Source of the DNA: Alphaproteobacteria bacterium
GTDB lineage: Bacteria; Pseudomonadota; Alphaproteobacteria; MPNO01
Assembly: GCA_964291675.2 (NCBI GenBank)
Contig: OZ219865.1
Span: 1,024,001 to 1,088,000, forward strand
Direction: 5' to 3'
Length of the DNA: 64,000 bases
Both the position numbers and the translations under genes were made by a program. The notes beneath the pieces are model-generated. The model worked only from the letters and a program-made list of their open reading frames with translations, was not told the origin of the DNA and did no database searches. Below are positions 1 to 64,000 of the stretch, piece after piece (the first letter of the stretch is position 1; each line of letters begins with the position of its first letter).

Positions 1-1
1 G

Positions 2-646
2 CGGGTGATCGCCATCGAGCGGGACCCGCGCTGCGTCGACGCCCTGTCGGACCTCGCCGGGCGCTACGGCGGCCGGCTCCGCATCGTCGCGGGCGACGCG
101 CTCGAAATCGACATCGCCGGGCTCGCCGCGGGGGGCCGGGTCGCGATCGTCGCCAACCTGCCCTACAACGTCGCCACGCCGCTGCTGATCGGCTGGCTGC
201 GCCGCATCGAATCGATCGCGGCGATGACGCTGATGTTCCAGAAGGAGGTAGCCGAGCGCATCGCCGCCGCCCCGGGCAGCGCGGCCTATGGCCGCCTCGC
301 GGTGGTCTGCCAGTGGCTCTGCGAGGCAAGGCGGGCGTTCGACGTGGCGCCCGCCGCCTTCGTGCCGCCGCCCAGGGTCACGTCCAGCGTGGTTCGCCTG
401 CTGCCCCGCGCTGCGCCGCTCGCCGCCGCCGGGATGGCCGATCTGGAGGCGGTCACGGCGGCCGCGTTCGGGCGCCGGCGCAAGATGCTGCGCTCGGCGC
501 TGGGCGGGCTGGTGGACGACCCGCTGGCGCTGTTGTCGGAGGCGGGGATCGAGGCGACCGCCCGCGCCGAGACGCTGGCGCCCGAGGCGTTCTGCGCGCT
601 CGCCCGCGCGCTCGCGCGGATCAGAGACCCTCGTTCAGCCGCTTGA
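2..646 (+). CDS. rsmA: 16S rRNA m6,2A dimethyltransferase KsgA/RsmA (5'-truncated by window edge)
   Basis: Motifs ANLPYNVATPLL, MFQKEVAERI, AFVPPPRVTS and FGRRRKMLR; convergent with gmk as in alphaproteobacteria. Confidence 0.95.
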   Translation, partial: RVIAIERDPRCVDALSDLAGRYGGRLRIVAGDALEIDIAGLAAGGRVAIVANLPYNVATPLLIGWLRRIESIAAMTLMFQKEVAERIAAAPGSAAYGRLAVVCQWLCEARRAFDVAPAAFVPPPRVTSSVVRLLPRAAPLAAAGMADLEAVTAAAFGRRRKMLRSALGGLVDDPLALLSEAGIEATARAETLAPEAFCALARALARIRDPRSAA

Positions 647-1259
647 CGAGATCGGGAAGGCCGATCTGCCGCTCCCGGCGCAGCCGCTCGGTCCTGAGAA
701 TCGCGCGGACATCGGCCACGCTCTCCTCGATGTCGCGATTGACGACCACATAGTCGAATTCTTCCCAATGGGCGATTTCGTCCGGCGCCTTCGCCATGCG
801 CCGGGCCACCACGTCGTCCGGGTCCTGGGCGCGCCGCCTGAGCCGCGCGTGCAGCTCGTCGGCCGAGGGCGGCAGGATGAAGATCCGAACCAGGTCGCGC
901 GGCGCCTTCTCGGAGAGCTGGCGCGCGCCCTGCCAGTCTATGTCGAACAGGACGTCCCGCCCCTCGTCGAGCGCCCTCTCGACCGGCTCGCGCGGGGTGC
1001 CGTAGTCGTGCCCGAACACCTGGGCGTGCTCGAACAGCTCGTCGGCCGCGCGCATCTTCTCGAACGCCTTGGGGCCGACGAACCAGTAATCGCGCCCGTG
1101 GATCTCGTCGGGGCGCTTGGGGCGCGTGGTCATCGAGATCGACAGCTCGAGGCCGGTATCGGCCTCCAGCAGCAGCCGCGAGATCGTGGTCTTGCCCGCC
1201 CCCGACGGCGAGGACAGGACCAGCATGAGCCCGCGGCGGCGAATCCCGTTCCCGCCCAT
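621..1259 (-). CDS. gmk: guanylate kinase
   Basis: RRGLMLVLSSPSGAGKTT P-loop, SISMTTRPKRP, FDIDWQGA; ATG at 1259 inside ORF 621..1868. Confidence 0.96.
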   Translation of the reverse strand: MGGNGIRRRGLMLVLSSPSGAGKTTISRLLLEADTGLELSISMTTRPKRPDEIHGRDYWFVGPKAFEKMRAADELFEHAQVFGHDYGTPREPVERALDEGRDVLFDIDWQGARQLSEKAPRDLVRIFILPPSADELHARLRRRAQDPDDVVARRMAKAPDEIAHWEEFDYVVVNRDIEESVADVRAILRTERLRRERQIGLPDLVKRLNEGL

Positions 1260-1261
1260 CT

Positions 1262-2146
1262 CTATTCGAGGTTCTGGACCTGTTCGCGGAGCCCCTCGAC
1301 CGCCGCCTTGAGATCGAGGCCGATCTGCGTCAGGGCGAGATCGGTCGATTTCGAGCACAGCGTGTTGGCTTCGCGGTTGAATTCCTGGCACAGGAAATCG
1401 AGCCGCCGGCCGACCGGCCCGCCTTCGGCCAGCAGCGCCCGCGCCGCCGCCACGTGCCCGACCAGCCGGTCGATCTCCTCGCCCATGTCGGCGCGCGCGG
1501 CGAGATAGGCGACCTCCTGCGCCAGCCGGTCCTCGGCGAGCGGCGGGTTGGAGTCGAGCAGCGCCGCGACCTGCTCGCGCACCCGGTCGCGGATCCGCCC
1601 GGGCTGCAGCGCGGCGGTGGACGCGGCCTCGGCGGCGAGCGCGCCGATCCGGTCGAGATGGCGCGCCAGCACCGCCCCGATGCGGCAACCCTCCTCGCCG
1701 CGGGCGCCGGCAAGCGCGTCGAGCGCGGTCTCCAGGGTGGCCGCCAGGGCGTCGTGGCGGGCCTGGCGCTCGGCGTCGGACTCGTCGGCCTCCACCCGTT
1801 CCAGCACCCCGGGCAAGGCCATCAGCGCCTCGATCTGCGCGGGCGGCGCGCCGAGCCGGTCCCGCCACGACCGGTGGATCGCCGCGAGCCGCTCCAGCAC
1901 CGCCTCGTTGACCCGGATGTCGGGGCTGCTCTCGACCTGCTTGATCGACAGATGGAGAGACAGCGAGCCGCGGCTGAACCGCTCGGCCGCGAGGCCGCGC
2001 GCCCTGGGCTCCAGCGCGTCATGGCCGTGCGGCAGGCGAAGGCGGATATCGAGGTTGCGGGCGTTGACGCTTCTCGCCTCCCAGGCCCAGCTCGCGCCGT
2101 CCGGGCCGCCCTCGGCCCGGGCGAAACCGGTCATGCTCTGGAGCAT
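1262..2146 (-). CDS. yicC: YicC/YloC family endoribonuclease
   Basis: N-terminal SMTGFAR and C-terminal GRRLDFLCQEFNREANTLCSKS...REQVQNLE; alternative start at 2200. Confidence 0.93.
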   Translation of the reverse strand: MLQSMTGFARAEGGPDGASWAWEARSVNARNLDIRLRLPHGHDALEPRARGLAAERFSRGSLSLHLSIKQVESSPDIRVNEAVLERLAAIHRSWRDRLGAPPAQIEALMALPGVLERVEADESDAERQARHDALAATLETALDALAGARGEEGCRIGAVLARHLDRIGALAAEAASTAALQPGRIRDRVREQVAALLDSNPPLAEDRLAQEVAYLAARADMGEEIDRLVGHVAAARALLAEGGPVGRRLDFLCQEFNREANTLCSKSTDLALTQIGLDLKAAVEGLREQVQNLE

Positions 2147-2374
2147 GGCGGCCGGTTCGGCTACTCCCTCGGCAATTCCGGTCGCTTGGGCCTCGGCCAT
2201 GTCCGCTTCGCGCTGTCCGTGGCTTGGCGCGGCGGGAAACCCCGCCCGCCTCGCGGCGAGATTTCTATAGTACAGATCGCCGATGCCGCAAACGAATCGG
2301 GCGGCCGGGAATTCGGCTCGCCTCCCCTCCCGGCGGGGCGTAGATTCCGGGACCGGCGTCGATGGGGAGCCCCG

Positions 2375-3736
2375 ATGGATCCGATGATTGCAGCGCTGAT
2401 CGGTCTCGCGGCGGGCGCGGCCATCGTCTGGCTGGCGCGGCGCGGCGAGATCGGGCGCCTCGCCGCCGCGCGCGACGCGGAACGGAAGCGGGCGGACTCG
2501 GCGTCGAGCGATCTCGCGACCGAGCGCGCGGCGCTCGCGGCCAGCCGCGCCAGGCTCGAAGAGGTCGAGCGCGCGCACAGCCAAAGGACCGCCTCCCTCG
2601 AACGGGTCCGCGGCGACATCGAGAAGGAGCTCAAGGCGCTCGCCCAGCAGGCGCTCAAGGACAACCAGACCTCCTTCCTCGGCATCGCCAACGAGGTGTT
2701 CGACAAGCACCGCGAGCGCGTCGACGGCGAGCTCAAGCCGATCCGGACCGCGCTCGCCGAGTGGCGCAAGAACCTGGAAGAGATCGAACGGACCCGCAGG
2801 GAGCATTACGGCAGCCTCACCGCCGAGCTCAAGAACGTCGTGGACGGCCAGGAGCGGGTCCGGGGCGAGGCGTCGCGGCTGGTCCACGCGCTGCGCGCGG
2901 CGCCCAAGACCCGCGGGCGCTGGGGCGAGGAGACGCTGAAGAACGTGCTCGAGCTGTCCGGCATGACCGAGCATTGCGACTTCGTCCGCGAGCAGTCGCT
3001 GAACGAGGAATCCGGCGTCCTGCGCCCGGACGTGATCATCCGCCTGCCCGGCGAGCGCTACATGGTGGTCGACGCCAAGACCTCGCTCGCCGCCTATCTG
3101 GACGCCGTGGAAGCCGACGACGAGGCCGAGCGCGAGGCGCATCTGGAACGGCACGGCCAGCAGCTCCGCACCCATATGCGCCGCCTCGGCGAGAAGGCGT
3201 ACTGGGAGGCGTGCCGGCGCGCGCACAAGGTCACCCCGGACTTCGTGGTGATGTTCGTCCCGGGCGACAACTTTTATGCCGCGGCGATCGAGCGCGATCC
3301 GGGGCTCTATGACGACGCGCTCAAGTCCAACGTGCTCATCGTCACGCCCACGGTGATGCTCGGCCTCGCCAAGGCGGTGGCGTTCGGCTGGCGCCAGGAG
3401 AAGGTCGCGGACAACGCCCGGGAGGTCGCCAGGTTGGGCCAGGTGCTGTACCAGCGGATGAGCACGATGGGCGGCCACATCGTCGAGCTGGGGCGGGACA
3501 TCGCGCGCTCGGTCGGCAGCTACAACGAGTTCGTCGGCAGCCTGGAGTCGCGGGTGATGCCGCAGGCGCGCCGCTTCTCGGAGCTGGAGGTCGAGGGGGC
3601 GTCGCACCCGCTGGCCGAGGCGCAGCCGATCGACACCGACATCCGAATGCCGCGCGCGGATCGCGACCTCGCAATCGGGGCATCGCCGGAGCCGGCGGCG
3701 GAGCCGCGCCCGCCGATCGGGCCGGCCGCGGAGTAG
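2375..3736 (+). CDS. rmuC: DNA recombination protein RmuC
   Basis: N-terminal TM helix, coiled coil, RGRWGE, RPDVIIRLP, VDAK, PDFVVMFVP. Confidence 0.93.
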   Translation: MDPMIAALIGLAAGAAIVWLARRGEIGRLAAARDAERKRADSASSDLATERAALAASRARLEEVERAHSQRTASLERVRGDIEKELKALAQQALKDNQTSFLGIANEVFDKHRERVDGELKPIRTALAEWRKNLEEIERTRREHYGSLTAELKNVVDGQERVRGEASRLVHALRAAPKTRGRWGEETLKNVLELSGMTEHCDFVREQSLNEESGVLRPDVIIRLPGERYMVVDAKTSLAAYLDAVEADDEAEREAHLERHGQQLRTHMRRLGEKAYWEACRRAHKVTPDFVVMFVPGDNFYAAAIERDPGLYDDALKSNVLIVTPTVMLGLAKAVAFGWRQEKVADNAREVARLGQVLYQRMSTMGGHIVELGRDIARSVGSYNEFVGSLESRVMPQARRFSELEVEGASHPLAEAQPIDTDIRMPRADRDLAIGASPEPAAEPRPPIGPAAE

Positions 3737-3807
3737 CCACGCTCGCGGTTCGGCCGGGCGGCGGCGTAGTCACGCTTGCGGTTCAGCCCGGCGGCGGCGT
3801 AGCCGCG
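3733..3807. repeat. 33-bp imperfect tandem repeat (about 2.3 copies) at the rmuC/mltG convergent junction
   Basis: GTAGCCACGCTCGCGGTTCGGCCGGGCGGCGGC (3733), GTAGTCACGCTTGCGGTTCAGCCCGGCGGCGGC (3766), GTAGCCGCG (3799). Confidence 0.8.
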
Positions 3808-4811
3808 CCCGGAGATTTCGGCGGCTTTTCCCTGCGCTCGCGCTCGATTCGCCGCCAGCGGGCGACGTTGCGGCGGTGCTCCGAGAGCGTGCGGGCGAAG
3901 ACGTGCCCGCCGCTGCCGTCGGCGACGAAATAGAGCTCGTCCGTCTCCGCCGGGTGCAGCGCCGCCTCGATCGAGGCGCGGCCCGGGTTGGCGATCGGCC
4001 CGGGCGGCAGGCCGTTCACCCGGTAGGTGTTGTAGGGCGAGTCGACGCGGAGGTCGGCCCGGCCGAGCGGCCGGCCGAGCGGCGCCCTGCCCCGGGTCAG
4101 GGCATAGGCCACCGTGGGGTCCGATTGCAGGCGCATGCCGCGGCGCAGCCGGTTGTGGAACACCGCCGAGACGCGCGCCCGCTCGTCCGGGCGCGCGGTC
4201 TCGCGTTCGACGATCGAGGCCAGCACCAGGGCCTGTTCCGGGCTTTCGAGCGCGAGCCCGGGCGCGCGCTTCCCCCACAGCGAGCGCAGCGTCTCGCGCA
4301 TCGAATCGCGCATCCGCCGGATGAGCGCCGCGCGGCTGTCGCCGAGCGAGAAGAAATAGGTTTCCGGCAGCAGCGAGCCTTCGGGAACGTCGTCCGGGAG
4401 GTCGCCGGCGAGCCCGGCATCGGCGGCGACGAGAGCGAACGCCTGGCTCACGGTGAGCCCCTCGGCGACGGTGAGCCTGCGCTTGACCGTCTCGCCGCGC
4501 GCCAGCAGCGCGATCGCCCGGTCCATCGAGATGCCGGCCGGGAAGCGGTACTCGCCCGCGCGCATCGCCCGGCCGCGCCCGGTCAGCCGGGCGCCGGCGG
4601 CGAACAGGAACCGGTCGCCGACGACCCCGCTCGCATGCAGCATCGCCGCGATGCGCTCGACGCCCGCGCCCTTCTCGATGACCACCGTCCCGGCGGCGGC
4701 GAGCGGCCCCGGCCCGGTGAACGCGACATGCGCGCGCCAGGCGAAGACGAGCAGGAACAGGGCCGCCCCGAGCGCGCCGAACACAGCCGCGTGGAGGACA
4801 AGCCGAAACAT
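3783..4811 (-). CDS. mltG: endolytic transglycosylase MltG
   Basis: EGSLLPETY, LASIVERET, LQSDPTVAY, SPYNTY..GLPPGPIANPG. Confidence 0.95.
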   Translation of the reverse strand: MFRLVLHAAVFGALGAALFLLVFAWRAHVAFTGPGPLAAAGTVVIEKGAGVERIAAMLHASGVVGDRFLFAAGARLTGRGRAMRAGEYRFPAGISMDRAIALLARGETVKRRLTVAEGLTVSQAFALVAADAGLAGDLPDDVPEGSLLPETYFFSLGDSRAALIRRMRDSMRETLRSLWGKRAPGLALESPEQALVLASIVERETARPDERARVSAVFHNRLRRGMRLQSDPTVAYALTRGRAPLGRPLGRADLRVDSPYNTYRVNGLPPGPIANPGRASIEAALHPAETDELYFVADGSGGHVFARTLSEHRRNVARWRRIERERREKPPKSPGAATPPPG

Positions 4812-4827
4812 CGGCGCCGCCGCCGGA

Positions 4828-6090
4828 TCAGGGCGGCGAGGCGAAGATCAGGGAGGCGTTCGTGCCGCCGAAGCCGAAGGAGTTGGACAGCGCGTTGCGG
4901 ACCGGGCGTTCCCGGGCCTCTTTCGGCACGAGGTCGAGGTCGCAGCCCTCCGAGGGGTTGTCGAGATTCAGCGTGGGCGGGACCACGCCGTCATTGACCG
5001 CCATGATGGAAAAGATCGCCTCGACGCTGCCGGCGGCGCCGAGCAGGTGGCCGATCGCCGACTTGGTCGACGACATCGAGAGCGCATGGGCGTCCTCGCC
5101 GAACACCCGCTTCACCGCGCCGAGCTCGATCTCGTCGCCGAGCGGCGTCGAGGTGCCGTGCGCGTTGATGTAGTCGATCTCGTCGGTGTTGAGCCGCGCC
5201 CGCTTGAGAGCCGCCATCATCGAACGGTAGCCGCCGTTCCCGTCCTCCGGCGGCGAGGTGATGTGGTGCGCGTCGCCCGACATGCCGTAGCCCACGACCT
5301 CGCCGTAGATCCTGGCGCCGCGCCGCCTGGCATGCTCGATCTCTTCCAGCACGACGATGCCGGCGCCCTCGCCCATCACGAAGCCGTCGCGGTCGCGGTC
5401 CCACGGTCTGGAGGCGCGTTCGGGGGTATCGTTGAAACCGGTCGACAGCGCCCGCGCCGACGCGAAGCCGGCGATGCCGATCCGGCACACCGCCGCCTCG
5501 GCGCCGCCGGCGACCATCACGTCGGCATCGTCGAGCATGATCATCCGCGCGGCATCGCCGATCGCATGCGCCCCGGTCGCGCAGGCGGTCACCACGGAGT
5601 GGTTGGGACCCTTGAAGCCGTAGCGGATCGAGACCTGTCCGGAAGCCAGGTTGATCAGGCTGGCCGGGATGAAGAACGGCGTCACCCGGCGCGGGCCGCG
5701 CCGGTCCATCGTCAACGACCCGTCGAAGATGACCTTGAGGCCGCCGATCCCGGAGCCGATCAGCACGCCCGTCCTCTCGCGGTCCTCTTCCCGTTCCGGC
5801 GTCCAGCCCGAGTCGTCGACCGCCTCGGCCGCGGCGCCGAGCGTGTAGACGATGAAGTCGTCCATCTTGCGCCGGTCCTTGGCGGTCGAGACCGTGTCGG
5901 GGTCGAACCGCCCGTCCTCCCCGTTGCCGAGCGGAACGGTGCCGGCGATCTTGCAGGGCAGGTCGGAGACATCGAAGGCCCGCACCGCCCCGATGCCCGA
6001 TTCGCCGTTTATCAGGCGGGTCCAGACATGCCCGACCCCCGCCCCCAGCGGGGTCACCAGTCCTAGTCCGGTGATGACTACGCGTCTCAT
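4828..6090 (-). CDS. fabF: 3-oxoacyl-ACP synthase II
   Basis: MRRVVITGLG, TACATG, NAHGTST, GHLLGAAG, NSFGFGGTN. Confidence 0.97.
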   Translation of the reverse strand: MRRVVITGLGLVTPLGAGVGHVWTRLINGESGIGAVRAFDVSDLPCKIAGTVPLGNGEDGRFDPDTVSTAKDRRKMDDFIVYTLGAAAEAVDDSGWTPEREEDRERTGVLIGSGIGGLKVIFDGSLTMDRRGPRRVTPFFIPASLINLASGQVSIRYGFKGPNHSVVTACATGAHAIGDAARMIMLDDADVMVAGGAEAAVCRIGIAGFASARALSTGFNDTPERASRPWDRDRDGFVMGEGAGIVVLEEIEHARRRGARIYGEVVGYGMSGDAHHITSPPEDGNGGYRSMMAALKRARLNTDEIDYINAHGTSTPLGDEIELGAVKRVFGEDAHALSMSSTKSAIGHLLGAAGSVEAIFSIMAVNDGVVPPTLNLDNPSEGCDLDLVPKEARERPVRNALSNSFGFGGTNASLIFASPP

Positions 6091-6144
6091 CGCCGCATCG
6101 GCCGCTCTTGCTTCATCGCCGGCCGAGCGCTGCCGCAGGCGGGC

Positions 6145-6384
6145 TCAAGCGTTCGCGTTTTCTTCGATGAAGTTGATCGCATCCTTGACAGTCAGAATCT
6201 TCTCCGCCGCGTCGTCCGGTATCTCGCAGCCGAACTCCTCCTCGAACGCCATCACCAGTTCGACGGTGTCGAGGCTGTCGGCGCCGAGGTCGTCGATGAA
6301 GCTCGCATTGTCGGTGACCTTGGCCTCGTCGACGCCAAGGTGCTCGACCACGATCTTCTTTACACGGTTGGAGGTGTCGCTCAT
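6145..6384 (-). CDS. acpP: acyl carrier protein
   Basis: [22 protein letters not shown] phosphopantetheine motif; ATG at 6384. Confidence 0.97.
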
Positions 6385-6521
6385 GTCAGGGTTCCTCGGT
6401 GTGGTAGACGCCGGACCCGACACGGGGGAGGGACCGACGCGATACTTGGCCGCACGGTGAGGGCCGATACCTATCACAGTCGCTATGCACTTGCCAGCGC
6501 GGGGCCGAACCCGGCCGCCCC

Positions 6522-7259
6522 CTACAGCATCGCCATGCCGCCATTGACGCTGATCGTCTGCCCGGTGACGTAGGCCGCCTCGTCGCTCGCCAGGAACACC
6601 ACGCAGGCGGCGACATCCTCGGGCGTGCCGAGACGCCCGGCCGGTATCCGCTCGGCCAGCCGCGCGGTCTGCTCGTCGCCCAGCGCGCGGGTCATCGCGG
6701 TGTCGATGAAGCCGGGCGCGACGCAGTTTACGGTGACGTTGCGCGCCGCGACCTCGGCGGCGAGCGCCTTGCTCATCCCGGTCATGCCGGCCTTGGCGGC
6801 GGCGTAGTTGGCCTGGCCGGGGTTGCCGGTCTGGCCGACGATCGAGGTGATGGCGACGATCCGGCCCCAGCGCGCGCGCATCATGCCGCGCAGCGCCGCG
6901 CGGGCGAGCCTGAACCCGGCGGTGAGGTTGACGTCGAGCACGCCGCGCCAGTCCTCGTCGCGCATCCTGAGCGCCAGGCTGTCGCGCGCGAGCCCCGCGT
7001 TGTTGACCAGGATGTCGATCCCGCCCATCGCGTCCGCCGCCGCCTTGACGAGGCCGTCGGTCGCGTCCGCGTCGGCGAGGTCGGCGATCAGCGCGTGGGC
7101 GCGTTCGCCGAGCGCGGCGGCGCGTTCCTCCAGCGCCGCGCGGTTGCGCCCGGCCAGCGCCACCGTCGCCCCCTGGCGGTGCAGCGCCGATGCGACCGCG
7201 CCGCCGATTCCACCCGACGCCCCGGTGATCAGCGCGCGCCTGTTTGCCAGATCGAACAT
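6522..7259 (-). CDS. fabG: 3-oxoacyl-ACP reductase
   Basis: [24 protein letters not shown]; position in the fab cluster. Confidence 0.96.
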
Positions 7260-7278
7260 GGTCCTGAGCCTGCGATTG

Positions 7279-8216
7279 TCAGAGCTTCAACAGCGCCTCG
7301 AGGTCGTCGGGGCTCTGCACGGAGAGCGCGCCGAGATCCGGGTCGATGCGCCGCGCGAGCCCGGTGAGCACCTTCCGGCGCCGAGCTCGACCAGCGTCTC
7401 GACCCCGGCATCGCGCATCGCCAGCACGCATTCGCGCCAGCGCACGCGGCCGGTCACCTGGGCGACCAGCAGCTCGCGGATCTCGTCGGGGTCGGAGACC
7501 GGCTCGGCGGAGACGTTCGCCACCAGCGCGGGCTCGGGCGGGCTCACCTCGGTCGCCGCGAGCGCCTCCTCCATCGCCTCGGCCGCCGGCCGCAACAGCC
7601 GGCAGTGGAACGGCGCCGAGACCGGCAGCATGACCGCCCGCCGGATGCCGCGCTCCCTGGCGAGCGCCACCGCGCGCTCCACCGCCTCGGCATCGCCCGA
7701 CAGCACCACCTGGCCGGGCGCGTTGTCGTTGGCGATGTCGCAGACCTGGCTCTCGGCCGCATCGGCGGCGATCTCGCCCGCCTGTTCGAGCGTGGCGCCG
7801 AGCAGGGCCGCCATCGCGCCCGCGCCGACCGGCACCGCCGCCTGCATCGCCCTGCCGCGGGTCTTCAGGAGCCTGGCCGCATCCGGCAGGGAGAAGCTGC
7901 CCGCGGCGGCGAGCGCGGCGTATTCGCCGAGCGAATGGCCGGCGACGCGGATCACCCGCCCGGCCATGTCGAACTCCGTCTCCCGGGCCAGCACCCGGAG
8001 CACGGCGATGCTGACCGCCATCAGGGCGGGCTGCGCGTTCTCGGTCAGCCTGAGATCCTCTTCCGGGCCGTGGCGGACGATGCGCGACAGGTTCTGCCCG
8101 AGCGCGTCGTCGACCTCTTCCAGGGTCTCCCTGGCGACCGGAAAGGCGGCGAGGAACGCCTCTCCCATGCCCACCGCCTGGGAGCCCTGCCCGGGAAAGA
8201 CAAAGGCGATCGTCAT
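7279..8216 (-). CDS. fabD: malonyl-CoA-ACP transacylase, with an apparent 1-nt deletion near 7373
   Basis: FVFPGQGSQ, GHSLGEY, SAPFHC; after ELGAG the expected KVLTGLARRIDPDL...EALLKL* continues in another frame ending at TGA 7279. Confidence 0.93.
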
Positions 8217-8479
8217 TCGCGTCCCGCTGAAGCCCGCAGGGGAGAGCCGGCGGGGGCCGGCGGCGACAACAGACATCGGCCCCTTCGTCCTGTCAAGCCG
8301 GGCGCCCGCCGGGGCGGCACTCGGTCAAGGTTGCAAATGCCCTGTCAATGTGCCACCGTTTGAATGCCGCCCGCCAAAATTATCATGGCGGGCGGGCGAA
8401 CGGGGGCTCCAGACCCCCGCGGCAATGCCACGCGGCAAGGAGGCTACAAAGACAAGATAATCGAAGAACGGAGGAAGCC

Positions 8480-9718
8480 ATGGCTAATACTGTGTTTCGG
8501 GCAGAAATGGACAAATGGCCCGAGGACCAAGCAGTAAAAACTCATAATCGCTGGCATCCCGATATCCCGATAGTGGAGAACTTCAAGCCCGGCGACGAGT
8601 TCCGGGTCGAGTGCTACGACTGGACCGGCGGGCAGATCAACAACGACGAATCTGCCAACGACATCCGCGATGTCGATCTTTCGAAAGTGCACTATTTGAG
8701 CGGACCGTTCGGCGTCGAAGGCGCCGAGCCGGGCGATCTGTTGGTGGTCGACATCAACGACATCGGCTGGCTGGAAGACTCGAAATGGGGCTTTACCGGG
8801 ATCTTCGCGCTGGAGAACGGCGGCGGGTTCCTGGACAGGCATTTCCCCGATGCGCGCAAGGCGTGCTGGGACTTCCACGGCATCTATACGACATCGCGCC
8901 ACATTCCCGGCGTGCGCTTCCCGGGGCTTATCCATCCCGGGCTGATCGGCACATTGCCCGACGCCGATCTGCTGAAGCGCTGGAACGATCGGGAATCGGC
9001 CCTGTTCAACACCGATCCGGACCGTGTGCCGCCTCTGGCCACCCTGCCGGACGGGCTGGCCGGGACGACCACGGCGCTGATGGGCCAGATGTCCGGCGAT
9101 GCCGGGCGCGCGGCAGGGCAGGAAGGCGCCCGCACGGTGCCGGGACGCGAGCATGGCGGGAACTGCGACATCAAGAACCTGTCGCGCGGTTCCACCTGCT
9201 ACTTCCCGGTCTTCATGCCGGGCGGCGGGCTGTCGATGGGCGACATCCACTGGTCGCAGGGGGATGGCGAGATCACCTTCTGCGGCGCCATCGAGATGGC
9301 CGGGTGGATCGACATCGGCGTCGACGTCATCAAGGGCGGGGTGGAGAAGTACGGGATCACCAACCCGGTCTTCAAGCCGAGCCCGATCGAGCCCCATTAC
9401 TCGGAGTATCTGATCTTCGAGGGGGTCTGCGTCGACGAGCATGACGGCTCGCAGAAATACCTGGATGCGACGGTTGCGTACCGGCGTGCCTGCCTGAACG
9501 CGGTCGAATATCTCAAGAAGTTCGGCTATTCGGGCGAGCAGGCCTACATGATCCTCGGCACCGCGCCGGTCGAAGGCCGGGTCAGCGGGATCGTGGACAT
9601 CCCCAACGCGTGCTGCACGGTTGCGGTTCCGACCGAGATCTTCGACTTCGAGATCCGGCCGAACGCTTCCGGACCGACCGTCCAGGTGAGTGGCGTAGAC
9701 GTAACGTCCTGCAGCTGA
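8480..9718 (+). CDS. fmdA: formamidase (acetamidase/formamidase family)
   Basis: HNRWHPDIP, ECYDWTGGQI, REHGGNCDIKNLSRGS, SQGDGEITFCGAIEMAG; RBS GGAGG. Confidence 0.93.
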   Translation: MANTVFRAEMDKWPEDQAVKTHNRWHPDIPIVENFKPGDEFRVECYDWTGGQINNDESANDIRDVDLSKVHYLSGPFGVEGAEPGDLLVVDINDIGWLEDSKWGFTGIFALENGGGFLDRHFPDARKACWDFHGIYTTSRHIPGVRFPGLIHPGLIGTLPDADLLKRWNDRESALFNTDPDRVPPLATLPDGLAGTTTALMGQMSGDAGRAAGQEGARTVPGREHGGNCDIKNLSRGSTCYFPVFMPGGGLSMGDIHWSQGDGEITFCGAIEMAGWIDIGVDVIKGGVEKYGITNPVFKPSPIEPHYSEYLIFEGVCVDEHDGSQKYLDATVAYRRACLNAVEYLKKFGYSGEQAYMILGTAPVEGRVSGIVDIPNACCTVAVPTEIFDFEIRPNASGPTVQVSGVDVTSCS

Positions 9719-9879
9719 TCGATGCGCGGCGGGGGCGGGGCGGCGATCGCCCCGCCGCCGCTTTGCATCCGGAGCCGCAGACGATGACCGGCAGGGGTTC
9801 GCGCGGCGCAGCCCATCGTCGCGCGCCCGCGTCGATACCGGTGTCTCTGCGGATGGACTGAAACGCGGAGATCACGAAA

Positions 9880-10392
9880 ATGCTCGGACTTGCACTGCTA
9901 TGGGTCGGAGCCGTTCTGTTCCTGAACGGGCTCTGGCTGCTGGGCCGGATCGGCGATCGCGAGATCGCCATCATCAACATCTTTTCCGGCCTTGTGACGG
10001 CGGCCGTGGCCGCATATCTGGCTTTCGGGCCCGGTGCCGACGACCAATCGATCAGGGCCGCGGCGCTGACGCTGCTCTTCAGCTTCACCTATCTGTGGGT
10101 GGCCTATAACCGGTTCCAGGACGTCGACGGGCGCGGCCTCGGCTGGTACAGCCTGTTCGTCTCCATCACCGTCGTCCCGGTGGCCGTGGTGCAGTTCATG
10201 GCCGCGACCTCGGCGCTGGGATGGTGGCTGGGCGTGTGCTGGGCCGCGTGGGCGGTACTGTGGTTCATGTTCTTCCTGTTGCTGGCGATGCAGAAACCGA
10301 TCGTCAAGGCGACGGGAGCCATGACCTCGATACAGGGCGTGCTGACCGCCTGGCTGCCCGGCTACCTGATACTGGAAGGCTGGCTCGTCTAG
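9880..10392 (+). CDS. AmiS/UreI family amide/urea channel
   Basis: MLGLALLWVGAVLFLNGL, LLFSFTYLWV, DGRGLGWYSLFV; six hydrophobic helices. Confidence 0.9.
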   Translation: MLGLALLWVGAVLFLNGLWLLGRIGDREIAIINIFSGLVTAAVAAYLAFGPGADDQSIRAAALTLLFSFTYLWVAYNRFQDVDGRGLGWYSLFVSITVVPVAVVQFMAATSALGWWLGVCWAAWAVLWFMFFLLLAMQKPIVKATGAMTSIQGVLTAWLPGYLILEGWLV

Positions 10393-10459
10393 CCGGACGA
10401 TGCCGTCCGGCTCCGCACGGGGCCGGGCGGTATCGGGCCGCACCAGGGAGGAGAGCGCG

Positions 10460-10795
10460 ATGCCGATCTACGGCTACGATTGCGATGCGTGCGGACCGTT
10501 CACCGATATGCAGCCGATGAGCCGCGCCTCGGAGCCGATGCCCTGCCCGGACTGCGGCGAGGCGGCGCCGCGCAGCATCAGCGCGCCGTTCATCGCCAAC
10601 ATGGACCCCAACAACCGGATCGCGCATCAGCGCAACGAGAAGAGCGCGCACGAGCCCAGGGTGTCCGGCACGCCGGGCGGCCACAGCCACTCCCACGGCC
10701 ATTCCCACAGCCACAGCCACGGCGCGCGCCGCAACACCGGGCTCGGCGAGGGCCTGCGCAACGCGCACACGCGCCCCTGGTCGATCGGCCACTGA
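10460..10795 (+). CDS. FmdB family zinc-ribbon protein with His-rich tail
   Basis: MPIYGYDCDACG...CPDCG, AHQRNEKSAHEP, RPWSIGH. Confidence 0.88.
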   Translation: MPIYGYDCDACGPFTDMQPMSRASEPMPCPDCGEAAPRSISAPFIANMDPNNRIAHQRNEKSAHEPRVSGTPGGHSHSHGHSHSHSHGARRNTGLGEGLRNAHTRPWSIGH

Positions 10796-10873
10796 GACCC
10801 GGGCGGCGGCCGGCGCCGCCCGCGGGCACGCTCGCGCCGCGGCGCTATTCACAAGCGCGGACCTGACCGGGGC

Positions 10874-11272
10874 ATGACGTATTTCTGGGTCGCGATCGGC
10901 AGCGCGCTCGGCGGGGTCGGGCGCTACTGGTGCGGCGTCGCGGTGGCAGAGCGCCTGGGCGAGAGCTTTCCCTGGGGCACGGTCTTCGTCAACGTGACCG
11001 GCTCGTTCGTCATCGGCGTGGTGGCCGCGATGGGCGCGAGCCTCGACTGGCCCTGGTTCCCCGCGAGCCACGTCCGCGCCTTCGTCGTGGTCGGTCTCTG
11101 CGGCGGCTACACCACCTTCTCGGCGTTCAGCCTGCAGACCCTGACGCTGCTGCAGGACGGCGCCTGGGTGGAGGCGCTCGGCAACGTGCTGCTGTCGGTG
11201 GCGCTCTGCCTGATCGCCGTCTGGCTCGGCTATCTCGCCGGCGCCGGGCTCGGCCAGGCCCATCCGGGCTGA
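10874..11272 (+). CDS. crcB: fluoride channel Fluc/CrcB
   Basis: GSALGGVGRY, FPWGTVFVNVTGSF, GLCGGYTTFSAFS. Confidence 0.93.
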   Translation: MTYFWVAIGSALGGVGRYWCGVAVAERLGESFPWGTVFVNVTGSFVIGVVAAMGASLDWPWFPASHVRAFVVVGLCGGYTTFSAFSLQTLTLLQDGAWVEALGNVLLSVALCLIAVWLGYLAGAGLGQAHPG

Positions 11273-11400
11273 CCGGCCGCCGCGGCGACAGAGCCCGAGC
11301 GCGAAGTCTGGCCGAAGCGAGCTGTCGCCCCCTGTCGTGGGAGATGGAGATGACAGGGTGGGATTGTTGTATCGCGCCCGGCGAGCAAATCCCCTAAAGA

Positions 11401-11676
11401 ATGAAATCCATGGTCTACATCGTCGTGTGCGCCGATTCGGGGAGCGAACTGCCCACGGAGATCGCCGAGGCCGCCGCGTCGATCTACCGCCTGGGTCCCG
11501 GACCGGTCTGGTTCATCGATATCGACTGCAGCAGCAGCGAGCTCGTCGACATGATCTGGCCCGACGAGGCGGAGGCGGAGTCTCCCGCCGGCACCGGTGT
11601 CATCGTCGGTGTCGACGAGTACACGGGATACGCTCCGGACAAGTTCTGGAAGTGGATCAAGGCCCGGGTCAAGTGA
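11401..11676 (+). CDS. hypothetical 91-aa protein (possible Cas2/VapD-like ferredoxin fold)
   Basis: Protein-like composition; ends YTGYAPDKFWKWI; GTGA overlap with the next ORF. Confidence 0.6.
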   Translation: MKSMVYIVVCADSGSELPTEIAEAAASIYRLGPGPVWFIDIDCSSSELVDMIWPDEAEAESPAGTGVIVGVDEYTGYAPDKFWKWIKARVK

Positions 11677-11942
11677 CGCTCGGGGAGAAATTCGATCCCG
11701 GCGCGGAAAACCGGAAGGATTCCGGCTCCAGCACGGACCAGTGGATCATGCGGGCCATGTCCCGGCTCGACGCGAGGATTGACGACACCAACCGGAGATT
11801 CGACCGTCTCGACGATCGAACGAGACGGATCGAGAGAACGATATGGGCCGTCGGCGGGGGCGTGGCGGCGATCGCCTTCCTGCTGTTCGAGATCGTACTC
11901 CCTGTGGTCAGAGCGGCCGTCGCCCGGATGATGGGCGGCTGA
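11673..11942 (+). CDS. small coiled-coil protein with C-terminal TM helix
   Basis: GTG start overlapping the upstream stop; [24 protein letters not shown] followed by [16 protein letters not shown]. Confidence 0.6.
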
Positions 11943-12068
11943 AGCGGCGCTACTCCCCGGCTGGCTCCACGATCCACCCCGTGTCGTGCCGGGTCTTCGT
12001 CGGCCCCGATGCCGTCGCGGGGGAGCATTCGAGGCTTGAGTGGATCGGCATCCAACCGCCGTGGCGCC

Positions 12069-12096
12069 TTGCGCGGCAAGGCGAAACATGTATAGT
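12069..12096 (+). promoter_or_regulatory. putative sigma70 promoter of the rpsF operon
   Basis: TTGCGC-N16-TATAGT about 140 nt upstream of rpsF. Confidence 0.5.
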
Positions 12097-12232
12097 CCGC
12101 GCGCCGTCGAGCGGATCGGCCTCGCTTGTCTGCGGCGGTTTGCCGAAATCGGTAGTCCGGCCGGGGCACACAGTCGCCAGACAGCGGGGCGCATGCCGCC
12201 CGTCCCGGCATGGCAGCAAGGAGCGCCGCGAA

Positions 12233-12757
12233 GTGGCATTCTACGAGAGCGTCTTTATCGCGCGCCCGGACATCTCGACCGCGCAGGTCGAGGCGCTGAC
12301 CCAGCGCCTGACCGAGATCGTGGAGTCGGGCGGCGGGCGGGTGACCAAGAACGAGTACTGGGGTCTGAAGAACCTCGCCTACCGGATCAAGAAGAACCGC
12401 AAGGGCCATTACTCGCTGCTCAATATCGACGCCCCGAGCGAGGCGGTCGGCGAGTACGAGCGCAACATGAGGCTGAGCGAGGACGTGCTGCGCTATCTCA
12501 CCGTCCGGGTCGAGGAGCTCGACGACAACCCGTCGATCATGATGACCCGCGGCTCGCGCGACGACCGCGGGCGCGGGCGGGGCCGCGGCTTCGGCGGGCG
12601 GGACGGCGGCCGGCCGCAGAGCGCGCCGCCGGCCGCAGCGGCCGCCGCGAAGGCCGACGAGGCGAAGCCCGAGGGCGCGAAGGCCGATGAGGCGAAGCCC
12701 GAGACCGCCAAGCCCGAAGCCGCCAAGCCCGATCAGCCGAAGGAGACCACGGAATGA
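12233..12757 (+). CDS. rpsF: 30S ribosomal protein S6 with long low-complexity C-terminal tail
   Basis: [33 protein letters not shown]; GTG start after AAGGAG. Confidence 0.96.
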
Positions 12758-12981
12758 GCCGGCGGCCTTTCTTCCGGCGCCAGAAGAGCTGTCCATTCTC
12801 GGGGCCGAACGCGCCGAAGATCGATTACAAGGACGTGCGGCTGCTACAGCGCTTCGTCTCCGAACGCGGCAAGATCGTGCCGAGCCGCATTACCGCGGTG
12901 TCGACCAAGAAGCAGCGCGAGCTCGCCCAGGCGATCAAGCGCGCGCGCAATATCGCGCTCCTGCCCTTCATCATCCGCTGA
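12754..12981 (+). CDS. rpsR: 30S ribosomal protein S18
   Basis: [25 protein letters not shown]...AIKRAR. Confidence 0.98.
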
Positions 12982-13004
12982 GGGCGCTCGCCGGGCGGCG
13001 TCCG

Positions 13005-13946
13005 ATGTCCCGCCAGCTCATCCTCGCGGTCGGCGCGGGTGCGGTGGCGGCGCTGTTCTACGTCGCGGTCGGGCTGGGCTCGTTCGGCTCGCTGATCCTC
13101 GCCTATCTGGCCCAGCTTCCCCTGTTCGCCATCGCGCTCGGCGCCGGGTTCGCGCATGCCGCGCTCGCCGTCGGGGTGGGGGCGGTACTGATCGCCGCCG
13201 CCCTGCCGCTCACCGTGGCCGGGCTGTTCCTCGCCACCGTCGCCCTGCCGGTGCTGGTGCTCGGCAACCGGGCGCTGCTCAGCCGGACCGCCCCGGACGG
13301 CAGCACCGAGTGGTACCCGCCGGGCCACCTTCTCGCCGCGCTCAACGCGCTCGCGCTCGCCGCCCTGGTGGCGGCGACCTTCCTGTTCTGGGGTCGCGAG
13401 GGGGGCATGGTCGGCGCCGGCGAGGCGCTGCTGGCGGAGATGACGCGGGGGCTGGGCGCCGGCGACGCGAGCGGGCAGGCCATCGCAACCGCGCGCGAAC
13501 GGCTCGCCTGGCTGCTGCCGGCGCTGGTGCTGGTCTCCTGGCAGATCATGGTGATCGTCAACGGGCTGCTGGCCCAGGGCGTCCTGTCCCGCTTCTCGCT
13601 CAACCTCCGCCCCGGCGCGCCGTTTCACCAGCTTTGGCTGCCGCAATGGCTGTCCTTCGCGCTGGCCGCGGCGCTGGTCGGCTCGTTCCTGCCGGGACCG
13701 ATCGGCGACCTCGGCGGCAATGCCGCCATCGTGGTCGCGCTTCCCTTTGTCTTTCTCGGCCTGTCGGTTATACATGCGCTGTCGGTGCGCTGGCCCGCAC
13801 GGACGTTTATCCTGGTCTGCGTCTATTTCGGCGTGATCGTGGCAGGCTGGCCCGCGCTGATCGTCGCCGCGATCGGCGTTCTCGAGACATGGCTTTCCCT
13901 GAGACAGCGGTTTTCGGGCGGTCGCCCTCAGGACGAGGAGGAGTAG
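13005..13946 (+). CDS. DUF2232/YybS family membrane protein
   Basis: Multi-TM protein with EWYPPG motif, in the conserved rpsR-rplI position. Confidence 0.85.
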
Positions 13947-13948
13947 CG

Positions 13949-14548
13949 ATGCAGGTGATCCTGTTGGAGCGTATCGAAAAGCTCGGCCTGATGGGCGACG
14001 TGGTCGACGTGAAGCCGGGCTATGCGCGGAATTTCCTGCTGCCGCAGAACAAGGCCCTGCGGGCGACCGAGGCGAACATCCAGTCCTTCGAGTCGCGGCG
14101 CGTCCAGCTCGAGGCGGACAACATCGCCAGGCGCGACGAGGCGGAGGGGGTTTCGGGCCGGATCGAGGGGCTTACCGTGGTGCTCACCCGCCAGGCCTCG
14201 GACAGCGCCCAGCTCTACGGCTCGGTGACCAAGCGGGACATCGCCGAGGCGGTCAGCGCGGCCGGCTTCACGATCGCCCGCACCCAGGTCGCGCTCGACC
14301 GCCCGATCAAGACCGTCGGCCTCCACCCGATCCGCATCCAGCTTCACCCCGAGGTCTCGGTGACGATCACCGCCAATGTCGCGCGTAGCCAGGAAGAGGC
14401 CGAGGCGCAGGCGCGCGGCGAGACCATCGGGGCCGAGCTCGACGAGGACGGGGATGACGCGTTCGACGCCGAAGTCGCCCCGGACCCGGCGGAGCCAGCC
14501 GAACCGTCGGACGAGGCGGAGGTTGCCGAACCGCCGGACGAGGGCTGA
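13949..14548 (+). CDS. rplI: 50S ribosomal protein L9
   Basis: [13 protein letters not shown]...[18 protein letters not shown]. Confidence 0.97.
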
Positions 14549-14580
14549 CCCTTCGGGCGCCGCATCGCCCGCTTGACGCC

Positions 14581-15351
14581 ATGAACCGACGCGACCGAAT
14601 CGCCTTCGTCGCCGGAACCACCCGGCAGGCGCAGAGCGCGCTCAAGACGCTGAGGAAACGCTACGGCTCGGTTCCGCCCGACGAGGCGGACGTCATCGTC
14701 GCGCTCGGCGGCGACGGCCACATGCTGGAGACGCTGCACCGGTTCATGGGGCGCGAGGTGCCGATCTACGGCATGAACCGGGGCACGGTGGGCTTCCTCC
14801 TCAACGCCTACTGCGATAGCGGGCTGCGCGAGAGACTCGCCGCCGCGCAGCTGGTCGAGCTGAGGCCGCTGTCGATGAAGGCGGTTTCGCTGGACGGCTC
14901 CCGGGTCGCGGCGGTCGCGATCAACGAGGTGGCGCTGCTGCGCGAGACCCGGCAGGCGGCGCGGGTACGGATCCGCATCGACGGCACGGTGCGCATGCCG
15001 GAGCTGGTCTGCGACGGCGCGATCGTCGCCACGCCGGCCGGCAGCACCGCCTACAACCTGTCTGCGCACGGGCCGATCATCCCGCTCGGCGCGGAGCTGC
15101 TCGCGCTCACCCCGATCAACGCCTTCCGCCCGCGGCGCTGGCGCGGCGCGCTGCTGCCGTCCTCGGCGAAGCTCAGGATCGACGTGATGGAGCCGAAGAA
15201 GCGACCGGTCAGCGCGGTCGCCGACTACACCGAGGTGCGCGACGTGCGCTCCGTCGTCGTCCAGGAAGACCGCGCGTCGACGCTGAACCTGCTGTTCGAT
15301 CCGGAGCACAATCTGGAAGACCGGATACTGAACGAGCAGTTCACCCCCTGA
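14581..15351 (+). CDS. nadK: NAD kinase
   Basis: [35 protein letters not shown]. Confidence 0.93.
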
Positions 15352-15388
15352 GCCGCGCCCGGCAGCGGGCGATGGGCCCCCGCTTCGC

Positions 15389-15465
15389 CATGGGTGGCCG
15401 GAACTCCCCTCCCCCCGTCATGCCCGGCCCCCGGATCGAGTCCGGGGGTGTTCCGGCCATCCATG
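15389..15465. repeat. REP-like palindromic intergenic repeat (GTCATG..CCGGATCRAGTCCGG family)
   Basis: CCCCCGGATCGAGTCCGGGGG flanked by inverted CATGGGTGGCCGGAAC / GTTCCGGCCATCCATG; related copies near 22141, 24153 and 39051. Confidence 0.8.
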
Positions 15466-15545
15466 CGGCGCCTCCGCGCGCATGGCCGCCGGCCTGGAGG
15501 GGCGGCGGCGCCGGCAATTGCCGGGAGGGACTTCGCGAACCTCCC

Positions 15546-16352
15546 TCAAAGATCCGAGAAATCCGGCTTTTTCTTCCTCAGAAACGCCTCGATGCCGCGC
15601 GTAAAGGCCTCGCCGAAGCGGATCTTCTCGAAGGCCTGGCCCTCGCTCCTGAGCCCGGCCGAGAGCGGCGTCTCGTAGGTCTCGTTGAGGACCTGCTTGA
15701 GGGTGGCGAGCGGGATGGAGGGGCGGGCGGCGAGGTCGGCGACCCAGCGCGCGATGGCGTCGTCGAGCCCGCCCGCCGGAACCGTCTCGGCGATGAGCCC
15801 CCAGGCCTCGGCCTCGGCGACGCCGATGCGGCGGCCGCGCATGATCATCTCCTTGGCGCGCCCCAGCCCGGCGATGCGGGCGAGGCGCTGCGTGCCGCCC
15901 GATCCCGGGATGGCGCCGAGACCGATCTCGGGGAGCGCGAACTCGGTCCCCTCGGCGGCGATGCGGAAGTCGCAGGCGAGCGCGATCTCGAAGGCGACGC
16001 CCATCGCGTAGCGCTCGATGGCGGCGATCACCGGCTTGCGGCAGCGCTCGGGCGCCGCCACCGCCCGGGCGAGGTCGGCCATGCCGTCGGCCGGCACCTG
16101 CTGGAACCCGGCGATGTCGCCGCCCGAGCTGAACACCCCGTTGGCGCCGCGGATCACGATGACCCGGACGTCGGCGTGGGCGTCGAGCTCTTCCAGGATC
16201 GCGGCGAGCTGGGCGCGCGCGGCGAAGCTGACCACGTTGAGCGGCTTCCGGTCGAAGATCAGCGTCCCCTGCCCCGCCCCGGCGTCGATCTCCCAGCGCA
16301 GCCCGTCGGGCTCGGCCAGCAGCGCCCCGCGTCGTTCCGCAAGCTCGTTCAC
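15546..16352 (-). CDS. enoyl-CoA hydratase/isomerase family protein
   Basis: FSSGGDI, GVAFEIALACDFRIA, FALPEIGLGAIPGSGGTQRL; GTG start. Confidence 0.9.
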   Translation of the reverse strand: MNELAERRGALLAEPDGLRWEIDAGAGQGTLIFDRKPLNVVSFAARAQLAAILEELDAHADVRVIVIRGANGVFSSGGDIAGFQQVPADGMADLARAVAAPERCRKPVIAAIERYAMGVAFEIALACDFRIAAEGTEFALPEIGLGAIPGSGGTQRLARIAGLGRAKEMIMRGRRIGVAEAEAWGLIAETVPAGGLDDAIARWVADLAARPSIPLATLKQVLNETYETPLSAGLRSEGQAFEKIRFGEAFTRGIEAFLRKKKPDFSDL

Positions 16353-16448
16353 CCCACCCTCCGTTGCAGTCCGCGCCGCATGACGCCATATTCCGCCCGC
16401 CGCCGGCAACCGGCGGCGAGGGAGCATCGACGAGCGGGGGCAGGGGTC

Positions 16449-17225
16449 ATGGCGGCGGTATTGACCGACCGCGACGGCGGGATCGCGACGGTTACGATCA
16501 ACCGGCCGGAGAAGCGCAACGCGCTCAACGCGGCGGGCTGGGATGCGCTCTCGGACGCCTTCGAGGAATTGTCCGGCGACGACGGGCTGCGCTGCATCGT
16601 GCTTCGCGGCGCGGGGCCCGACGCCTTCGCCGCCGGGGCGGACATGTCGGGCTTCCTGGACGAGCACTCCAACGCCGAGCTCGCCCGCGGCTACATGGGC
16701 AAGACCCATCGCGCCTGCGAGGCGATCTCCCGGGGCCGCCACCCGGTGGTCGCGATGATCCACGGCTACTGCCTCGGCGGCGGGTTCGAGATCGCGACGG
16801 CCTGCGACATCCGGATCGCCGCGCGGTCGAGCCGGATGGGGGTGCCGGCGCGCCTCGTCGGGCTCTATCTCGGCTACGGGCTGCTCGACACGATGATCGC
16901 CGCGGTCGGCCGGGCGAACGCGCTGGAGATCGCGCTCGAGGGCCGCGTCTATACCGCCGAGGAAGCCTTCGCCAAGGGCATGATCAACCGGGTGGTCGAC
17001 GACGACGCCCTGGAGGAAGAGGCCTACGCCTCGGCGCGGCGCATCGCCGAGGGCGCGCCGCTCGCCGCGCGCTGGCACCGCAAGGCGGTCCACCGGCTGG
17101 CCGACCCGTCGCCGCTCAGCGAGGCGGAGATCGCCGAATCGTTCTCCTACGCCGACACCGAGGACTACCACGAGGGCTACCGGGCGTTCCTCGCCAAGGA
17201 AAAGCCCGCCTTCAAGGGGCGCTGA
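16449..17225 (+). CDS. enoyl-CoA hydratase/isomerase family protein
   Basis: TINRPEKRNAL, AFAAGADM, GGGFEIATACDIRIA, KEKPAFKGR. Confidence 0.9.
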   Translation: MAAVLTDRDGGIATVTINRPEKRNALNAAGWDALSDAFEELSGDDGLRCIVLRGAGPDAFAAGADMSGFLDEHSNAELARGYMGKTHRACEAISRGRHPVVAMIHGYCLGGGFEIATACDIRIAARSSRMGVPARLVGLYLGYGLLDTMIAAVGRANALEIALEGRVYTAEEAFAKGMINRVVDDDALEEEAYASARRIAEGAPLAARWHRKAVHRLADPSPLSEAEIAESFSYADTEDYHEGYRAFLAKEKPAFKGR

Positions 17226-17228
17226 CGC

Positions 17229-18449
17229 ATGGCCGGGAACGAGCACAGGGCGACCGGACCGCTCGCCGGCGCCACCGTGATCGAATGCGCCCAGGTGGTG
17301 GCGGGTCCCACCTGCGGCTACATGCTGGCCGATCTCGGCGCCGACGTGATCAAGGTCGAGCGCGCGCCGATGGGCGACGACGTGCGCCGCATGACGCCGC
17401 CCTCGATCGACGGCGAATCGGCCGCCTTCATGATGCTCAACCGCAACAAGCGCGCCATCGCGCTCGACCTCAAGCAGGCAAGCGCCAAGGAAGCCTTCCT
17501 GCGCCTGGTGCGGGGGGCCGACGTGCTGGTCGAGAACTACCGCCCCGGCGCCATGGAGCGCATGGGGCTCGGCTACGACGACCTCAAGGCGGAGAACCCG
17601 GCGCTGGTCTACGCCACCATCTCGGGATTCGGGCGGACCGGCCCCTATGCCGGGCGCGGCGGCTACGACCTGGTCGCCCAGGCGATGTCGGGGCTGATGA
17701 GCATCACCGGCGAGGGGCCCGGCCGGCCGCCGGTCAAGGTGGGCTCGCCGATCGCCGATTTCGCGGCCGGGATCCTGGCCGCGCTCGGCATCGTCTCGGC
17801 CTATGCCCACCGGCTGAAGACCGGCGAGGGGCAGTATCTGGAGACCTCGCTGTTCGAGGCGGCGATCTCGGCGACCTTCCACCAGACGGCGATGTTCCTC
17901 GCCACCGGCGACCCGCCGCCGCCGCTCGGCTCGGCGCATCCGCTGGCCGCCCCCTACCAGGCCTACCAGACCGCCGACGGCTGGATCACCGTCGGCGCCG
18001 GCAACGACGCCAACTGGCCCCGCCTCGCCGCGGCGCTCGGCGCGCCCGAGCTCACCGAGGATGCGCGCTTCCTGACCAACGACGACCGGATGAACAATCT
18101 GGACGAGCTCAACGAGGCGCTGGCGCCGCTGTTCAGGGCGCAGGACACCGACGGCCTGCTCGCCGCTCTCGAAGAGCTCGGCGTGCCGGCGGGGCCGGTG
18201 CTCGACATCGGCCAGATGACCCGGGACCCGCAGACGCTGGCGCGCGACATGATCATGGAGGTCGAGCACAGCCGGCTCGGGCCGGTCCGCACGCTCGGCC
18301 CGCCGGTCAAGCTCTCGGGCACGCCCGCCAATGTCAGGCGGGGCGCGCCGGTGCTGGGCGAGCACTCGGCGGAGATTCTGGGCGAATACGGCTACGACGC
18401 GGACCGGATCGCGGCGATGGCGGCAAGCGGCGCGGCGATCCTCGCCTGA
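17229..18449 (+). CDS. CaiB/BaiF family III CoA-transferase
   Basis: LADLGADVIKVE, NRNKRAIALDLK, GYDLVAQAMSG, APVLGEHS. Confidence 0.93.
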   Translation: MAGNEHRATGPLAGATVIECAQVVAGPTCGYMLADLGADVIKVERAPMGDDVRRMTPPSIDGESAAFMMLNRNKRAIALDLKQASAKEAFLRLVRGADVLVENYRPGAMERMGLGYDDLKAENPALVYATISGFGRTGPYAGRGGYDLVAQAMSGLMSITGEGPGRPPVKVGSPIADFAAGILAALGIVSAYAHRLKTGEGQYLETSLFEAAISATFHQTAMFLATGDPPPPLGSAHPLAAPYQAYQTADGWITVGAGNDANWPRLAAALGAPELTEDARFLTNDDRMNNLDELNEALAPLFRAQDTDGLLAALEELGVPAGPVLDIGQMTRDPQTLARDMIMEVEHSRLGPVRTLGPPVKLSGTPANVRRGAPVLGEHSAEILGEYGYDADRIAAMAASGAAILA

Positions 18450-18452
18450 AGC

Positions 18453-19556
18453 TCAGGCGGCGAAGTCGATGGAGCCGAGCCATTCCTCGCGCACCCGGGC
18501 GATGGTCGCGGCCTCGAAGAAGCCGTCGATGCGCCGGGCGATGTCGGGGACAAGCCCGGGCGCCGCGGCCGCGGCCCGCCACCAGACGCTCTCGTGCTCG
18601 CCGGCCGCGCCATTGTGGCGCGCTTCCGCCTCGACCCGCCATTTCGCGAACCAGGTCATGGAGCGCAGCCAGGTCAGGCGCCGCATCGGCATCAGCCACG
18701 GCCGCAGCGCCGCCGCGAGACCGGGCGGGACGGCGTCGAGATAGGCGGCGTAGAAACCCCGCACGTCGTCATGCGTGAGCGCCGCGGCGCAGTCGGCGTC
18801 CCACATCGTCGAGGTGTAGAGGCTGGCATGGGCGACGTCGATGGCGGGCGAGCCGAACAGCGCCTTCTCCAGGTCGACGAAGACCGCGCGCGCCCGCCCG
18901 GTCTTGCGCTCGACCAGGAAGTTGCCGGGATGCGTGTCGGTGGCGCAGAGCGCGATCGGCTGGCGCGCGCCGGCGTGGCGCGTCGCGTAGCCGCGCGCCC
19001 AGGCGAGCTCGTCGGCGATCTGCGCCCGCGCCGGCGCCGACATGGCGGCGCGGTCGAAATAGAGCGACTGGGGCTCGATGAAGCCGAGTATCCCGGCGAT
19101 CGGATCGGCGTGGACCGCGAGCGGCGGCCTCTCCCCTTCGGGCGGCAGCTTCAGGGCGTGGATGCCGGCGAGGCAGGCCGCCATGGCCGCGAGGTCGCCC
19201 GGCAGCCGGGCCGGCCCGCCGTCGATCGCCGCCACCACCAGCCCGCCCCAAAGGAGGCCGGGGCGCGGCTCGATGCGGCCCGCAAGGGCGGGCGTGCAGC
19301 CGCTCGGCGCGGCGCGGGCGAAGCACGCCGCCTGGTAGTCGAGGTTGTCGGCGGGCGAGAGCTCGAACTGGCTCGCCCGCGGCAGGCGCAGCAGCCACGG
19401 CGTGCCGGCGATGCGCACATGGTCGTGGAACAGGCCCTTGACGGACATCGGCTGGAGGTCTTCGCGCGCGGTGCCGGCGAAGCCCTCGACGAGCCGGAGC
19501 CCGGCATGGGCCGCGTCCAGATCGAGTCCCGAGACGGTCGCTCCCTTCGCTGGCAT
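18453..19556 (-). CDS. aminoglycoside-phosphotransferase-like (APH/choline kinase fold) protein
   Basis: TDTHPGNFL catalytic-loop and VFVDLEKA motifs. Confidence 0.75.
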   Translation of the reverse strand: MPAKGATVSGLDLDAAHAGLRLVEGFAGTAREDLQPMSVKGLFHDHVRIAGTPWLLRLPRASQFELSPADNLDYQAACFARAAPSGCTPALAGRIEPRPGLLWGGLVVAAIDGGPARLPGDLAAMAACLAGIHALKLPPEGERPPLAVHADPIAGILGFIEPQSLYFDRAAMSAPARAQIADELAWARGYATRHAGARQPIALCATDTHPGNFLVERKTGRARAVFVDLEKALFGSPAIDVAHASLYTSTMWDADCAAALTHDDVRGFYAAYLDAVPPGLAAALRPWLMPMRRLTWLRSMTWFAKWRVEAEARHNGAAGEHESVWWRAAAAAPGLVPDIARRIDGFFEAATIARVREEWLGSIDFAA

Positions 19557-19699
19557 GATCCAGATCAGGTTCCGTGGGTGTGCTCTCAGCCCGGCCGCTT
19601 CGCGCCGGACACCCCAGCCGCGCCATACGGTGGACGGACGGCGGCGCCGCGTCAAGCGATCCGTTGCCGCCTCGCGGCCGAAGGTCTATCAGTCTCGCC

Positions 19700-20917
19700 A
19701 TGAGCGATTCCAACCGCGTCATCGTGGTCGGCGCCGGCCCGGTCGGCATGATCACCGGGCTCGCTTTGGCGAGCGAGGGCGTCCCGGTCACCGTGCTGGA
19801 ACGGCTGGCGGAGATTCCGGCCGACCACCGCGCCTCGACGCTGCACCCGTCCACGCTGGCCATGCTGGAGCCGCTCGGCATGACCGCGGAGGCGCTCAGG
19901 CGCGGGCTCCGCTCGCCGCATTTCCAGTTCCGCGACCGCGCCAGCGGCGAGGTCGTGGCCGAGTTCGATTACGCCCTGCTGGCCGACGAGACCCCGTTCC
20001 CCTTCGCCCTGCAGCTCGAACAGCACAAGACCATCGGGATCGCCGAGGCGCGGGCGCGCGGCTTCGACCGGTTCGAGCTCCGCCGCGAACGCGAGGTCAC
20101 CGGCATGCGCCAGACCGCGGATGGGGTCGAGGTCGAGATCGGGCTGCCCGACGGCTCGACCGAGTTGCTGGCGGGACGCTATCTGATCGGCTGCGACGGC
20201 GGGCGCAGCGCGGTGCGCAAGGCGGCCGGGATCGACTTCCCGGGCTTCACCTGGGAGGAGCGGTTCATCATCGTCTCCACGCGCTTCGATTTCGGCGCCG
20301 CCGACGGCTACCGCTACCGCAACTACATCGCCCATCCCGAGCAGTGGTGCGCGATCATCAAGGTGCCGGGGGAGCGCGACGAAGGCGTGTGGCGGGCGCT
20401 GTTCCCCGCCTTCACCGACCAGCCGGACGAGGAGGTGCTGGCCGACGAGTGGATCCAGGCGCGGTTCGCCGAATGCCTGCCCTACGACCCGCCCTATGCG
20501 ATCGAGCACCGCAACCTCTACGCGATCCACCAGCGGGTCGCGGCGTCCTTCCGGCGCGGCCGGGCGATGCTCGCCGGCGATGCCGCGCATGTGAACAACC
20601 CGGTCGGCGGCATGGGGATGAACAGCGGCATCCATGACGGGCTCAACCTTGCCGCCAAGCTCGCCGCGATCTGGCGCGGCGAGGGCGACGACGGCCTGCT
20701 CGACCTGTACGATCGCCAGCGCCGGCCGATGGCCGAGAAATACGTCCAGGCCCAGTCGATCAGGAACAAGGAGATGCTGGGCGAGCGCGACCCGGAAATC
20801 CGCAGGCGGCGCTTCGAGGAGCTGCGCCGGACCGCCGGCGACCCGGGCGCGGCGCGCGCCTATCTGCGGCAATCCTCGCTGATCGCCATGGTCGAGGAGG
20901 CCAACGCCATCACCTGA
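19700..20917 (+). CDS. FAD-dependent monooxygenase (MhpA/UbiH-like)
   Basis: GAGPVG, GCDGGRSAVR, LAGDAAHVNNPVGGMGMNSGIHD. Confidence 0.9.
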   Translation: MSDSNRVIVVGAGPVGMITGLALASEGVPVTVLERLAEIPADHRASTLHPSTLAMLEPLGMTAEALRRGLRSPHFQFRDRASGEVVAEFDYALLADETPFPFALQLEQHKTIGIAEARARGFDRFELRREREVTGMRQTADGVEVEIGLPDGSTELLAGRYLIGCDGGRSAVRKAAGIDFPGFTWEERFIIVSTRFDFGAADGYRYRNYIAHPEQWCAIIKVPGERDEGVWRALFPAFTDQPDEEVLADEWIQARFAECLPYDPPYAIEHRNLYAIHQRVAASFRRGRAMLAGDAAHVNNPVGGMGMNSGIHDGLNLAAKLAAIWRGEGDDGLLDLYDRQRRPMAEKYVQAQSIRNKEMLGERDPEIRRRRFEELRRTAGDPGAARAYLRQSSLIAMVEEANAIT

Positions 20918-20929
20918 CGGGGAGACACG

Positions 20930-22045
20930 ATGAGCGACCAGGGACCGCCCTTCCGCGCCGACCACGTCGGCAGCCTGCTGCGCCCGGCGAGCGTCGCCGA
21001 GGCGCGCCGCAAGTGCCTCGACGAGAAGACCATGCCGGAAGACGAGCTGCGCGCGATCGAGGACGCGGCCATCGCAGACGCCATCCGCATGCAGGAAGAC
21101 GTGGGCCTCAAGGCGGTGACCGACGGCGAGTACCGCCGCCTGTTCTGGCATTACGACTTCATGGGGATGCTGACCGGCTTCGAGTTCGAGCGCCGCGAAC
21201 AGGGGGTGCAGTTCGCCGGCATGCAGATCCCGCCGCTCTACCCGACGATCACCGGAAAGCTCGACTTCCCGGACGACCACCCGATGCTGGACCATTTCCG
21301 CTACGTCGCCGCCAACGCGACGGTCATGCCCAAGATCTCGATCCCGGGTCCGAGCTGCTGCCACTTCCGCACCGCGCCGGAAGACATCCACGTGCCGGAA
21401 TACGCCGACACCGAAATCCTGTTCGCCGACATCGCCGCGACCTACAACAAGGCGGTGCACGCGTTCCATGCCGCCGGCTGCCGCTACATCCAGCTCGACG
21501 ACATCTTCTTCGCCTATCTGTGCGATCCCAGGCACCGCGCGGCGAAACAGGAGGAAGGCCACGATCCGGACCGGCTGATCGACCGCTACGCCTGGATGAT
21601 GCGCGAGGCGATCGAGGACCGCCCCGACGACATGACGGTGGCGATGCATCTCTGCCGCGGCAATTTCCGGTCGACCTACGCGGCCGAGGGCGCCTACGAC
21701 CCGGCGGCGGATGCGGTGTTCAACAAGACCGGGGTCGACATCTTCTTCATGGAGTACGACACCGAGCGCGCCGGCGGGCTGGAGCCGCTGGGACTGCTCG
21801 CCAAGGGGAGCCAGCGGGTGCTGCCGGGCTTCATCACCACCAAGACGCCGGAGCTCGAAAGCATCGACGACCTCAAGCGCAAGTTCGACGAGGCGTCGCA
21901 ATACGCCGATCTCGACCAGCTCGGAATCGCGCCGCAATGCGGCTTCGCCTCGACCGAGCACGGCAACAAGATCGGCCACGACGACCAGCGCCGGAAGCTC
22001 GACCTCGTGGTGACCCTGGCCGAGGAGATCTGGGGCGGGGTGTAG
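20930..22045 (+). CDS. cobalamin-independent methionine synthase II family protein (catalytic domain only)
   Basis: FRADHVGSLLRP, TDGEYRR, HLCRGN, PQCGFAS. Confidence 0.9.
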   Translation: MSDQGPPFRADHVGSLLRPASVAEARRKCLDEKTMPEDELRAIEDAAIADAIRMQEDVGLKAVTDGEYRRLFWHYDFMGMLTGFEFERREQGVQFAGMQIPPLYPTITGKLDFPDDHPMLDHFRYVAANATVMPKISIPGPSCCHFRTAPEDIHVPEYADTEILFADIAATYNKAVHAFHAAGCRYIQLDDIFFAYLCDPRHRAAKQEEGHDPDRLIDRYAWMMREAIEDRPDDMTVAMHLCRGNFRSTYAAEGAYDPAADAVFNKTGVDIFFMEYDTERAGGLEPLGLLAKGSQRVLPGFITTKTPELESIDDLKRKFDEASQYADLDQLGIAPQCGFASTEHGNKIGHDDQRRKLDLVVTLAEEIWGGV

Positions 22046-22049
22046 GGAA

Positions 22050-22125
22050 CGGCCGAAATCTCCGCCGCTCTCCTCTCGTCATTTCGGCCGGAGCGCCGAA
22101 GGCGCGAAGCGCAGAAATCTCCCTG
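22050..22125. repeat. second REP-like palindrome family
   Basis: CGGCCGAAATCTCC ... GTCATTTCGGCCGGAGCGCCGAAGGCGCGAAGCGCAGAAATCTCC. Confidence 0.55.
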
Positions 22126-22355
22126 CCCACCGCCTCACCACGTCATGGCCGGCCCCCGGATCAAGTCCACTGCTGTCCGGTTTGCCGTGAAACAGTTTGC
22201 CGTGAAACAGTTTCGGTGGGGGCGCGCGAGGGCCCCATCCAACGCCGGGAGGGAGTTGGCTGAGATCGCCGGAAGGGGGCGGCGAGACGAGCGGTGGACT
22301 TCCCCGATGTGGCCCGAAGCGGTCCCGCGCGGCGGTCCGGCGTTATGCGGGCCGG

Positions 22356-23605
22356 TCAGGTGGCCTTGGGTTCGGCGCGCCGGGGTTGGATGTAGCCGTA
22401 GCGGCGGAGCATTCGGATCCAGCGCGGGGCGTTGCGCTTGACCATCAGCGCGTCGTAGTCGGCGGTGCGGTCGTAGTAGGGCCTGCCGGTCTTGAGCACG
22501 ACATAAACGATGCGCAGCATCTTGTGTGCGCCGGCCACGATGGCGCGCTTGTATCCGCGCCGGGCGGCGAGCGCGCGGTGGTGGGCCTCGAACTGGCACC
22601 CCTTGGTTCGGGCCGCGCCGTGGGCACATTCGACGAGGCTGGCGCGCAGCGTCCTGGAGCCCCTTCGGGTGCGCGCGTTGCGGCGCTTTCCGCCGCTTTC
22701 GTTGTTGCCGGGGCAGAGCCCGGCCCAGGCGGCGAAGTGCTGCTTGGAGGCGAACGCCTCGATATCCGGGCCGATCTCGATCAGGATGGTCGAGGCGGCG
22801 ATGCGGTCGATGCCGGGGATGGTGGTCAGCAGGCGGAGCTGTTCCTGCCACGGCGTCATCTGCCGGTCGATCTTCTCGCCGTAGGACGCGATGCGCGCCT
22901 CGAGCGCGTCATGCTCGTCCAGCAGATCGCCGAGCATGAAGCGGTCGTTGTCGCCCAGGCTCAGGGAGAGCGCCTCGCCGAGCCCCTCCAGCTTGTTGGC
23001 GACGTGGCCGGTGAGCGAGGCGAGGATGACCGCGCGCGGCGTGGCTTGCGCCAGCCCGTCGAGGATCTTGCGGCCGTTGACGCCGAAGACGTCGGAGAGG
23101 ATGCCGCCGATGCGCAGGCCGGCGCGGTCGACGATCTTCTGCACCCGGTTGCGCACGGTCGAGCGCTGCCTGACCAGGGTACGCCGCTGGCGGCTCAGCG
23201 AGCGCAGCTCCCGGAACGGCTCGGGGGGAACATGGGAAGGCGTGCAGAGCCCGAACTGGCACACGCAGGCCAGCCACACGCTGTCGGCGACATCGGTCTT
23301 GCGCCCCTTCAATGCTTGACCTGACGCGCGTGCACCAGGATCGCTTCGATCCCCGCCGCCTCCACCGCCGCGAAGGGCGCCTGCCAGTAGATCCCGGTCC
23401 CTTCCATGACAGCGGCCTCGACGCGGCGACCGGTCAGCCAGGCGACCATCTCCGCCAGACCGCTCGGAAGCGAGCTGAAGCAGCGCGTCTCCACCACCGG
23501 CTCGCCCTCGCCCTCGCACAGGCGAACCGTCGCGGTGATCTCCATCTTGTGCACGTCCAGACCCGCCGCGCGCGGCCGCACGACGTGCAAGCCTTCCGTC
23601 TTCAT
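22356..23605 (-). pseudogene. IS110-family DEDD recombinase/transposase, frameshifted near 23313
   Basis: GLDVHK, VMEGTGIYW, then in another frame GRKTDVADSVWLA, TIPGID, WAGLCPGNNESGGK. Confidence 0.92.
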
Positions 23606-23609
23606 CGCT

Positions 23610-23953
23610 GTCCTCCTCGTTGCGCTCTCGCCACGGCGGCGTAGGATCGCGCCGTGGCATCGCCACGGTGGAGGCGGGGACAGCGGTCGGAAGGACACGC
23701 ACCCGTCGAGCGGGTGCGGTTCGATTTGCCGCGCGTCCACGGCCGCGGGCCGGGCACAGTACGGGGTGCGGAGCCGACCGCCGGAAGCAGTTTATATCTC
23801 GGGAACCACATCACCGATAAACGGAACGCTCACGCGTCGCCGCCTCCACCGTTCCCATCCTGCCACGGCAGACCCGCGCGACGATCGGCAAACCCTCAGC
23901 CGAACGCCCCGAGTTTCATGCCACGGGGTGGCTCAGCACCGCCGAGACCATGA
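23610..23953. ncRNA. putative IS110 bridge RNA region (transcribed strand undetermined)
   Basis: About 350-nt structured non-coding end upstream of the transposase; contains TTTGCCG (23725-23731, identical to the IS end at 22181) and GTTTATAT (23790-23797, identical to the target junction at 23956). Confidence 0.6.
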
Positions 23954-24152
23954 CGGTTTATATGAGCTGGACCGGGCGCAAAGCCTTGTTCCGGGCGGGA
24001 TATCGGCGCATCCGCCGGATCGGGACACGGATCGCCGCACGCCCGCACTTGCCGTCCCTGCCCCTGTGTTGTCACCCCGGCCGCGTTCCGGGCACCCACG
24101 GGCGGGGCGGGCCGCCCCCGGCTCCCGTACTCCTCCACCGCCACCCCCACCC

Positions 24153-24284
24153 CGTCATGGCCGGACTTGATCCGGCCATCCATGCGCAGACTTGATCCGC
24201 GCAACCACTGGCGCCACCGGTACAACGCCCGTCGGGAGGGGCGGCGGCGCCAGTGGATGCCCGGATCAAGTCCGGGCATGACGA
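24153..24284. repeat. inverted REP doublet (REPIN-like)
   Basis: CGTCATGGCCGGACTTGATCCGGCCATCCA ... TGGATGCCCGGATCAAGTCCGGGCATGACG. Confidence 0.85.
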
Positions 24285-24442
24285 TGGGGGGGGCATGGCG
24301 CTGGGCGGGAAACGCCGGGAGCGACGCGCGTCGAAGGCTAAACCGGACAGCAGTGGATCAAGTCCGGGGGTGACGCGTGGGAGGAGGCAGGGCGACGGGG
24401 CGGGCCGGCGGAGCGTTGTGCTCGCCGGGCGCGGGCCCGCGG

Positions 24443-24997
24443 TCACGTCTCCCCGGCGCCCCGGCCGGGCCAGGGCGCGTGGTAGCTCCGCTCGTCGTGC
24501 TCGATGGTGTTGATGAAGCCGAGCGCCAGCGGAAGCGCCGCTTCCCCGGCGAGGCGGGCCGCCAGCTCGCCGCGCGGACAGAAATGGCGGTAGCCCAGGC
24601 GCTCGTAGGACGCGCGCTCGGGCAGCGAGACGCCATAGACCACGATGCCGCGCTCCGCCCGCAGCGGCGCCGGCAGGGCTTCGGCGAAGGGCAGCCCCTG
24701 CCCCGCATTGTTGCCGATCGCGACGCGGTCGACCGTCGCATCCAGCCCGGCCAGCGCCTCGCGGATCGCCGCTTCCGAGACCCGGTCCCAGTTCAGCCTC
24801 TCGTGCGCGGCCTCGGCGGCGCTGAGCGCGCCCGGATAGCCGGCGCCGACCCGGTAGCCGCCATCGCCCAGGGTCAGCCGCGCCCAGGGAAGCGGCGGCT
24901 CGGCGACGAAGGCATCGACCGTGACCTCGTTGTCGAGGATCAGCACCCGGAAATGGCCGGCGAAGCGGCGCTCGAGCTCGGCGGCGAGACCGGTCAC
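24443..24997 (-). CDS. hypothetical protein
   Basis: Protein-like 3' part of ORF 24443..25396 (FRVLILDNEV...IGNNAGQG...FINTIEH); GTG start just after the VOC gene stop. Confidence 0.7.
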   Translation of the reverse strand: MTGLAAELERRFAGHFRVLILDNEVTVDAFVAEPPLPWARLTLGDGGYRVGAGYPGALSAAEAAHERLNWDRVSEAAIREALAGLDATVDRVAIGNNAGQGLPFAEALPAPLRAERGIVVYGVSLPERASYERLGYRHFCPRGELAARLAGEAALPLALGFINTIEHDERSYHAPWPGRGAGET

Positions 24998-25004
24998 CGC
25001 GGCG

Positions 25005-25568
25005 CTATTCGGCCGCCGCCCGGCGGCGCGATGCCTTCCACGCCGTCCAGCCGCGCATCGACTCCCGCGCGGCGGCGCGGTGCTCGTCGAACACCGCCTC
25101 TTCCCGCGCCTCCTGCGAGGCGAACTCCAGGCGGTAGCCGTTCGGATCGTGGAAGTAGATCGAGCGGCACATGCCGTGGTCGACGGGCCCCTCGACCGCG
25201 ACGCCCCGGTCCACCAGCCGCGTCTTCCACGCCTCCAGCGCTTCATGGTCGGCGACCCGCATGGCGAAGTGGAGGTCCATGCCCCAGCGCCGCCTGAACA
25301 GCTCGTCCGGGTCGTCGCCCGGATTGTCGACCACCTCGAAGAAGGCGATGTAGGACGGGTTGTCGGGATCGCCGCCGCCGATGTCGAAGAAGACATGCAG
25401 GTAGTCGACCGGCTCTCCCGTGGTCGGGTGGCGGTCGATGCGCAGCGCGAGCGACAGCGGAAAGCCCACGACGTCCTCGTAGAACGCCCGCGTCTCCTCC
25501 GCGTCGCGGCAGCGATAGGCGGAGTGGTCGAGACCGAAGACGTCCGGTCGGCCGGGGATCGAGACCAT
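25005..25568 (-). CDS. VOC/glyoxalase family protein
   Basis: LDHSAYRCRDAEETRAFYEDVVG, HFAMRV, DHGMCRSIYFHDPNGYRLE. Confidence 0.9.
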   Translation of the reverse strand: MVSIPGRPDVFGLDHSAYRCRDAEETRAFYEDVVGFPLSLALRIDRHPTTGEPVDYLHVFFDIGGGDPDNPSYIAFFEVVDNPGDDPDELFRRRWGMDLHFAMRVADHEALEAWKTRLVDRGVAVEGPVDHGMCRSIYFHDPNGYRLEFASQEAREEAVFDEHRAAARESMRGWTAWKASRRRAAAE

Positions 25569-25796
25569 GATCGGGCTCCTGCTGGGCGAAGCGGTCGGTC
25601 GGGACCGGATGTTAGCCGGTATTTCGCGCAAGCGGCAGGGGCCTTCCGGCATGCATCGCCGCGAGATCCGCGTTACCATGCGCCGAGTTGGAGAATGTTT
25701 TCCCAGACAGCCTCGCGGGCGCGGCGGCGGGAGCGACGTCCCGGCGGCGTCTTGCGGAACCGATCGACAACCCAGCGGACGGAGGAGACCGGCATC

Positions 25797-26783
25797 ATGA
25801 AGCGCATCACCCGACTGACACTGCGTTCGGCGTTGGCATCCGCGGCAGCCGCCGCCCTCTCTTTCGCGGCGCTCGCCGGCGCCCAGGCGGCGGACAAGGT
25901 CAGGGTGGGGGTGTTCCCGGTCACCTCGGGCCTGCCCTATTTCGTCGCGCTGGAGCGCGGCTACTTCAAGGACGCCGGCATCGACGCCGAGATGGTGCGC
26001 CTCATCGGCGGGCCGGCGCTGGTCTCGGCGATGATCACCAACTCGATCGACGTCGCCGCCAATTTGGTGACCATCGAGGGCATGAACGCGAATCTGAAGA
26101 AGCCGGGGCTGGTCAACTACGTCTCCATCAACAGCCAGAACAAGAAGTACAAGATGGAGACCATCGTCGTCCGCAAGGGCTTTGACGCCAGCAAGATCGG
26201 CGACCTCAAGGGAGCCAAGATCATGTCCGCGCCGGGTCCGGCGAACATGGTGATGGCGCGGGCCGTGCTCGCGGCCAACGGCCTCAAGAAGGGCGACTAC
26301 CAGCTCGACCAGCTGGCGATGCCGCAGCACGTCACGGCGATGAAGGCGGGCACCTACGACGCGGGCTACACGCTGGAGCCCGCGGTCACGATCATGGAGA
26401 ACCAGGGCTCCGCCAGGGCGATCGAGGCGGGCGTGATCGCGACCTACATCCTCGGCAGCGACGACGCGGAGGCCTGGGTGGCGGGCACCGCGCTCACCGG
26501 TGAGTTCCTCGAGAAGCGCCCCGACGTGGCGAAGCGGTTCACCGCGGCCTGGGCGCGCGCCCTGGCCGACATCGGAAAGGACCCCACGGTCCGCAAGCAT
26601 CTGGTCAAGAACACCTTTACGCCCGAGGCGATCGCGCCGACGGTGCCGCTGGTGAACTTCACCATGGTCAAGGACCTGTCGGCCCAGGACAAGGCGGAGT
26701 TCCAGCAGTTCATCGACTTCGTCGTCGACAACAAGGTGATCTCCGGCAAGATCGACGTGACCGAGTACCTGAAGACCTTCTAG
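25797..26783 (+). CDS. ABC transporter substrate-binding protein (SsuA/TauA/NMT1-like)
   Basis: Signal peptide, LPYFVALERGYFKDAGID, DLKGAKI; RBS GGAGGAG. Confidence 0.88.
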   Translation: MKRITRLTLRSALASAAAAALSFAALAGAQAADKVRVGVFPVTSGLPYFVALERGYFKDAGIDAEMVRLIGGPALVSAMITNSIDVAANLVTIEGMNANLKKPGLVNYVSINSQNKKYKMETIVVRKGFDASKIGDLKGAKIMSAPGPANMVMARAVLAANGLKKGDYQLDQLAMPQHVTAMKAGTYDAGYTLEPAVTIMENQGSARAIEAGVIATYILGSDDAEAWVAGTALTGEFLEKRPDVAKRFTAAWARALADIGKDPTVRKHLVKNTFTPEAIAPTVPLVNFTMVKDLSAQDKAEFQQFIDFVVDNKVISGKIDVTEYLKTF

Positions 26784-26820
26784 CCGTTCCGCGCCGGGCG
26801 GGCGCAGCCGACAGAACGTT

Positions 26821-27654
26821 GTGGCGGAACGCATGGCCGAAGACGCGCCCGCGACACCGGTGGAGGCGGGCGCGCCTTCGCCGGCGGCCGCTTCCGGCGA
26901 GGCGCATATCACCATCCGGGGCCTGTCCAAGGCGTTCGGCGAAGCGGTCATATACGACGGCTTCGACCTCGACATCCCGCGCGGCCGCTTCGTGTCCGTG
27001 TTCGGTCCGAACGGGTGCGGGAAGTCGACCCTCATCAATCTCGTCGCGGGGCTGCTGGAGGCCGATGCGGGCACCATCCGCTTCGCCGGCAAGCGCCTGC
27101 GCGACACCAATTTCGGCTACGTGTTCCAGAACTACCGGGAAGCCCTGTTTCCCTGGATGCGGTCGATCGACAACATCCGCTACCCGCTGAAATTCCGCAA
27201 CATCCCGCGCGCCGAGCGAAGCCGGCGCGTGGAACGGCTGGTCGACCGCCTCGGCGTGACCCTCGACCTCTCCAAGTACCCGTACCAGCTTTCGGGCGGC
27301 CAGCAGCAGCTCGTCTCGATCATGCGCTCGTTGGTGATCGAGCCGGAGGTGCTGTTCCTCGACGAGCCGTTCTCGGCGCTGGATTACGAGATGACGCTGT
27401 TCATGCGCGACCAGCTCCAGGCGCTGTTCATGGACACCAGGACGACGATGGTGTTCGTCTCGCACGACCTGGAGGAGGCGGTCTATCTCGCCGACGACGT
27501 GATGCTGCTGTCGCGCGGACCCGCCGAGGTCGCGGACTATGTGAGCGTCGGCATCGCGCGGCCGCGCACCGCGGCCACCATCTCGCAGGCCGATTTCGTA
27601 CGGGTGAAGGCGCACTGCCTCGACGTCTTCCAGAAGACGGTGCGCGGCTCTTGA
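26821..27654 (+). CDS. ABC transporter ATP-binding protein (NitT/TauT family)
   Basis: GPNGCGKST, YPYQLSGGQQQ, LDEPFSALD, VSHDLEEA. Confidence 0.93.
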   Translation: MAERMAEDAPATPVEAGAPSPAAASGEAHITIRGLSKAFGEAVIYDGFDLDIPRGRFVSVFGPNGCGKSTLINLVAGLLEADAGTIRFAGKRLRDTNFGYVFQNYREALFPWMRSIDNIRYPLKFRNIPRAERSRRVERLVDRLGVTLDLSKYPYQLSGGQQQLVSIMRSLVIEPEVLFLDEPFSALDYEMTLFMRDQLQALFMDTRTTMVFVSHDLEEAVYLADDVMLLSRGPAEVADYVSVGIARPRTAATISQADFVRVKAHCLDVFQKTVRGS

Positions 27655-27662
27655 GATATCTG

Positions 27663-28418
27663 ATGGACAGGTTCGGGCCGCTCACCCCGCTGATCGGCGT
27701 GGTGGGGCTGCTCGTCATCTGGCAGCTCGCCTTCTGGGTCGAGGTCGTCGACCGCGTGCTCCTGCCCTCGCCGGTCTCCATGTTCGCCGCGGTCTGGCAC
27801 GGCATGACCGGCGGGCAGCTCCTGCTCGACTTCTTCCGCACCATCGAACGCACGTCTCTCTCGATCCTGTATGCCGGGATCATCGGCATCCCGCTCGGCA
27901 TCGCCCTCGGGTCGTCGGTTCCGGTCTACCGGTCGGTCGAGTTCGTGGTGGACTTCTTCCGCTCGACGCCGGCCAGCGCCGTGTTTCCGCTGTTCCTGGC
28001 GATCTCCGGCCCGGGCGACACGACCAAGATCCAGGTCGCGACCTTCGGCGCGTCGCTGGTGATCCTGTTCAACGTCGCCTACGGGGTGATGAACGCGCGC
28101 AAGACCCGCCTCCAGGCCGCCCAGGTGATGGGCGCATCGAGGCTGCGCGTTCTCACCGATGTGATGCTGTTCGAGTCCCTGCCGCAGACCTTCGTGGGCT
28201 TGCGGAACGGCGTCTCGCTGGCGCTCATTATCGTCATCGTCGCCGAGATGTTCATCGGCTCGGTCGACGGCCTCGGCCACAACGTGCTCGACAACCAGAT
28301 GCTGTTCGAGATGCCGCGGATGTATGCCGCGATCTTCGTCGCCGGCGCGCTCGGCTACGGCTTCAACCTCCTGTTCCTGCTGATCGAGCGGCGCTACGTC
28401 CACTGGGCGGGACGCTGA
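27663..28418 (+). CDS. ABC transporter permease (SsuC/TauC-like)
   Basis: LLPSP, DFFRSTPASAVFP, IVAEMFIGS. Confidence 0.9.
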   Translation: MDRFGPLTPLIGVVGLLVIWQLAFWVEVVDRVLLPSPVSMFAAVWHGMTGGQLLLDFFRTIERTSLSILYAGIIGIPLGIALGSSVPVYRSVEFVVDFFRSTPASAVFPLFLAISGPGDTTKIQVATFGASLVILFNVAYGVMNARKTRLQAAQVMGASRLRVLTDVMLFESLPQTFVGLRNGVSLALIIVIVAEMFIGSVDGLGHNVLDNQMLFEMPRMYAAIFVAGALGYGFNLLFLLIERRYVHWAGR

Positions 28419-28437
28419 CCCGCATTTCTCGCTGGGC

Positions 28438-29754
28438 TCAGTGGTAGAACAGCCGCGGCAGGAACAGCGAGACCGACGGGATACCGACCAGCAGGGCGAG
28501 GCGGAGGATGTCGGCGCACCAGAACGGCGTGACGCCTCTGAACACGGTGCTGGTCTTCACGTCCTTGAGCACGCCGGCGAGCACGAAGACGTTGAGCCCG
28601 ACCGGCGGGGTGATCAGGCTGATCTCGGTCACCACCACGGCGATGATGCCGAACCAGACCAGGATCGCCTCCTCGCCGAGCCCGGCATAGCCGAGCCCCT
28701 GCACCACCGGGAAGAAGATCGGGATGGTGAGCAGCAGCATCGACAGGCTCTCGAACACGCAGCCAAGCACCAGGTAGATCGCCAGGATGATGACGATCAC
28801 CATCAGCGGCGACAGCTCGTAGCCGGTGACCAGCGAGAGCAGCCCGGACGGCAGCCCGCCCCGGTTGACGAAGTTGGAGAAGATCAGCGCGCCGATCAGC
28901 ACGATGAACAGCATCGCCGTGGTGCGCGCCGAATCGGTCAGCACCTCCAGCAGCGAGCGCCAGGTGAGCGCGCCGCGGGCGAGCGCGATCAGGAACGCCC
29001 CGCCGGCGCCCACGCCGGCGGCCTCGGTCGGGGTGAACAGCCCGCCATAGATCCCGCCCATCACCAGGACGAACAAGAGCAGCGTGCCCCAGACGCCGCG
29101 GAGCGCGGCGAGGCGTCCCGGCCAGTCGGTGCGCTCCGCCCGCGGCCCGTCCGCCGGGCGCCGCCACACCACCCACTGCACGGCGGCGAGGTAGAGCGCG
29201 ATCCCGAGCAGGCCGGGCAGGAAGCCGGCGGCGAACAGCTCGCGGATGCTGGTCTCGGTCATCAGCCCGTAGATCACCAGGATCACGCTCGGCGGGATCA
29301 GGATGCCGAGCGTGCCGCCGGCGGCGATCGAGGCCGAGGCCAGGCTGTCGGAATAGCCGTAGCGGCGCATCGGCGGCATGGCGACCTTGGACATCGTCGC
29401 CGCGGTGGCGAGCGAGGAGCCGCAGATCGCCGAGAACCCGCCGCAGGCGACGATGGTCGCCATCGAGAGCCCGCCGCGGCGATGCCCGAGAAAGGCGTGG
29501 CTCGCACCGTAGAGCTCGCCCGAGAGCCCGGCGCGCGACACCAGATTGCCCATCAGGATGAACAGCGGCACCACCGAGAGCCCGTAGGAGAGCGCGGTCT
29601 CGGAGACCAGCGTGCCGACCATCGAGAGCGAGGGCTGCCAGCCCGACAGGTAGCCGAAGCCGGTGAACCCCACGATCCCCATGGCAAAGGCGATCGGAAG
29701 CCGCAGGAAGACCAGCGCGAGAAGCACCGCGAAGCCGATGAGGACGATTGCCAT
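28438..29754 (-). CDS. TRAP transporter large permease DctM
   Basis: GSSLATAATM, GGTLGILIPPS, FTPTEAA, LITPPVGLNVF. Confidence 0.94.
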   Translation of the reverse strand: MAIVLIGFAVLLALVFLRLPIAFAMGIVGFTGFGYLSGWQPSLSMVGTLVSETALSYGLSVVPLFILMGNLVSRAGLSGELYGASHAFLGHRRGGLSMATIVACGGFSAICGSSLATAATMSKVAMPPMRRYGYSDSLASASIAAGGTLGILIPPSVILVIYGLMTETSIRELFAAGFLPGLLGIALYLAAVQWVVWRRPADGPRAERTDWPGRLAALRGVWGTLLLFVLVMGGIYGGLFTPTEAAGVGAGGAFLIALARGALTWRSLLEVLTDSARTTAMLFIVLIGALIFSNFVNRGGLPSGLLSLVTGYELSPLMVIVIILAIYLVLGCVFESLSMLLLTIPIFFPVVQGLGYAGLGEEAILVWFGIIAVVVTEISLITPPVGLNVFVLAGVLKDVKTSTVFRGVTPFWCADILRLALLVGIPSVSLFLPRLFYH

Positions 29755-29775
29755 CGAGCCCGGGCCGTCGCGCCG

Positions 29776-30324
29776 TCAGACGCCGCTTTGATCGTCGCCG
29801 CCGGCCGGCGCCGGACCCGACCCGCCCGCATGGCGGACGACGTTGACCGCGAAGGCCACCGCGCCGCAGGCGCTCAATACGGCGATGAAATAGGTGACCG
29901 GCGCGAGCCGGATCTCCAGGAACTCGGTCGCGTCGCCGTACTCGGCCTCCCGAACCCCGATGATCCAGACCCGCCAGGCGACGAAGCCGAGCGCCGCCGC
30001 CATGATCGCGTTGAGGATCGCCTGGCGCAGCGGCACCAGCCGGTCGGGAAACCAGATGTCGAGCAAATCGACCGAGACGTGCTCCTCGCGCAGGCACACC
30101 GAGGGCAGGATGGCGAAGACGACCACCGCCAGCATGAGCTGGGTCAGCTCGGTCGCGCCGTCGAGCGGGGCGCCCAGCAGCTCGCGCCCGATGACGTCGA
30201 CGCAGGTCATCGCCATCAGGGCGAACAGCACCGCCGAGGACGCCCCTTCCGGGACGGCGGTCAGCCAGAAGCCGAGGCGCCGCCCGGAAGGGGGTTTCCC
30301 GTCAACCGGACCCGCCTCGCTCAC
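29776..30324 (-). CDS. TRAP transporter small permease DctQ
   Basis: DVIGR, ATELTQ, EEHVSVDLL; four TM helices. Confidence 0.9.
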   Translation of the reverse strand: MSEAGPVDGKPPSGRRLGFWLTAVPEGASSAVLFALMAMTCVDVIGRELLGAPLDGATELTQLMLAVVVFAILPSVCLREEHVSVDLLDIWFPDRLVPLRQAILNAIMAAALGFVAWRVWIIGVREAEYGDATEFLEIRLAPVTYFIAVLSACGAVAFAVNVVRHAGGSGPAPAGGDDQSGV

Positions 30325-31340
30325 TTGGCCTTGTCATAGGCGCGGGCGGTCTGGCGCAGCTCGGCGAGCGCGGCGCGGGCGTCGTAGCCGCCCTTGCTGG
30401 CGCGCTCGATCCACGCCTCCTCGACCGGCTTCATCAGGCCGAGATAGGCCTGCTTCATGGCCGGCGTGGCGGTCTGGATCGTGGTTCCCGCCTCCTTGGC
30501 CGCGGCGAGGCCGGCCTTGTCCCCGGCATCCCACACGGTGCCGGCGAACTGCGACAGCTTCCCGCCGGAGACGCTCATCACTGCCTTGCGGTCGGCGTCG
30601 GAGAGCTTCTTCAGCGTGCCCGGGTTGATCAGCAGCGCGAAGCTCCCGTAATAGAGCCCGCCCGGCATGATCATCACATGCGGGACCACCTCCTTGAGGC
30701 GGAAGGTCTTCTGCGTCTCCATCGGCATGAAGATGCCGTCGGCGACGCCGGACGACAGCGCCTCGTAGACCTTGGGCGCCGGCAGCTTGACCGCGGTCAC
30801 GCCGAGCGCCTTGCCGACCAGGCTGCCGACCCCGCCGGGCACGCGGATCTTCATGCCCTTGAGGTCGGAGAGCGCCTTGAGCGGCTTCTTGGTCTGGATC
30901 ACCGCCGGCCCGTGCGACATCAGCCCGAGCAGCACCGTGCCGCGATGCTCGTTGGCCTTGTGCAGGTATTTCTCGTGGATCTTCCAGTAGGCGACGCCGG
31001 CGGCCTCGGCGCTGGTGCCGAGATTGGGCATCTCGACCACCTGGGTCGCGACATAGCGGGTGTTGTAGCCGTGGAAGATCCAGCCGGCGTCGGCGATGCC
31101 GTCGCGCACCACGCCGAACTGCTTGAGCGGCGAGGCGAGCTTGTACTCGATCTTGGTCTTGACCCGGCCCTGGGTCGCCTCGGTCACCCACTTGCCCCAG
31201 GTCGGCCACACGGTGGCGTTGAGGAAATGGGTCGGCGGCGCCCAGCTCGAGATCCGGAGCACGGTCTCGGCGCCGGCGGGGGCGGCTGCGAGCCCGGCGG
31301 CGAGGCAGCCGAGCGGCAGAAGCGCGATACGTTTCAACAT
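30321..31340 (-). CDS. TRAP transporter substrate-binding protein DctP
   Basis: Signal peptide, SWAPPTH, DLKGMKIR, YEALSSGVADG. Confidence 0.92.
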   Translation of the reverse strand: MLKRIALLPLGCLAAGLAAAPAGAETVLRISSWAPPTHFLNATVWPTWGKWVTEATQGRVKTKIEYKLASPLKQFGVVRDGIADAGWIFHGYNTRYVATQVVEMPNLGTSAEAAGVAYWKIHEKYLHKANEHRGTVLLGLMSHGPAVIQTKKPLKALSDLKGMKIRVPGGVGSLVGKALGVTAVKLPAPKVYEALSSGVADGIFMPMETQKTFRLKEVVPHVMIMPGGLYYGSFALLINPGTLKKLSDADRKAVMSVSGGKLSQFAGTVWDAGDKAGLAAAKEAGTTIQTATPAMKQAYLGLMKPVEEAWIERASKGGYDARAALAELRQTARAYDKAK

Positions 31341-31409
31341 GGTCGTCTCCCCTTGGATGGCGGCGAGCCTATCACGCGACGGCGGGCCTCGAAAACCGGA
31401 TCGGAGCCC

Positions 31410-32054
31410 CTACGCCGCGCTGGCGAACTCGTCCAGCACCCGCTGCTCGTAGGCGAGCAGCTTGCGCACGCTGTCGCGTCGCTGCATGCGCTCGAAATGG
31501 GCGGCGGTGTTGGGGAAGGCGGAGAGGTCGAAGTCGAACTGCGTCGCGCGCCGGCAGCACCAGAAGAAATGCGCATCGGGGGTGGTGAAGCGCTCGAAGA
31601 AGTACTCCCGCCCCTCCAGCATGCCGTCGGCGATGCCGAACGCCTCGGCGAGATACTCCCTGGCGTGGCCGACCACGTTGTCGTCCGCGCCCGGCAGGTC
31701 GCACACCCGGGGCGGGGCGTTGATGCGGCTGAGATAGGGGTGGATGCCCGACGAGCACCAGGAATGCAGCGAGACCGCCTCGAGCGCCTGCCACGGGTCG
31801 TCCGGCAACAGCCGGGCGTCGGGGAAGGCGCGCGCGATCCAGAGCTGGATCGCCGTGCTCTCGGTCATCGTCTGGCCGTCGACCGCCAAGAGCGGCACCT
31901 TGTGCTTGGGGTTGATCGCCATGTAGTCGGTCGACATGTGCTGCCGGCGGCGCAGGTCGAGCGGCCTGACCTCGAATTCCGCCCCGGCCTCGGTCAGCGT
32001 GATCCACGGCGCGAGCGCGCAGGTGACCGGAGCGTAGTAGAGGGTGATGTCCAT
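31410..32054 (-). CDS. glutathione S-transferase family protein
   Basis: LYYAPVTCAL, INPKHKVPLL, TESTAI. Confidence 0.9.
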   Translation of the reverse strand: MDITLYYAPVTCALAPWITLTEAGAEFEVRPLDLRRRQHMSTDYMAINPKHKVPLLAVDGQTMTESTAIQLWIARAFPDARLLPDDPWQALEAVSLHSWCSSGIHPYLSRINAPPRVCDLPGADDNVVGHAREYLAEAFGIADGMLEGREYFFERFTTPDAHFFWCCRRATQFDFDLSAFPNTAAHFERMQRRDSVRKLLAYEQRVLDEFASAA

Positions 32055-32225
32055 GACGTGCTCCTGGCGGGAATATTGATGGCGGCAGGAGCGTAGGAAC
32101 CCCCGCCCGACGCGGCAATGGGAGAGTGAGTGTCATGCAGCGGTCGCGGGCATGACGCGAGTCGTGGCGACTCCACCCCGCGTTGAGCGCACTATACTGA
32201 CGTAGGGTAGCTTGCAGCGCTGGGG

Positions 32226-33056
32226 GTGGTATTGGACGCCGTGCAGTTGCCGGGCTGGCTCGAGGCGTTGCGGAGAGACGAGATCATCGGCCCGGTCCGC
32301 AACGATCCCCGATCGCAAGGCGGCACGCGCTTCGGCATGACCTCGGACCAGGCGGTTGAAGCCATCGGCCGCGGTCAAGCCGACTTCGATGCCCCATTGG
32401 GAGCTTTGTCCCCGGACGACTTGGCGCTGCTCTACGCGTTCATGAACCAGAGGGGCCACGTCGAGGAACTGGTTACCGCTTTCGGCCAACTCCTGGCTGG
32501 CGCGCGGCCGGAGAATCCCATCGTCGTGGATATAGGCTGCGGTCCTTTCACCGGAGGCCTCGCCCTGGCGGCGACGCTTGGGGACGAGCCGTGCTTCGAC
32601 TATATCGGTGTTGACCGCGCGGAATCGATGCGGCGGCTCGGCGCGCGCCTGGCAGGCTCGAATCTCCTGCCCGGACAGGTGACAGCGCGTTGGGCTTTCG
32701 ACATCGACTCTGTCAAATGGCAGCGGCCTCCCGGGTTTCGGGAAGTGATCGTGATCGTCTCGTACCTGTTTGCCAGCCCGACCCTGGACGTCGAAGCCGT
32801 CTTCGGGGACCTCGAACGCCTGCTCGATCGGCTCGGCCGCGGTGCCGTGACGCTGCTCTACACCAACTCGGCGCGGCAAGAGCCCAACCGGCACTATCCG
32901 GAGTTCCGGGAGAGACTCGAATCGGCGGGCTTTCGCGTGCATGCACAGGATCAAGGCGAGATCGTCGTCGAGCGGTCCAGTCGTCGCCAAGCGCGCAGGC
33001 TGTACTACGCCCTTTTCCGCCGCCCTCCGCGGCAAACTCTGCGACTTGGAGACTGA
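32226..33056 (+). CDS. class I SAM-dependent methyltransferase-like protein
   Basis: VVDIGCGPFTGG motif I, YIGVDRAESM motif II, IVSYLFAS; alternative GTG start at 32241. Confidence 0.8.
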   Translation: MVLDAVQLPGWLEALRRDEIIGPVRNDPRSQGGTRFGMTSDQAVEAIGRGQADFDAPLGALSPDDLALLYAFMNQRGHVEELVTAFGQLLAGARPENPIVVDIGCGPFTGGLALAATLGDEPCFDYIGVDRAESMRRLGARLAGSNLLPGQVTARWAFDIDSVKWQRPPGFREVIVIVSYLFASPTLDVEAVFGDLERLLDRLGRGAVTLLYTNSARQEPNRHYPEFRERLESAGFRVHAQDQGEIVVERSSRRQARRLYYALFRRPPRQTLRLGD

Positions 33057-33057
33057 C

Positions 33058-34146
33058 GTGCGGCTGCCGACCTACGAAGAGATCGCTCGCGTCGAGGAGC
33101 AACTCGCGGTCTACGAGACGCCGTTCGACCAGTCGCTGTTTGTAGTGGGACCGCCCGGCTCCGGTAAGACGGTGCTCGCGGTCCATCGCGCCCAAATGAT
33201 CGCCGGCGCCGACGTCCAAGTAGTACTGATAACCTACAATCGAATGCTCCGTCGTCTCATCGTCCAGTTGACGGAGGAACAGGTCCAGGCGCAGACCATG
33301 CACAGCTTCGTGAGCGCTCGCTACTACGAGCAAACGAAGACTGGAGCGCCGCAGCCGGAAGAGTTCGATTACGACTGGCATGCGATGTTCGCGACGCTCA
33401 AGGAGCGTGGCGTGGTGCCCCAACCGATTTGTGCCATCGTCGACGAAGCCCAGGACCTTCCCCGGTCATTCTTCCGTTACCTCCGGGATTACGTGGCGAG
33501 CGCCGTCACGGTGTTCGCCGATGAGGACCAGGCCCTCCGCGCAGACCGTTCCACGCTCCGCGACATCCAGTCTGAGGGGCGTTTCGGCGATCCGGTCCTG
33601 CTGAGCGCCAATCATCGCAACACGCCCGAGATCGCGCGTGTCGCCGAGTTCTTTCACGCGGGCGATGCTCCCGTGCCCGAGGTGAAGCGCGGTCGGTCCA
33701 GCGAACTGCCGCGCCTGGTAGCCTGTCGCATGGAGAGCGCGACCGTGCTGATCGCCAACTGGTACAGTACACGCGGTGGCCGCGTCGGTGTCGCGGTGGT
33801 CCGCAACGACACGGGAGAGAGCCTGTACTCCCGCTTGCGCGATCGACTCCCGGGACAACCTGTCAACATCTACACGACCGACAGAAAGAACGAGAACGAG
33901 ATCGACCTCCTGGGACGGGGAGTGACGATATTGAACGTGGGGTCGATCAAGGGGCAAGAGTTCGACACCGTCTTCGTCATGGAGGTCGGCAAACTTCTTC
34001 TCCACAGCAACCCGGTGAATCAACGCAAGATGTACATGCTTTGCGCCCGGGCGCGGGATAGTCTCTTCCTGATGCATGAGGGCGACCGCTTGCCCGATGC
34101 GCTCCTCGACCGGTTGCCGGGCCCCGAATTCCTGGAACGGCCATGA
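33058..34146 (+). CDS. minimal superfamily-1 (UvrD-like) helicase/ATPase
   Basis: GPPGSGKT, IVDEAQD, DEDQAL, NHRNT, SIKGQEFD, YMLCARAR; GTG 1 nt after the upstream stop. Confidence 0.88.
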   Translation: MRLPTYEEIARVEEQLAVYETPFDQSLFVVGPPGSGKTVLAVHRAQMIAGADVQVVLITYNRMLRRLIVQLTEEQVQAQTMHSFVSARYYEQTKTGAPQPEEFDYDWHAMFATLKERGVVPQPICAIVDEAQDLPRSFFRYLRDYVASAVTVFADEDQALRADRSTLRDIQSEGRFGDPVLLSANHRNTPEIARVAEFFHAGDAPVPEVKRGRSSELPRLVACRMESATVLIANWYSTRGGRVGVAVVRNDTGESLYSRLRDRLPGQPVNIYTTDRKNENEIDLLGRGVTILNVGSIKGQEFDTVFVMEVGKLLLHSNPVNQRKMYMLCARARDSLFLMHEGDRLPDALLDRLPGPEFLERP

Positions 34147-36419
34147 GCGGACAGACAAATTTCGACTTCATGGACCCGCCGGACGGAAGCGCGGAGCGTG
34201 CGGCCGATGGAAGTCCTCCGGGCCAGGACGGCGACCGGAGATCGGCTGGTTGGCTGGGCCTCGCGACGAACCATCGAAGGCTGTTCGTCGCCAGCCAGGA
34301 CGGTTGGCTGCGCCCGCCCCCCGGCTCCTGCTTCCTTCTGGGACGGGAGAGCTTCGTATCGGAGGAAGTTTCCGGTGCCCGAAACGCGATCCCGATACGC
34401 CTCGCCTTCGACGTTGACAAGCTCCCCTTCCCGGACGCCCGGAGAGACCTGGAACGTGACGATGGCGACGTGTCCCCGGTCGTTCCCTGGCGCGCACCGA
34501 TCCCCCTCTATGCGGCCACGACCGTCGAAGTCCCCTCCGACGGACAGAAGACACACCTCCTCGCGATGGCGGGACAATTCTCCAACCTCTCCCTGCCGGA
34601 CACAGCGGTCGCGGTGACCGGGTTCGCGCCGGAACCTGCCCCGACGGGCGATCCCGGAACCCCGGAAGCCCGACCTTTGGAATTGCCCGAGGCGTTGAAC
34701 GCCATCCAGGGGGCGATGGCGATGGCGGTTTGGGCGGTGCCCCACGTGGAGCCGTGGATCGAGGTCTTGCGCCGGATCCTCGGGCGGAACGCGGCCGGGT
34801 TTGCGAAAGAAACCTTACGGCTCGACGCGCAATGGTTGCAGGTCCCTTGGCTGGATGGAGACCCTTCGGAAGGTGTTGGGGACAATTCAGACGATCAAGA
34901 GCGGCTGTGGCGGGCGGCATTGTCCTGCATGGAATGGCCGAAAGCCGAGGAAGAATCCCCCGCCACACTCGCCGGCCGGATAGCGCAAACAGCCTCTCTC
35001 GACGAGACGCACCCTTGGCCGGAGCGGACTCGACGGATCGTCGCAGGAAATGAGACGGTCTCCTGCGACGATTGGCGCGGCAACGGCGCAGGCCTCGCCA
35101 TATGGCTCGCCCTGCTGCGGCCGGACCCGATGAGATTCAGAACCTGGAACCAGGACCTGCCGGGTCTGCCGCCCGGGGTGTGGTGGGCCGCCGCCACCCT
35201 GTGCGGATGGCGCCACGGCTACCGGGCTCTCGACAGGGAATTCCGCGGCGATGCCGGGCTGCGGGAATACCTGGCGACCCGCGCTCTGGCGGCTTCCTGG
35301 CCGGGCGGCGAGGCGGCGGCGCTGCCGCCCTCTCAACGGTCTGCCCTCGAACGGATGGACGAGGACGGCTACTTCACGCTGGCCTGGCGCGGCGCGCCGG
35401 TGCTTCGCAAGCAGTGGAAAGCCCGCGCCAAGTGGTACGCCGCCGACCTCACCGCCACCGCCGCCGGCGAGGCGGCCCGGGACCTCGCCGGTCGGTTGGC
35501 CTGGCCGTGCATCGAGCGCCGGCTTTCCTTGCCGAAAGGGCGCTGGCATGCCGATGGAAGCGGCAACTGGTTCGTCGATGGCGACGATCTTGTCGTTGAA
35601 GGGAAGAAAAGCCTTCGACTGCCGCAGGACGTCGATGTCGAAGAGCGCGTGGATCCCGACGAGTTTCGTCGCAGGCTGGCGACCGAAGCCGGCGTCGTTC
35701 CAGACCCACCGCAGGTCTTTGCGCGCCGGTTCGAGGCGGTGGCCGGCGTCGTCATGGAGTCGCCGGAGGCCTATCGTGCCCCGTCGATGACGGAGGAAGT
35801 CGTCACGGCGGACTTGCCGCGAGCCGATCGAGCCCAGTCCGCAATCGAGCCGCCGGGCTTGATTTGCAGGCCGGAATTCATCACGGAGGAAGAAGAGGCC
35901 AAGCTGTTGGCGTGGATCGACGGAGCCGAGTGGAGCACGGAACTTCAACGCCGAGTGCAGCACTATGGGTGGCGCTACGACTACAAGAAGCGCGGGATCG
36001 ACGAATCGGACCGCGCGCCGGAACTCCCGGAATGGGCGCACGAATTGGGCCATAGACTAGTGGACGAAGGGTTGATCCCGAACCGGCCCGATCAGCTGAT
36101 CGTCAACGAATATCTCGGCGACCAGGGCATCGCGCCCCATATCGACCATCCGGACGACTTCGCCGAGCATATAGCGACGATCAGCCTGCTCGAGACGTGG
36201 CTGATGTTTTTCCACCGCACGAGCGACCGGAAAATGCTACCCAAACACCTGGAACGTCGCAGCGTCGCGGTCCTGACGGGCGATGCGCGATACAAATGGA
36301 AACACGAAATCCCGCAGCGCAAGACCGTCCCTCCGATAGGCGGCAAGGGCAAACGCACGCCACGATCCCGACGGGTTTCACTGACCTTCCGCACAACGCG
36401 ATTCAGCCTGGACGCCTGA
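34143..36419 (+). CDS. large protein: about 570-aa unrecognised N-terminus fused to an AlkB-family 2OG-Fe(II) dioxygenase
   Basis: RRVQHYGWRYDY, DQLIVNEY..DQGIAPHID, RYKWKHEI, RRVSLTFR; ATGA overlap with the helicase stop. Confidence 0.85.
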   Translation: MSGQTNFDFMDPPDGSAERAADGSPPGQDGDRRSAGWLGLATNHRRLFVASQDGWLRPPPGSCFLLGRESFVSEEVSGARNAIPIRLAFDVDKLPFPDARRDLERDDGDVSPVVPWRAPIPLYAATTVEVPSDGQKTHLLAMAGQFSNLSLPDTAVAVTGFAPEPAPTGDPGTPEARPLELPEALNAIQGAMAMAVWAVPHVEPWIEVLRRILGRNAAGFAKETLRLDAQWLQVPWLDGDPSEGVGDNSDDQERLWRAALSCMEWPKAEEESPATLAGRIAQTASLDETHPWPERTRRIVAGNETVSCDDWRGNGAGLAIWLALLRPDPMRFRTWNQDLPGLPPGVWWAAATLCGWRHGYRALDREFRGDAGLREYLATRALAASWPGGEAAALPPSQRSALERMDEDGYFTLAWRGAPVLRKQWKARAKWYAADLTATAAGEAARDLAGRLAWPCIERRLSLPKGRWHADGSGNWFVDGDDLVVEGKKSLRLPQDVDVEERVDPDEFRRRLATEAGVVPDPPQVFARRFEAVAGVVMESPEAYRAPSMTEEVVTADLPRADRAQSAIEPPGLICRPEFITEEEEAKLLAWIDGAEWSTELQRRVQHYGWRYDYKKRGIDESDRAPELPEWAHELGHRLVDEGLIPNRPDQLIVNEYLGDQGIAPHIDHPDDFAEHIATISLLETWLMFFHRTSDRKMLPKHLERRSVAVLTGDARYKWKHEIPQRKTVPPIGGKGKRTPRSRRVSLTFRTTRFSLDA

Positions 36420-36439
36420 GCGATCGCCTGCCGGGGCTA

Positions 36440-38827
36440 TCACACCCGCCCGAGCGCCCTCAGCACGGTCTCCGGCGTGATCGGGTGCTCGGTCACCCTG
36501 GCGCCGAACGGCGTGAGCGCGTCGTTGACCGCGTTCATCACCGCCGACGGCGCGCCGCCGACGCCCGATTCGCCGACCCCCTTGGCGCCGAGCTCGGATT
36601 CGGCGGTCGGCGTCTCGACATGGGCCACGTCGATGTCGGGCATCTCCAGCGCCATCGGCGTCAGGTAGTCGACCATGGTGCCGTTCTGGAGCTGCGCGTT
36701 CTCGTCGTAGATGCAGTGCTCGTAGAGCCCGCCGCCGATCCCTTGGATGGCGCCGCCGCGGACCTGCTCGTCGGCCAGCATGGGGTTGACCACCCGGCCG
36801 CAATCCTCCACCACCCAGTGGTCGAGCAGCCGCACCATGCCGGTCTCGACATCGACCTCGACATGCGAGGCGTGCGCGCCGTTGGTAAATATGTAGATCC
36901 GGTCGCGCAGGCGGAAATGCCGCGTCTGGGTGAGCTCGGGCTGGATGTCGTTGGGCAGCTCGCCGACCTGGAAATGGCCGATGCGGCCGATCTCGGCGAG
37001 CGAGACTCTGGCCGTCGTGCCGCCCGCATCCACCACCTCGCCGCCGGCCACGTCCAGCCGCTCCGGCGCGGTCTGCAGCAGCGCCCCGGCGAGCCGCAGG
37101 ATCTCGGCGCGCAGCGCGCGGCCGGCGAGCCAGGTCGCCTCGCCGCCGATCGCCGTCGCCCGGCTGGCATAGGTGCCCCCGCCATAGGGCACCGCGTCGG
37201 TATCGCCCGAGATCACCCGGACGCGCTCGATCGGCACGCCGACGGCGGTCGCCGCGATCTGGCGCATCGCCGCATCCGCCCCCTGCCCCTGCTCGGTGAC
37301 GCCGACGGCACACAGCACGCCGCCGCCGGGCTCCAGGCTCATCGTGCAGGCGTCCTGCGAGGCGATCGGCGCCTTGCCGGCGCCGTAATAGCCCTCCGGC
37401 CCGGGCGCGGTGCCCTTGATGAAGCAGCAGACGCCGATGCCGCGCCAGACGCCGTCTGCGCGCAGCCGCGCCTGCTCGGCGCGCAGGCGGTCGTAGTCGA
37501 TGCGCGCGACGAGCTGCTCCAGGCAGGCCTGGTGCGACAGGTCCTGGACGTGCACGCCGGATGCGGTGCTGCGCGGGTAGGAGTCGTCCTGCATCAGGTT
37601 GCGCCGGCGCAGCTCGACCGGGTCCATGCCGATGGTCCCGGCGGCGAGGTCGAGCAGCGCCTCGCTGGCGGAGATGCCGATCGGGTGGCCGACGCCGCGA
37701 TACTGCGAGGTCGGCACGCCGTTGAGATAGACGATTTTCGCCACCGCCCGGTAGTTCGCGTGCCGGTAGGGCCCGCCGGCGATATTCAGGATCTGGTTGG
37801 CCTCGAACACGCTGGTGCGGGGGTACTGCGAATAGGCGCCGACGCCCGACAGGTCGTCGATCTCCAGCGCGGTGATCTCGCCGTCCCGGGTGAGGGCCAT
37901 GCGCGCCCTGATGCGGTTCTCGCGGGCGTGGATGTCGGTGACGAAGGATTCGAGCCGGTCGGCGACGAACTTGACCGGCCGGCCGAGCAGTATCGCCAGC
38001 GCGCAGACCGCGACCTCGTCGCCATAGGTGTGGATCTTGAGCCCGAACGAGCCGCCGACATCGGGCGCCACGATGCGGATGTTGTGCTCGTCGACCGGCA
38101 GATGCCGCGCGAACACGGTCTTGATCATGTGCGGCACCTGGCTGGAGGTGTGGACGGTGAGCTTCTCCGCCCCGGGGTCCCAGTCGGCGAGCAGGGCGCG
38201 CGGCTCCAGGCTGACCGCGGTGTGGCGGCCGAACTCGTAGGTCTCCTCGACCGTCACCGCGCCGGCGGCGGCGAAGGCGGCATCGACGTCGCCGTTGTCG
38301 ATGTCGCGGCGCCAGGCGAGGTTGTCGCCGAGCCCGGGATGCAGCACGGTGGCGCCCGGGCCGAGCGCGCGCTCCTTGTCGATGACGACGGGAAGCTCCT
38401 GCCACTCGATCTCGACCAGCTCGGCCGCGTCCTCGGCCTCGGCCCGGGTGCGCGCGCAGACCGCCGCCACCGGCTCGCCCTGCCAGCACGCGCGGTCGGT
38501 CGCCATCGCGTGCTGCTCGGCCGCCTTCATCCCCTCGAAGCTGGTCAGCATCCCCGACCAGGGCGGGCAGTGGCGGGCGAGCTCGGCGCCGGTCATCGCG
38601 CAGACCACGCCGGGATGGGCGGCCGCCGCCGCGGTGTCGATGCCGAGGATGCGGGCATGGCCGTAGGGGCTGCGCACGAACGCCGCGTGCACCATGCGGG
38701 GCAGCGCGATGTCGTCGGTATAGCGCCCCCGCCCCGCCACCGCCCGCCTGGCGCCGGGGCGCGACAGCACCCGGCCGACATAGGAGTTGGGACCGTCGAA
38801 GGGGGTGACCGGATTGCCAGACGACAC
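36440..38827 (-). CDS. xanthine dehydrogenase/CoxL family molybdopterin-binding subunit
   Basis: GRGRYTDD, VGGSFGLKI, QYRGVGHP, GTYASR, GAKGVGESG. Confidence 0.92.
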   Translation of the reverse strand: MSSGNPVTPFDGPNSYVGRVLSRPGARRAVAGRGRYTDDIALPRMVHAAFVRSPYGHARILGIDTAAAAAHPGVVCAMTGAELARHCPPWSGMLTSFEGMKAAEQHAMATDRACWQGEPVAAVCARTRAEAEDAAELVEIEWQELPVVIDKERALGPGATVLHPGLGDNLAWRRDIDNGDVDAAFAAAGAVTVEETYEFGRHTAVSLEPRALLADWDPGAEKLTVHTSSQVPHMIKTVFARHLPVDEHNIRIVAPDVGGSFGLKIHTYGDEVAVCALAILLGRPVKFVADRLESFVTDIHARENRIRARMALTRDGEITALEIDDLSGVGAYSQYPRTSVFEANQILNIAGGPYRHANYRAVAKIVYLNGVPTSQYRGVGHPIGISASEALLDLAAGTIGMDPVELRRRNLMQDDSYPRSTASGVHVQDLSHQACLEQLVARIDYDRLRAEQARLRADGVWRGIGVCCFIKGTAPGPEGYYGAGKAPIASQDACTMSLEPGGGVLCAVGVTEQGQGADAAMRQIAATAVGVPIERVRVISGDTDAVPYGGGTYASRATAIGGEATWLAGRALRAEILRLAGALLQTAPERLDVAGGEVVDAGGTTARVSLAEIGRIGHFQVGELPNDIQPELTQTRHFRLRDRIYIFTNGAHASHVEVDVETGMVRLLDHWVVEDCGRVVNPMLADEQVRGGAIQGIGGGLYEHCIYDENAQLQNGTMVDYLTPMALEMPDIDVAHVETPTAESELGAKGVGESGVGGAPSAVMNAVNDALTPFGARVTEHPITPETVLRALGRV

Positions 38828-39050
38828 GGCGCGCTCCGTCAGGGGTTCGGGATCGGCCGGGACGCTAGCAACATCGGCGGGCCGTGGCTATGGCGGGCGG
38901 GGGCGGTGGCCATATCGATCGGCACCGCGGTCGAATTCACGGACAACCGGCCCGGGCGATCCCTCGATACGGCGCCCCGCGCCTACTCGGGATGAGCCTG
39001 TGCCTGTCCTCGCTGCGCTGCGGCATTTGTCGAGCCATAGCAACCCCCCT

Positions 39051-39162
39051 CGTCATGCCCGGACTTGATCCGGGCACCCATGCGACCCCTCCGCGCGCAA
39101 GGCGGCCGGGCGGGAGAGGCGGTGGCGCCAGTGGGTGCCCGGATCAAGTCCGGGCATGACGA
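39051..39162. repeat. inverted REP doublet (REPIN-like)
   Basis: CGTCATGCCCGGACTTGATCCGGGCACCCA ... TGGGTGCCCGGATCAAGTCCGGGCATGACG; right half nearly identical to 24240-24300. Confidence 0.88.
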
Positions 39163-39207
39163 ATGGGGGGCATGGCGATGGCAGGGACGAAGCCCCGGAA
39201 AATGACC

Positions 39208-39254
39208 TTATATGCAAATTAATGCTTGACATGGGACGCGTTTTGGGGTAGATT
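39208..39254 (+). promoter_or_regulatory. sigma70-type promoter with an upstream CtrA-like box
   Basis: TTGACA(39226)-N17-TAGATT(39249); TTAT-N7-TTAA at 39208-39222. Confidence 0.65.
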
Positions 39255-39272
39255 TGGCATGCTAGCCAATGT

Positions 39273-39300
39273 GGGCGCCGGAACTCCCGGCGCCCTTTTT
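39273..39300 (+). terminator. intrinsic terminator between the promoter and the amidase gene
   Basis: GGGCGCCGG-AACTC-CCGGCGCCC-TTTTT. Confidence 0.75.
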
Positions 39301-39323
39301 CGTTGCCGCAAAGGAGACCCGCC

Positions 39324-39788
39324 ATGCAATTCGCCAAGCCCGCCCGCCCGGTCGATCGCGTCTTCCTGCATTGCAGCGCGAGCGACAACCCGGACCACGA
39401 CGATATCGGCACGATCCGCGCATGGCATGTCGACGGCAATGGCTGGTCGGATGTCGGCTACCACTATTTCATCCGCAAGGACGGCACGCTGGAAGCCGGA
39501 CGGGCGCTGGAGCGCACCCCGGCGGCGCAGTCCGGCAACAACGCGGGCACCGTGGCGGTCTGCCTGCACGGCCTGGCGGCGGAGAATTTCACCGAGGCGC
39601 AGTTCCGCACCCTCGCCGCCCTCGCGCGCGAGATCGACGAAGCCTATTCCGGCCGCGTCACCTTCCACGGCCATTGCGAGGTCTCGGCCAAGTCCTGCCC
39701 GGTGTTTCCCTATGCCGAGGTGCTGGGGCTCGACGAGGCGGGCCGGATGGCGCAGCCGCGGCCGGACGACCCGGCCGTCGCCGCGTAG
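39324..39788 (+). CDS. N-acetylmuramoyl-L-alanine amidase (T7 lysozyme-like, Amidase_2)
   Basis: VFLHCSAS, GWSDVGYHYFIRKDGTLEAGR, FHGHCEV..KSCP; RBS AAGGAG; no signal peptide. Confidence 0.9.
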   Translation: MQFAKPARPVDRVFLHCSASDNPDHDDIGTIRAWHVDGNGWSDVGYHYFIRKDGTLEAGRALERTPAAQSGNNAGTVAVCLHGLAAENFTEAQFRTLAALAREIDEAYSGRVTFHGHCEVSAKSCPVFPYAEVLGLDEAGRMAQPRPDDPAVAA

Positions 39789-39789
39789 C

Positions 39790-40152
39790 CTAGCCGGACG
39801 GGCGCGCGGCGACGGCGATCAGCTCGATCTTGTTGCCGCCGGCGAAGGTCACCTGCACGCAGGACCGCATCGGCCAGCCGGCCGGGTCGTCGCCGATCCA
39901 GCGCGCCCACATCTCGTCGAAGCCGGGCTTCTCGCCGATGTCGTGCAGATAGACCTGCACGCCGAGCAGGCGCGACCGGTCGGTTCCCGCCGCCGCCAGC
40001 CCGCGGTCGAGCGCCTCGAAGGCGCGCTCGGCCTGATCCCGGAACGGCAGGGAGAAATCGTCCGACATGCCGAGCACCCAGGCGAGGTTCTCGAAGGCCG
40101 AGCCCCAGCAGCGGCTCGGCACGTTGCCGGGAATGCGCAGGATGTCGGTCAT
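39790..40152 (-). CDS. RidA/YjgF family protein
   Basis: QAERAF, AAAGTDRSRLL, FDEMWARWI, PMRSCVQ, IELIAVA. Confidence 0.85.
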   Translation of the reverse strand: MTDILRIPGNVPSRCWGSAFENLAWVLGMSDDFSLPFRDQAERAFEALDRGLAAAGTDRSRLLGVQVYLHDIGEKPGFDEMWARWIGDDPAGWPMRSCVQVTFAGGNKIELIAVAARPSG

Positions 40153-40334
40153 GGCGGTTCTCCTCGGCTCATCGGACGGGGCAGGTGGACGGCGATCGGC
40201 GGAATGGCGATCAATAGCGCGAACGGCACGAAGCCGCAGCCGACGAAGCGGACCGCCGCGCGCGCCTCCTCCCACGGCGCGGTTCCCCGCGGCGCCACCG
40301 GCGAGCCCATCGACACCCGACTCGGGGAGGCGGC

Positions 40335-40363
40335 TTGATCGGGAGCGGATGTGCCATTAGATT
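40335..40363 (+). promoter_or_regulatory. sigma70-type promoter upstream of the NYN gene leader
   Basis: TTGATC(40335)-N17-TAGATT(40358). Confidence 0.6.
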
Positions 40364-40369
40364 GACGGC

Positions 40370-40427
40370 AACACCCCTTGCGGTTTCGACCGCAGGGCGC
40401 GGGGCCTCTTCGGAGGCCCTTGCTTTT
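40370..40427 (+). ncRNA. candidate small structured RNA/leader with two UUCG-tetraloop hairpins
   Basis: CCTTGCGGT-TTCG-ACCGCAGGG (40376-40397) and GGGCCTC-TTCG-GAGGCCC (40402-40419) followed by TTGCTTTT. Confidence 0.6.
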
Positions 40428-40439
40428 GCATGGTCTTCG

Positions 40440-41064
40440 ATGCGCACCTTCGTCTACGTGGGCGGCTTCAACCTCTACTACGGCGCGCTGAAAGGGACGC
40501 CGTGGAAATGGCTCGACCTGGTGACCCTTTTCACCAGGGTGCTTCAGCCTCGGCACCGGATCCAGGCGGTGAAGTATTTTACCGCGCGCGTGTCGGGGAC
40601 GCCCGCCGACCCCTCGAAACCGCAGCGCCAGGACGTCTATCTGCGCGCACTCGGGCGCTACCGGCCCGAGATCGAGGTGTATTTCGGGCATTTTCTGAGA
40701 CACAAGGTCCGCGCGCCGCTGGCGCAACCGGCGGGAAACCAGCGCACGGTCGAAGTGGTCAGGACGGAGGAGAAGGGCTCCGATGTCAATCTCGCCGTGC
40801 ATCTGCTGAACGATGGCTGGCTCGATGCCTATGACTGCGGCGTGGTGGTGAGCAACGACAGCGACATCGCGGAGGCCATGCGGCTGGTGCGCCGGCATTG
40901 CGGTAAGCGGATCGGGTTGGTGACGCCCGGGGACGGGAAGGCCGTCCCGGCAACTCATGGCGCACGCGGATTTCTCGCGGCATATCAGGGCCAACGGATT
41001 GCGGCATTCGCAGCTCCCGGACCCCATCCCGGGAACCAATTTGAGGAAGCCTGCGGGTTGGTAG
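40440..41064 (+). pseudogene. NYN/LabA-DUF88 PIN-fold nuclease, frameshifted and with a D-to-G change in the first catalytic motif
   Basis: YVGGFNLYYG (family YVDGFNLY), EEKGSDVNLA, VSNDSD; an extra G near 40930 shifts the frame that would read PSRQLMAHADF...SQLPDPIPGTNLRKPAGW*. Confidence 0.85.
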
Positions 41065-41210
41065 CGAACTCGCCTGGATGGGTCGCGATGCAGGTCCGCT
41101 GGAACATGCAGGCCGGAGGCCGGGCGGTCAGGGCACCGGGGGCTGCCGGTTAGTCGGTGAAAGCGCCGGGAATTCGGGTTACGCTCGATCCGTCCAGCAG
41201 GGAGCCAGCC

Positions 41211-41720
41211 ATGCAGCAGATGCCGATCGCCGATTTGCAGGCCGTCGCCGACGAGCTCGCCGCCTCGGGCGAGCGGGTGCGGGTGCTGTGGCAGGAGGAG
41301 CAGTCGCTCGCCTTCGTCGCCCGCGGGCGCGAGTACCGCAGCGAGTTCCACATCGACCCGGCCGACGAGGTGATGCTGATGATCCGGGGCGACATGAAGC
41401 TCCACTACCTGACGCCGGAGGGGAAGGAGGAGGTCGCCGAGCTGGCCGAGGGGGCGACGATCTATACCCCGGCCGGGGTGCCGCATTCGCCGCGCTTCCC
41501 GCCGGATGCCTTCGTGCTGGTGATCGAGCGCAAGCGGCGCGACGGCGAGACCGACCGCTTCCAGTGGTATTGCGAGGCCTGCAAGGCGCTGCTCCACGAG
41601 GAGGCGTTCACGGTCAGCGACTACAATCTCGATCCGGTCTCGAAGGCTTATGCCAGGTTCTTCGATTCGGAGGCGGCGCGGACCTGCGCCGAGTGTGGCA
41701 CGGTGATGCCGCGCCCCTGA
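41211..41720 (+). CDS. 3-hydroxyanthranilate 3,4-dioxygenase-like protein
   Basis: RSEFHIDPADE, PAGVPHSPR, LVIERKR, WYCEAC...RTCAECG rubredoxin-like site. Confidence 0.85.
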   Translation: MQQMPIADLQAVADELAASGERVRVLWQEEQSLAFVARGREYRSEFHIDPADEVMLMIRGDMKLHYLTPEGKEEVAELAEGATIYTPAGVPHSPRFPPDAFVLVIERKRRDGETDRFQWYCEACKALLHEEAFTVSDYNLDPVSKAYARFFDSEAARTCAECGTVMPRP

Positions 41721-41743
41721 CGCGCAACCGGGAAAGGACAGCG

Positions 41744-42148
41744 ATGCCCAAGCAGATCGTCACCTCGGCGCACTCGCCGACCACCGGGTTCACCGACCGG
41801 GCCACCCCCTCGCCGCTCGCCCAGGCGGTCCGTTTCGGCAACATGCTGTTCGTCTCGGGCCAGGGCGCGCTCGACCCGGAGACCCGCGAGGTCGTCTCCG
41901 ACGACATCGCCGAGCAGACGCGTCAGACGCTGACCAATCTGCGGAACGTGCTGGCGGCGGCGGGGGCGGATTTCACCAACGTCGTCAACATGCGCGTCTG
42001 CCTGCGCGACGTGGCCGATTTCCAGGCCTTCAACCGGGCCTTTACCGAGTTCATGCAGGGCGAGAAGGTCTCCCGCACCTGCATCGGCGGGACGCCCCAC
42101 CGCCAGGGCGTCAATGTCGAGATCGACTGCGTCGCGATGTTCGACTGA
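41744..42148 (+). CDS. RidA family deaminase (2-aminomuconate deaminase-like by context)
   Basis: AQAVRFGNMLFVSGQ, QTRQTLTNL, SRTCIG, NVEIDCVA. Confidence 0.88.
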   Translation: MPKQIVTSAHSPTTGFTDRATPSPLAQAVRFGNMLFVSGQGALDPETREVVSDDIAEQTRQTLTNLRNVLAAAGADFTNVVNMRVCLRDVADFQAFNRAFTEFMQGEKVSRTCIGGTPHRQGVNVEIDCVAMFD

Positions 42149-42154
42149 CGGGCG

Positions 42155-42266
42155 CCCTTCGATACGCCCCGGATCAGGTCCGGGGCTACTCAGGGTGAGG
42201 GATCGTTGTGGATGGCAAACCAGAACCCTCATCCTGAGTAGCCCCCGAAGGGGGCGTATCGAAGGA
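42155..42266. repeat. inverted repeat doublet (third REP-like family) between convergent genes
   Basis: CCTTCGATACGCCCC..GGGGCTACTCAGGGTGAGGG / CCCTCATCCTGAGTAGCCCC..GGGGCGTATCGAAGG. Confidence 0.85.
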
Positions 42267-42270
42267 CAGC

Positions 42271-42699
42271 CTAGCCGTCGAAGCGCCGGGTGCCGGGGAG
42301 CGCGGCGAGGCCGGCATTGGCGACCTCGAGGTCCTCGTGGCCGGCGCCCGAGCCGACGCCGATGCCGCCCACCAGGTGGCCGTCGACGACGATCGGGAGC
42401 CCGCCCGGCAGGTTGACCCGCTTGCCCTGGGTGGCGATGGCGAGCTTGAGGTCGACGCCTTCGGCGATATGCCCGGTGGGCTCGCCGTAGGAGGCCGCCG
42501 TCATCGCCTTCATCAGCGAGGAGTCGATCGACAGCACGAACGCCCCGTCCATGCGCGCGAAGGCGAGCAGGTGGCCGCCGGCGTCGACGATGGAGATGCA
42601 TTGCGGCACCCCCATCTCGTCCGCCTTGGCCATCGCCGCGTTGAGGATCGTCATCGCCCCCTCGTTGGTGAGCCGGAGGGCCGGCGCGGTTTCAGCCAT
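42271..42699 (-). CDS. GlcG/HbpS family heme-binding protein
   Basis: ISIVDAGGHLLAFARMDGA, KAMTAAS, GGLPIVVDG, GGIGVGSG. Confidence 0.9.
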   Translation of the reverse strand: MAETAPALRLTNEGAMTILNAAMAKADEMGVPQCISIVDAGGHLLAFARMDGAFVLSIDSSLMKAMTAASYGEPTGHIAEGVDLKLAIATQGKRVNLPGGLPIVVDGHLVGGIGVGSGAGHEDLEVANAGLAALPGTRRFDG

Positions 42700-42809
42700 G
42701 CGAATTTCCCCAAAAATGCGTTTCCGTCCGGGCGGGAGGGTAGCACAGCCGGCTTGCCGCGGGGCACCGGGCCGATAGACTGGCGCGGCGACGGACGGGA
42801 GACGGCGGC

Positions 42810-43493
42810 ATGGCGCGCGATTTCGAGGATCACTGCTGGAAGGACATCGTTCCGCCGGAGGTGCTCAGGGTCTACGAATGCTATCGCCGCGAGCTCCGCA
42901 TCGGCACGCGGCCGGCACTGCTGGCGGTCGACCTCTACGACCTGGTCTATCGCGGCGGGCCGCACCCGCCGCACGAGCTGCTGGAATACCCCAACACCTG
43001 CGGGATGTACGCGTGGGCGGCGATCGAGCCGACCAGGGCGCTGTTCGCCGCCTGCCGGGCGGCCGGCCTGCCGGTGCTCTACGTGACCGGCTCGACGCGC
43101 AAGTCGCGGGTGCAGTCGACCAAGCGCCGGAGGCGCGACCGCATCGGCCCCGACGCCTACGAGATCTTCGAGGCGTTCACGCCGGAGGACGGCGATGCGG
43201 TGTTCCGCAAGGAGCGCGCGAGCGCCTTCGCCGGCACGCCGCTGGCCGCCCATCTCAACGAGCTCGACGCGAACAGCCTCATCGTCTGCGGCGAGAGCAC
43301 GTCGGGCTGCGTCCGCGCCTCGGTGGTCGATGCCTACTCGGCCGGGTTCCACGTCACCGTCGTCGAGGAATGCGTGTTCGACCGGAGCGAGCTGTCGCAC
43401 AAGGTCAACCTGTTCGACATGCACCACAAATACGCCGATGTGATGGTTCTCGAAGAGGTGCTCGACCACCTCGACCTGCGGCGCGCCGCCTGA
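42810..43493 (+). CDS. isochorismatase-family cysteine hydrolase
   Basis: PALLAVDL, KERASAFAGT, GESTSGCVRASVVDA. Confidence 0.9.
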   Translation: MARDFEDHCWKDIVPPEVLRVYECYRRELRIGTRPALLAVDLYDLVYRGGPHPPHELLEYPNTCGMYAWAAIEPTRALFAACRAAGLPVLYVTGSTRKSRVQSTKRRRRDRIGPDAYEIFEAFTPEDGDAVFRKERASAFAGTPLAAHLNELDANSLIVCGESTSGCVRASVVDAYSAGFHVTVVEECVFDRSELSHKVNLFDMHHKYADVMVLEEVLDHLDLRRAA

Positions 43494-43546
43494 TCCCTCG
43501 ATGTAGTGCCCGCCGCGCCTACTCCGAACGAGGACATGTTGCGAAC

Positions 43547-43777
43547 ATGGCAACGACGATCCGGATCCGAAACGTTCCCGACGAGCTGCACCGCGAGCTC
43601 AAGGCGCGCGCGGCGCTGGCCGGCCTGTCGCTGTCCGACTTCCTGCTCGCCGAAATCCGCGAGGTCGCGGCGCGCCCGACCGTCGACGAACTCCGCCAAC
43701 GCATCGCGCGCCGCGGGGTCGTCGCGCCCTCCGTGCCGCCCGCCGAGGCAGTCCGGCAAGAACGCGAAACCCGGTGA
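43547..43777 (+). CDS. FitA-like ribbon-helix-helix antitoxin
   Basis: MATTIRIRNVPDELHRELKARAALAGLSLSDFL. Confidence 0.85.
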   Translation: MATTIRIRNVPDELHRELKARAALAGLSLSDFLLAEIREVAARPTVDELRQRIARRGVVAPSVPPAEAVRQERETR

Positions 43778-43863
43778 TCGTCGTCGACACCTCCGCCCTT
43801 GTCGAACTGCTCCTGCCCACTGAGGGTGGGCGGTGCCCAAGACCGTCTCCTCGTCCCGAGTAG
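43774..43863 (+). pseudogene. truncated VapC/PIN toxin remnant
   Basis: GTGA overlap with the antitoxin; VIVVDTSALVELLL, then a stop after 29 residues. Confidence 0.8.
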
Positions 43864-43866
43864 GCG

Positions 43867-44712
43867 CTACGGCGTATTGATCGCCCGCGCCACGTCGCCC
43901 ACCGCCTCGATGCCGCCGTCCACGCCGAAGAAGCAGACGATCCGGCACGGGCAGGCCTCCAGCCCCTCGTAGCGCCACGGGAAGGCGCCGATCACGCAGC
44001 GCTGGTTGAGCACCCGCTCGATGTCGCCGCCGACATTCTCGGCGTGGATCAGCCCCTCCTGGAAGGCGTAGGAATGGAACGGGAAGATGTCCGCCTTCAC
44101 CTTCCGTCCGGACAGGCTGTGGGTGTACTCGTACTCGCCGAAGAACTCGCGGCAGCTCATGCCGACCCGGTTCTCGAACTCCTCGGTGAGGTCGGGGCGC
44201 ATGTAGCGGATCGAGGTGTTCATCGCGTGGTCGCCCGACCCGCAGTCGATGCCGAACCACTTGATCTTCTTGTCCAGCATCCATTGCAGCAGGGCGAAAT
44301 TGCCGCCCGGATGCAGGCAGAAATAGCGCACCAGGTCCTGCTGCGGCCGGCCCTCGTAGTATCGGTGATAGCCGGTGTGGACGATCAGGATGTCGCCCTC
44401 TTTGATCTCGACATCGGCGCTCTCCATCATCTCGGGCGTGATGACGGCCCAGTCCTCCATGTGCTCGGAGACGTCGACCACGCAGCCCGGGCTGACCAGG
44501 TAGTCGAGCGGATAGGAGGCCATGTCGCCCTTGGCGTCGGTGGCGTGCATGGCGCCGTCGAGATGGGTGCCGACATGCAGCGCGGTGTCGATCCGCTGGG
44601 CGACGATCGCCTTGGTCTGCAGGTTCTGGGCGTAGTACATATTGTTGCCGGCATAGCCGACCCAGCCCGGCGTGTGCAGGTTCATCATGTGCGACAGGTC
44701 GACCATCCTCAT
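43867..44712 (-). CDS. cyclase family metal-dependent hydrolase (kynurenine formamidase-like)
   Basis: MVDLSH, HVGTHLDG, GIDCGSGDH, HAENVGG. Confidence 0.88.
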   Translation of the reverse strand: MRMVDLSHMMNLHTPGWVGYAGNNMYYAQNLQTKAIVAQRIDTALHVGTHLDGAMHATDAKGDMASYPLDYLVSPGCVVDVSEHMEDWAVITPEMMESADVEIKEGDILIVHTGYHRYYEGRPQQDLVRYFCLHPGGNFALLQWMLDKKIKWFGIDCGSGDHAMNTSIRYMRPDLTEEFENRVGMSCREFFGEYEYTHSLSGRKVKADIFPFHSYAFQEGLIHAENVGGDIERVLNQRCVIGAFPWRYEGLEACPCRIVCFFGVDGGIEAVGDVARAINTP

Positions 44713-44815
44713 GGCTTGCCTCCTCGGCCTCGATTGGCGCGGCTGACCGCGGCTTGCTATCGTCGGCCCGCATGAGACAGCGTTTGCACATGCCCGCGCA
44801 AGCCGCCGGCGCCCC

Positions 44816-47089
44816 GTGAGCCGGATCGGCGAGAGCGTAACCCGTCTGGAGGACGGGCCGCTGCTGACCGGGAGCGGACGCTTCGCGGACGACTACAATT
44901 TTCCGGGCCAGCTCCACATGCGGGTGGTGCGCGCGCCGGCCGCGCATGGCCGGATCGCGGCGATCCGCACCGAACAGGCTCTGGCGATGGCGGGCGTCGT
45001 CGCCGTCTGGACCGGCGCGGACGTAGCCGACATCCCGCCCATCGACTTCCGCCTCTCCCGGGTGGCGGGGCTCGAACCCTACCGGCAGCCGGTGCTGGCG
45101 CAGGGGATCGTGCGCTATGTCGGCGAGCCGGTCGCGCTGGTCTTCGCCGAGCAACGCTACATCGCCGAGGACGCCGCGGAGGCGGTGCTGGTGGAGGTCG
45201 ATTCGGAGCCGCCCTATCTCGACTGCACCGCGGCCCCGCCGCCATTCCTTCCCGGGCTCGACTGCGAGGCGGCGCTGGTGGAGAAGTACTATGGCGACCT
45301 CGACGCCGCCTTCGCCGCCGCCGACCACATACTGGAGCTCGAATTCGCCGTCGGCCGGCATAGCGGGGTGCCGATCGAGACGCGCGGCGCGCTCGCCCTC
45401 TACAACGCCGAACGGCGGCGGACCGAGCTCTACGGCGCGGCCAAGGTGCCGCATTACAACCGCAACGCCATCGCCGCCATGCTGGGGCTCGGGCGCACCG
45501 AGCTGGAGCTCTTCGAGGGCCATGTCGGCGGCGGGTTCGGCATGCGCGGCGAGCTCTACCCGGAGGACGTGCTGGTCTGCATCGCCGCGACCCGGCTCGC
45601 ACGCCCCGTCAAGTGGATCGAGGACCGGCGCGAGAACCTGCTCGCGCTCAACCACTCGCGCGACCAGGTGCACCGCGTCCGCGCCGCCGTCGACGAGCGC
45701 GGCTTCGTGCTCGGGCTCGACGACGAGATATTTTCCGACCAGGGCGCCTATGTGCGGAGCCACGGCGTGACGGTGGTCGACCTCGCCACGGCGATGCTGC
45801 CGGGCCCCTATCTGGTCCCGGCCTACCGCGCCCGCGCGCATGTCCGGCTGACCAACAAGACGCCGGCCGGCACCTACCGCGCGCCGGGGCGCTACGAATC
45901 GACCTTCGCGCGCGAGCGTCTGCTCGACGCGGTGGCCGAGCGGGTGGGCATCGACCGCATCGAGGTCAGGCGGCGCAACCTGATCCCGGCCGACCGGATG
46001 CCCTATTCGCGCTACTTCCAGGCGATGGAGACCCCGGTGCTGCTCGATTCGGGGGTTTACGAGGACCTGCTGGACCGGCTGCTGGAGGGCGTCGACTACC
46101 CGGCGCTCCAGGCGGAGATCGCCCGGCGCCGCGAGGCCGGGGCGTGCGTCGGTCTCGGGCTCGGCTATTTCGTGGAGAAGAGCGGGCTCGGCCCGTTCGA
46201 CGACGTGCGGGTCGAGATCGCGGCCGACGGCGGCATCGAGGTGATCACCGGCGTCGCCTCGGTCGGCCAGGGGGTGGAGACGGCGGTGGCGCAGATCTGC
46301 GCCGGGGCGCTGGGGACGGACTACCGCAGCATCGCCGTCACCCACGGCCAGACCGACCGGATCGAGCGCGGCATGGGCGCCTTCGCCTCGCGGGTGACGG
46401 TGATGACCGGCATGGCGACCCATCTCGCGGCGACCCGCCTGAAGGATGCGCTGCGCCCGGTCGCCGCCCGCCTGCTCCAGTCGGGCGAGCACGGGATCGC
46501 CTTCGCCGAAGGCATGGTGCGCGCCGGCGGCGACGGCCCCTCGGCGCCGCTCGGCGCGGTGGCGGCGGCGCTCGCCGAGGAGCAGGGGAACGCGCGCGCC
46601 ACCGCCGAGGCGACCTTCGAGGTCGAGCACATGACCTACCCCTACGGCATCCACCTGGTCGTGCTCGCCATCGACCGCGAGACCTGCGGCATCGAGATCG
46701 AACGCTTCGCGGTCGCTTTCGACATCGGCCGCGCGGTCAACCCGATGCTGGTCGAGGGGCAGATCCACGGCGGCGCGGCGCAGGGGCTCGGCGGGGCGCT
46801 CTACGAGGAGTTCCTCTACGACGAATCGGGCCAGCCGCTGTCGGCGAGCTTCGTCGACTACCTGATCCCGGGCTCGGAGGAGATCCCGCGCATCGATTCG
46901 CTGGTCCGCGAGGACGCGCCGTCGGGCACCAACCCGCTCGGCCTCAAGGGGGCGGGCGAGGCCGGCATCAACGGCGCCGGCGCGGCGGTGGCGGCGGCGA
47001 TCGACGATGCCATCGGGCGCCCCGGCGCGATCGACCGCCTGCCGGTGACGCCGGCGCGGCTCTACGCATTGCTCAACGAGGAGGCTTGA
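44816..47089 (+). CDS. xanthine dehydrogenase/CoxL family molybdopterin-binding subunit
   Basis: RLEDGPLLTGSGRFADD, VGGGFGMRGE, TYRAPGRYE, GAFASR, GLKGAGEAG. Confidence 0.92.
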   Translation: MSRIGESVTRLEDGPLLTGSGRFADDYNFPGQLHMRVVRAPAAHGRIAAIRTEQALAMAGVVAVWTGADVADIPPIDFRLSRVAGLEPYRQPVLAQGIVRYVGEPVALVFAEQRYIAEDAAEAVLVEVDSEPPYLDCTAAPPPFLPGLDCEAALVEKYYGDLDAAFAAADHILELEFAVGRHSGVPIETRGALALYNAERRRTELYGAAKVPHYNRNAIAAMLGLGRTELELFEGHVGGGFGMRGELYPEDVLVCIAATRLARPVKWIEDRRENLLALNHSRDQVHRVRAAVDERGFVLGLDDEIFSDQGAYVRSHGVTVVDLATAMLPGPYLVPAYRARAHVRLTNKTPAGTYRAPGRYESTFARERLLDAVAERVGIDRIEVRRRNLIPADRMPYSRYFQAMETPVLLDSGVYEDLLDRLLEGVDYPALQAEIARRREAGACVGLGLGYFVEKSGLGPFDDVRVEIAADGGIEVITGVASVGQGVETAVAQICAGALGTDYRSIAVTHGQTDRIERGMGAFASRVTVMTGMATHLAATRLKDALRPVAARLLQSGEHGIAFAEGMVRAGGDGPSAPLGAVAAALAEEQGNARATAEATFEVEHMTYPYGIHLVVLAIDRETCGIEIERFAVAFDIGRAVNPMLVEGQIHGGAAQGLGGALYEEFLYDESGQPLSASFVDYLIPGSEEIPRIDSLVREDAPSGTNPLGLKGAGEAGINGAGAAVAAAIDDAIGRPGAIDRLPVTPARLYALLNEEA

Positions 47090-47848
47090 ATGGGACGGCT
47101 CGACGGCAAGGTCGCCTTCGTCACCGCCGCCGGCGGCGGGATCGCCGGCGCGACGGCCAGGCTCTACGGCGCCGAGGGCGCGGCGGTGGCCTGCCTCGAC
47201 ATCATGGGCGACACGGTCGGGCGGACCGCGGCGGATATCGAGGCGGCGGGCGGCAGGGCGATCGCGCTGACCTGCGACGTGACCGACCCGGACGCGGTCG
47301 CCGCCGCGCTCGCAGACACCGCCGCCGCGTTCGGGCGGATCGACACCGTGTTCGACGCCGCCGCCTATTCCGAGCCCAAGCACACCGTCGCCGACATGCC
47401 GGTGGAGACCTGGAAGGCGGTGATCGAGGTCAACCTCACCGGCATGTTCATCGTCGCCAAGCTCGCCATCCCGCATCTCAGGGCGGCGGGCGGCGGCACC
47501 GTCGTGCTGGTGTCGTCGATCTACGGCCATATCGGCGCCAGCGAGCGCCCGGCCTATTGCGCCTCCAAGGGCGGGGTCAGGATGCTCGCCAAGGCGATCG
47601 CCATCGACCACGCCGACGACAACATCCGCGCCAACGCGATCCTGCCCGGCCCCATCGAGACCCCGCGGCTGTTGCAGCGCAACGCCTCGATGGACGGCGT
47701 GCGCGAACGCCACGGCGCGCGCCTGTTGCAGCACCGCCTCGGCCAGCCGGACGAGGTGGCGAAGGCCGCGCTCTACCTCGCGAGCGACGAATCCACCTTC
47801 ACATCGGGCGCCGACTTCTTCGTCGACGCGGGCTACACGGCGATCTAG
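47090..47848 (+). CDS. short-chain dehydrogenase/reductase
   Basis: TAAGGGIA, SSIYG, YCASKGG, NAILPGPIET. Confidence 0.92.
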   Translation: MGRLDGKVAFVTAAGGGIAGATARLYGAEGAAVACLDIMGDTVGRTAADIEAAGGRAIALTCDVTDPDAVAAALADTAAAFGRIDTVFDAAAYSEPKHTVADMPVETWKAVIEVNLTGMFIVAKLAIPHLRAAGGGTVVLVSSIYGHIGASERPAYCASKGGVRMLAKAIAIDHADDNIRANAILPGPIETPRLLQRNASMDGVRERHGARLLQHRLGQPDEVAKAALYLASDESTFTSGADFFVDAGYTAI

Positions 47849-47862
47849 GGGACGGTTTGGAC

Positions 47863-48651
47863 ATGAACGATCATCTGAGGGACCTGATCGAGGCGAGCGC
47901 GCCGCTCTGGGCCGGCGAGGCCGAGGTGGTGCGGACCTATTTCGACTCGCCCGCGCGCAGCGCCGAGACCGACCGCGTCTGGCTCAAGCGGCAGTGCTTC
48001 AAGGAGTTTTACGGCTCGGGATACGGCGAGCCGGAGCACGGCATGCTGGTCGAATGGGGCCGCGAGATCATCGCGCTGCGCCCGGAGCTCGATAACGGGC
48101 TCGACCGCCACGAGCTGCTGGAGCTGGTCGAGGCGCATTACGCCGAGTACCACCATTACTGCCTGTTCGCCGACATATACGACGAGCTCGGCCCGCCCGG
48201 CGCGCCGCCGCTCGCCCCGCTGATGTGCGAGAACTGGGCCGAGGGAAAGGCGCTCGACGACTTCCGCCACGCGATGCGCAAGACCCATGGCGCGTTCGGC
48301 CAGGCGGCGATGGATTTCACCGAGGGCGGCTACTGCACGCTCTATTCGGAGGGCGCCAAGCTCGCCGGGCGCGGCGGGGTCGACGACCGGATCGCGGCGG
48401 CATGCCAGCGGGTCTATGACGACGAGGTCGACCACATGCTGAGGGGCGTGGTCGGGCTCGGCGACCTCGCGCCGGAGACCGCCGACTGGGAGCTCGCCGG
48501 CGAGCTGGTCGCCGGCCAGCTGCGCCGCCGCATCCACATGCGCAACGGCCAGTTCGGCCACCCGGTCTCCGAGCGCCGCATCGAGGAGATCTTTGCCGGC
48601 GACATCGAGCCGATCGCCTTCGACTATTCCCTCGCCGACAGGGCGGCCTGA
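47863..48651 (+). CDS. ferritin-like (diiron carboxylate) hypothetical protein
   Basis: Helical protein with KE..., AEYHH, TEGG and DDEVDH, i.e. paired ExxH motifs. Confidence 0.7.
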   Translation: MNDHLRDLIEASAPLWAGEAEVVRTYFDSPARSAETDRVWLKRQCFKEFYGSGYGEPEHGMLVEWGREIIALRPELDNGLDRHELLELVEAHYAEYHHYCLFADIYDELGPPGAPPLAPLMCENWAEGKALDDFRHAMRKTHGAFGQAAMDFTEGGYCTLYSEGAKLAGRGGVDDRIAAACQRVYDDEVDHMLRGVVGLGDLAPETADWELAGELVAGQLRRRIHMRNGQFGHPVSERRIEEIFAGDIEPIAFDYSLADRAA

Positions 48652-48663
48652 GGCCCGTCCCCC

Positions 48664-49905
48664 TCAACCCCCGCCGCTGCGCTCGCGCTCCAGCGCGTTG
48701 CGCGCCAGCACCCTGCCGCGCTTGATCACCCAGCGCGGCGGCTGTTGCAGGCGGAGCACGTGCTGCACCGTGGGCGCGGCGAGGATGTTGAAATCCGCCC
48801 TGGTGCCGACATCGAGACCGTAGCCTTCGAGCCTCATCGCCTTGGCGGCGTTGCCGGTGATGAAGTCGAACACCGCGCGGATCTCGTCGGGATAGGTCAT
48901 GTGGCAGGCGTGGCAGACATGGGCCGCCACCTCCTGCTGGTCGTTGCGCCCGAACGGGTAGTAGGGGTCGTTCACGTCGTCCTGCGAGGCGAACACGTTG
49001 GCGCCGATCTTCCACAGATCCTTGGTCCGGGTCACCCCGCGCCGCATGTTGTTGGTGTCGTAGCGCCCCTGCGCCACCAGGCTGATCTGCGGGTTGGACG
49101 AGATCGAGACGCCGGCGTCGCGCACCAGGTTCATCACCTTGTGGGCGTGCACCTCGTCGTAAGCCGCGAGCGCGCCGCAATGGCTCGCCGACACCCGTCC
49201 CTGGTAGCCCTCGCGGATCGTCCTGGCGGCGAGGTATTCGAGCGAGCGGCTGTTCGCGTTGTCGGTGTCATCCACCAGCATGTGGATGTCCTTGTCGTAT
49301 TTCCTGGCGAGCTCGAAGCAGAAATCGATATGGGCGCGCGCGTCCTCGTCGAGATGCTCGTGCCAGGGCAGGCCGCCGACCACGTCGGCGCCCATGCGCA
49401 TCCCCTCCTCCATCAGCTCGTCGGTGCCGGGGTCGCGGATGATCGCCTCCTGCGGGAAGTCGACCGCCTCGATCTCGACGATCCCGGCGTATTTCTCGCG
49501 AAGCGCGATGATCCCTTCGAGCGGGCGCAGCCCGCCGATCGAGTCGACGTCGGCGAAGACGCGGAACACCGTCGAGCCGTTGAGGATCCCCTCCTCGATC
49601 GCCCGGCTCGCGCGCTCGACGATGTCGTCCACCGTGTAGGTCCGCTTGTGCTCCCAGGTGATCTCCAGGCATTCCTGGAAGCTGTTGGTGAGGTTGGGGC
49701 GCATCACGTCGCCCAGATTGCACTTGTCGAGATGGACGTGGCCGTTGACATAGGTGGGCGCGGCGAGGTTGCCCGCGGCGTCGATCTCGCTCTCCGCGCT
49801 CGCCTCGATCCCGCGGTCGATGGCGGCGATCCTGCCGTCCTCCACGCCGATTTCCCACGCGCCGTCGCGGTCGAGAAGCCGCGCGTTGCGAACGATCAGG
49901 TCCAT
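48664..49905 (-). CDS. cytosine/creatinine deaminase-like amidohydrolase
   Basis: NGHVHLDK, VVGGLP, ASHCGAL, SQDDVNDPYYPFG. Confidence 0.9.
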   Translation of the reverse strand: MDLIVRNARLLDRDGAWEIGVEDGRIAAIDRGIEASAESEIDAAGNLAAPTYVNGHVHLDKCNLGDVMRPNLTNSFQECLEITWEHKRTYTVDDIVERASRAIEEGILNGSTVFRVFADVDSIGGLRPLEGIIALREKYAGIVEIEAVDFPQEAIIRDPGTDELMEEGMRMGADVVGGLPWHEHLDEDARAHIDFCFELARKYDKDIHMLVDDTDNANSRSLEYLAARTIREGYQGRVSASHCGALAAYDEVHAHKVMNLVRDAGVSISSNPQISLVAQGRYDTNNMRRGVTRTKDLWKIGANVFASQDDVNDPYYPFGRNDQQEVAAHVCHACHMTYPDEIRAVFDFITGNAAKAMRLEGYGLDVGTRADFNILAAPTVQHVLRLQQPPRWVIKRGRVLARNALERERSGGG

Positions 49906-49926
49906 GATGTCTCTCCCGCCGGCGTT

Positions 49927-50448
49927 TCAGCTCTGCTTTATCTTGCCTTCCTCGTCGAGCTCCAGCCCGGTCTCGCGGGCCGCCTCGATGACCTTGTCGT
50001 GCCATTGGACGCCCGGCGGGTTGCTGCCTTCGATGACCCCGATCAGCACGGCGTACTCGTCGCCCGCGTTCCTGAAGCCGCGCATCACCCCGGTCGGGAT
50101 CGAGATCACGTCGCCCTGCTCCAGGATCGCCTCGTTCTCGCCGTCGTCGCCCCAGTAGATCGACCAGCGCCCGGTCAGCGGGATGAACACCTCGATGGTC
50201 TCGTGGCTGTGCAGCGCGGATCCCTTGCCGGGCTCGCAGCCGTTATGAGTGACGGTGAAGCTGCGGGCATCGGCGATGGCGGGCCTGGTGTCGGGGTCCT
50301 CGTTAACGCCGTAGCCGATCATGTTGAATATGTCGCGCTCGTGGTCGGGAAGCCTGGTGTCCACGAAAGCCATCTTGTTCGGCTTCATGCCGGCGAAGCG
50401 CGCGATCCTCGTCTCCATCTCGGCCTTGGAAACATTGCGTGTCTTCAT
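49927..50448 (-). CDS. cupin domain protein
   Basis: GSALHSHETIEVF, GDVISIPTGVMRGFRN. Confidence 0.85.
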   Translation of the reverse strand: MKTRNVSKAEMETRIARFAGMKPNKMAFVDTRLPDHERDIFNMIGYGVNEDPDTRPAIADARSFTVTHNGCEPGKGSALHSHETIEVFIPLTGRWSIYWGDDGENEAILEQGDVISIPTGVMRGFRNAGDEYAVLIGVIEGSNPPGVQWHDKVIEAARETGLELDEEGKIKQS

Positions 50449-50568
50449 CGTCCGTCCCCGGTCTCGATAAGGCTGTCGGCAGCGTAGCGCCGCGCCGCCG
50501 CAAGCCGCAAGCGGGCTCGGGGTCCGGAATGGCCGCCGTGAGCCGGGATCTGGAACGGTGGGCGGCCC

Positions 50569-51267
50569 CTACTCCGCCGCTTCGGTCCCCGCGTCGAGGA
50601 GTTGGGCGACGTAGAACCCGCGCCGGGTCAGGCTCTTGGCGAACTCGTCCTCGAAATGCGCGACCACCGAGCCGGTGACCAGCTCCTCGGCGAGCAGCGC
50701 ATCCGACCACGCCTTGACCAGCGGAAAGCCGTCCAGGAACCCGGTCGCGAGGTAGCGCTCGGCGAACGCGAAGCGCTGGAAGAACGGCGCATAGGCCGCA
50801 TCGACCAGGCACAGCGTCTCGCCGTTGAAGAACGGGCCGTCATTGCCGCGCTCGCGCTCGATCGCCTCTTCGAGCCGGGCCACCCGCCTGGGCGCCTGGG
50901 CCAGCCCTTCCGCCATCGCTTCCGGGGTCTTGGTGTAGTAGATGCCCATCAGCGCCTTGGCGAAGTCGGGCACGAAGTCGGTCCACGCGCGGTTGCGGGC
51001 GCGCTCGACCGGGTCCTCGGGGTGCAGCCGGGGCGGCACCATCTCGTCGAGGAACTCGGCGATGGCGTTGGATTCGTAGAGCGGCTCGTCGCCGACCACC
51101 AGCACCGGAACCTTGCCGTGCGGCGAGATCTTCAGGAACCAGTCGGGCTTCTCGAGCAGGTTGATGTAGGTTACGTCGAACTCGACTCGCTTGGCGCGCA
51201 TCAGGATCACGGCGCGCTGCACCCAGGGTCAGGTGAACGAGCTGATCAGGTGATATTTTTCGGTCAT
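50569..51267 (-). CDS. omega/Cys-type glutathione S-transferase with in-frame TGA at the catalytic Cys (candidate selenoprotein)
   Basis: RBS GGAG, then ATG-TEKYHLISSFT-TGA-PWVQRAVI in frame with KPDWFLKISPHGKVPVL..ESNAI. Confidence 0.85.
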
Positions 51268-51352
51268 TCGCTGTCTCCGTCGCGGACCGTCGGCGGCCCG
51301 GTGCCGAACATAGGGCGCGCTTCCGTCCCGGTCAAAACGACGGGATGAGCGG

Positions 51353-51946
51353 ATGCCCGACTTCGCGCTCGAAGAGGCCTCCGGCGGGCCGGTCGCCGGC
51401 ATCGACGAGGCCGGGCGGGGGCCGTGGGCCGGGCCGGTGGTCGCGGCGGCGGTGATCCTCGATCCCCTGGCGCTGCCCGCCGGGCTCGACGACTCGAAGA
51501 CGCTCACGGCGGCGCGGCGCGGCGACCTCTATCGCCGGCTCCTGGGTTGCGCCGAGATCGGCGTCGGCGCCGCCAGCGTGCGCGAGATCGAGCAGCTCAA
51601 CATCTTGCAGGCCACCCTGGCCGCGATGGCCCGGGCGCTCGCCGCCCTGCCCCGGCGCCCCGCCACCGCCCTGGTCGACGGCAACCGCGCCCCCGACCTG
51701 CCCTGCCGGGTGGAGACGGTGGTGCGCGGCGATTCGCGCTCGCTCTCCATCGCCGCCGCCTCGATCGTCGCCAAGGTGACGCGCGACGGCATCATGGCGC
51801 GGCTCGCTTCGCGCTATCCCGGCTTCGGCTGGGAGCGCAACGCGGGCTACGGCACGGCGGAGCACAGGCGGGCGCTCGCCCGGCTCGGCGCGACCCCGCA
51901 TCATCGGCGGTGCTTCGCGCCGATCCGCGCGATCCTCGAGAGCTAG
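51353..51946 (+). CDS. rnhB: ribonuclease HII
   Basis: [37 protein letters not shown]. Confidence 0.96.
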
Positions 51947-52989
51947 CCCGAATGCGCCAGCGCGTGGCGCACGACCTTCTTCATCACCGACGGCAGCGCG
52001 TGTTCGCCGAGCCGCGCCACCGGCGTCCAGACCCCTTCCACCGGTCGCCACTCCTTGACGACGCCGGAGACGATCTCCAGCTCCAGGTGGAAATGGGTGA
52101 AGGTATGGCGCACCCCTCCCGGTACGGGCCGCCAGTCGGCGCGCGCGGGCGCGTGGGCGAGCGCCCGCGGACCCGCCCGCGTGTCCCGCCAATCGGTCGA
52201 GGGGATTTCCATCATCCCGCCCAAGAGCCCGCTCTCGGGGCGCCGGCGGAGCAACACCGCCCCGTCGGGCCGCCTCGCCCAGAAGGCGGTGCCGTAGCGC
52301 GTCGGCCGCTGCGCCCGGGTCTCGCGCCGGGGCAGGTTTTCGGCGGTCCCGGCGCGGAACGCCGCGCAGTCCTGCGGCAACGGGCAGATTCCGCAGCGGG
52401 GCGACCGCGGCGTGCAGACCGTCGCGCCGAGATCCATCATCGCCTGGACGTGGTCGCCCGGCCGGGCATGCGGCGTGAGACCGGCGGCGAGGCGGCGCAG
52501 CGCGGGCTTGGCGCGCGGCAGGGGCTCCTCGACCGCGAACAGGCGCGCCACCACCCGCTCGACATTGCCGTCGACCGCGGTGGCCGGGCGGTCGAAGGCG
52601 ATCGCGGCGATCGCCGCCGCGGTGTAGGCGCCGATCCCGGGGAGCGCCCGCAGGGCCTCCTCGCTGTCCGGGAAGCGGCCGCCATGCTCGCGGACCAGCA
52701 GCCTCGCGCATCTGTGCAGGTTGCGCGCGCGGGCGTAGTAGCCGAGCCCCTGCCAGGCATGCAGCACCTCGTCGAGCTCCGCCTGGGCGAGCGCTTCGAG
52801 GGTCGGCCAGCGGGCGAGGAAACGCCCGAAATACCCCGCCACCGTTGCGACCGTCGTCTGCTGCAACATGATTTCGCTGAGCCAGACCCGGTAGGGATCG
52901 GGACGGCGGCCGGGCGGCGCGCGCCACGGCAGGTCGCGGCGGTGCCGGTCGTACCACGCCAGCAGCTTCCCGGCTGCGCTTCGGTCCAC
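51943..52989 (-). CDS. mutY: A/G-specific adenine glycosylase
   Basis: [49 protein letters not shown]; start codon uncertain. Confidence 0.96.
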
Positions 52990-53076
52990 GCGACGAGTTC
53001 CCACGGGCGTCGGTTCGTTGTCTCGCCCGTCCGCCCAGCCTACCATGCCTCGGCGGAAGCCTGCGGCGGAGCGGCC

Positions 53077-53517
53077 ATGGCAGCGCGCTTGAGCAAGCTG
53101 ATCCCCGGGATCGTCGGCGAAGCGTTTCGGCGGCGGGGCTTCGTGGAGCCCGTGCTGGCGACCAGCTGGCGGGACATCGTGGGCGAGGAGACGGCGCGGC
53201 GCGCGATCCCGATCCGGATCGACTTTCCGCGCGGGTCGAGAAGCGGCGGGACGCTGCACATCCGCGTCGAAGGCGCGCATGCGCCCGACCTCCAGCACAA
53301 CGCGCCGCGAATCGTCGAACGGATCAACAGCTTCCACGGCTATGCCGCGGTCGCCCGGATCGCGCTGCACCAGGGACCGGTGGAGACGCGCGAGCCGTCG
53401 CCCACACCCCGCGAGCCCGCCGGGAGGAAGGCGCCGGAGATCGGCGGCGTGAACGACCCGCGGTTGCGGGAAGCGCTGCGCGGGCTGGGAACGACGATCC
53501 GGGACGGTTCGGAATAG
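53077..53517 (+). CDS. DUF721/DciA family protein
   Basis: RRRGF, WRDIVG, LQH...IVERINSFHGY; typical mutY-DUF721-dsbA-smc synteny. Confidence 0.85.
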   Translation: MAARLSKLIPGIVGEAFRRRGFVEPVLATSWRDIVGEETARRAIPIRIDFPRGSRSGGTLHIRVEGAHAPDLQHNAPRIVERINSFHGYAAVARIALHQGPVETREPSPTPREPAGRKAPEIGGVNDPRLREALRGLGTTIRDGSE

Positions 53518-53602
53518 CCCCGCCCGGCAGAAACCCCGTTCGGCGCCGACGCAACATGAAGCTGGACGCCGATAGCGGAATCCATCTAAATATTGTGGTA
53601 GG

Positions 53603-54283
53603 ATGACCGAAATGTGGAACATGTGGCATATGAGCCGCCGAACGCTGGTTGGCGGCATCGTGTCCCTCGGGTGCTTTCTGGCCGTCTCCGGCGTCTTCTG
53701 GAGCACCGCGCCGAAGGCTCAGGTCCCGAAGCCGGAAGAGACTTTCGGCTCGGTGGCGATCGACGCCGGGGACAAGGTGCTGGGCCGCGCCGATGCGCCG
53801 GTGACCATCGTCGAGTACGCCTCCTTCACCTGCCCGCATTGCGCACATTTCCACGCCGACATCCTGCCGGAGCTCAAGAAGGCCTATATCGATACCGGCA
53901 AGGCCCGGCTGGTCTATCGCGATTTCCCGCTCGACCGCTACGCGTTCGCCGCCTCGGTGGTGGCGCGCTGCGCCGCGAACGACCGCTATTTCGGCATGGT
54001 CGACCTGCTGTACCGGGAACAGCCGCGCTGGTCGGGCGCGGAGAACCCGGTCGCCGCGCTCGGCGGCCTCGCCATGCTGGCCGGCATTTCGAAGAAGAAG
54101 CTGGAATCCTGCCTCCGCGACGAAGGGCTTCAGAAGACCGTGCTCCAGCAGCGCCTCACGGCGAGCCAGCAATACAAGGTGACGTCGACGCCGACCCTGA
54201 TCGTCAACGGCGCGAATTATGGCGGCGATCTGACGCTCGACCAGCTCCGCGCCGTGATCGACGCGATCCTGTCGGGGTCGTAG
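53603..54283 (+). CDS. DsbA family thioredoxin-fold protein
   Basis: APVTIVEYASFTCPHCAHFH, YRDFPLD, STPT. Confidence 0.92.
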   Translation: MTEMWNMWHMSRRTLVGGIVSLGCFLAVSGVFWSTAPKAQVPKPEETFGSVAIDAGDKVLGRADAPVTIVEYASFTCPHCAHFHADILPELKKAYIDTGKARLVYRDFPLDRYAFAASVVARCAANDRYFGMVDLLYREQPRWSGAENPVAALGGLAMLAGISKKKLESCLRDEGLQKTVLQQRLTASQQYKVTSTPTLIVNGANYGGDLTLDQLRAVIDAILSGS

Positions 54284-54298
54284 CGGGGACGGGTTCCG

Positions 54299-57200
54299 GT
54301 GGAATTCTCACGCCTCCGACTGACCGGGTTCAAGTCCTTCGTCGACCCGACGGATGTCTACATCGACCCGGGCCTCACCGGCGTCGTCGGTCCGAACGGC
54401 TGCGGCAAGTCCAATATCGTCGAGGCGTTGCGCTGGGTGATGGGCGAGACCGCGCCGCGGCAGATGCGCTCCTCCGAGATGGACGAGGTGATCTTCGCGG
54501 GCACCGCCGACCGGCCGGCGCGCAACATGGCCGAGGTGCTGCTGAGCCTCGACAACTCGGAGCGCGACGCGCCGGCGGCCTATAACGAGGGGCCCGAGAT
54601 CAATGTCGCGCGCCGGATCGAGCGCGGCAGCGGCTCGCAGTTCCGCGTCAACGGCCGGGAGGTGCGCGCGCGCGACGTGCAGACCCTGTTCGCGGACGCG
54701 GCCTCGGGGGCGCGCGCAACCGCGATCGTCAACCAGGGACAGGTCGGCGACCTGATCGGCGCGAAGCCCGCGGAACGCCGCCGGGTGCTGGAGGACGCCG
54801 CCGGCATCACCGGGCTCCACGCCCGCCGCCACGAGGCGGAGCTCCGCCTGCGCGCGGCGGAGACCAATCTGGACCGGCTGGAAGACGTCATCGGCGCGCT
54901 GGAGGAGCAGCATCGCGGGCTCAAGCGCCAGGCGCGCCAGGCCACGAGATACCGCAATTTGAGCGACCGCATCCGGCGCGCCGAGGCCGCCCTTCTCCAT
55001 CGCCGCTGGATCGCGGCCACCCGGGCGATGGCGGAGGCGCGGGACGCGCTTGCGCAGGCCGAGACGGCGGTGGCGGAGATCGCCGGCGTCGTGGCGCGCG
55101 CAACCGCGGCGCGGGAAGACGCCGAGGCGGCGATCCCGCCGCTGCGCGAGGCGGAACGGCAGACGGCGGACGCCCTGCGGACGCTGATGGTCCGGCGCGA
55201 CGGGCTGGAGCAGGAGGCGCGCAGGGTCGCGCAGGCGGTCGAGGCGCTGGACGTGCAGATCCGCCAGCTCGAAGGCGACGCCGCGGGCGCGCGCGACCGC
55301 GCCGCCGACGCCGAGGCGGCCCTCGCGCGGCTCGCCGCCGAGCTCGACGGCATCGCCGCCGGCGAGGCGGGCCACGAGGAGGCGCTGGCCGAGATCGCCT
55401 TCCGGCTCGCCCGCGCGGGAGAAGCGGACGAGGCGGCGGAGCACGCGCATGCAACGGCGCTGCGCGACCTCACCGAGGCCAGTGCGGGCAGGCGCGCGCT
55501 CGAGCAGCGGATCGCGGAAGCCCGGGCGCGGCGCGACCGAATCGCCGCGCGCCGCCGGGGGCTCGAGGAGGAGCGGGCGACACACGGCCCGCTCGGGCAG
55601 TTCGAGCGCGCTGTGGCCGACGCCGAGGCGGCGACCTCCGGGGCGGAGTCGCGGCTGCGCCAGGCGCAGGCGGCGCTGGAGACTGCCGAGGCGGGACGCG
55701 CGCGTTGCGCCGCGGAGGACGAGGCGGCACGTCTTGAATTGCGCGCCGCCGAGGGCGAGGCCGGCAAGGCGAAATCGGAGATCGACGCCCTCGCCGCGCT
55801 GCTCGATCTCGGCGAGCCGGGGCTCTGGCCGCCGATGATCGACCTGGTCGCGGTCGAGACCGGATACGAAATCGCGCTCGGCGCCGCGCTCGGCGACGAT
55901 CTCCTGGCATCCGGCGACCGGGCCGCTCCGCTGCACTGGCGCGAGACCGCCGGGGATGGCGCGGCGCCGGCCCTGCCGCCCGGGACCCCTCCCCTTTCCG
56001 ACTTCGTCGATGCGCCGGCCGCGCTGCGGCTCAGGCTGTCGCAGATCGGGCTGATCGACGAGGCGGATGGCGATGCGCTGTCGCGGGACCTGGTTCAGGG
56101 CCAGCGTCTCGTCGCGCGGAGCGGCGCGCTGTGGCGCTGGGACGGCTACCGCGTGACGGCGGGAACGCCCACCGCCGCCGCCAAGCGCATGGCCCAGCGC
56201 AACCGGCTGGAAGAGCTGCGCGGCACCCTCGCGGCGCTGGATCGGTCGCGCGAAGACGCCGCCGCCGCCGCCGAGACGGCCGGCGGGCGTCTCGGCGCGG
56301 CGATCGCGGCGGAGGACGGGGCGCGCGCCGCCCGGCGGGATGCGGAAGCGGCGCTGGCCGATGCCAGGGCCGGCGAATCCGGGGCCGCGGCGGCGCTCGC
56401 CGGCGAGCGGTCCTGGCGCAAGTCGGCGGCCGACGCCGAGGCCGCCATGGCGACCGAGCTCGACGAGGCGGAGGCGGCGCTGGCCGAGGCGGAAGGGGAG
56501 CTCCGCTCGCTCGCCGATTCCGCGCTCCTGAGCGACGCGGTGGAGCGGGCGAAGGCCGTGCTCGACGAAGCGCGCCGCCGGGTCGCCGAAATCGGCCGGG
56601 AGCATCAGCGGACACTCGCCCAAGCCGAGCAGCGGGCGCGGCGCAAGACGGCGATCGAGGGCGATATCGGGTCCTGGCGGGAGCGCGCGTCCGACGCCCG
56701 ACGCGGCATCGAGGATTTCGCCGCGCGCATCGACGAGGCGGCGGCGGAGCGCGCCGCGCTGGCGGAACGCCCGGCCGCGCTGGCCCGCGAAGCGGAAACC
56801 CTATCCGCCGATATCGCCGGGGCGGATGCCGAGCGCGACCGGGCGGCCGGCGCACTCGCGGATGCCGAAGCGCGGCTGGACGACGCCGCGCGGTCGCTGC
56901 GCACCGACGAGAACCGGCTCGCCGAGAGGCGCGAGGAACGCGTCCGCCGCGAGGCCGAGCTGGAGCAGGCGAGGCAGGGCCTCGACGCCGTGGCTGAGCG
57001 CGTGCGGGAGCGGATCGGCTGCGAGCCCGAGGCGATCGCCGAGGCGTTCGGGATCGACCCGGATGCGGAGCTGCCCGACGCCGACGCCCTCCAGGCGAGG
57101 CTCGACAAGCTCAACCGCGAACGCGAGAACATCGGACCGGTCAATCTGCGCGCCGATATCGAGGCGGCCGAGCTCGAAACCCGCATCGCCGAGATGTTCG

Positions 57201-57757
57201 GCGAGCGGGAGGATCTGCTGGGCGCCATCGCCAAGCTGCGCCACGGCATCGCGGGCCTCAACCGCGAGGGGCGCGAACGGCTGCTGGCGGCGTTCGAGAC
57301 CATCGACGGCCATTTCCGCACCGTCTTTACCCGGCTGTTCGGCGGCGGCAGCGCCCGGCTTGCGCTCACCGAGTCGGAGGACCCGTTCGAATCGGGTCTC
57401 GAGGTGATGGCGAGCCCGCCGGGCAAGCGGCTCCAGTCGATGTCGCTGATGTCGGGCGGGGAACAGGCGCTGACCGCTATCTCGCTGCTGTTCGCGGTGT
57501 TCCTGACCAACCCGGCGCCGATCTGCGTGCTCGACGAGGTCGACGCGCCGCTCGACGACAACAATGTCGACCGGTTCTGCAATCTGCTGGAAGAGATCTG
57601 CCGCGGCGGCGAGACCCGCTTCCTGCTGATCACCCATCACCGCCTGACCATGGCGCGGATGGACCGGCTCTACGGGGTGACCATGCCGGAGCCCGGCGTC
57701 TCCCGGCTCGTCTCGGTCGACCTGATGGCCGCCGAGCGGCTGCGCGAGCCGGCCTAG
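54299..57757 (+). CDS. smc: chromosome segregation protein SMC
   Basis: GFKSF, GPNGCGKSN, long coiled coils, MSGGEQAL, LDEVDAPLD. Confidence 0.97.
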   Translation: MEFSRLRLTGFKSFVDPTDVYIDPGLTGVVGPNGCGKSNIVEALRWVMGETAPRQMRSSEMDEVIFAGTADRPARNMAEVLLSLDNSERDAPAAYNEGPEINVARRIERGSGSQFRVNGREVRARDVQTLFADAASGARATAIVNQGQVGDLIGAKPAERRRVLEDAAGITGLHARRHEAELRLRAAETNLDRLEDVIGALEEQHRGLKRQARQATRYRNLSDRIRRAEAALLHRRWIAATRAMAEARDALAQAETAVAEIAGVVARATAAREDAEAAIPPLREAERQTADALRTLMVRRDGLEQEARRVAQAVEALDVQIRQLEGDAAGARDRAADAEAALARLAAELDGIAAGEAGHEEALAEIAFRLARAGEADEAAEHAHATALRDLTEASAGRRALEQRIAEARARRDRIAARRRGLEEERATHGPLGQFERAVADAEAATSGAESRLRQAQAALETAEAGRARCAAEDEAARLELRAAEGEAGKAKSEIDALAALLDLGEPGLWPPMIDLVAVETGYEIALGAALGDDLLASGDRAAPLHWRETAGDGAAPALPPGTPPLSDFVDAPAALRLRLSQIGLIDEADGDALSRDLVQGQRLVARSGALWRWDGYRVTAGTPTAAAKRMAQRNRLEELRGTLAALDRSREDAAAAAETAGGRLGAAIAAEDGARAARRDAEAALADARAGESGAAAALAGERSWRKSAADAEAAMATELDEAEAALAEAEGELRSLADSALLSDAVERAKAVLDEARRRVAEIGREHQRTLAQAEQRARRKTAIEGDIGSWRERASDARRGIEDFAARIDEAAAERAALAERPAALAREAETLSADIAGADAERDRAAGALADAEARLDDAARSLRTDENRLAERREERVRREAELEQARQGLDAVAERVRERIGCEPEAIAEAFGIDPDAELPDADALQARLDKLNRERENIGPVNLRADIEAAELETRIAEMFGEREDLLGAIAKLRHGIAGLNREGRERLLAAFETIDGHFRTVFTRLFGGGSARLALTESEDPFESGLEVMASPPGKRLQSMSLMSGGEQALTAISLLFAVFLTNPAPICVLDEVDAPLDDNNVDRFCNLLEEICRGGETRFLLITHHRLTMARMDRLYGVTMPEPGVSRLVSVDLMAAERLREPA

Positions 57758-57853
57758 GGGCGGATTCGCCGCGCCGCGAAGGCGGCGTGGGAGAGCCACC
57801 CCGATCCCCGTTTCATCATTGTTTTCAATCGTTTGAGAGGTATCCGTTAGACC

Positions 57854-57882
57854 TTGACAGGGTATCGGCACCTTCCTATCGT
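57854..57882 (+). promoter_or_regulatory. sigma70 promoter of the atp F0 operon
   Basis: TTGACA-N17-TATCGT with AT-rich upstream sequence. Confidence 0.7.
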
Positions 57883-57947
57883 GCGCCCGCCGTTGGCCTT
57901 GGCGCTCCCCGCGCCCGGGGTGCGCGGCGCGGCGTTGCAAGCGATCC

Positions 57948-58280
57948 ATGACCGAGCCCGAGCCTCCGCAACCCCTCCGGGACCTGGATAGGCGGCTCAA
58001 GCGGTTGCGTGCCGAAGAAGACGACGGTGCGCGCAGCGCGGCGGAGCGCGGCCGCGGGTTGAGCCTCGCGGTCAGGATCGGCGCGGAGCTGGTGGCCGCG
58101 CTGGCGGTGGGCGTCGGTATCGGGCTCCTGCTCGACGGCTGGCTGGGCACGGCGCCGTGGATGCTGGTCGGGTTCTTCGTTCTCGGCGCCGCCGCCGGGA
58201 TGCTGAACGTCTACCGGGTGATGGAGCGCATGAACCGGACCGCGGGCGACGCGACGGGCAAGAGAACGGGGGGCGAGTGA
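57948..58280 (+). CDS. atpI: AtpZ/AtpI family protein
   Basis: [25 protein letters not shown]...GMLNVYR. Confidence 0.9.
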   Translation: MTEPEPPQPLRDLDRRLKRLRAEEDDGARSAAERGRGLSLAVRIGAELVAALAVGVGIGLLLDGWLGTAPWMLVGFFVLGAAAGMLNVYRVMERMNRTAGDATGKRTGGE

Positions 58281-58281
58281 C

Positions 58282-59019
58282 ATGGCGAGCGCCGAACATC
58301 ACGGCCCGCTCTCGCAGTTCGAGATCAAGACGCTGCTGCCGATCCGCCTCGGCGAGGCCGACATCTCGTTCACCAACTCGTCGCTGATGATGGTGATCGC
58401 GCTATTCGCGATCACGCTGTTCCTGCTGCTCGGCGCGCGCAAGCGGGCGCTGGTGCCGGGGCGCTGGCAGTCGATCGCGGAGCTCTCCTACGAATTCATC
58501 GTCGGCCTGCTGCGCGACACCGTGGGGCCGGACGGGCGGCGCTATTTCCCCTTCGTGTTCACGCTGTTCATGTTCGTCCTGTTCGGCAACATGCTGGGGA
58601 TGATCCCCTACAGCTTCACCTTCACCAGCCACATCGTCGTGACCTTCGCCCTGGCGGCGGTGGTGTTCGTCGGGGTGACGATTCTCGGCTTCGTCAAGCA
58701 CGGTTTCCACTTCTTCTCGTTTTTCGTGCCGCCCGGCATTTCCGTGGCGCTGTGGCCGCTGATGATCCCGATCGAGATCATCTCCTACCTGTCGCGCCCG
58801 ATCAGCCTGTCGGTGCGGCTGTTCGCGAACATGCTTGCGGGGCATACGCTGCTCAAGGTGTTCGCCGGATTCGTGCCGGTGCTGGGGTTTGCCGGGGTCG
58901 TCCCGCTCGCCTTCGTCGCCGCGCTCTCGGGGCTCGAATTGCTGATCGCGTTCCTTCAGGCCTATGTGTTCGCGATCCTCACCTGCCTGTACATCAACGA
59001 CGCTCTGCACATGCACTGA
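58282..59019 (+). CDS. atpB: F0F1 ATP synthase subunit a
   Basis: SFTNSS, SRPISLSVRLFANMLAGH, LQAYVF. Confidence 0.97.
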   Translation: MASAEHHGPLSQFEIKTLLPIRLGEADISFTNSSLMMVIALFAITLFLLLGARKRALVPGRWQSIAELSYEFIVGLLRDTVGPDGRRYFPFVFTLFMFVLFGNMLGMIPYSFTFTSHIVVTFALAAVVFVGVTILGFVKHGFHFFSFFVPPGISVALWPLMIPIEIISYLSRPISLSVRLFANMLAGHTLLKVFAGFVPVLGFAGVVPLAFVAALSGLELLIAFLQAYVFAILTCLYINDALHMH

Positions 59020-59049
59020 GCGGCGGCATCCTGCGAAAGAGAGGACAAC

Positions 59050-59274
59050 ATGGAGCTTGACGCAGCCAAGGTCATCGGCGCCGGTCTCGCGGTGATCGGG
59101 GTCATCGGATCGGGTATCGGCATCGGTTCGATCTTCTCGGCATTCATCACGGCCGTGGGACGCAACCCGGCGGCTCGCGACGAAGTGTTCACCATGACCA
59201 TGCTGGGCTTCGCGCTGGTCGAGGCCATCGCGCTGTTCGCGCTGGTGATCGCGCTGATCATCCTGTTCGGCTAG
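59050..59274 (+). CDS. atpE: F0F1 ATP synthase subunit c
   Basis: GIGIG, RNPAA, GFALVEAIALF. Confidence 0.97.
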   Translation: MELDAAKVIGAGLAVIGVIGSGIGIGSIFSAFITAVGRNPAARDEVFTMTMLGFALVEAIALFALVIALIILFG

Positions 59275-59295
59275 CCGCCGGCGTTCGGAGCGGCC

Positions 59296-59790
59296 ATGCC
59301 CCAGCTCGAACAGGTCGATACCTTTCTCAGCCAGATCGTCTGGCTGTTCCTCACCTTCGGCGTGCTCTATGTCGTGATACTGCGCTCCGCCCTGCCCCGG
59401 ATCTCGCAGATCCTGGCGACCCGACAGGAGCGCATCGACGGCGATCTGCGCCGCGCGGAGGAGATCAAGGCGGAGGCCGAGTCGGTGCTCGCGGCGTATG
59501 AGGCGGCGGCGGCCAGGGCGCGCGCGGAAGCCCAGGACATCCTGCGCGCGGGCGCCGAACGCTTCGCCGCCGAGGCGGCGGAGAAAAACGAGGCGCTGAC
59601 CCGGCTGCTGGCCGAGCAGGCGGCGGCGGGAGAGGCGCGCATCGGGGCTGCACGGGAGCAGGCGATGACGGAGGTCGAGACCATCGCCGCCGAGCTCGCG
59701 GGGCTCGCCGCCGAACGGCTGACCGGGGCGGCCGCCGACCGGGCTTCGGCCGAGGCCGCGGTCGCCCAGGTGATGGGGGAACGCGGCTGA
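59296..59790 (+). CDS. F0F1 ATP synthase subunit b'
   Basis: MPQL..TFLSQIVWL, LPRI, coiled coil. Confidence 0.92.
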   Translation: MPQLEQVDTFLSQIVWLFLTFGVLYVVILRSALPRISQILATRQERIDGDLRRAEEIKAEAESVLAAYEAAAARARAEAQDILRAGAERFAAEAAEKNEALTRLLAEQAAAGEARIGAAREQAMTEVETIAAELAGLAAERLTGAAADRASAEAAVAQVMGERG

Positions 59791-60272
59791 TGCTGGCGAC
59801 GGCGGAATTCTGGGTCGCGGTGGGGTTCGCGATCCTGGTCGCCGGCATCGCGCGGCCGGCATGGCGCGGCATTACGGCGGCCCTCGATGCGCGCAGCGAG
59901 CGCATCAAGCAGACCCTCGACGAGGCCCGCACGCTGCACGAGGACGCCCAGCACCTGCTCGCGGAATACCAGCGCAAGCAGCGGGACGCCGCGCGCGAGG
60001 CGGAGCAGATGATCGAGCAGGCGCGCATCGAGGCCGAGCGCATCCGGGCCGAGGCGACGGAAGCGCTGGAGCGGACCCTCGAACACCGCCAAGCGCTGGC
60101 GCGCGAAAAGATCGCCCAGGCCGAGGCCGACGCGCTGCGCGAGGTGCGCAACGCCGCCGTCGACATCGCGATCGCCGCGACGGCGAGGGTCATCGGCGAG
60201 CGGCTCGGGGAAGACCGGGCCTCGGCGCTGGTCGACGAAGCGGTCAGGGACCTTCCCAGGCATCTCAACTGA
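59790..60272 (+). CDS. atpF: F0F1 ATP synthase subunit b
   Basis: AEFWVAVGF, LDARSERI, KIAQAE. Confidence 0.93.
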   Translation: MLATAEFWVAVGFAILVAGIARPAWRGITAALDARSERIKQTLDEARTLHEDAQHLLAEYQRKQRDAAREAEQMIEQARIEAERIRAEATEALERTLEHRQALAREKIAQAEADALREVRNAAVDIAIAATARVIGERLGEDRASALVDEAVRDLPRHLN

Positions 60273-60352
60273 GCCGTCGGCGCCATGGCCAAGCGCGCCG
60301 ACCTTTGGCACCATGACGGGCGCCGCCGAGCGGGCGCCCGGAACCCCGGCCG

Positions 60353-61873
60353 ATGAACGCACCAGCCACGAGCTACGCGGATCTCCGCGCCTTCGTCGAA
60401 CGGCTCGAATCCGCGGGCCGGCTGGTGCGCGTCTCCGCCCCGGTCTCCACCGCGCTGGAGATGACCGAGATCCAGACCCGGCTGCTGGCCGAGAAGGGTC
60501 CGGCGGTGATCTTCGAGAACCCGGTGAAGGCGGACGGGGCGCCGTCCGAAATGCCGGTGCTCGCCAATTTGTTCGGCACCGTCGAGCGCGTCGCCTGGGG
60601 GATGGGGCGCGAGCCCGGCACGCTGCGCGCGCTCGGCGAGCAGCTCGCCTTCCTGCGCCAGCCGGAGCCGCCGGGGGGCTGGCGCGAGGCGCTGGACATG
60701 CTGCCTCTGCTCAAGACCGCGATGGCCATGAAGCCGCGCACGGTAAGCCGCGCCCCCTGCCAGGAGGTCGTGCTGACCGGCGCCGACATCGACCTCGCGC
60801 GCCTGCCGGTGCAGATGTGCTGGCCGGGCGAGCCGGCGCCGCTGATCACCTGGCCGCTGGTCGCCACCGCCGATGCGGAAGGCCGCACCAATCTCGGCAT
60901 CTACCGCATGCAGGTCACCGGCCGGAACACCACCCTGATGCGCTGGCTGCGTCATCGCGGCGGCGCCCGCCACCATGCCGAGCGCGCGGAGACCGGCGCG
61001 GGCGGGGCGCGCAGCCTGCCCGCCGCGGCGGTGATCGGCGCCGATCCCGCGACGATCGTTGCCGCGGTGGCGCCGGTGCCGGACACCATGTCGGAATACC
61101 GCTTCGCCGGGCTGCTGCGCGGCCGCCGGCTCGACCTGGTCGACTGCAAGACGGTGCCGCTCAAGGTGCCGGCCGAGGCGGAGATCGTGCTGGAGGGCGA
61201 GGTCTCGCTCGACGAGTACGGCGAGGAAGGTCCCTATGGCGACCACACCGGGTATTACAACGCGGCCGACCGCTTCCCGGTGTTCACGGTCACGGCGATG
61301 ACGATGCGCCGCACGCCGATCTACCTCACCACCTTTACCGGGCGCCCGCCGGACGAGCCCTCGGTGCTCGGCGAAGCCCTCAACGAGGTGTTCGTGCCGC
61401 TGCTCACCCAGCAATTTCCCGAGATCGCCGATTTCTGGCTGCCGCCCGAGGCGTGCAGCTACCGGGTAGCGGTGGTCGCGCTGAGGAAGGCCTATCCCGG
61501 CCATGCCAGGCGGATCATGATGGCCGTCTGGTCCTATCTGCGGCAGTTCATGTACACCAAGTTCGTCATCGTGGTGGATGCCGGGCTGGATGCGCGGCGC
61601 TGGTCCGACGTGGTCTGGGCGATCTCGACCAATGTCGACCCGGCGCGGGACTTGACGGTGATCGAGAACACGCCGATCGACACGCTCGACTTCGCCTCGC
61701 CGGAGCCGGGGCTGGGCGCCAAGCTCGGGATCGACGCGACCACCAAGATCCCGCCCGAGACCTCGCGCCCGTGGGGGCGGCCGATCCGCATGGACGGGGA
61801 CGTGATCGCGGAGGTCACGCGGCGCTGGGCGGAGTACGGCCTGCCCGGCGCGGGCGATCCGATCTGGCGCTGA
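60353..61873 (+). CDS. ubiD: UbiD family (4-hydroxy-3-polyprenylbenzoate) decarboxylase
   Basis: NLGIYRMQ, MRWLRHRGG, EGPYGDHTGYYN, GRPPDEP, YLRQFMYTK. Confidence 0.94.
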   Translation: MNAPATSYADLRAFVERLESAGRLVRVSAPVSTALEMTEIQTRLLAEKGPAVIFENPVKADGAPSEMPVLANLFGTVERVAWGMGREPGTLRALGEQLAFLRQPEPPGGWREALDMLPLLKTAMAMKPRTVSRAPCQEVVLTGADIDLARLPVQMCWPGEPAPLITWPLVATADAEGRTNLGIYRMQVTGRNTTLMRWLRHRGGARHHAERAETGAGGARSLPAAAVIGADPATIVAAVAPVPDTMSEYRFAGLLRGRRLDLVDCKTVPLKVPAEAEIVLEGEVSLDEYGEEGPYGDHTGYYNAADRFPVFTVTAMTMRRTPIYLTTFTGRPPDEPSVLGEALNEVFVPLLTQQFPEIADFWLPPEACSYRVAVVALRKAYPGHARRIMMAVWSYLRQFMYTKFVIVVDAGLDARRWSDVVWAISTNVDPARDLTVIENTPIDTLDFASPEPGLGAKLGIDATTKIPPETSRPWGRPIRMDGDVIAEVTRRWAEYGLPGAGDPIWR

Positions 61874-61938
61874 GCCCCTTGTCCTCGCGCCCTTCGGCCC
61901 AATCTCGTATAAGACCCGGCGCGCAACCGGAGGCCAAG

Positions 61939-63282
61939 ATGTCCACCGTCCCGGACCCCCTCGAGCTCCTCGCAGACCTGCTCTCCGCCGCCAGGCGGGC
62001 GGGCGCCGACAGCGCGGATGCGGTGTTCTTCGAGGCGGCCTCGCTCGCGGTCGCCCAGCGGCTCGGCAAGTCCGAGAAGCTCGAACGCTCGGAAAGCCGC
62101 GATCTCGGGCTCAGGGTGCTGGTGGGCAGGCGGCAGGCGATCGCCTCGACCACCGATTTTGCGCCGGACTCGCTGGATGCGCTGGTCGAACGCGCGCTCG
62201 CGATGGCGCGGGCGGCGCCGGAAGACCCCTATTGCGGGATCGCCGATCCCGGCCAGCTCGCGACACAGGTCGGGGACCTCGACATCTGCGACCGGGACGA
62301 ACCGACGGCCGAGACCCTGGTCGCGCGAGCGCGCGAGGCCGAGGACGCCGCGCGCGCCGTCGAGGGGGTCACCAACTCGGAGGGCGCGGAGGCGGGCTGG
62401 AGCCGCTCGACCATCGCGCTCGCCGCGACCAACGGCTTCGCCCGGCGCTACGCGACATCGTCGCAGAGCATCGCCGCATCGGTGCTGGCCGGCGAAGGCA
62501 CGGCGATGGAACGCGACTACGACTTCCACACCGCGGTCCACGGCGGCGACCTGCGCGCGCCGGTGGAGATCGGCCGCGGCGCCGGGGAGCGCGCGGTGCG
62601 CCGGCTCGGGGCGCGCAAGATCGAGACCGCCCAGGTGCCGGTGGTCTACGACCCCCGCGTTTCGGGCGGGTTGCTGCGCCATCTCTCCAGCGCGATCAAC
62701 GGGCCGTCGGTCGCGCGCGGGACCTCGTTCCTCAAGGACCGGCTGGGACATCGGGTCTTTCCGAAGGGTGTCCGCGTCGTCGACGACCCGCACCGCCCGC
62801 GCGGGCTGCGCTCCAAGCCGTTCGACGCCGAGGGTGTGGCGAATGGCCGCCGCGCGGTGGTCGAGGACGGCGTGCTGAAGACCTGGATCATGGATCTCGC
62901 CTCGGCGCGCCAGCTCGGGCTGGAGACCACGGGTCACGCCGCGCGCGGAACCGCCTCGCCGCCGTCCCCCGCCGTCACCAATCTGTGGATGGAGGCGGGC
63001 GCGGCCTCGCCCGCCGCGCTGATCGGCGGGATCGACAGCGGCTTCTACGTCACCGAGCTGATCGGCATGGGGGTGAACGGGGTGACCGGCGACTACAGCC
63101 GGGGCGCGACCGGGTACTGGATCGAGAACGGCGAGATCGCCTACCCGGTGAGCGAGGTCACGGTGGCCGGCAACCTCAAGGACATGTTCGCCAATCTCAC
63201 CCCAGCCGACGATCTCGAATTCCGCTTCGGCGTCGATGCGCCGACGATCCGCATCGACGGGATGACGATCGCCGGCATCTGA
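61939..63282 (+). CDS. pmbA: TldE/PmbA family protein
   Basis: ERSESRDLGLRV, RGTSFL, PFDAEG, VTGDYSRGA, EVTVAGNL. Confidence 0.92.
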   Translation: MSTVPDPLELLADLLSAARRAGADSADAVFFEAASLAVAQRLGKSEKLERSESRDLGLRVLVGRRQAIASTTDFAPDSLDALVERALAMARAAPEDPYCGIADPGQLATQVGDLDICDRDEPTAETLVARAREAEDAARAVEGVTNSEGAEAGWSRSTIALAATNGFARRYATSSQSIAASVLAGEGTAMERDYDFHTAVHGGDLRAPVEIGRGAGERAVRRLGARKIETAQVPVVYDPRVSGGLLRHLSSAINGPSVARGTSFLKDRLGHRVFPKGVRVVDDPHRPRGLRSKPFDAEGVANGRRAVVEDGVLKTWIMDLASARQLGLETTGHAARGTASPPSPAVTNLWMEAGAASPAALIGGIDSGFYVTELIGMGVNGVTGDYSRGATGYWIENGEIAYPVSEVTVAGNLKDMFANLTPADDLEFRFGVDAPTIRIDGMTIAGI

Positions 63283-63329
63283 GCCCCGCCCCGTGCTAGA
63301 CTCCGGAAGCCATCGTCTCTGGACCGCGC

Positions 63330-64000
63330 ATGACTAGCCCGCACAGCAAAGGCCTGTCGGCGGGGGTGGCCGCCCGGTCGAGCACCGGCGATCTGGTGCG
63401 CCGGCTGCTGCGCGAGCGGATGCGCGGCTACTACGTCGCCGCCACGGGCGCGCTGTTCTTCATGGCGGTGGTTGCCGCGGCGACCGCCGGGAACGCCTGG
63501 CTGATGGAGCCGGCGCTCGACAAGGGTCTCAACGGGCGCGATTGGCAAGTCCTCTATCTGGTCACTCTGGGCGTCCTCGCGCTGGCGCTGCTGAAGGCCG
63601 CCGGGACCTATGTCCAGACGGTCCTGATGGCCCGGGTGGGCGAAGGAATCGTCGCCGACTTCCGGCGCGACATGTATGTCAGGCTGATGCAGGCCGATCT
63701 GGGATTTTTCGCCAATACCCAGACCGGCAACCTGATCGCACGCTTCACCGTCGACGCCTCCATGCTGCGTGTGAACCTGATCCGCGCCATGACGGGCATG
63801 GTCAAGGACACGCTGGAGCTCGTCTTCCTGGTCGGGGTGATGTTCTACCAGGATTGGCTGATGGCGATGGTCGCAGCGGTCGCCTTTCCTCTGTCGATCT
63901 GGCCCATCGTTGCGGTAGGCCGGCGCATAAGAAGCGCCGCCTCGATCACCCAGGCGCGGATGGCCGACCTCACCGTCCGCCTCGACGAGAGCTTCCCGGC
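63330..64000 (+). CDS. MsbA-like ABC exporter, N-terminal transmembrane domain (runs off window)
   Basis: Open frame from ATG 63330: AWLMEPALDK, DLGFF...TGNLIARFTVD, VMFYQDW. Confidence 0.88.
   Translation, partial: MTSPHSKGLSAGVAARSSTGDLVRRLLRERMRGYYVAATGALFFMAVVAAATAGNAWLMEPALDKGLNGRDWQVLYLVTLGVLALALLKAAGTYVQTVLMARVGEGIVADFRRDMYVRLMQADLGFFANTQTGNLIARFTVDASMLRVNLIRAMTGMVKDTLELVFLVGVMFYQDWLMAMVAAVAFPLSIWPIVAVGRRIRSAASITQARMADLTVRLDESFP

Follow-up and report, generated by a model that had tools for sequence, protein, structure and literature searches.

An IS110-family insertion sequence in the terminal repeat of a MITE, and the predicted same-strand bridge RNA that would guide it there

In the window (the whole 64,000-nucleotide stretch of alphaproteobacterial DNA that was analysed), the minus strand of positions 22178–23959 is a slightly damaged copy of an insertion sequence (IS) of the IS110 family. 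The genome holds eight copies in total, with mutual identities of 99.6–100%, and all eight sit at the identical position and in the identical orientation in one terminal repeat of a MITE of about 416 bp. As a whole, this situation is very probably explained by an IS110-family element that has been guided repeatedly into the MITE end by a bridge RNA from the strand that also encodes its recombinase. The RNA would be encoded within the non-coding left end of about 350 nt, and IS copies would accumulate at the edge of the MITE, in one orientation, through independent RNA-guided insertions that do not duplicate the target. Presumably the RNA is produced, the recombinase binds it, and transposition proceeds through a circle. 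This is the known bridge-RNA mechanism in a new member of the family, and not a new mechanism or a new kind of system.

The boundaries of the IS, including the hexamers shared by its two ends, were set by comparison of the eight genomic copies with 34 empty copies of the same repeat end, which read ...CCGGTTTAT... without the IS. The empty sites hold a single copy of the shared letters, i.e., the target is not duplicated when the IS inserts. The hexamer CGGTTT occurs at 22178–22183 and 23954–23959, GTTTATAT at 23790–23797 and again at 23956–23963, and TTTGCCG at 23725–23731 and again at 22181–22187; the positions that an earlier note on this DNA had given for all three are correct. That note had taken the whole of CGGTTT as the core, which is too long: relatives have only AA(A) in common, and further letters are shared here since the right flank begins with ACCG, as does the left IS end. 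The right junction is shorter by one A in three of the eight copies. The right flank, CCGGACAGCAGTGG, is invariant across all eight sites, and three variants of the left flank (ATAT, ACAT, ATCT) are occupied in the genome.

The net length of the IS is 1776 bp in the window copy and 1761 bp in the sister copies. Comparison of the copies revealed that the right IS end of the window copy carries a tandem pair of 15-bp units (22180–22209, minus strand), with the donor site ...TTTCACGGCAAAC present twice; the second unit is extra and is found in this copy only (1/8). Upstream of the recombinase gene, the 5′ non-coding (left) end (23606–23953, minus strand) comprises 348 nt, compared with 172 nt downstream, which is the layout of the IS110 group. 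The element lacks terminal inverted repeats, makes no target-site duplication and inserts site-specifically, as is typical of the IS110 family. Subterminal inverted repeats of 7–17 bp near both ends and a downstream guide RNA, by which the IS1111 group is recognised, were not found in the element; in place of such repeats there is a short, imperfect and asymmetrically placed inverted match of about 10 bp (left end GGCATGAAAC, right end GTTTCACGGC), lying about 36 bp from one IS end and 4 bp from the other.

The recombinase gene (22356–23605, minus strand) encodes 416 amino acids in intact copies, and this frame is open in six of the eight. In the window copy it is disrupted by a deletion of one nucleotide between 23312 and 23313. 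Both halves of the broken gene match the Pfam family PF01548 (DEDD_Tnp_IS110), and PF02371 (Transposase_20) is matched with E = 1.9e-23. Membership in the IS110 family, which had been proposed from the letters alone, is thus confirmed by the presence of both domains, DEDD and serine motif. Residues D17, E68, D105 and D108 are invariant among seven aligned relatives, and the serine motif GLCPGNNESGG is kept in these relatives, one of which has T replacing S. The transposases of IS621 and ISCro4 match the recombinase at E about 1e-14. Recombinases of this subfamily are about 405–416 amino acids in length and are found in Alphaproteobacteria, Vicinamibacterales and other metagenome bins.

The MITE that carries the IS spans 22167–24356 and is about 416 bp in length without the IS, with terminal inverted repeats (TIRs) at 22167–22183 (+23960) and 24339–24356. 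The 18-bp inverted match between the restored end and 24339–24356, which had been noticed from the window alone, is real and represents the TIR of an element with many copies. The TIRs are 17–18 bp, and there are 102 TIR-like 14-mers genome-wide, forming 32 convergent pairs, 12 of which are in the 400–449 bp class (modal size about 416 bp). At paired MITE ends, the flanks agree with at most one mismatch in 12 of 17 cases, i.e., there is a 7-bp duplication. The element therefore has the features by which MITEs are known (TIRs, target-site duplication, small size, many copies). A search of this genome found no autonomous partner with the same ends and no longer TIR pairs enclosing a transposase; one pair of 1566 bp holds spurious frames only. 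In the window, the target-site duplication of the MITE is ATCAAGT (left copy at 22160–22166, repeated at 24357–24363), and its left copy is the loop of a REP-like palindrome. The MITE splits this palindrome, which lies 17 bp away from the crossover. The nest of three tiers that had been suggested therefore holds: an IS110-type element lies in a MITE, and the MITE lies in the loop of a REP-like palindrome.

The MITE end had also been suggested as the target of the IS, and all eight copies are at the inner edge of its terminal repeat. The target ATATAAAC-CGGACAG is found almost nowhere but at the inner edge of one MITE terminal repeat, and only one of the two MITE ends fits the guide. Build-up of the IS at the MITE edge would follow because the target occurs almost only there. 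The same position and orientation in all copies would also be expected if the MITE and the IS had been mobilised or duplicated as a unit, rather than the IS having inserted repeatedly, and there is one pair, the window copy and C1:543811, in which both members have the 1-nt deletion and the 160-bp MITE arms do not differ. As an account of all eight copies, duplication as a unit is improbable: the 160-bp MITE arms differ by 4.05%, seven times more than the IS interiors (0.58%), three different left-flank variants are occupied, and some of the occupied hosts are truncated or tandem forms of the MITE. It probably applies to that one pair only.

On the transposase-sense strand, ATATAAAC consists of the left flank and the core. 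The left target guide, AUAUAAAC (23790–23797, sense strand), equals the left flank ATAT followed by AAAC; it carries the letters of the left flank and core, and it varies with the target. The earlier note had proposed this segment and TTTGCCG as bridge RNA guides (for the insertion site and for the element's own end, respectively), while allowing for chance in such short matches. As regards length, that caution was justified: when the non-coding end was shuffled 400 times, 75 of the shuffled versions matched the restored target over 8 nt and 104 matched the right IS end over 7 nt. Both segments rise above chance because of covariation in relatives and site occupancy in the genome, not because of match length.

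For covariation, the comparison covered 75 distinct insertion events across 15 guide classes in relatives with 57–100% protein identity. The cognate left-flank match extends past the constant AAAC by a mean of 3.44 contiguous nt and reaches 3 nt or more in 63 of the 75 events, whereas in non-cognate pairs of guide and flank the mean is 0.36 nt and at least 3 nt are matched in 7/1010. The observed sum was reached by none of 20000 label permutations. Five relatives that the script left unparsed were read by eye, and in these guide and flank agree over 9 nt (L077 and L086), 8 nt (L106 and L116) or 7 nt (L114). Relatives with recombinases that are 90–93% identical are found at unrelated sites, each of which fits its own guide. 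Thus, the comparison of homologous loci that had been suggested as a test came out in favour of the two guides, the target segment varying with the left flank and the donor segment with the IS end.

Occupancy within the genome leads in the same direction. Of 42 repeat ends, all those without a mismatch to the guide are occupied (5/5), compared with 3/19 of those with one mismatch and 0/18 of those with two or more (Fisher p = 6.6e-5); the window copy and C1:543811 may be one event, in which case 5/5 would become 4/4. Occupancy thereby tracks single-base differences at four variable guide positions. Three perfect ATATAAAC sites lie outside the MITE and all are unoccupied; thus, the left guide alone is insufficient for specificity. 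If the matches were due to chance, and the recombinase protein itself recognised the terminal repeat of the MITE, then matches of these lengths would be unsurprising (19–26% of shuffles), as would the presence of a meaningless 9-nt match (below) and the constancy of CCGGACAGCAGTGG at the occupied sites (8/8). Such recognition is, however, very unlikely, given that the guide varies with the flank over the 15 classes, that nearly identical recombinases use unrelated sites according to their own guides, and that occupancy follows single bases.

The RNA that would carry these guides has a predicted, conserved folded core of 178 nt on the minus strand (from 23847 down to 23670), closed by the long-range helix P1 (23836–23847 paired with 23670–23681) and comprising a target-binding arm and a donor-binding three-way junction. 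The fold has 38 pairs, with 94.7% of cells paired and 16 pairs with compensatory change; none of 500 shuffles was as good, and slid controls reached 41–55%. The whole target-binding arm (23785–23831) is closed by a 5-bp stem (23827–23831 with 23785–23789), the pairs of which are GU/GC, AU/GC, GC/UA/AU/CG, CG and GU, and its loop contains a hairpin (23800–23816; five pairs, 100% of cells paired, two compensatory). The donor-binding junction is enclosed by the long-range helix P2, the 3′ strand of which (23683–23690) pairs with 23774–23781; its outer pair is GC 13 times, UA 3 times, CG 3 times and AU once. Pairing of GGCGG with ACCGC instead of P2 was rejected, as it lacks covariation and the partner column is constant. 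Within the junction, helix H3 (23734–23758; nine pairs, 98.7% of cells paired) lies 5′ of the donor guide and helix H4 (23698–23718) lies 3′ of it. H4 was left out of the pair count because it is misaligned in alignment A3, and its compensatory stem changes in relatives were identified by eye only. The hairpins that had been seen beside the two matches thus correspond to conserved helices, namely the target-binding loop's hairpin and H3.

Judged from the sequence, the strand of this RNA is the transposase-sense strand and not the antisense strand. The predicted helices contain 90 G-U cells versus 20 A-C cells, which favours the sense strand, and several helix positions are mostly G-U (23/25, 21/25, 14/25 and 13/25 sequences), where an antisense RNA would give C-A mismatches. 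Single-sequence folding gave unremarkable z-scores (−2.2 sense, −3.4 antisense), which left the strand undecided. A plus-strand guide RNA, divergent from the recombinase gene and with an architecture unlike that of IS621, which the earlier note had thought possible because the matches read core-first on that strand, has very little probability: the sense reading (left flank plus core, right end plus core) reproduces the published logic of guides with top-strand letters (PMC11208160 and PMC11208158, in the available passages), the G-U positions stand against it, and the terminator-like hairpin and T-run on the plus strand at 23698–23718 (one found versus 0.2 expected) is simply the reverse complement of H4 and the A-run of the donor guide. 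The architecture does differ from that of IS621, although in another way than had been proposed: the order of the target guides appears swapped.

Searches with Rfam yielded no matching family, only two sub-threshold chance hits. Scans for the E. coli-type sigma-70 consensus found no promoter in the left end, nor at the natural tandem junction of right end and left end in a relative. Twenty public runs, mostly sponge metagenomes, contain part of the stretch, and four of these were examined. In two RNA libraries, the non-coding end is covered by contigs, which are uninformative on transcription, ends or strand. The raw-read Hi-C run among the four yielded no reads, and no circle junction was seen in the examined runs, the contigs of which represent the empty-site form and relatives only and are uninformative on excision.

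In the donor junction, the left donor guide CGGCAAA (23725–23731, sense strand) equals the right IS end, CGGC, followed by AAA, and thus bears the letters of the right IS end and the core. In relatives, whichever of CGGC and CAGC the guide has, the right IS end has it too, with the exception of L083, which has an IS end of GGTAA. The internal loop of the target arm has a 3′ strand (AUAUAAAC) that bears the letters of the left flank and the A-run core, and its 5′ strand (UUCCGUUUAU, 23817–23826, minus strand), which is hypervariable among relatives, is the candidate right target guide and probably pairs with the top strand over the core and right flank. Complementarity of the 5′ strand to right flanks summed to 69, compared with 60.3 ± 2.8 after permutation, a value reached by 16 of 5000 permutations. 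Within the clade of this element it is weak, with no more than 4 contiguous nt in a fixed test, and it is clear in certain relatives, reaching 6 nt in the classes L093 and L113; in the CBDCUM genome, four of four right flanks, AGA, fit the 5′ loop strand.

For a right donor guide, complementary to the core and left IS end, no candidate survived the comparison of relatives, in which the low variability of the left IS end leaves covariation little power. Three candidates were rejected, as none tracks how the left IS end begins from one relative to the next: UGUCCUU, which follows H4, CUCCGCACCCCGUAC, which precedes H3, and CCGUGG. Three other matches were also set aside. GCTGTCC (23678–23684, reverse complement) is complementary to the right flank GGACAGC and could have been a right target guide; it is the 3′ strand of P1, is kept in relatives with unrelated right flanks, and its one change, in L031, is compensated on the 5′ strand. 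GGTTTGCCG (23886–23894, reverse complement), the 9-nt match to the right IS end at 22179–22187, was rejected as meaningless because this stretch is changed in L031 and missing from several relatives. ACTGCT (23786–23791), which matches the flank, forms the stem that closes the target arm and does not vary within the clade.

Among the known systems closest to this one is IS621, which likewise has a DEDD and serine recombinase, a sense-strand guide RNA located upstream, in the left end (as is predicted here), letters of the top strand for target loop and donor site (left flank plus core, and right end plus core, respectively), no target duplication, and a genomic repeat as its natural target. 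In the available passages of PMC11208160 and PMC11208158, the LTG and LDG of IS621 pair with the bottom strand, and hence have top-strand letters. The recombinase of IS621 has 326–328 amino acids compared with 416 here and is a distant match (E about 1e-14); its core is CT compared with an A-run (AA or AAA); its donor guide lies in a simple internal loop, whereas here it would lie in a three-way junction between two hairpins; and its LTG (A50–U58) precedes its RTG (G77–G80), according to the available text of PMC11208158, whereas here the left target guide is 3′ of the hairpin. ISEc21 (IS110 type) has an upstream non-coding region, as here, and both ISEc21 and IS1111-type elements have seekRNAs that derive from the non-coding region with one short match to each target strand (Siddiquee et al. 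2024, PMC11187229, in the available passages). In the same passages, the top-strand match of ISEc21 is 3′ of the bottom-strand match, an order that appears reversed here, and IS1111-type elements have the order that appears here but with the non-coding region downstream. The guide for the top strand (right flank) may thus lie 5′ of the hairpin in this element and that for the bottom strand (left flank) 3′ of it. The chances are evenly balanced that such a permuted target loop, relative to IS621 and ISEc21, together with a donor guide in a three-way junction, characterises the subfamily as a whole. If so, the guide order of IS1111-type seekRNAs would be found inside an upstream non-coding end of IS110 type, the order of the guides and the location of the RNA would have evolved separately, and the geometry of the synaptic complex would differ. 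The literature search encountered no named permuted IS110-type RNA, and the supplements to bridge-RNA and seekRNA studies (covariance models, ISfinder tables) may already cover the subfamily and the order of its guides.

With respect to the host of the IS, IS4321 and IS5075 are likewise members of the wider IS110 family, and reportedly each occupies one fixed place within the terminal inverted repeats that bound a different transposon (title of Partridge and Hall, 2003); they belong to the IS1111 group and have targets in the Tn21 family, whereas the host here is a non-coding MITE of 416 bp. ISPpu9 and ISPpu10 of Pseudomonas putida, also of the IS110 family, are confined to one repeated intergenic palindromic sequence, and, in the available part of the reports, sit directly in REP-type sequences, whereas in the present case the MITE divides the REP-like palindrome. 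The same reports describe the target stem-loop of ISPpu10 as a second layer of specificity.

The genome offers a clean natural case of bridge-RNA targeting, with 42 near-identical sites, single-base differences between them and occupancy that follows the match; this is a natural specificity profile of the sort usually obtained from library experiments. It also adds a recombinase subfamily far removed from IS621, in which the core is an A-run and the target loop appears differently ordered, which may be of interest to those who mine bridge recombinases for genome engineering, and it documents an IS110-type element parasitising a MITE, itself a parasite of a REP-like palindrome. One relative occupies 37 distinct sites with only about 7 nt in common on the left, and the right-flank guide seems to be nearly idle in some members, which would give a natural series from strict to promiscuous targeting.

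The insertion sequence (IS) extends from 22178 to 23959 on the minus strand, and its recombinase gene runs from 23605 down to 22356 on the same strand (Pfam DEDD_Tnp_IS110 and Transposase_20). The recombinase retains the DEDD residues and the serine motif GLCPGNNESGG, and its closest structurally solved relatives are the transposases of ISCro4 and IS621, both distant (E about 1e-14). There are eight full copies of the IS in this genome (4.8 Mb, 69% G+C, two contigs), with 99.6–100% identity, and additionally one right-end fragment of 149 bp. An intact 416-aa reading frame is present in six of the eight; the gene of the window copy is disrupted by a 1-nt deletion between 23312 and 23313, which is common to this copy and the one at G000:C1:543811-545573 only.

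Position and orientation within one repeated element are identical for all eight copies; on the transposase-sense strand the site reads ...CTCATAT-AAACCG-GACAGCAGTGG.... The 34 empty copies of the same repeat end each carry the shared letters once; thus, the IS boundaries are fixed apart from the ambiguity of the shared hexamer, and insertion duplicated none of the target. The host repeat is a MITE with a modal length of about 416 bp and terminal inverted repeats of 17–18 bp, and 102 14-mers resembling these repeats occur in the genome. It is flanked by a 7-bp duplication, which corresponds to the loop of a REP-like palindrome (12 of 17 paired MITE ends agree with at most one mismatch, five of them perfectly). 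Within the window, ATCAAGT stands on both sides of the MITE (22167-24356), which contains the IS; this bears out the nest of REP, MITE and IS110 element described in the earlier note. REP-like palindromes of the GCCCGGA-TCAAGT-CCGGGC type are very abundant (24150-24290 in the window, many sites in the genome, and also within the MITE), and a 427-bp MITE query returned 440 BLAST pieces across the genome.

The earlier note had also proposed that two short segments of the non-coding end, at 23790-23797 and 23725-23731, are guides of a bridge RNA aimed at the MITE end, and both are present at these positions. On length alone they are unremarkable: of 400 shuffles, 75 gave a match of 8 nt or more with the restored target, and 104 gave one of 7 nt or more with the right IS end. 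A 9-nt match elsewhere in the non-coding end was judged meaningless. Since the lengths are within chance, the test had to rest on relatives.

Scanning of species genomes, guided by the protein, yielded 109 confirmed relatives, of which 80 stretches representing 75 loci were kept (59–100% identity), and a metagenome scan gave 15 more loci (57–67%); many relatives are multicopy within their genome. Each element carries on its sense strand, about 190 nt ahead of the start codon, a segment N4-AAAC (AATC in one), which equals the four bases to the left of the element followed by AAAC. These four bases of the left target guide are ATAT in this element, ATCT in L031, GACA in L035 and in the CAXXVO and OY729512 elements, CGCT in L087, GACT in L089 and L107, TGAG in L093, CACG in L096 and AACC in L108 (L-numbers being loci of the IS or its relatives). 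Over 75 distinct insertion events in 15 guide classes, counted without left flanks that the script could not parse and without events whose left neighbour is another copy's right end, the match of guide to cognate flank beyond AAAC has a mean of 3.44 nt and reaches at least 3 nt in 63 events, versus a mean of 0.36 nt and 7 of 1010 for non-cognate pairs; none of 20000 permutations of the class labels reached the observed sum. Five unparsed relatives, read by eye, concur: L077, L086 (9 nt), L106, L116 (8 nt) and L114 (7 nt). CGGCAAA, the second segment, repeats the element's last bases together with the A-run, and in elements ending in CAGCAA it is CAGCAAA, with one exception to the agreement (L083).

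The same specificity can be followed inside this genome, where 42 copies of the MITE end vary at the four variable guide positions. Occupied ends number 5 of 5 with no mismatch to ATATAAAC, 3 of 19 with one and 0 of 18 with two or more (Fisher's test, p = 6.6e-5). The window copy and its counterpart at C1:543811 may stem from a single duplicated unit, given their common frameshift and the identity of the 160 bp of MITE next to them; counted as one event, they reduce 5/5 to 4/4. Judging from divergence, the remaining copies are independent insertions, because IS interiors differ by 0.58% and the adjoining 160 bp of MITE by 4.05%. Genome-wide, ATATAAAC occurs 16 times, as 8 guides within IS copies, 5 occupied sites and 3 empty sites elsewhere, and these empty sites imply that something besides the 8 bases matters. 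Only one MITE end is used because the opposite end, GGCTAAAC, agrees with the guide at just one of the four variable positions. Beside one IS copy, at G000:C1:545568-546981, there are four tandem MITE units of about 330 bp, each beginning with the IS-target end; the first (ATAT) alone is occupied, and the remaining units read ATCC.

With this occupancy and the covariation of guides with flanks, the central proposal of a bridge RNA programmed for the MITE end stands, whereas its divergent, antisense transcription does not: the core-first antisense reading is the reverse complement of the canonical IS621-type sense reading. In published descriptions of IS621, the left target and donor guides pair with the bottom strand, hence have top-strand letters, and lie on the 5′ side of their loops (left target guide A50-U58, right G77-G80). 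An alignment of 25 distinct non-coding cores yielded a conserved fold comprising two long-range helices (P1 and P2), a target arm that is closed by a 5-bp stem and contains a hairpin, and a helix H3. Its 38 pairs are formed in 94.7% of cells, versus 41–55% with slid partners, 16 pairs have compensatory change, and none of 500 shuffles was equally good. Several helix positions are G-U in the majority of sequences, and because G-U cells outnumber A-C cells by 90 to 20, the predicted RNA is read from the sense strand. Helix H4, 3′ of the donor guide, has compensatory change by eye and was left out of the 38 pairs. A scan of the left end and of a relative's natural tandem junction for E. coli-type consensus found no promoter, Rfam had no matching family for the non-coding end, and contigs of the public runs examined contained no circle junction and gave no sign of transcription or of RNA ends. 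Most runs containing the stretch carry a sponge-metagenome label; the summed contig depth from one RNA library, a poor measure, was 78 and 44 over 23684-23815 and 28 over the gene. Near the start of the left IS end (positions ~30-53; 23907-23930 on the minus strand), a hairpin CCCCG...CGGGG with loop GGCAUGAAAC is predicted, which might act either as a stem-loop at the 5′ end of the RNA or as a protein site. The motif ATGAAA in its loop hardly varies among relatives, and it resembles, imperfectly and in inverted form, the right-end motif GTTTCACGGC.

In the target arm, the hairpin is surrounded by an internal loop (about 10 x 10 nt). The left target guide is the 3′ strand of this loop, immediately before the closing stem, and the 5′ strand is the RNA's sole other hypervariable stretch. 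In the L093 class this strand, CCGCAU, is complementary to core plus right flank ATGCGG; in L113, GAAGGU is complementary to ACCTTC; and in the CBDCUM genome GUCUU is complementary to AAGAC, all four non-tandem right flanks starting with AGA. Summed over 18 distinct strands, the match amounts to 69 versus 60.3 ± 2.8 permuted, and 16 of 5000 permutations reach 69. In this element, UUCCGUUUAU pairs with ATAAAC(C)GGAA only given a mismatch or bulge, and in the high-copy CAXXVO relative the right flank is nearly unconstrained over 37 sites. The predicted order is thus top-strand guide first and bottom-strand guide second, opposite to that described for IS621 and ISEc21 and the same as that reported for IS1111-type seekRNAs, although the RNA lies upstream of the gene, as in the IS110 type. 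The donor guide falls between H3 and H4, inside P2, in a predicted three-way junction; many IS1111 elements have multi-loop donor sites of this sort, according to Durrant et al. A right donor guide was sought in the predicted RNA and not found. At L032 (OZ220750), where the recombinase is 100% identical to the intact copies here, one insertion lies outside the MITE; the left guide is matched by CTAAAC only and the 5′ loop strand UCCUUU by 6 nt (AAAGGA), so that this seems to be an off-target site leaning on the other guide. The element belongs to a known kind of system, and its modest architectural variation deserves a bench test. Past the sequence logic, we infer the mechanism from studies of IS621 and ISEc21 and from more recent ones; published abstracts report copy-out excision, recombination with half matches, and a second gate formed by a stem-loop of the target.

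Among relatives, flank and element have only AA or AAA in common; the hexamer CGGTTT is shared because the left IS end and the target's right flank both start with ACCG. The right-junction A-run (22181-22183 in the window) is AAA in five copies and AA in three, empty sites having AAA, and one A fewer is also found in four of seven parsed copies of the L093 class (L093 and L100-L105, the OY761542 relatives); a core heteroduplex of AA donor and AAA target is one possibility. Among the eight, the window copy alone carries a second 15-bp unit in tandem at the right end (22180-22209), so that the donor site ...TTTCACGGCAAAC is present twice, each unit flanked by AAAC; slippage or recombination at a core-like site could have doubled it. 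The 149-bp fragment (L009, G000:C2:1939775-1939923) abuts a full copy, giving two tandem right ends before the MITE flank. Head-to-tail copies occur at six CAXXVO loci (L042, L047, L053, L054, L057 and L079) and two CBDCUM loci (L095 and L098), the right end of one copy being joined through AAAC to the left end of the next, a natural stand-in for the circle junction. As a conjecture, such arrays, the fragment and the doubled donor site would fit insertion at donor-like half sites. The 92%-identical CAXXVO relative (L037-L081, one metagenome-assembled genome) has 37 distinct insertion sites, alike only in about (G)ACAAAA to the left and, mostly, an A as the first base to the right; it represents a variant of the same system with high copy number and promiscuous targeting.
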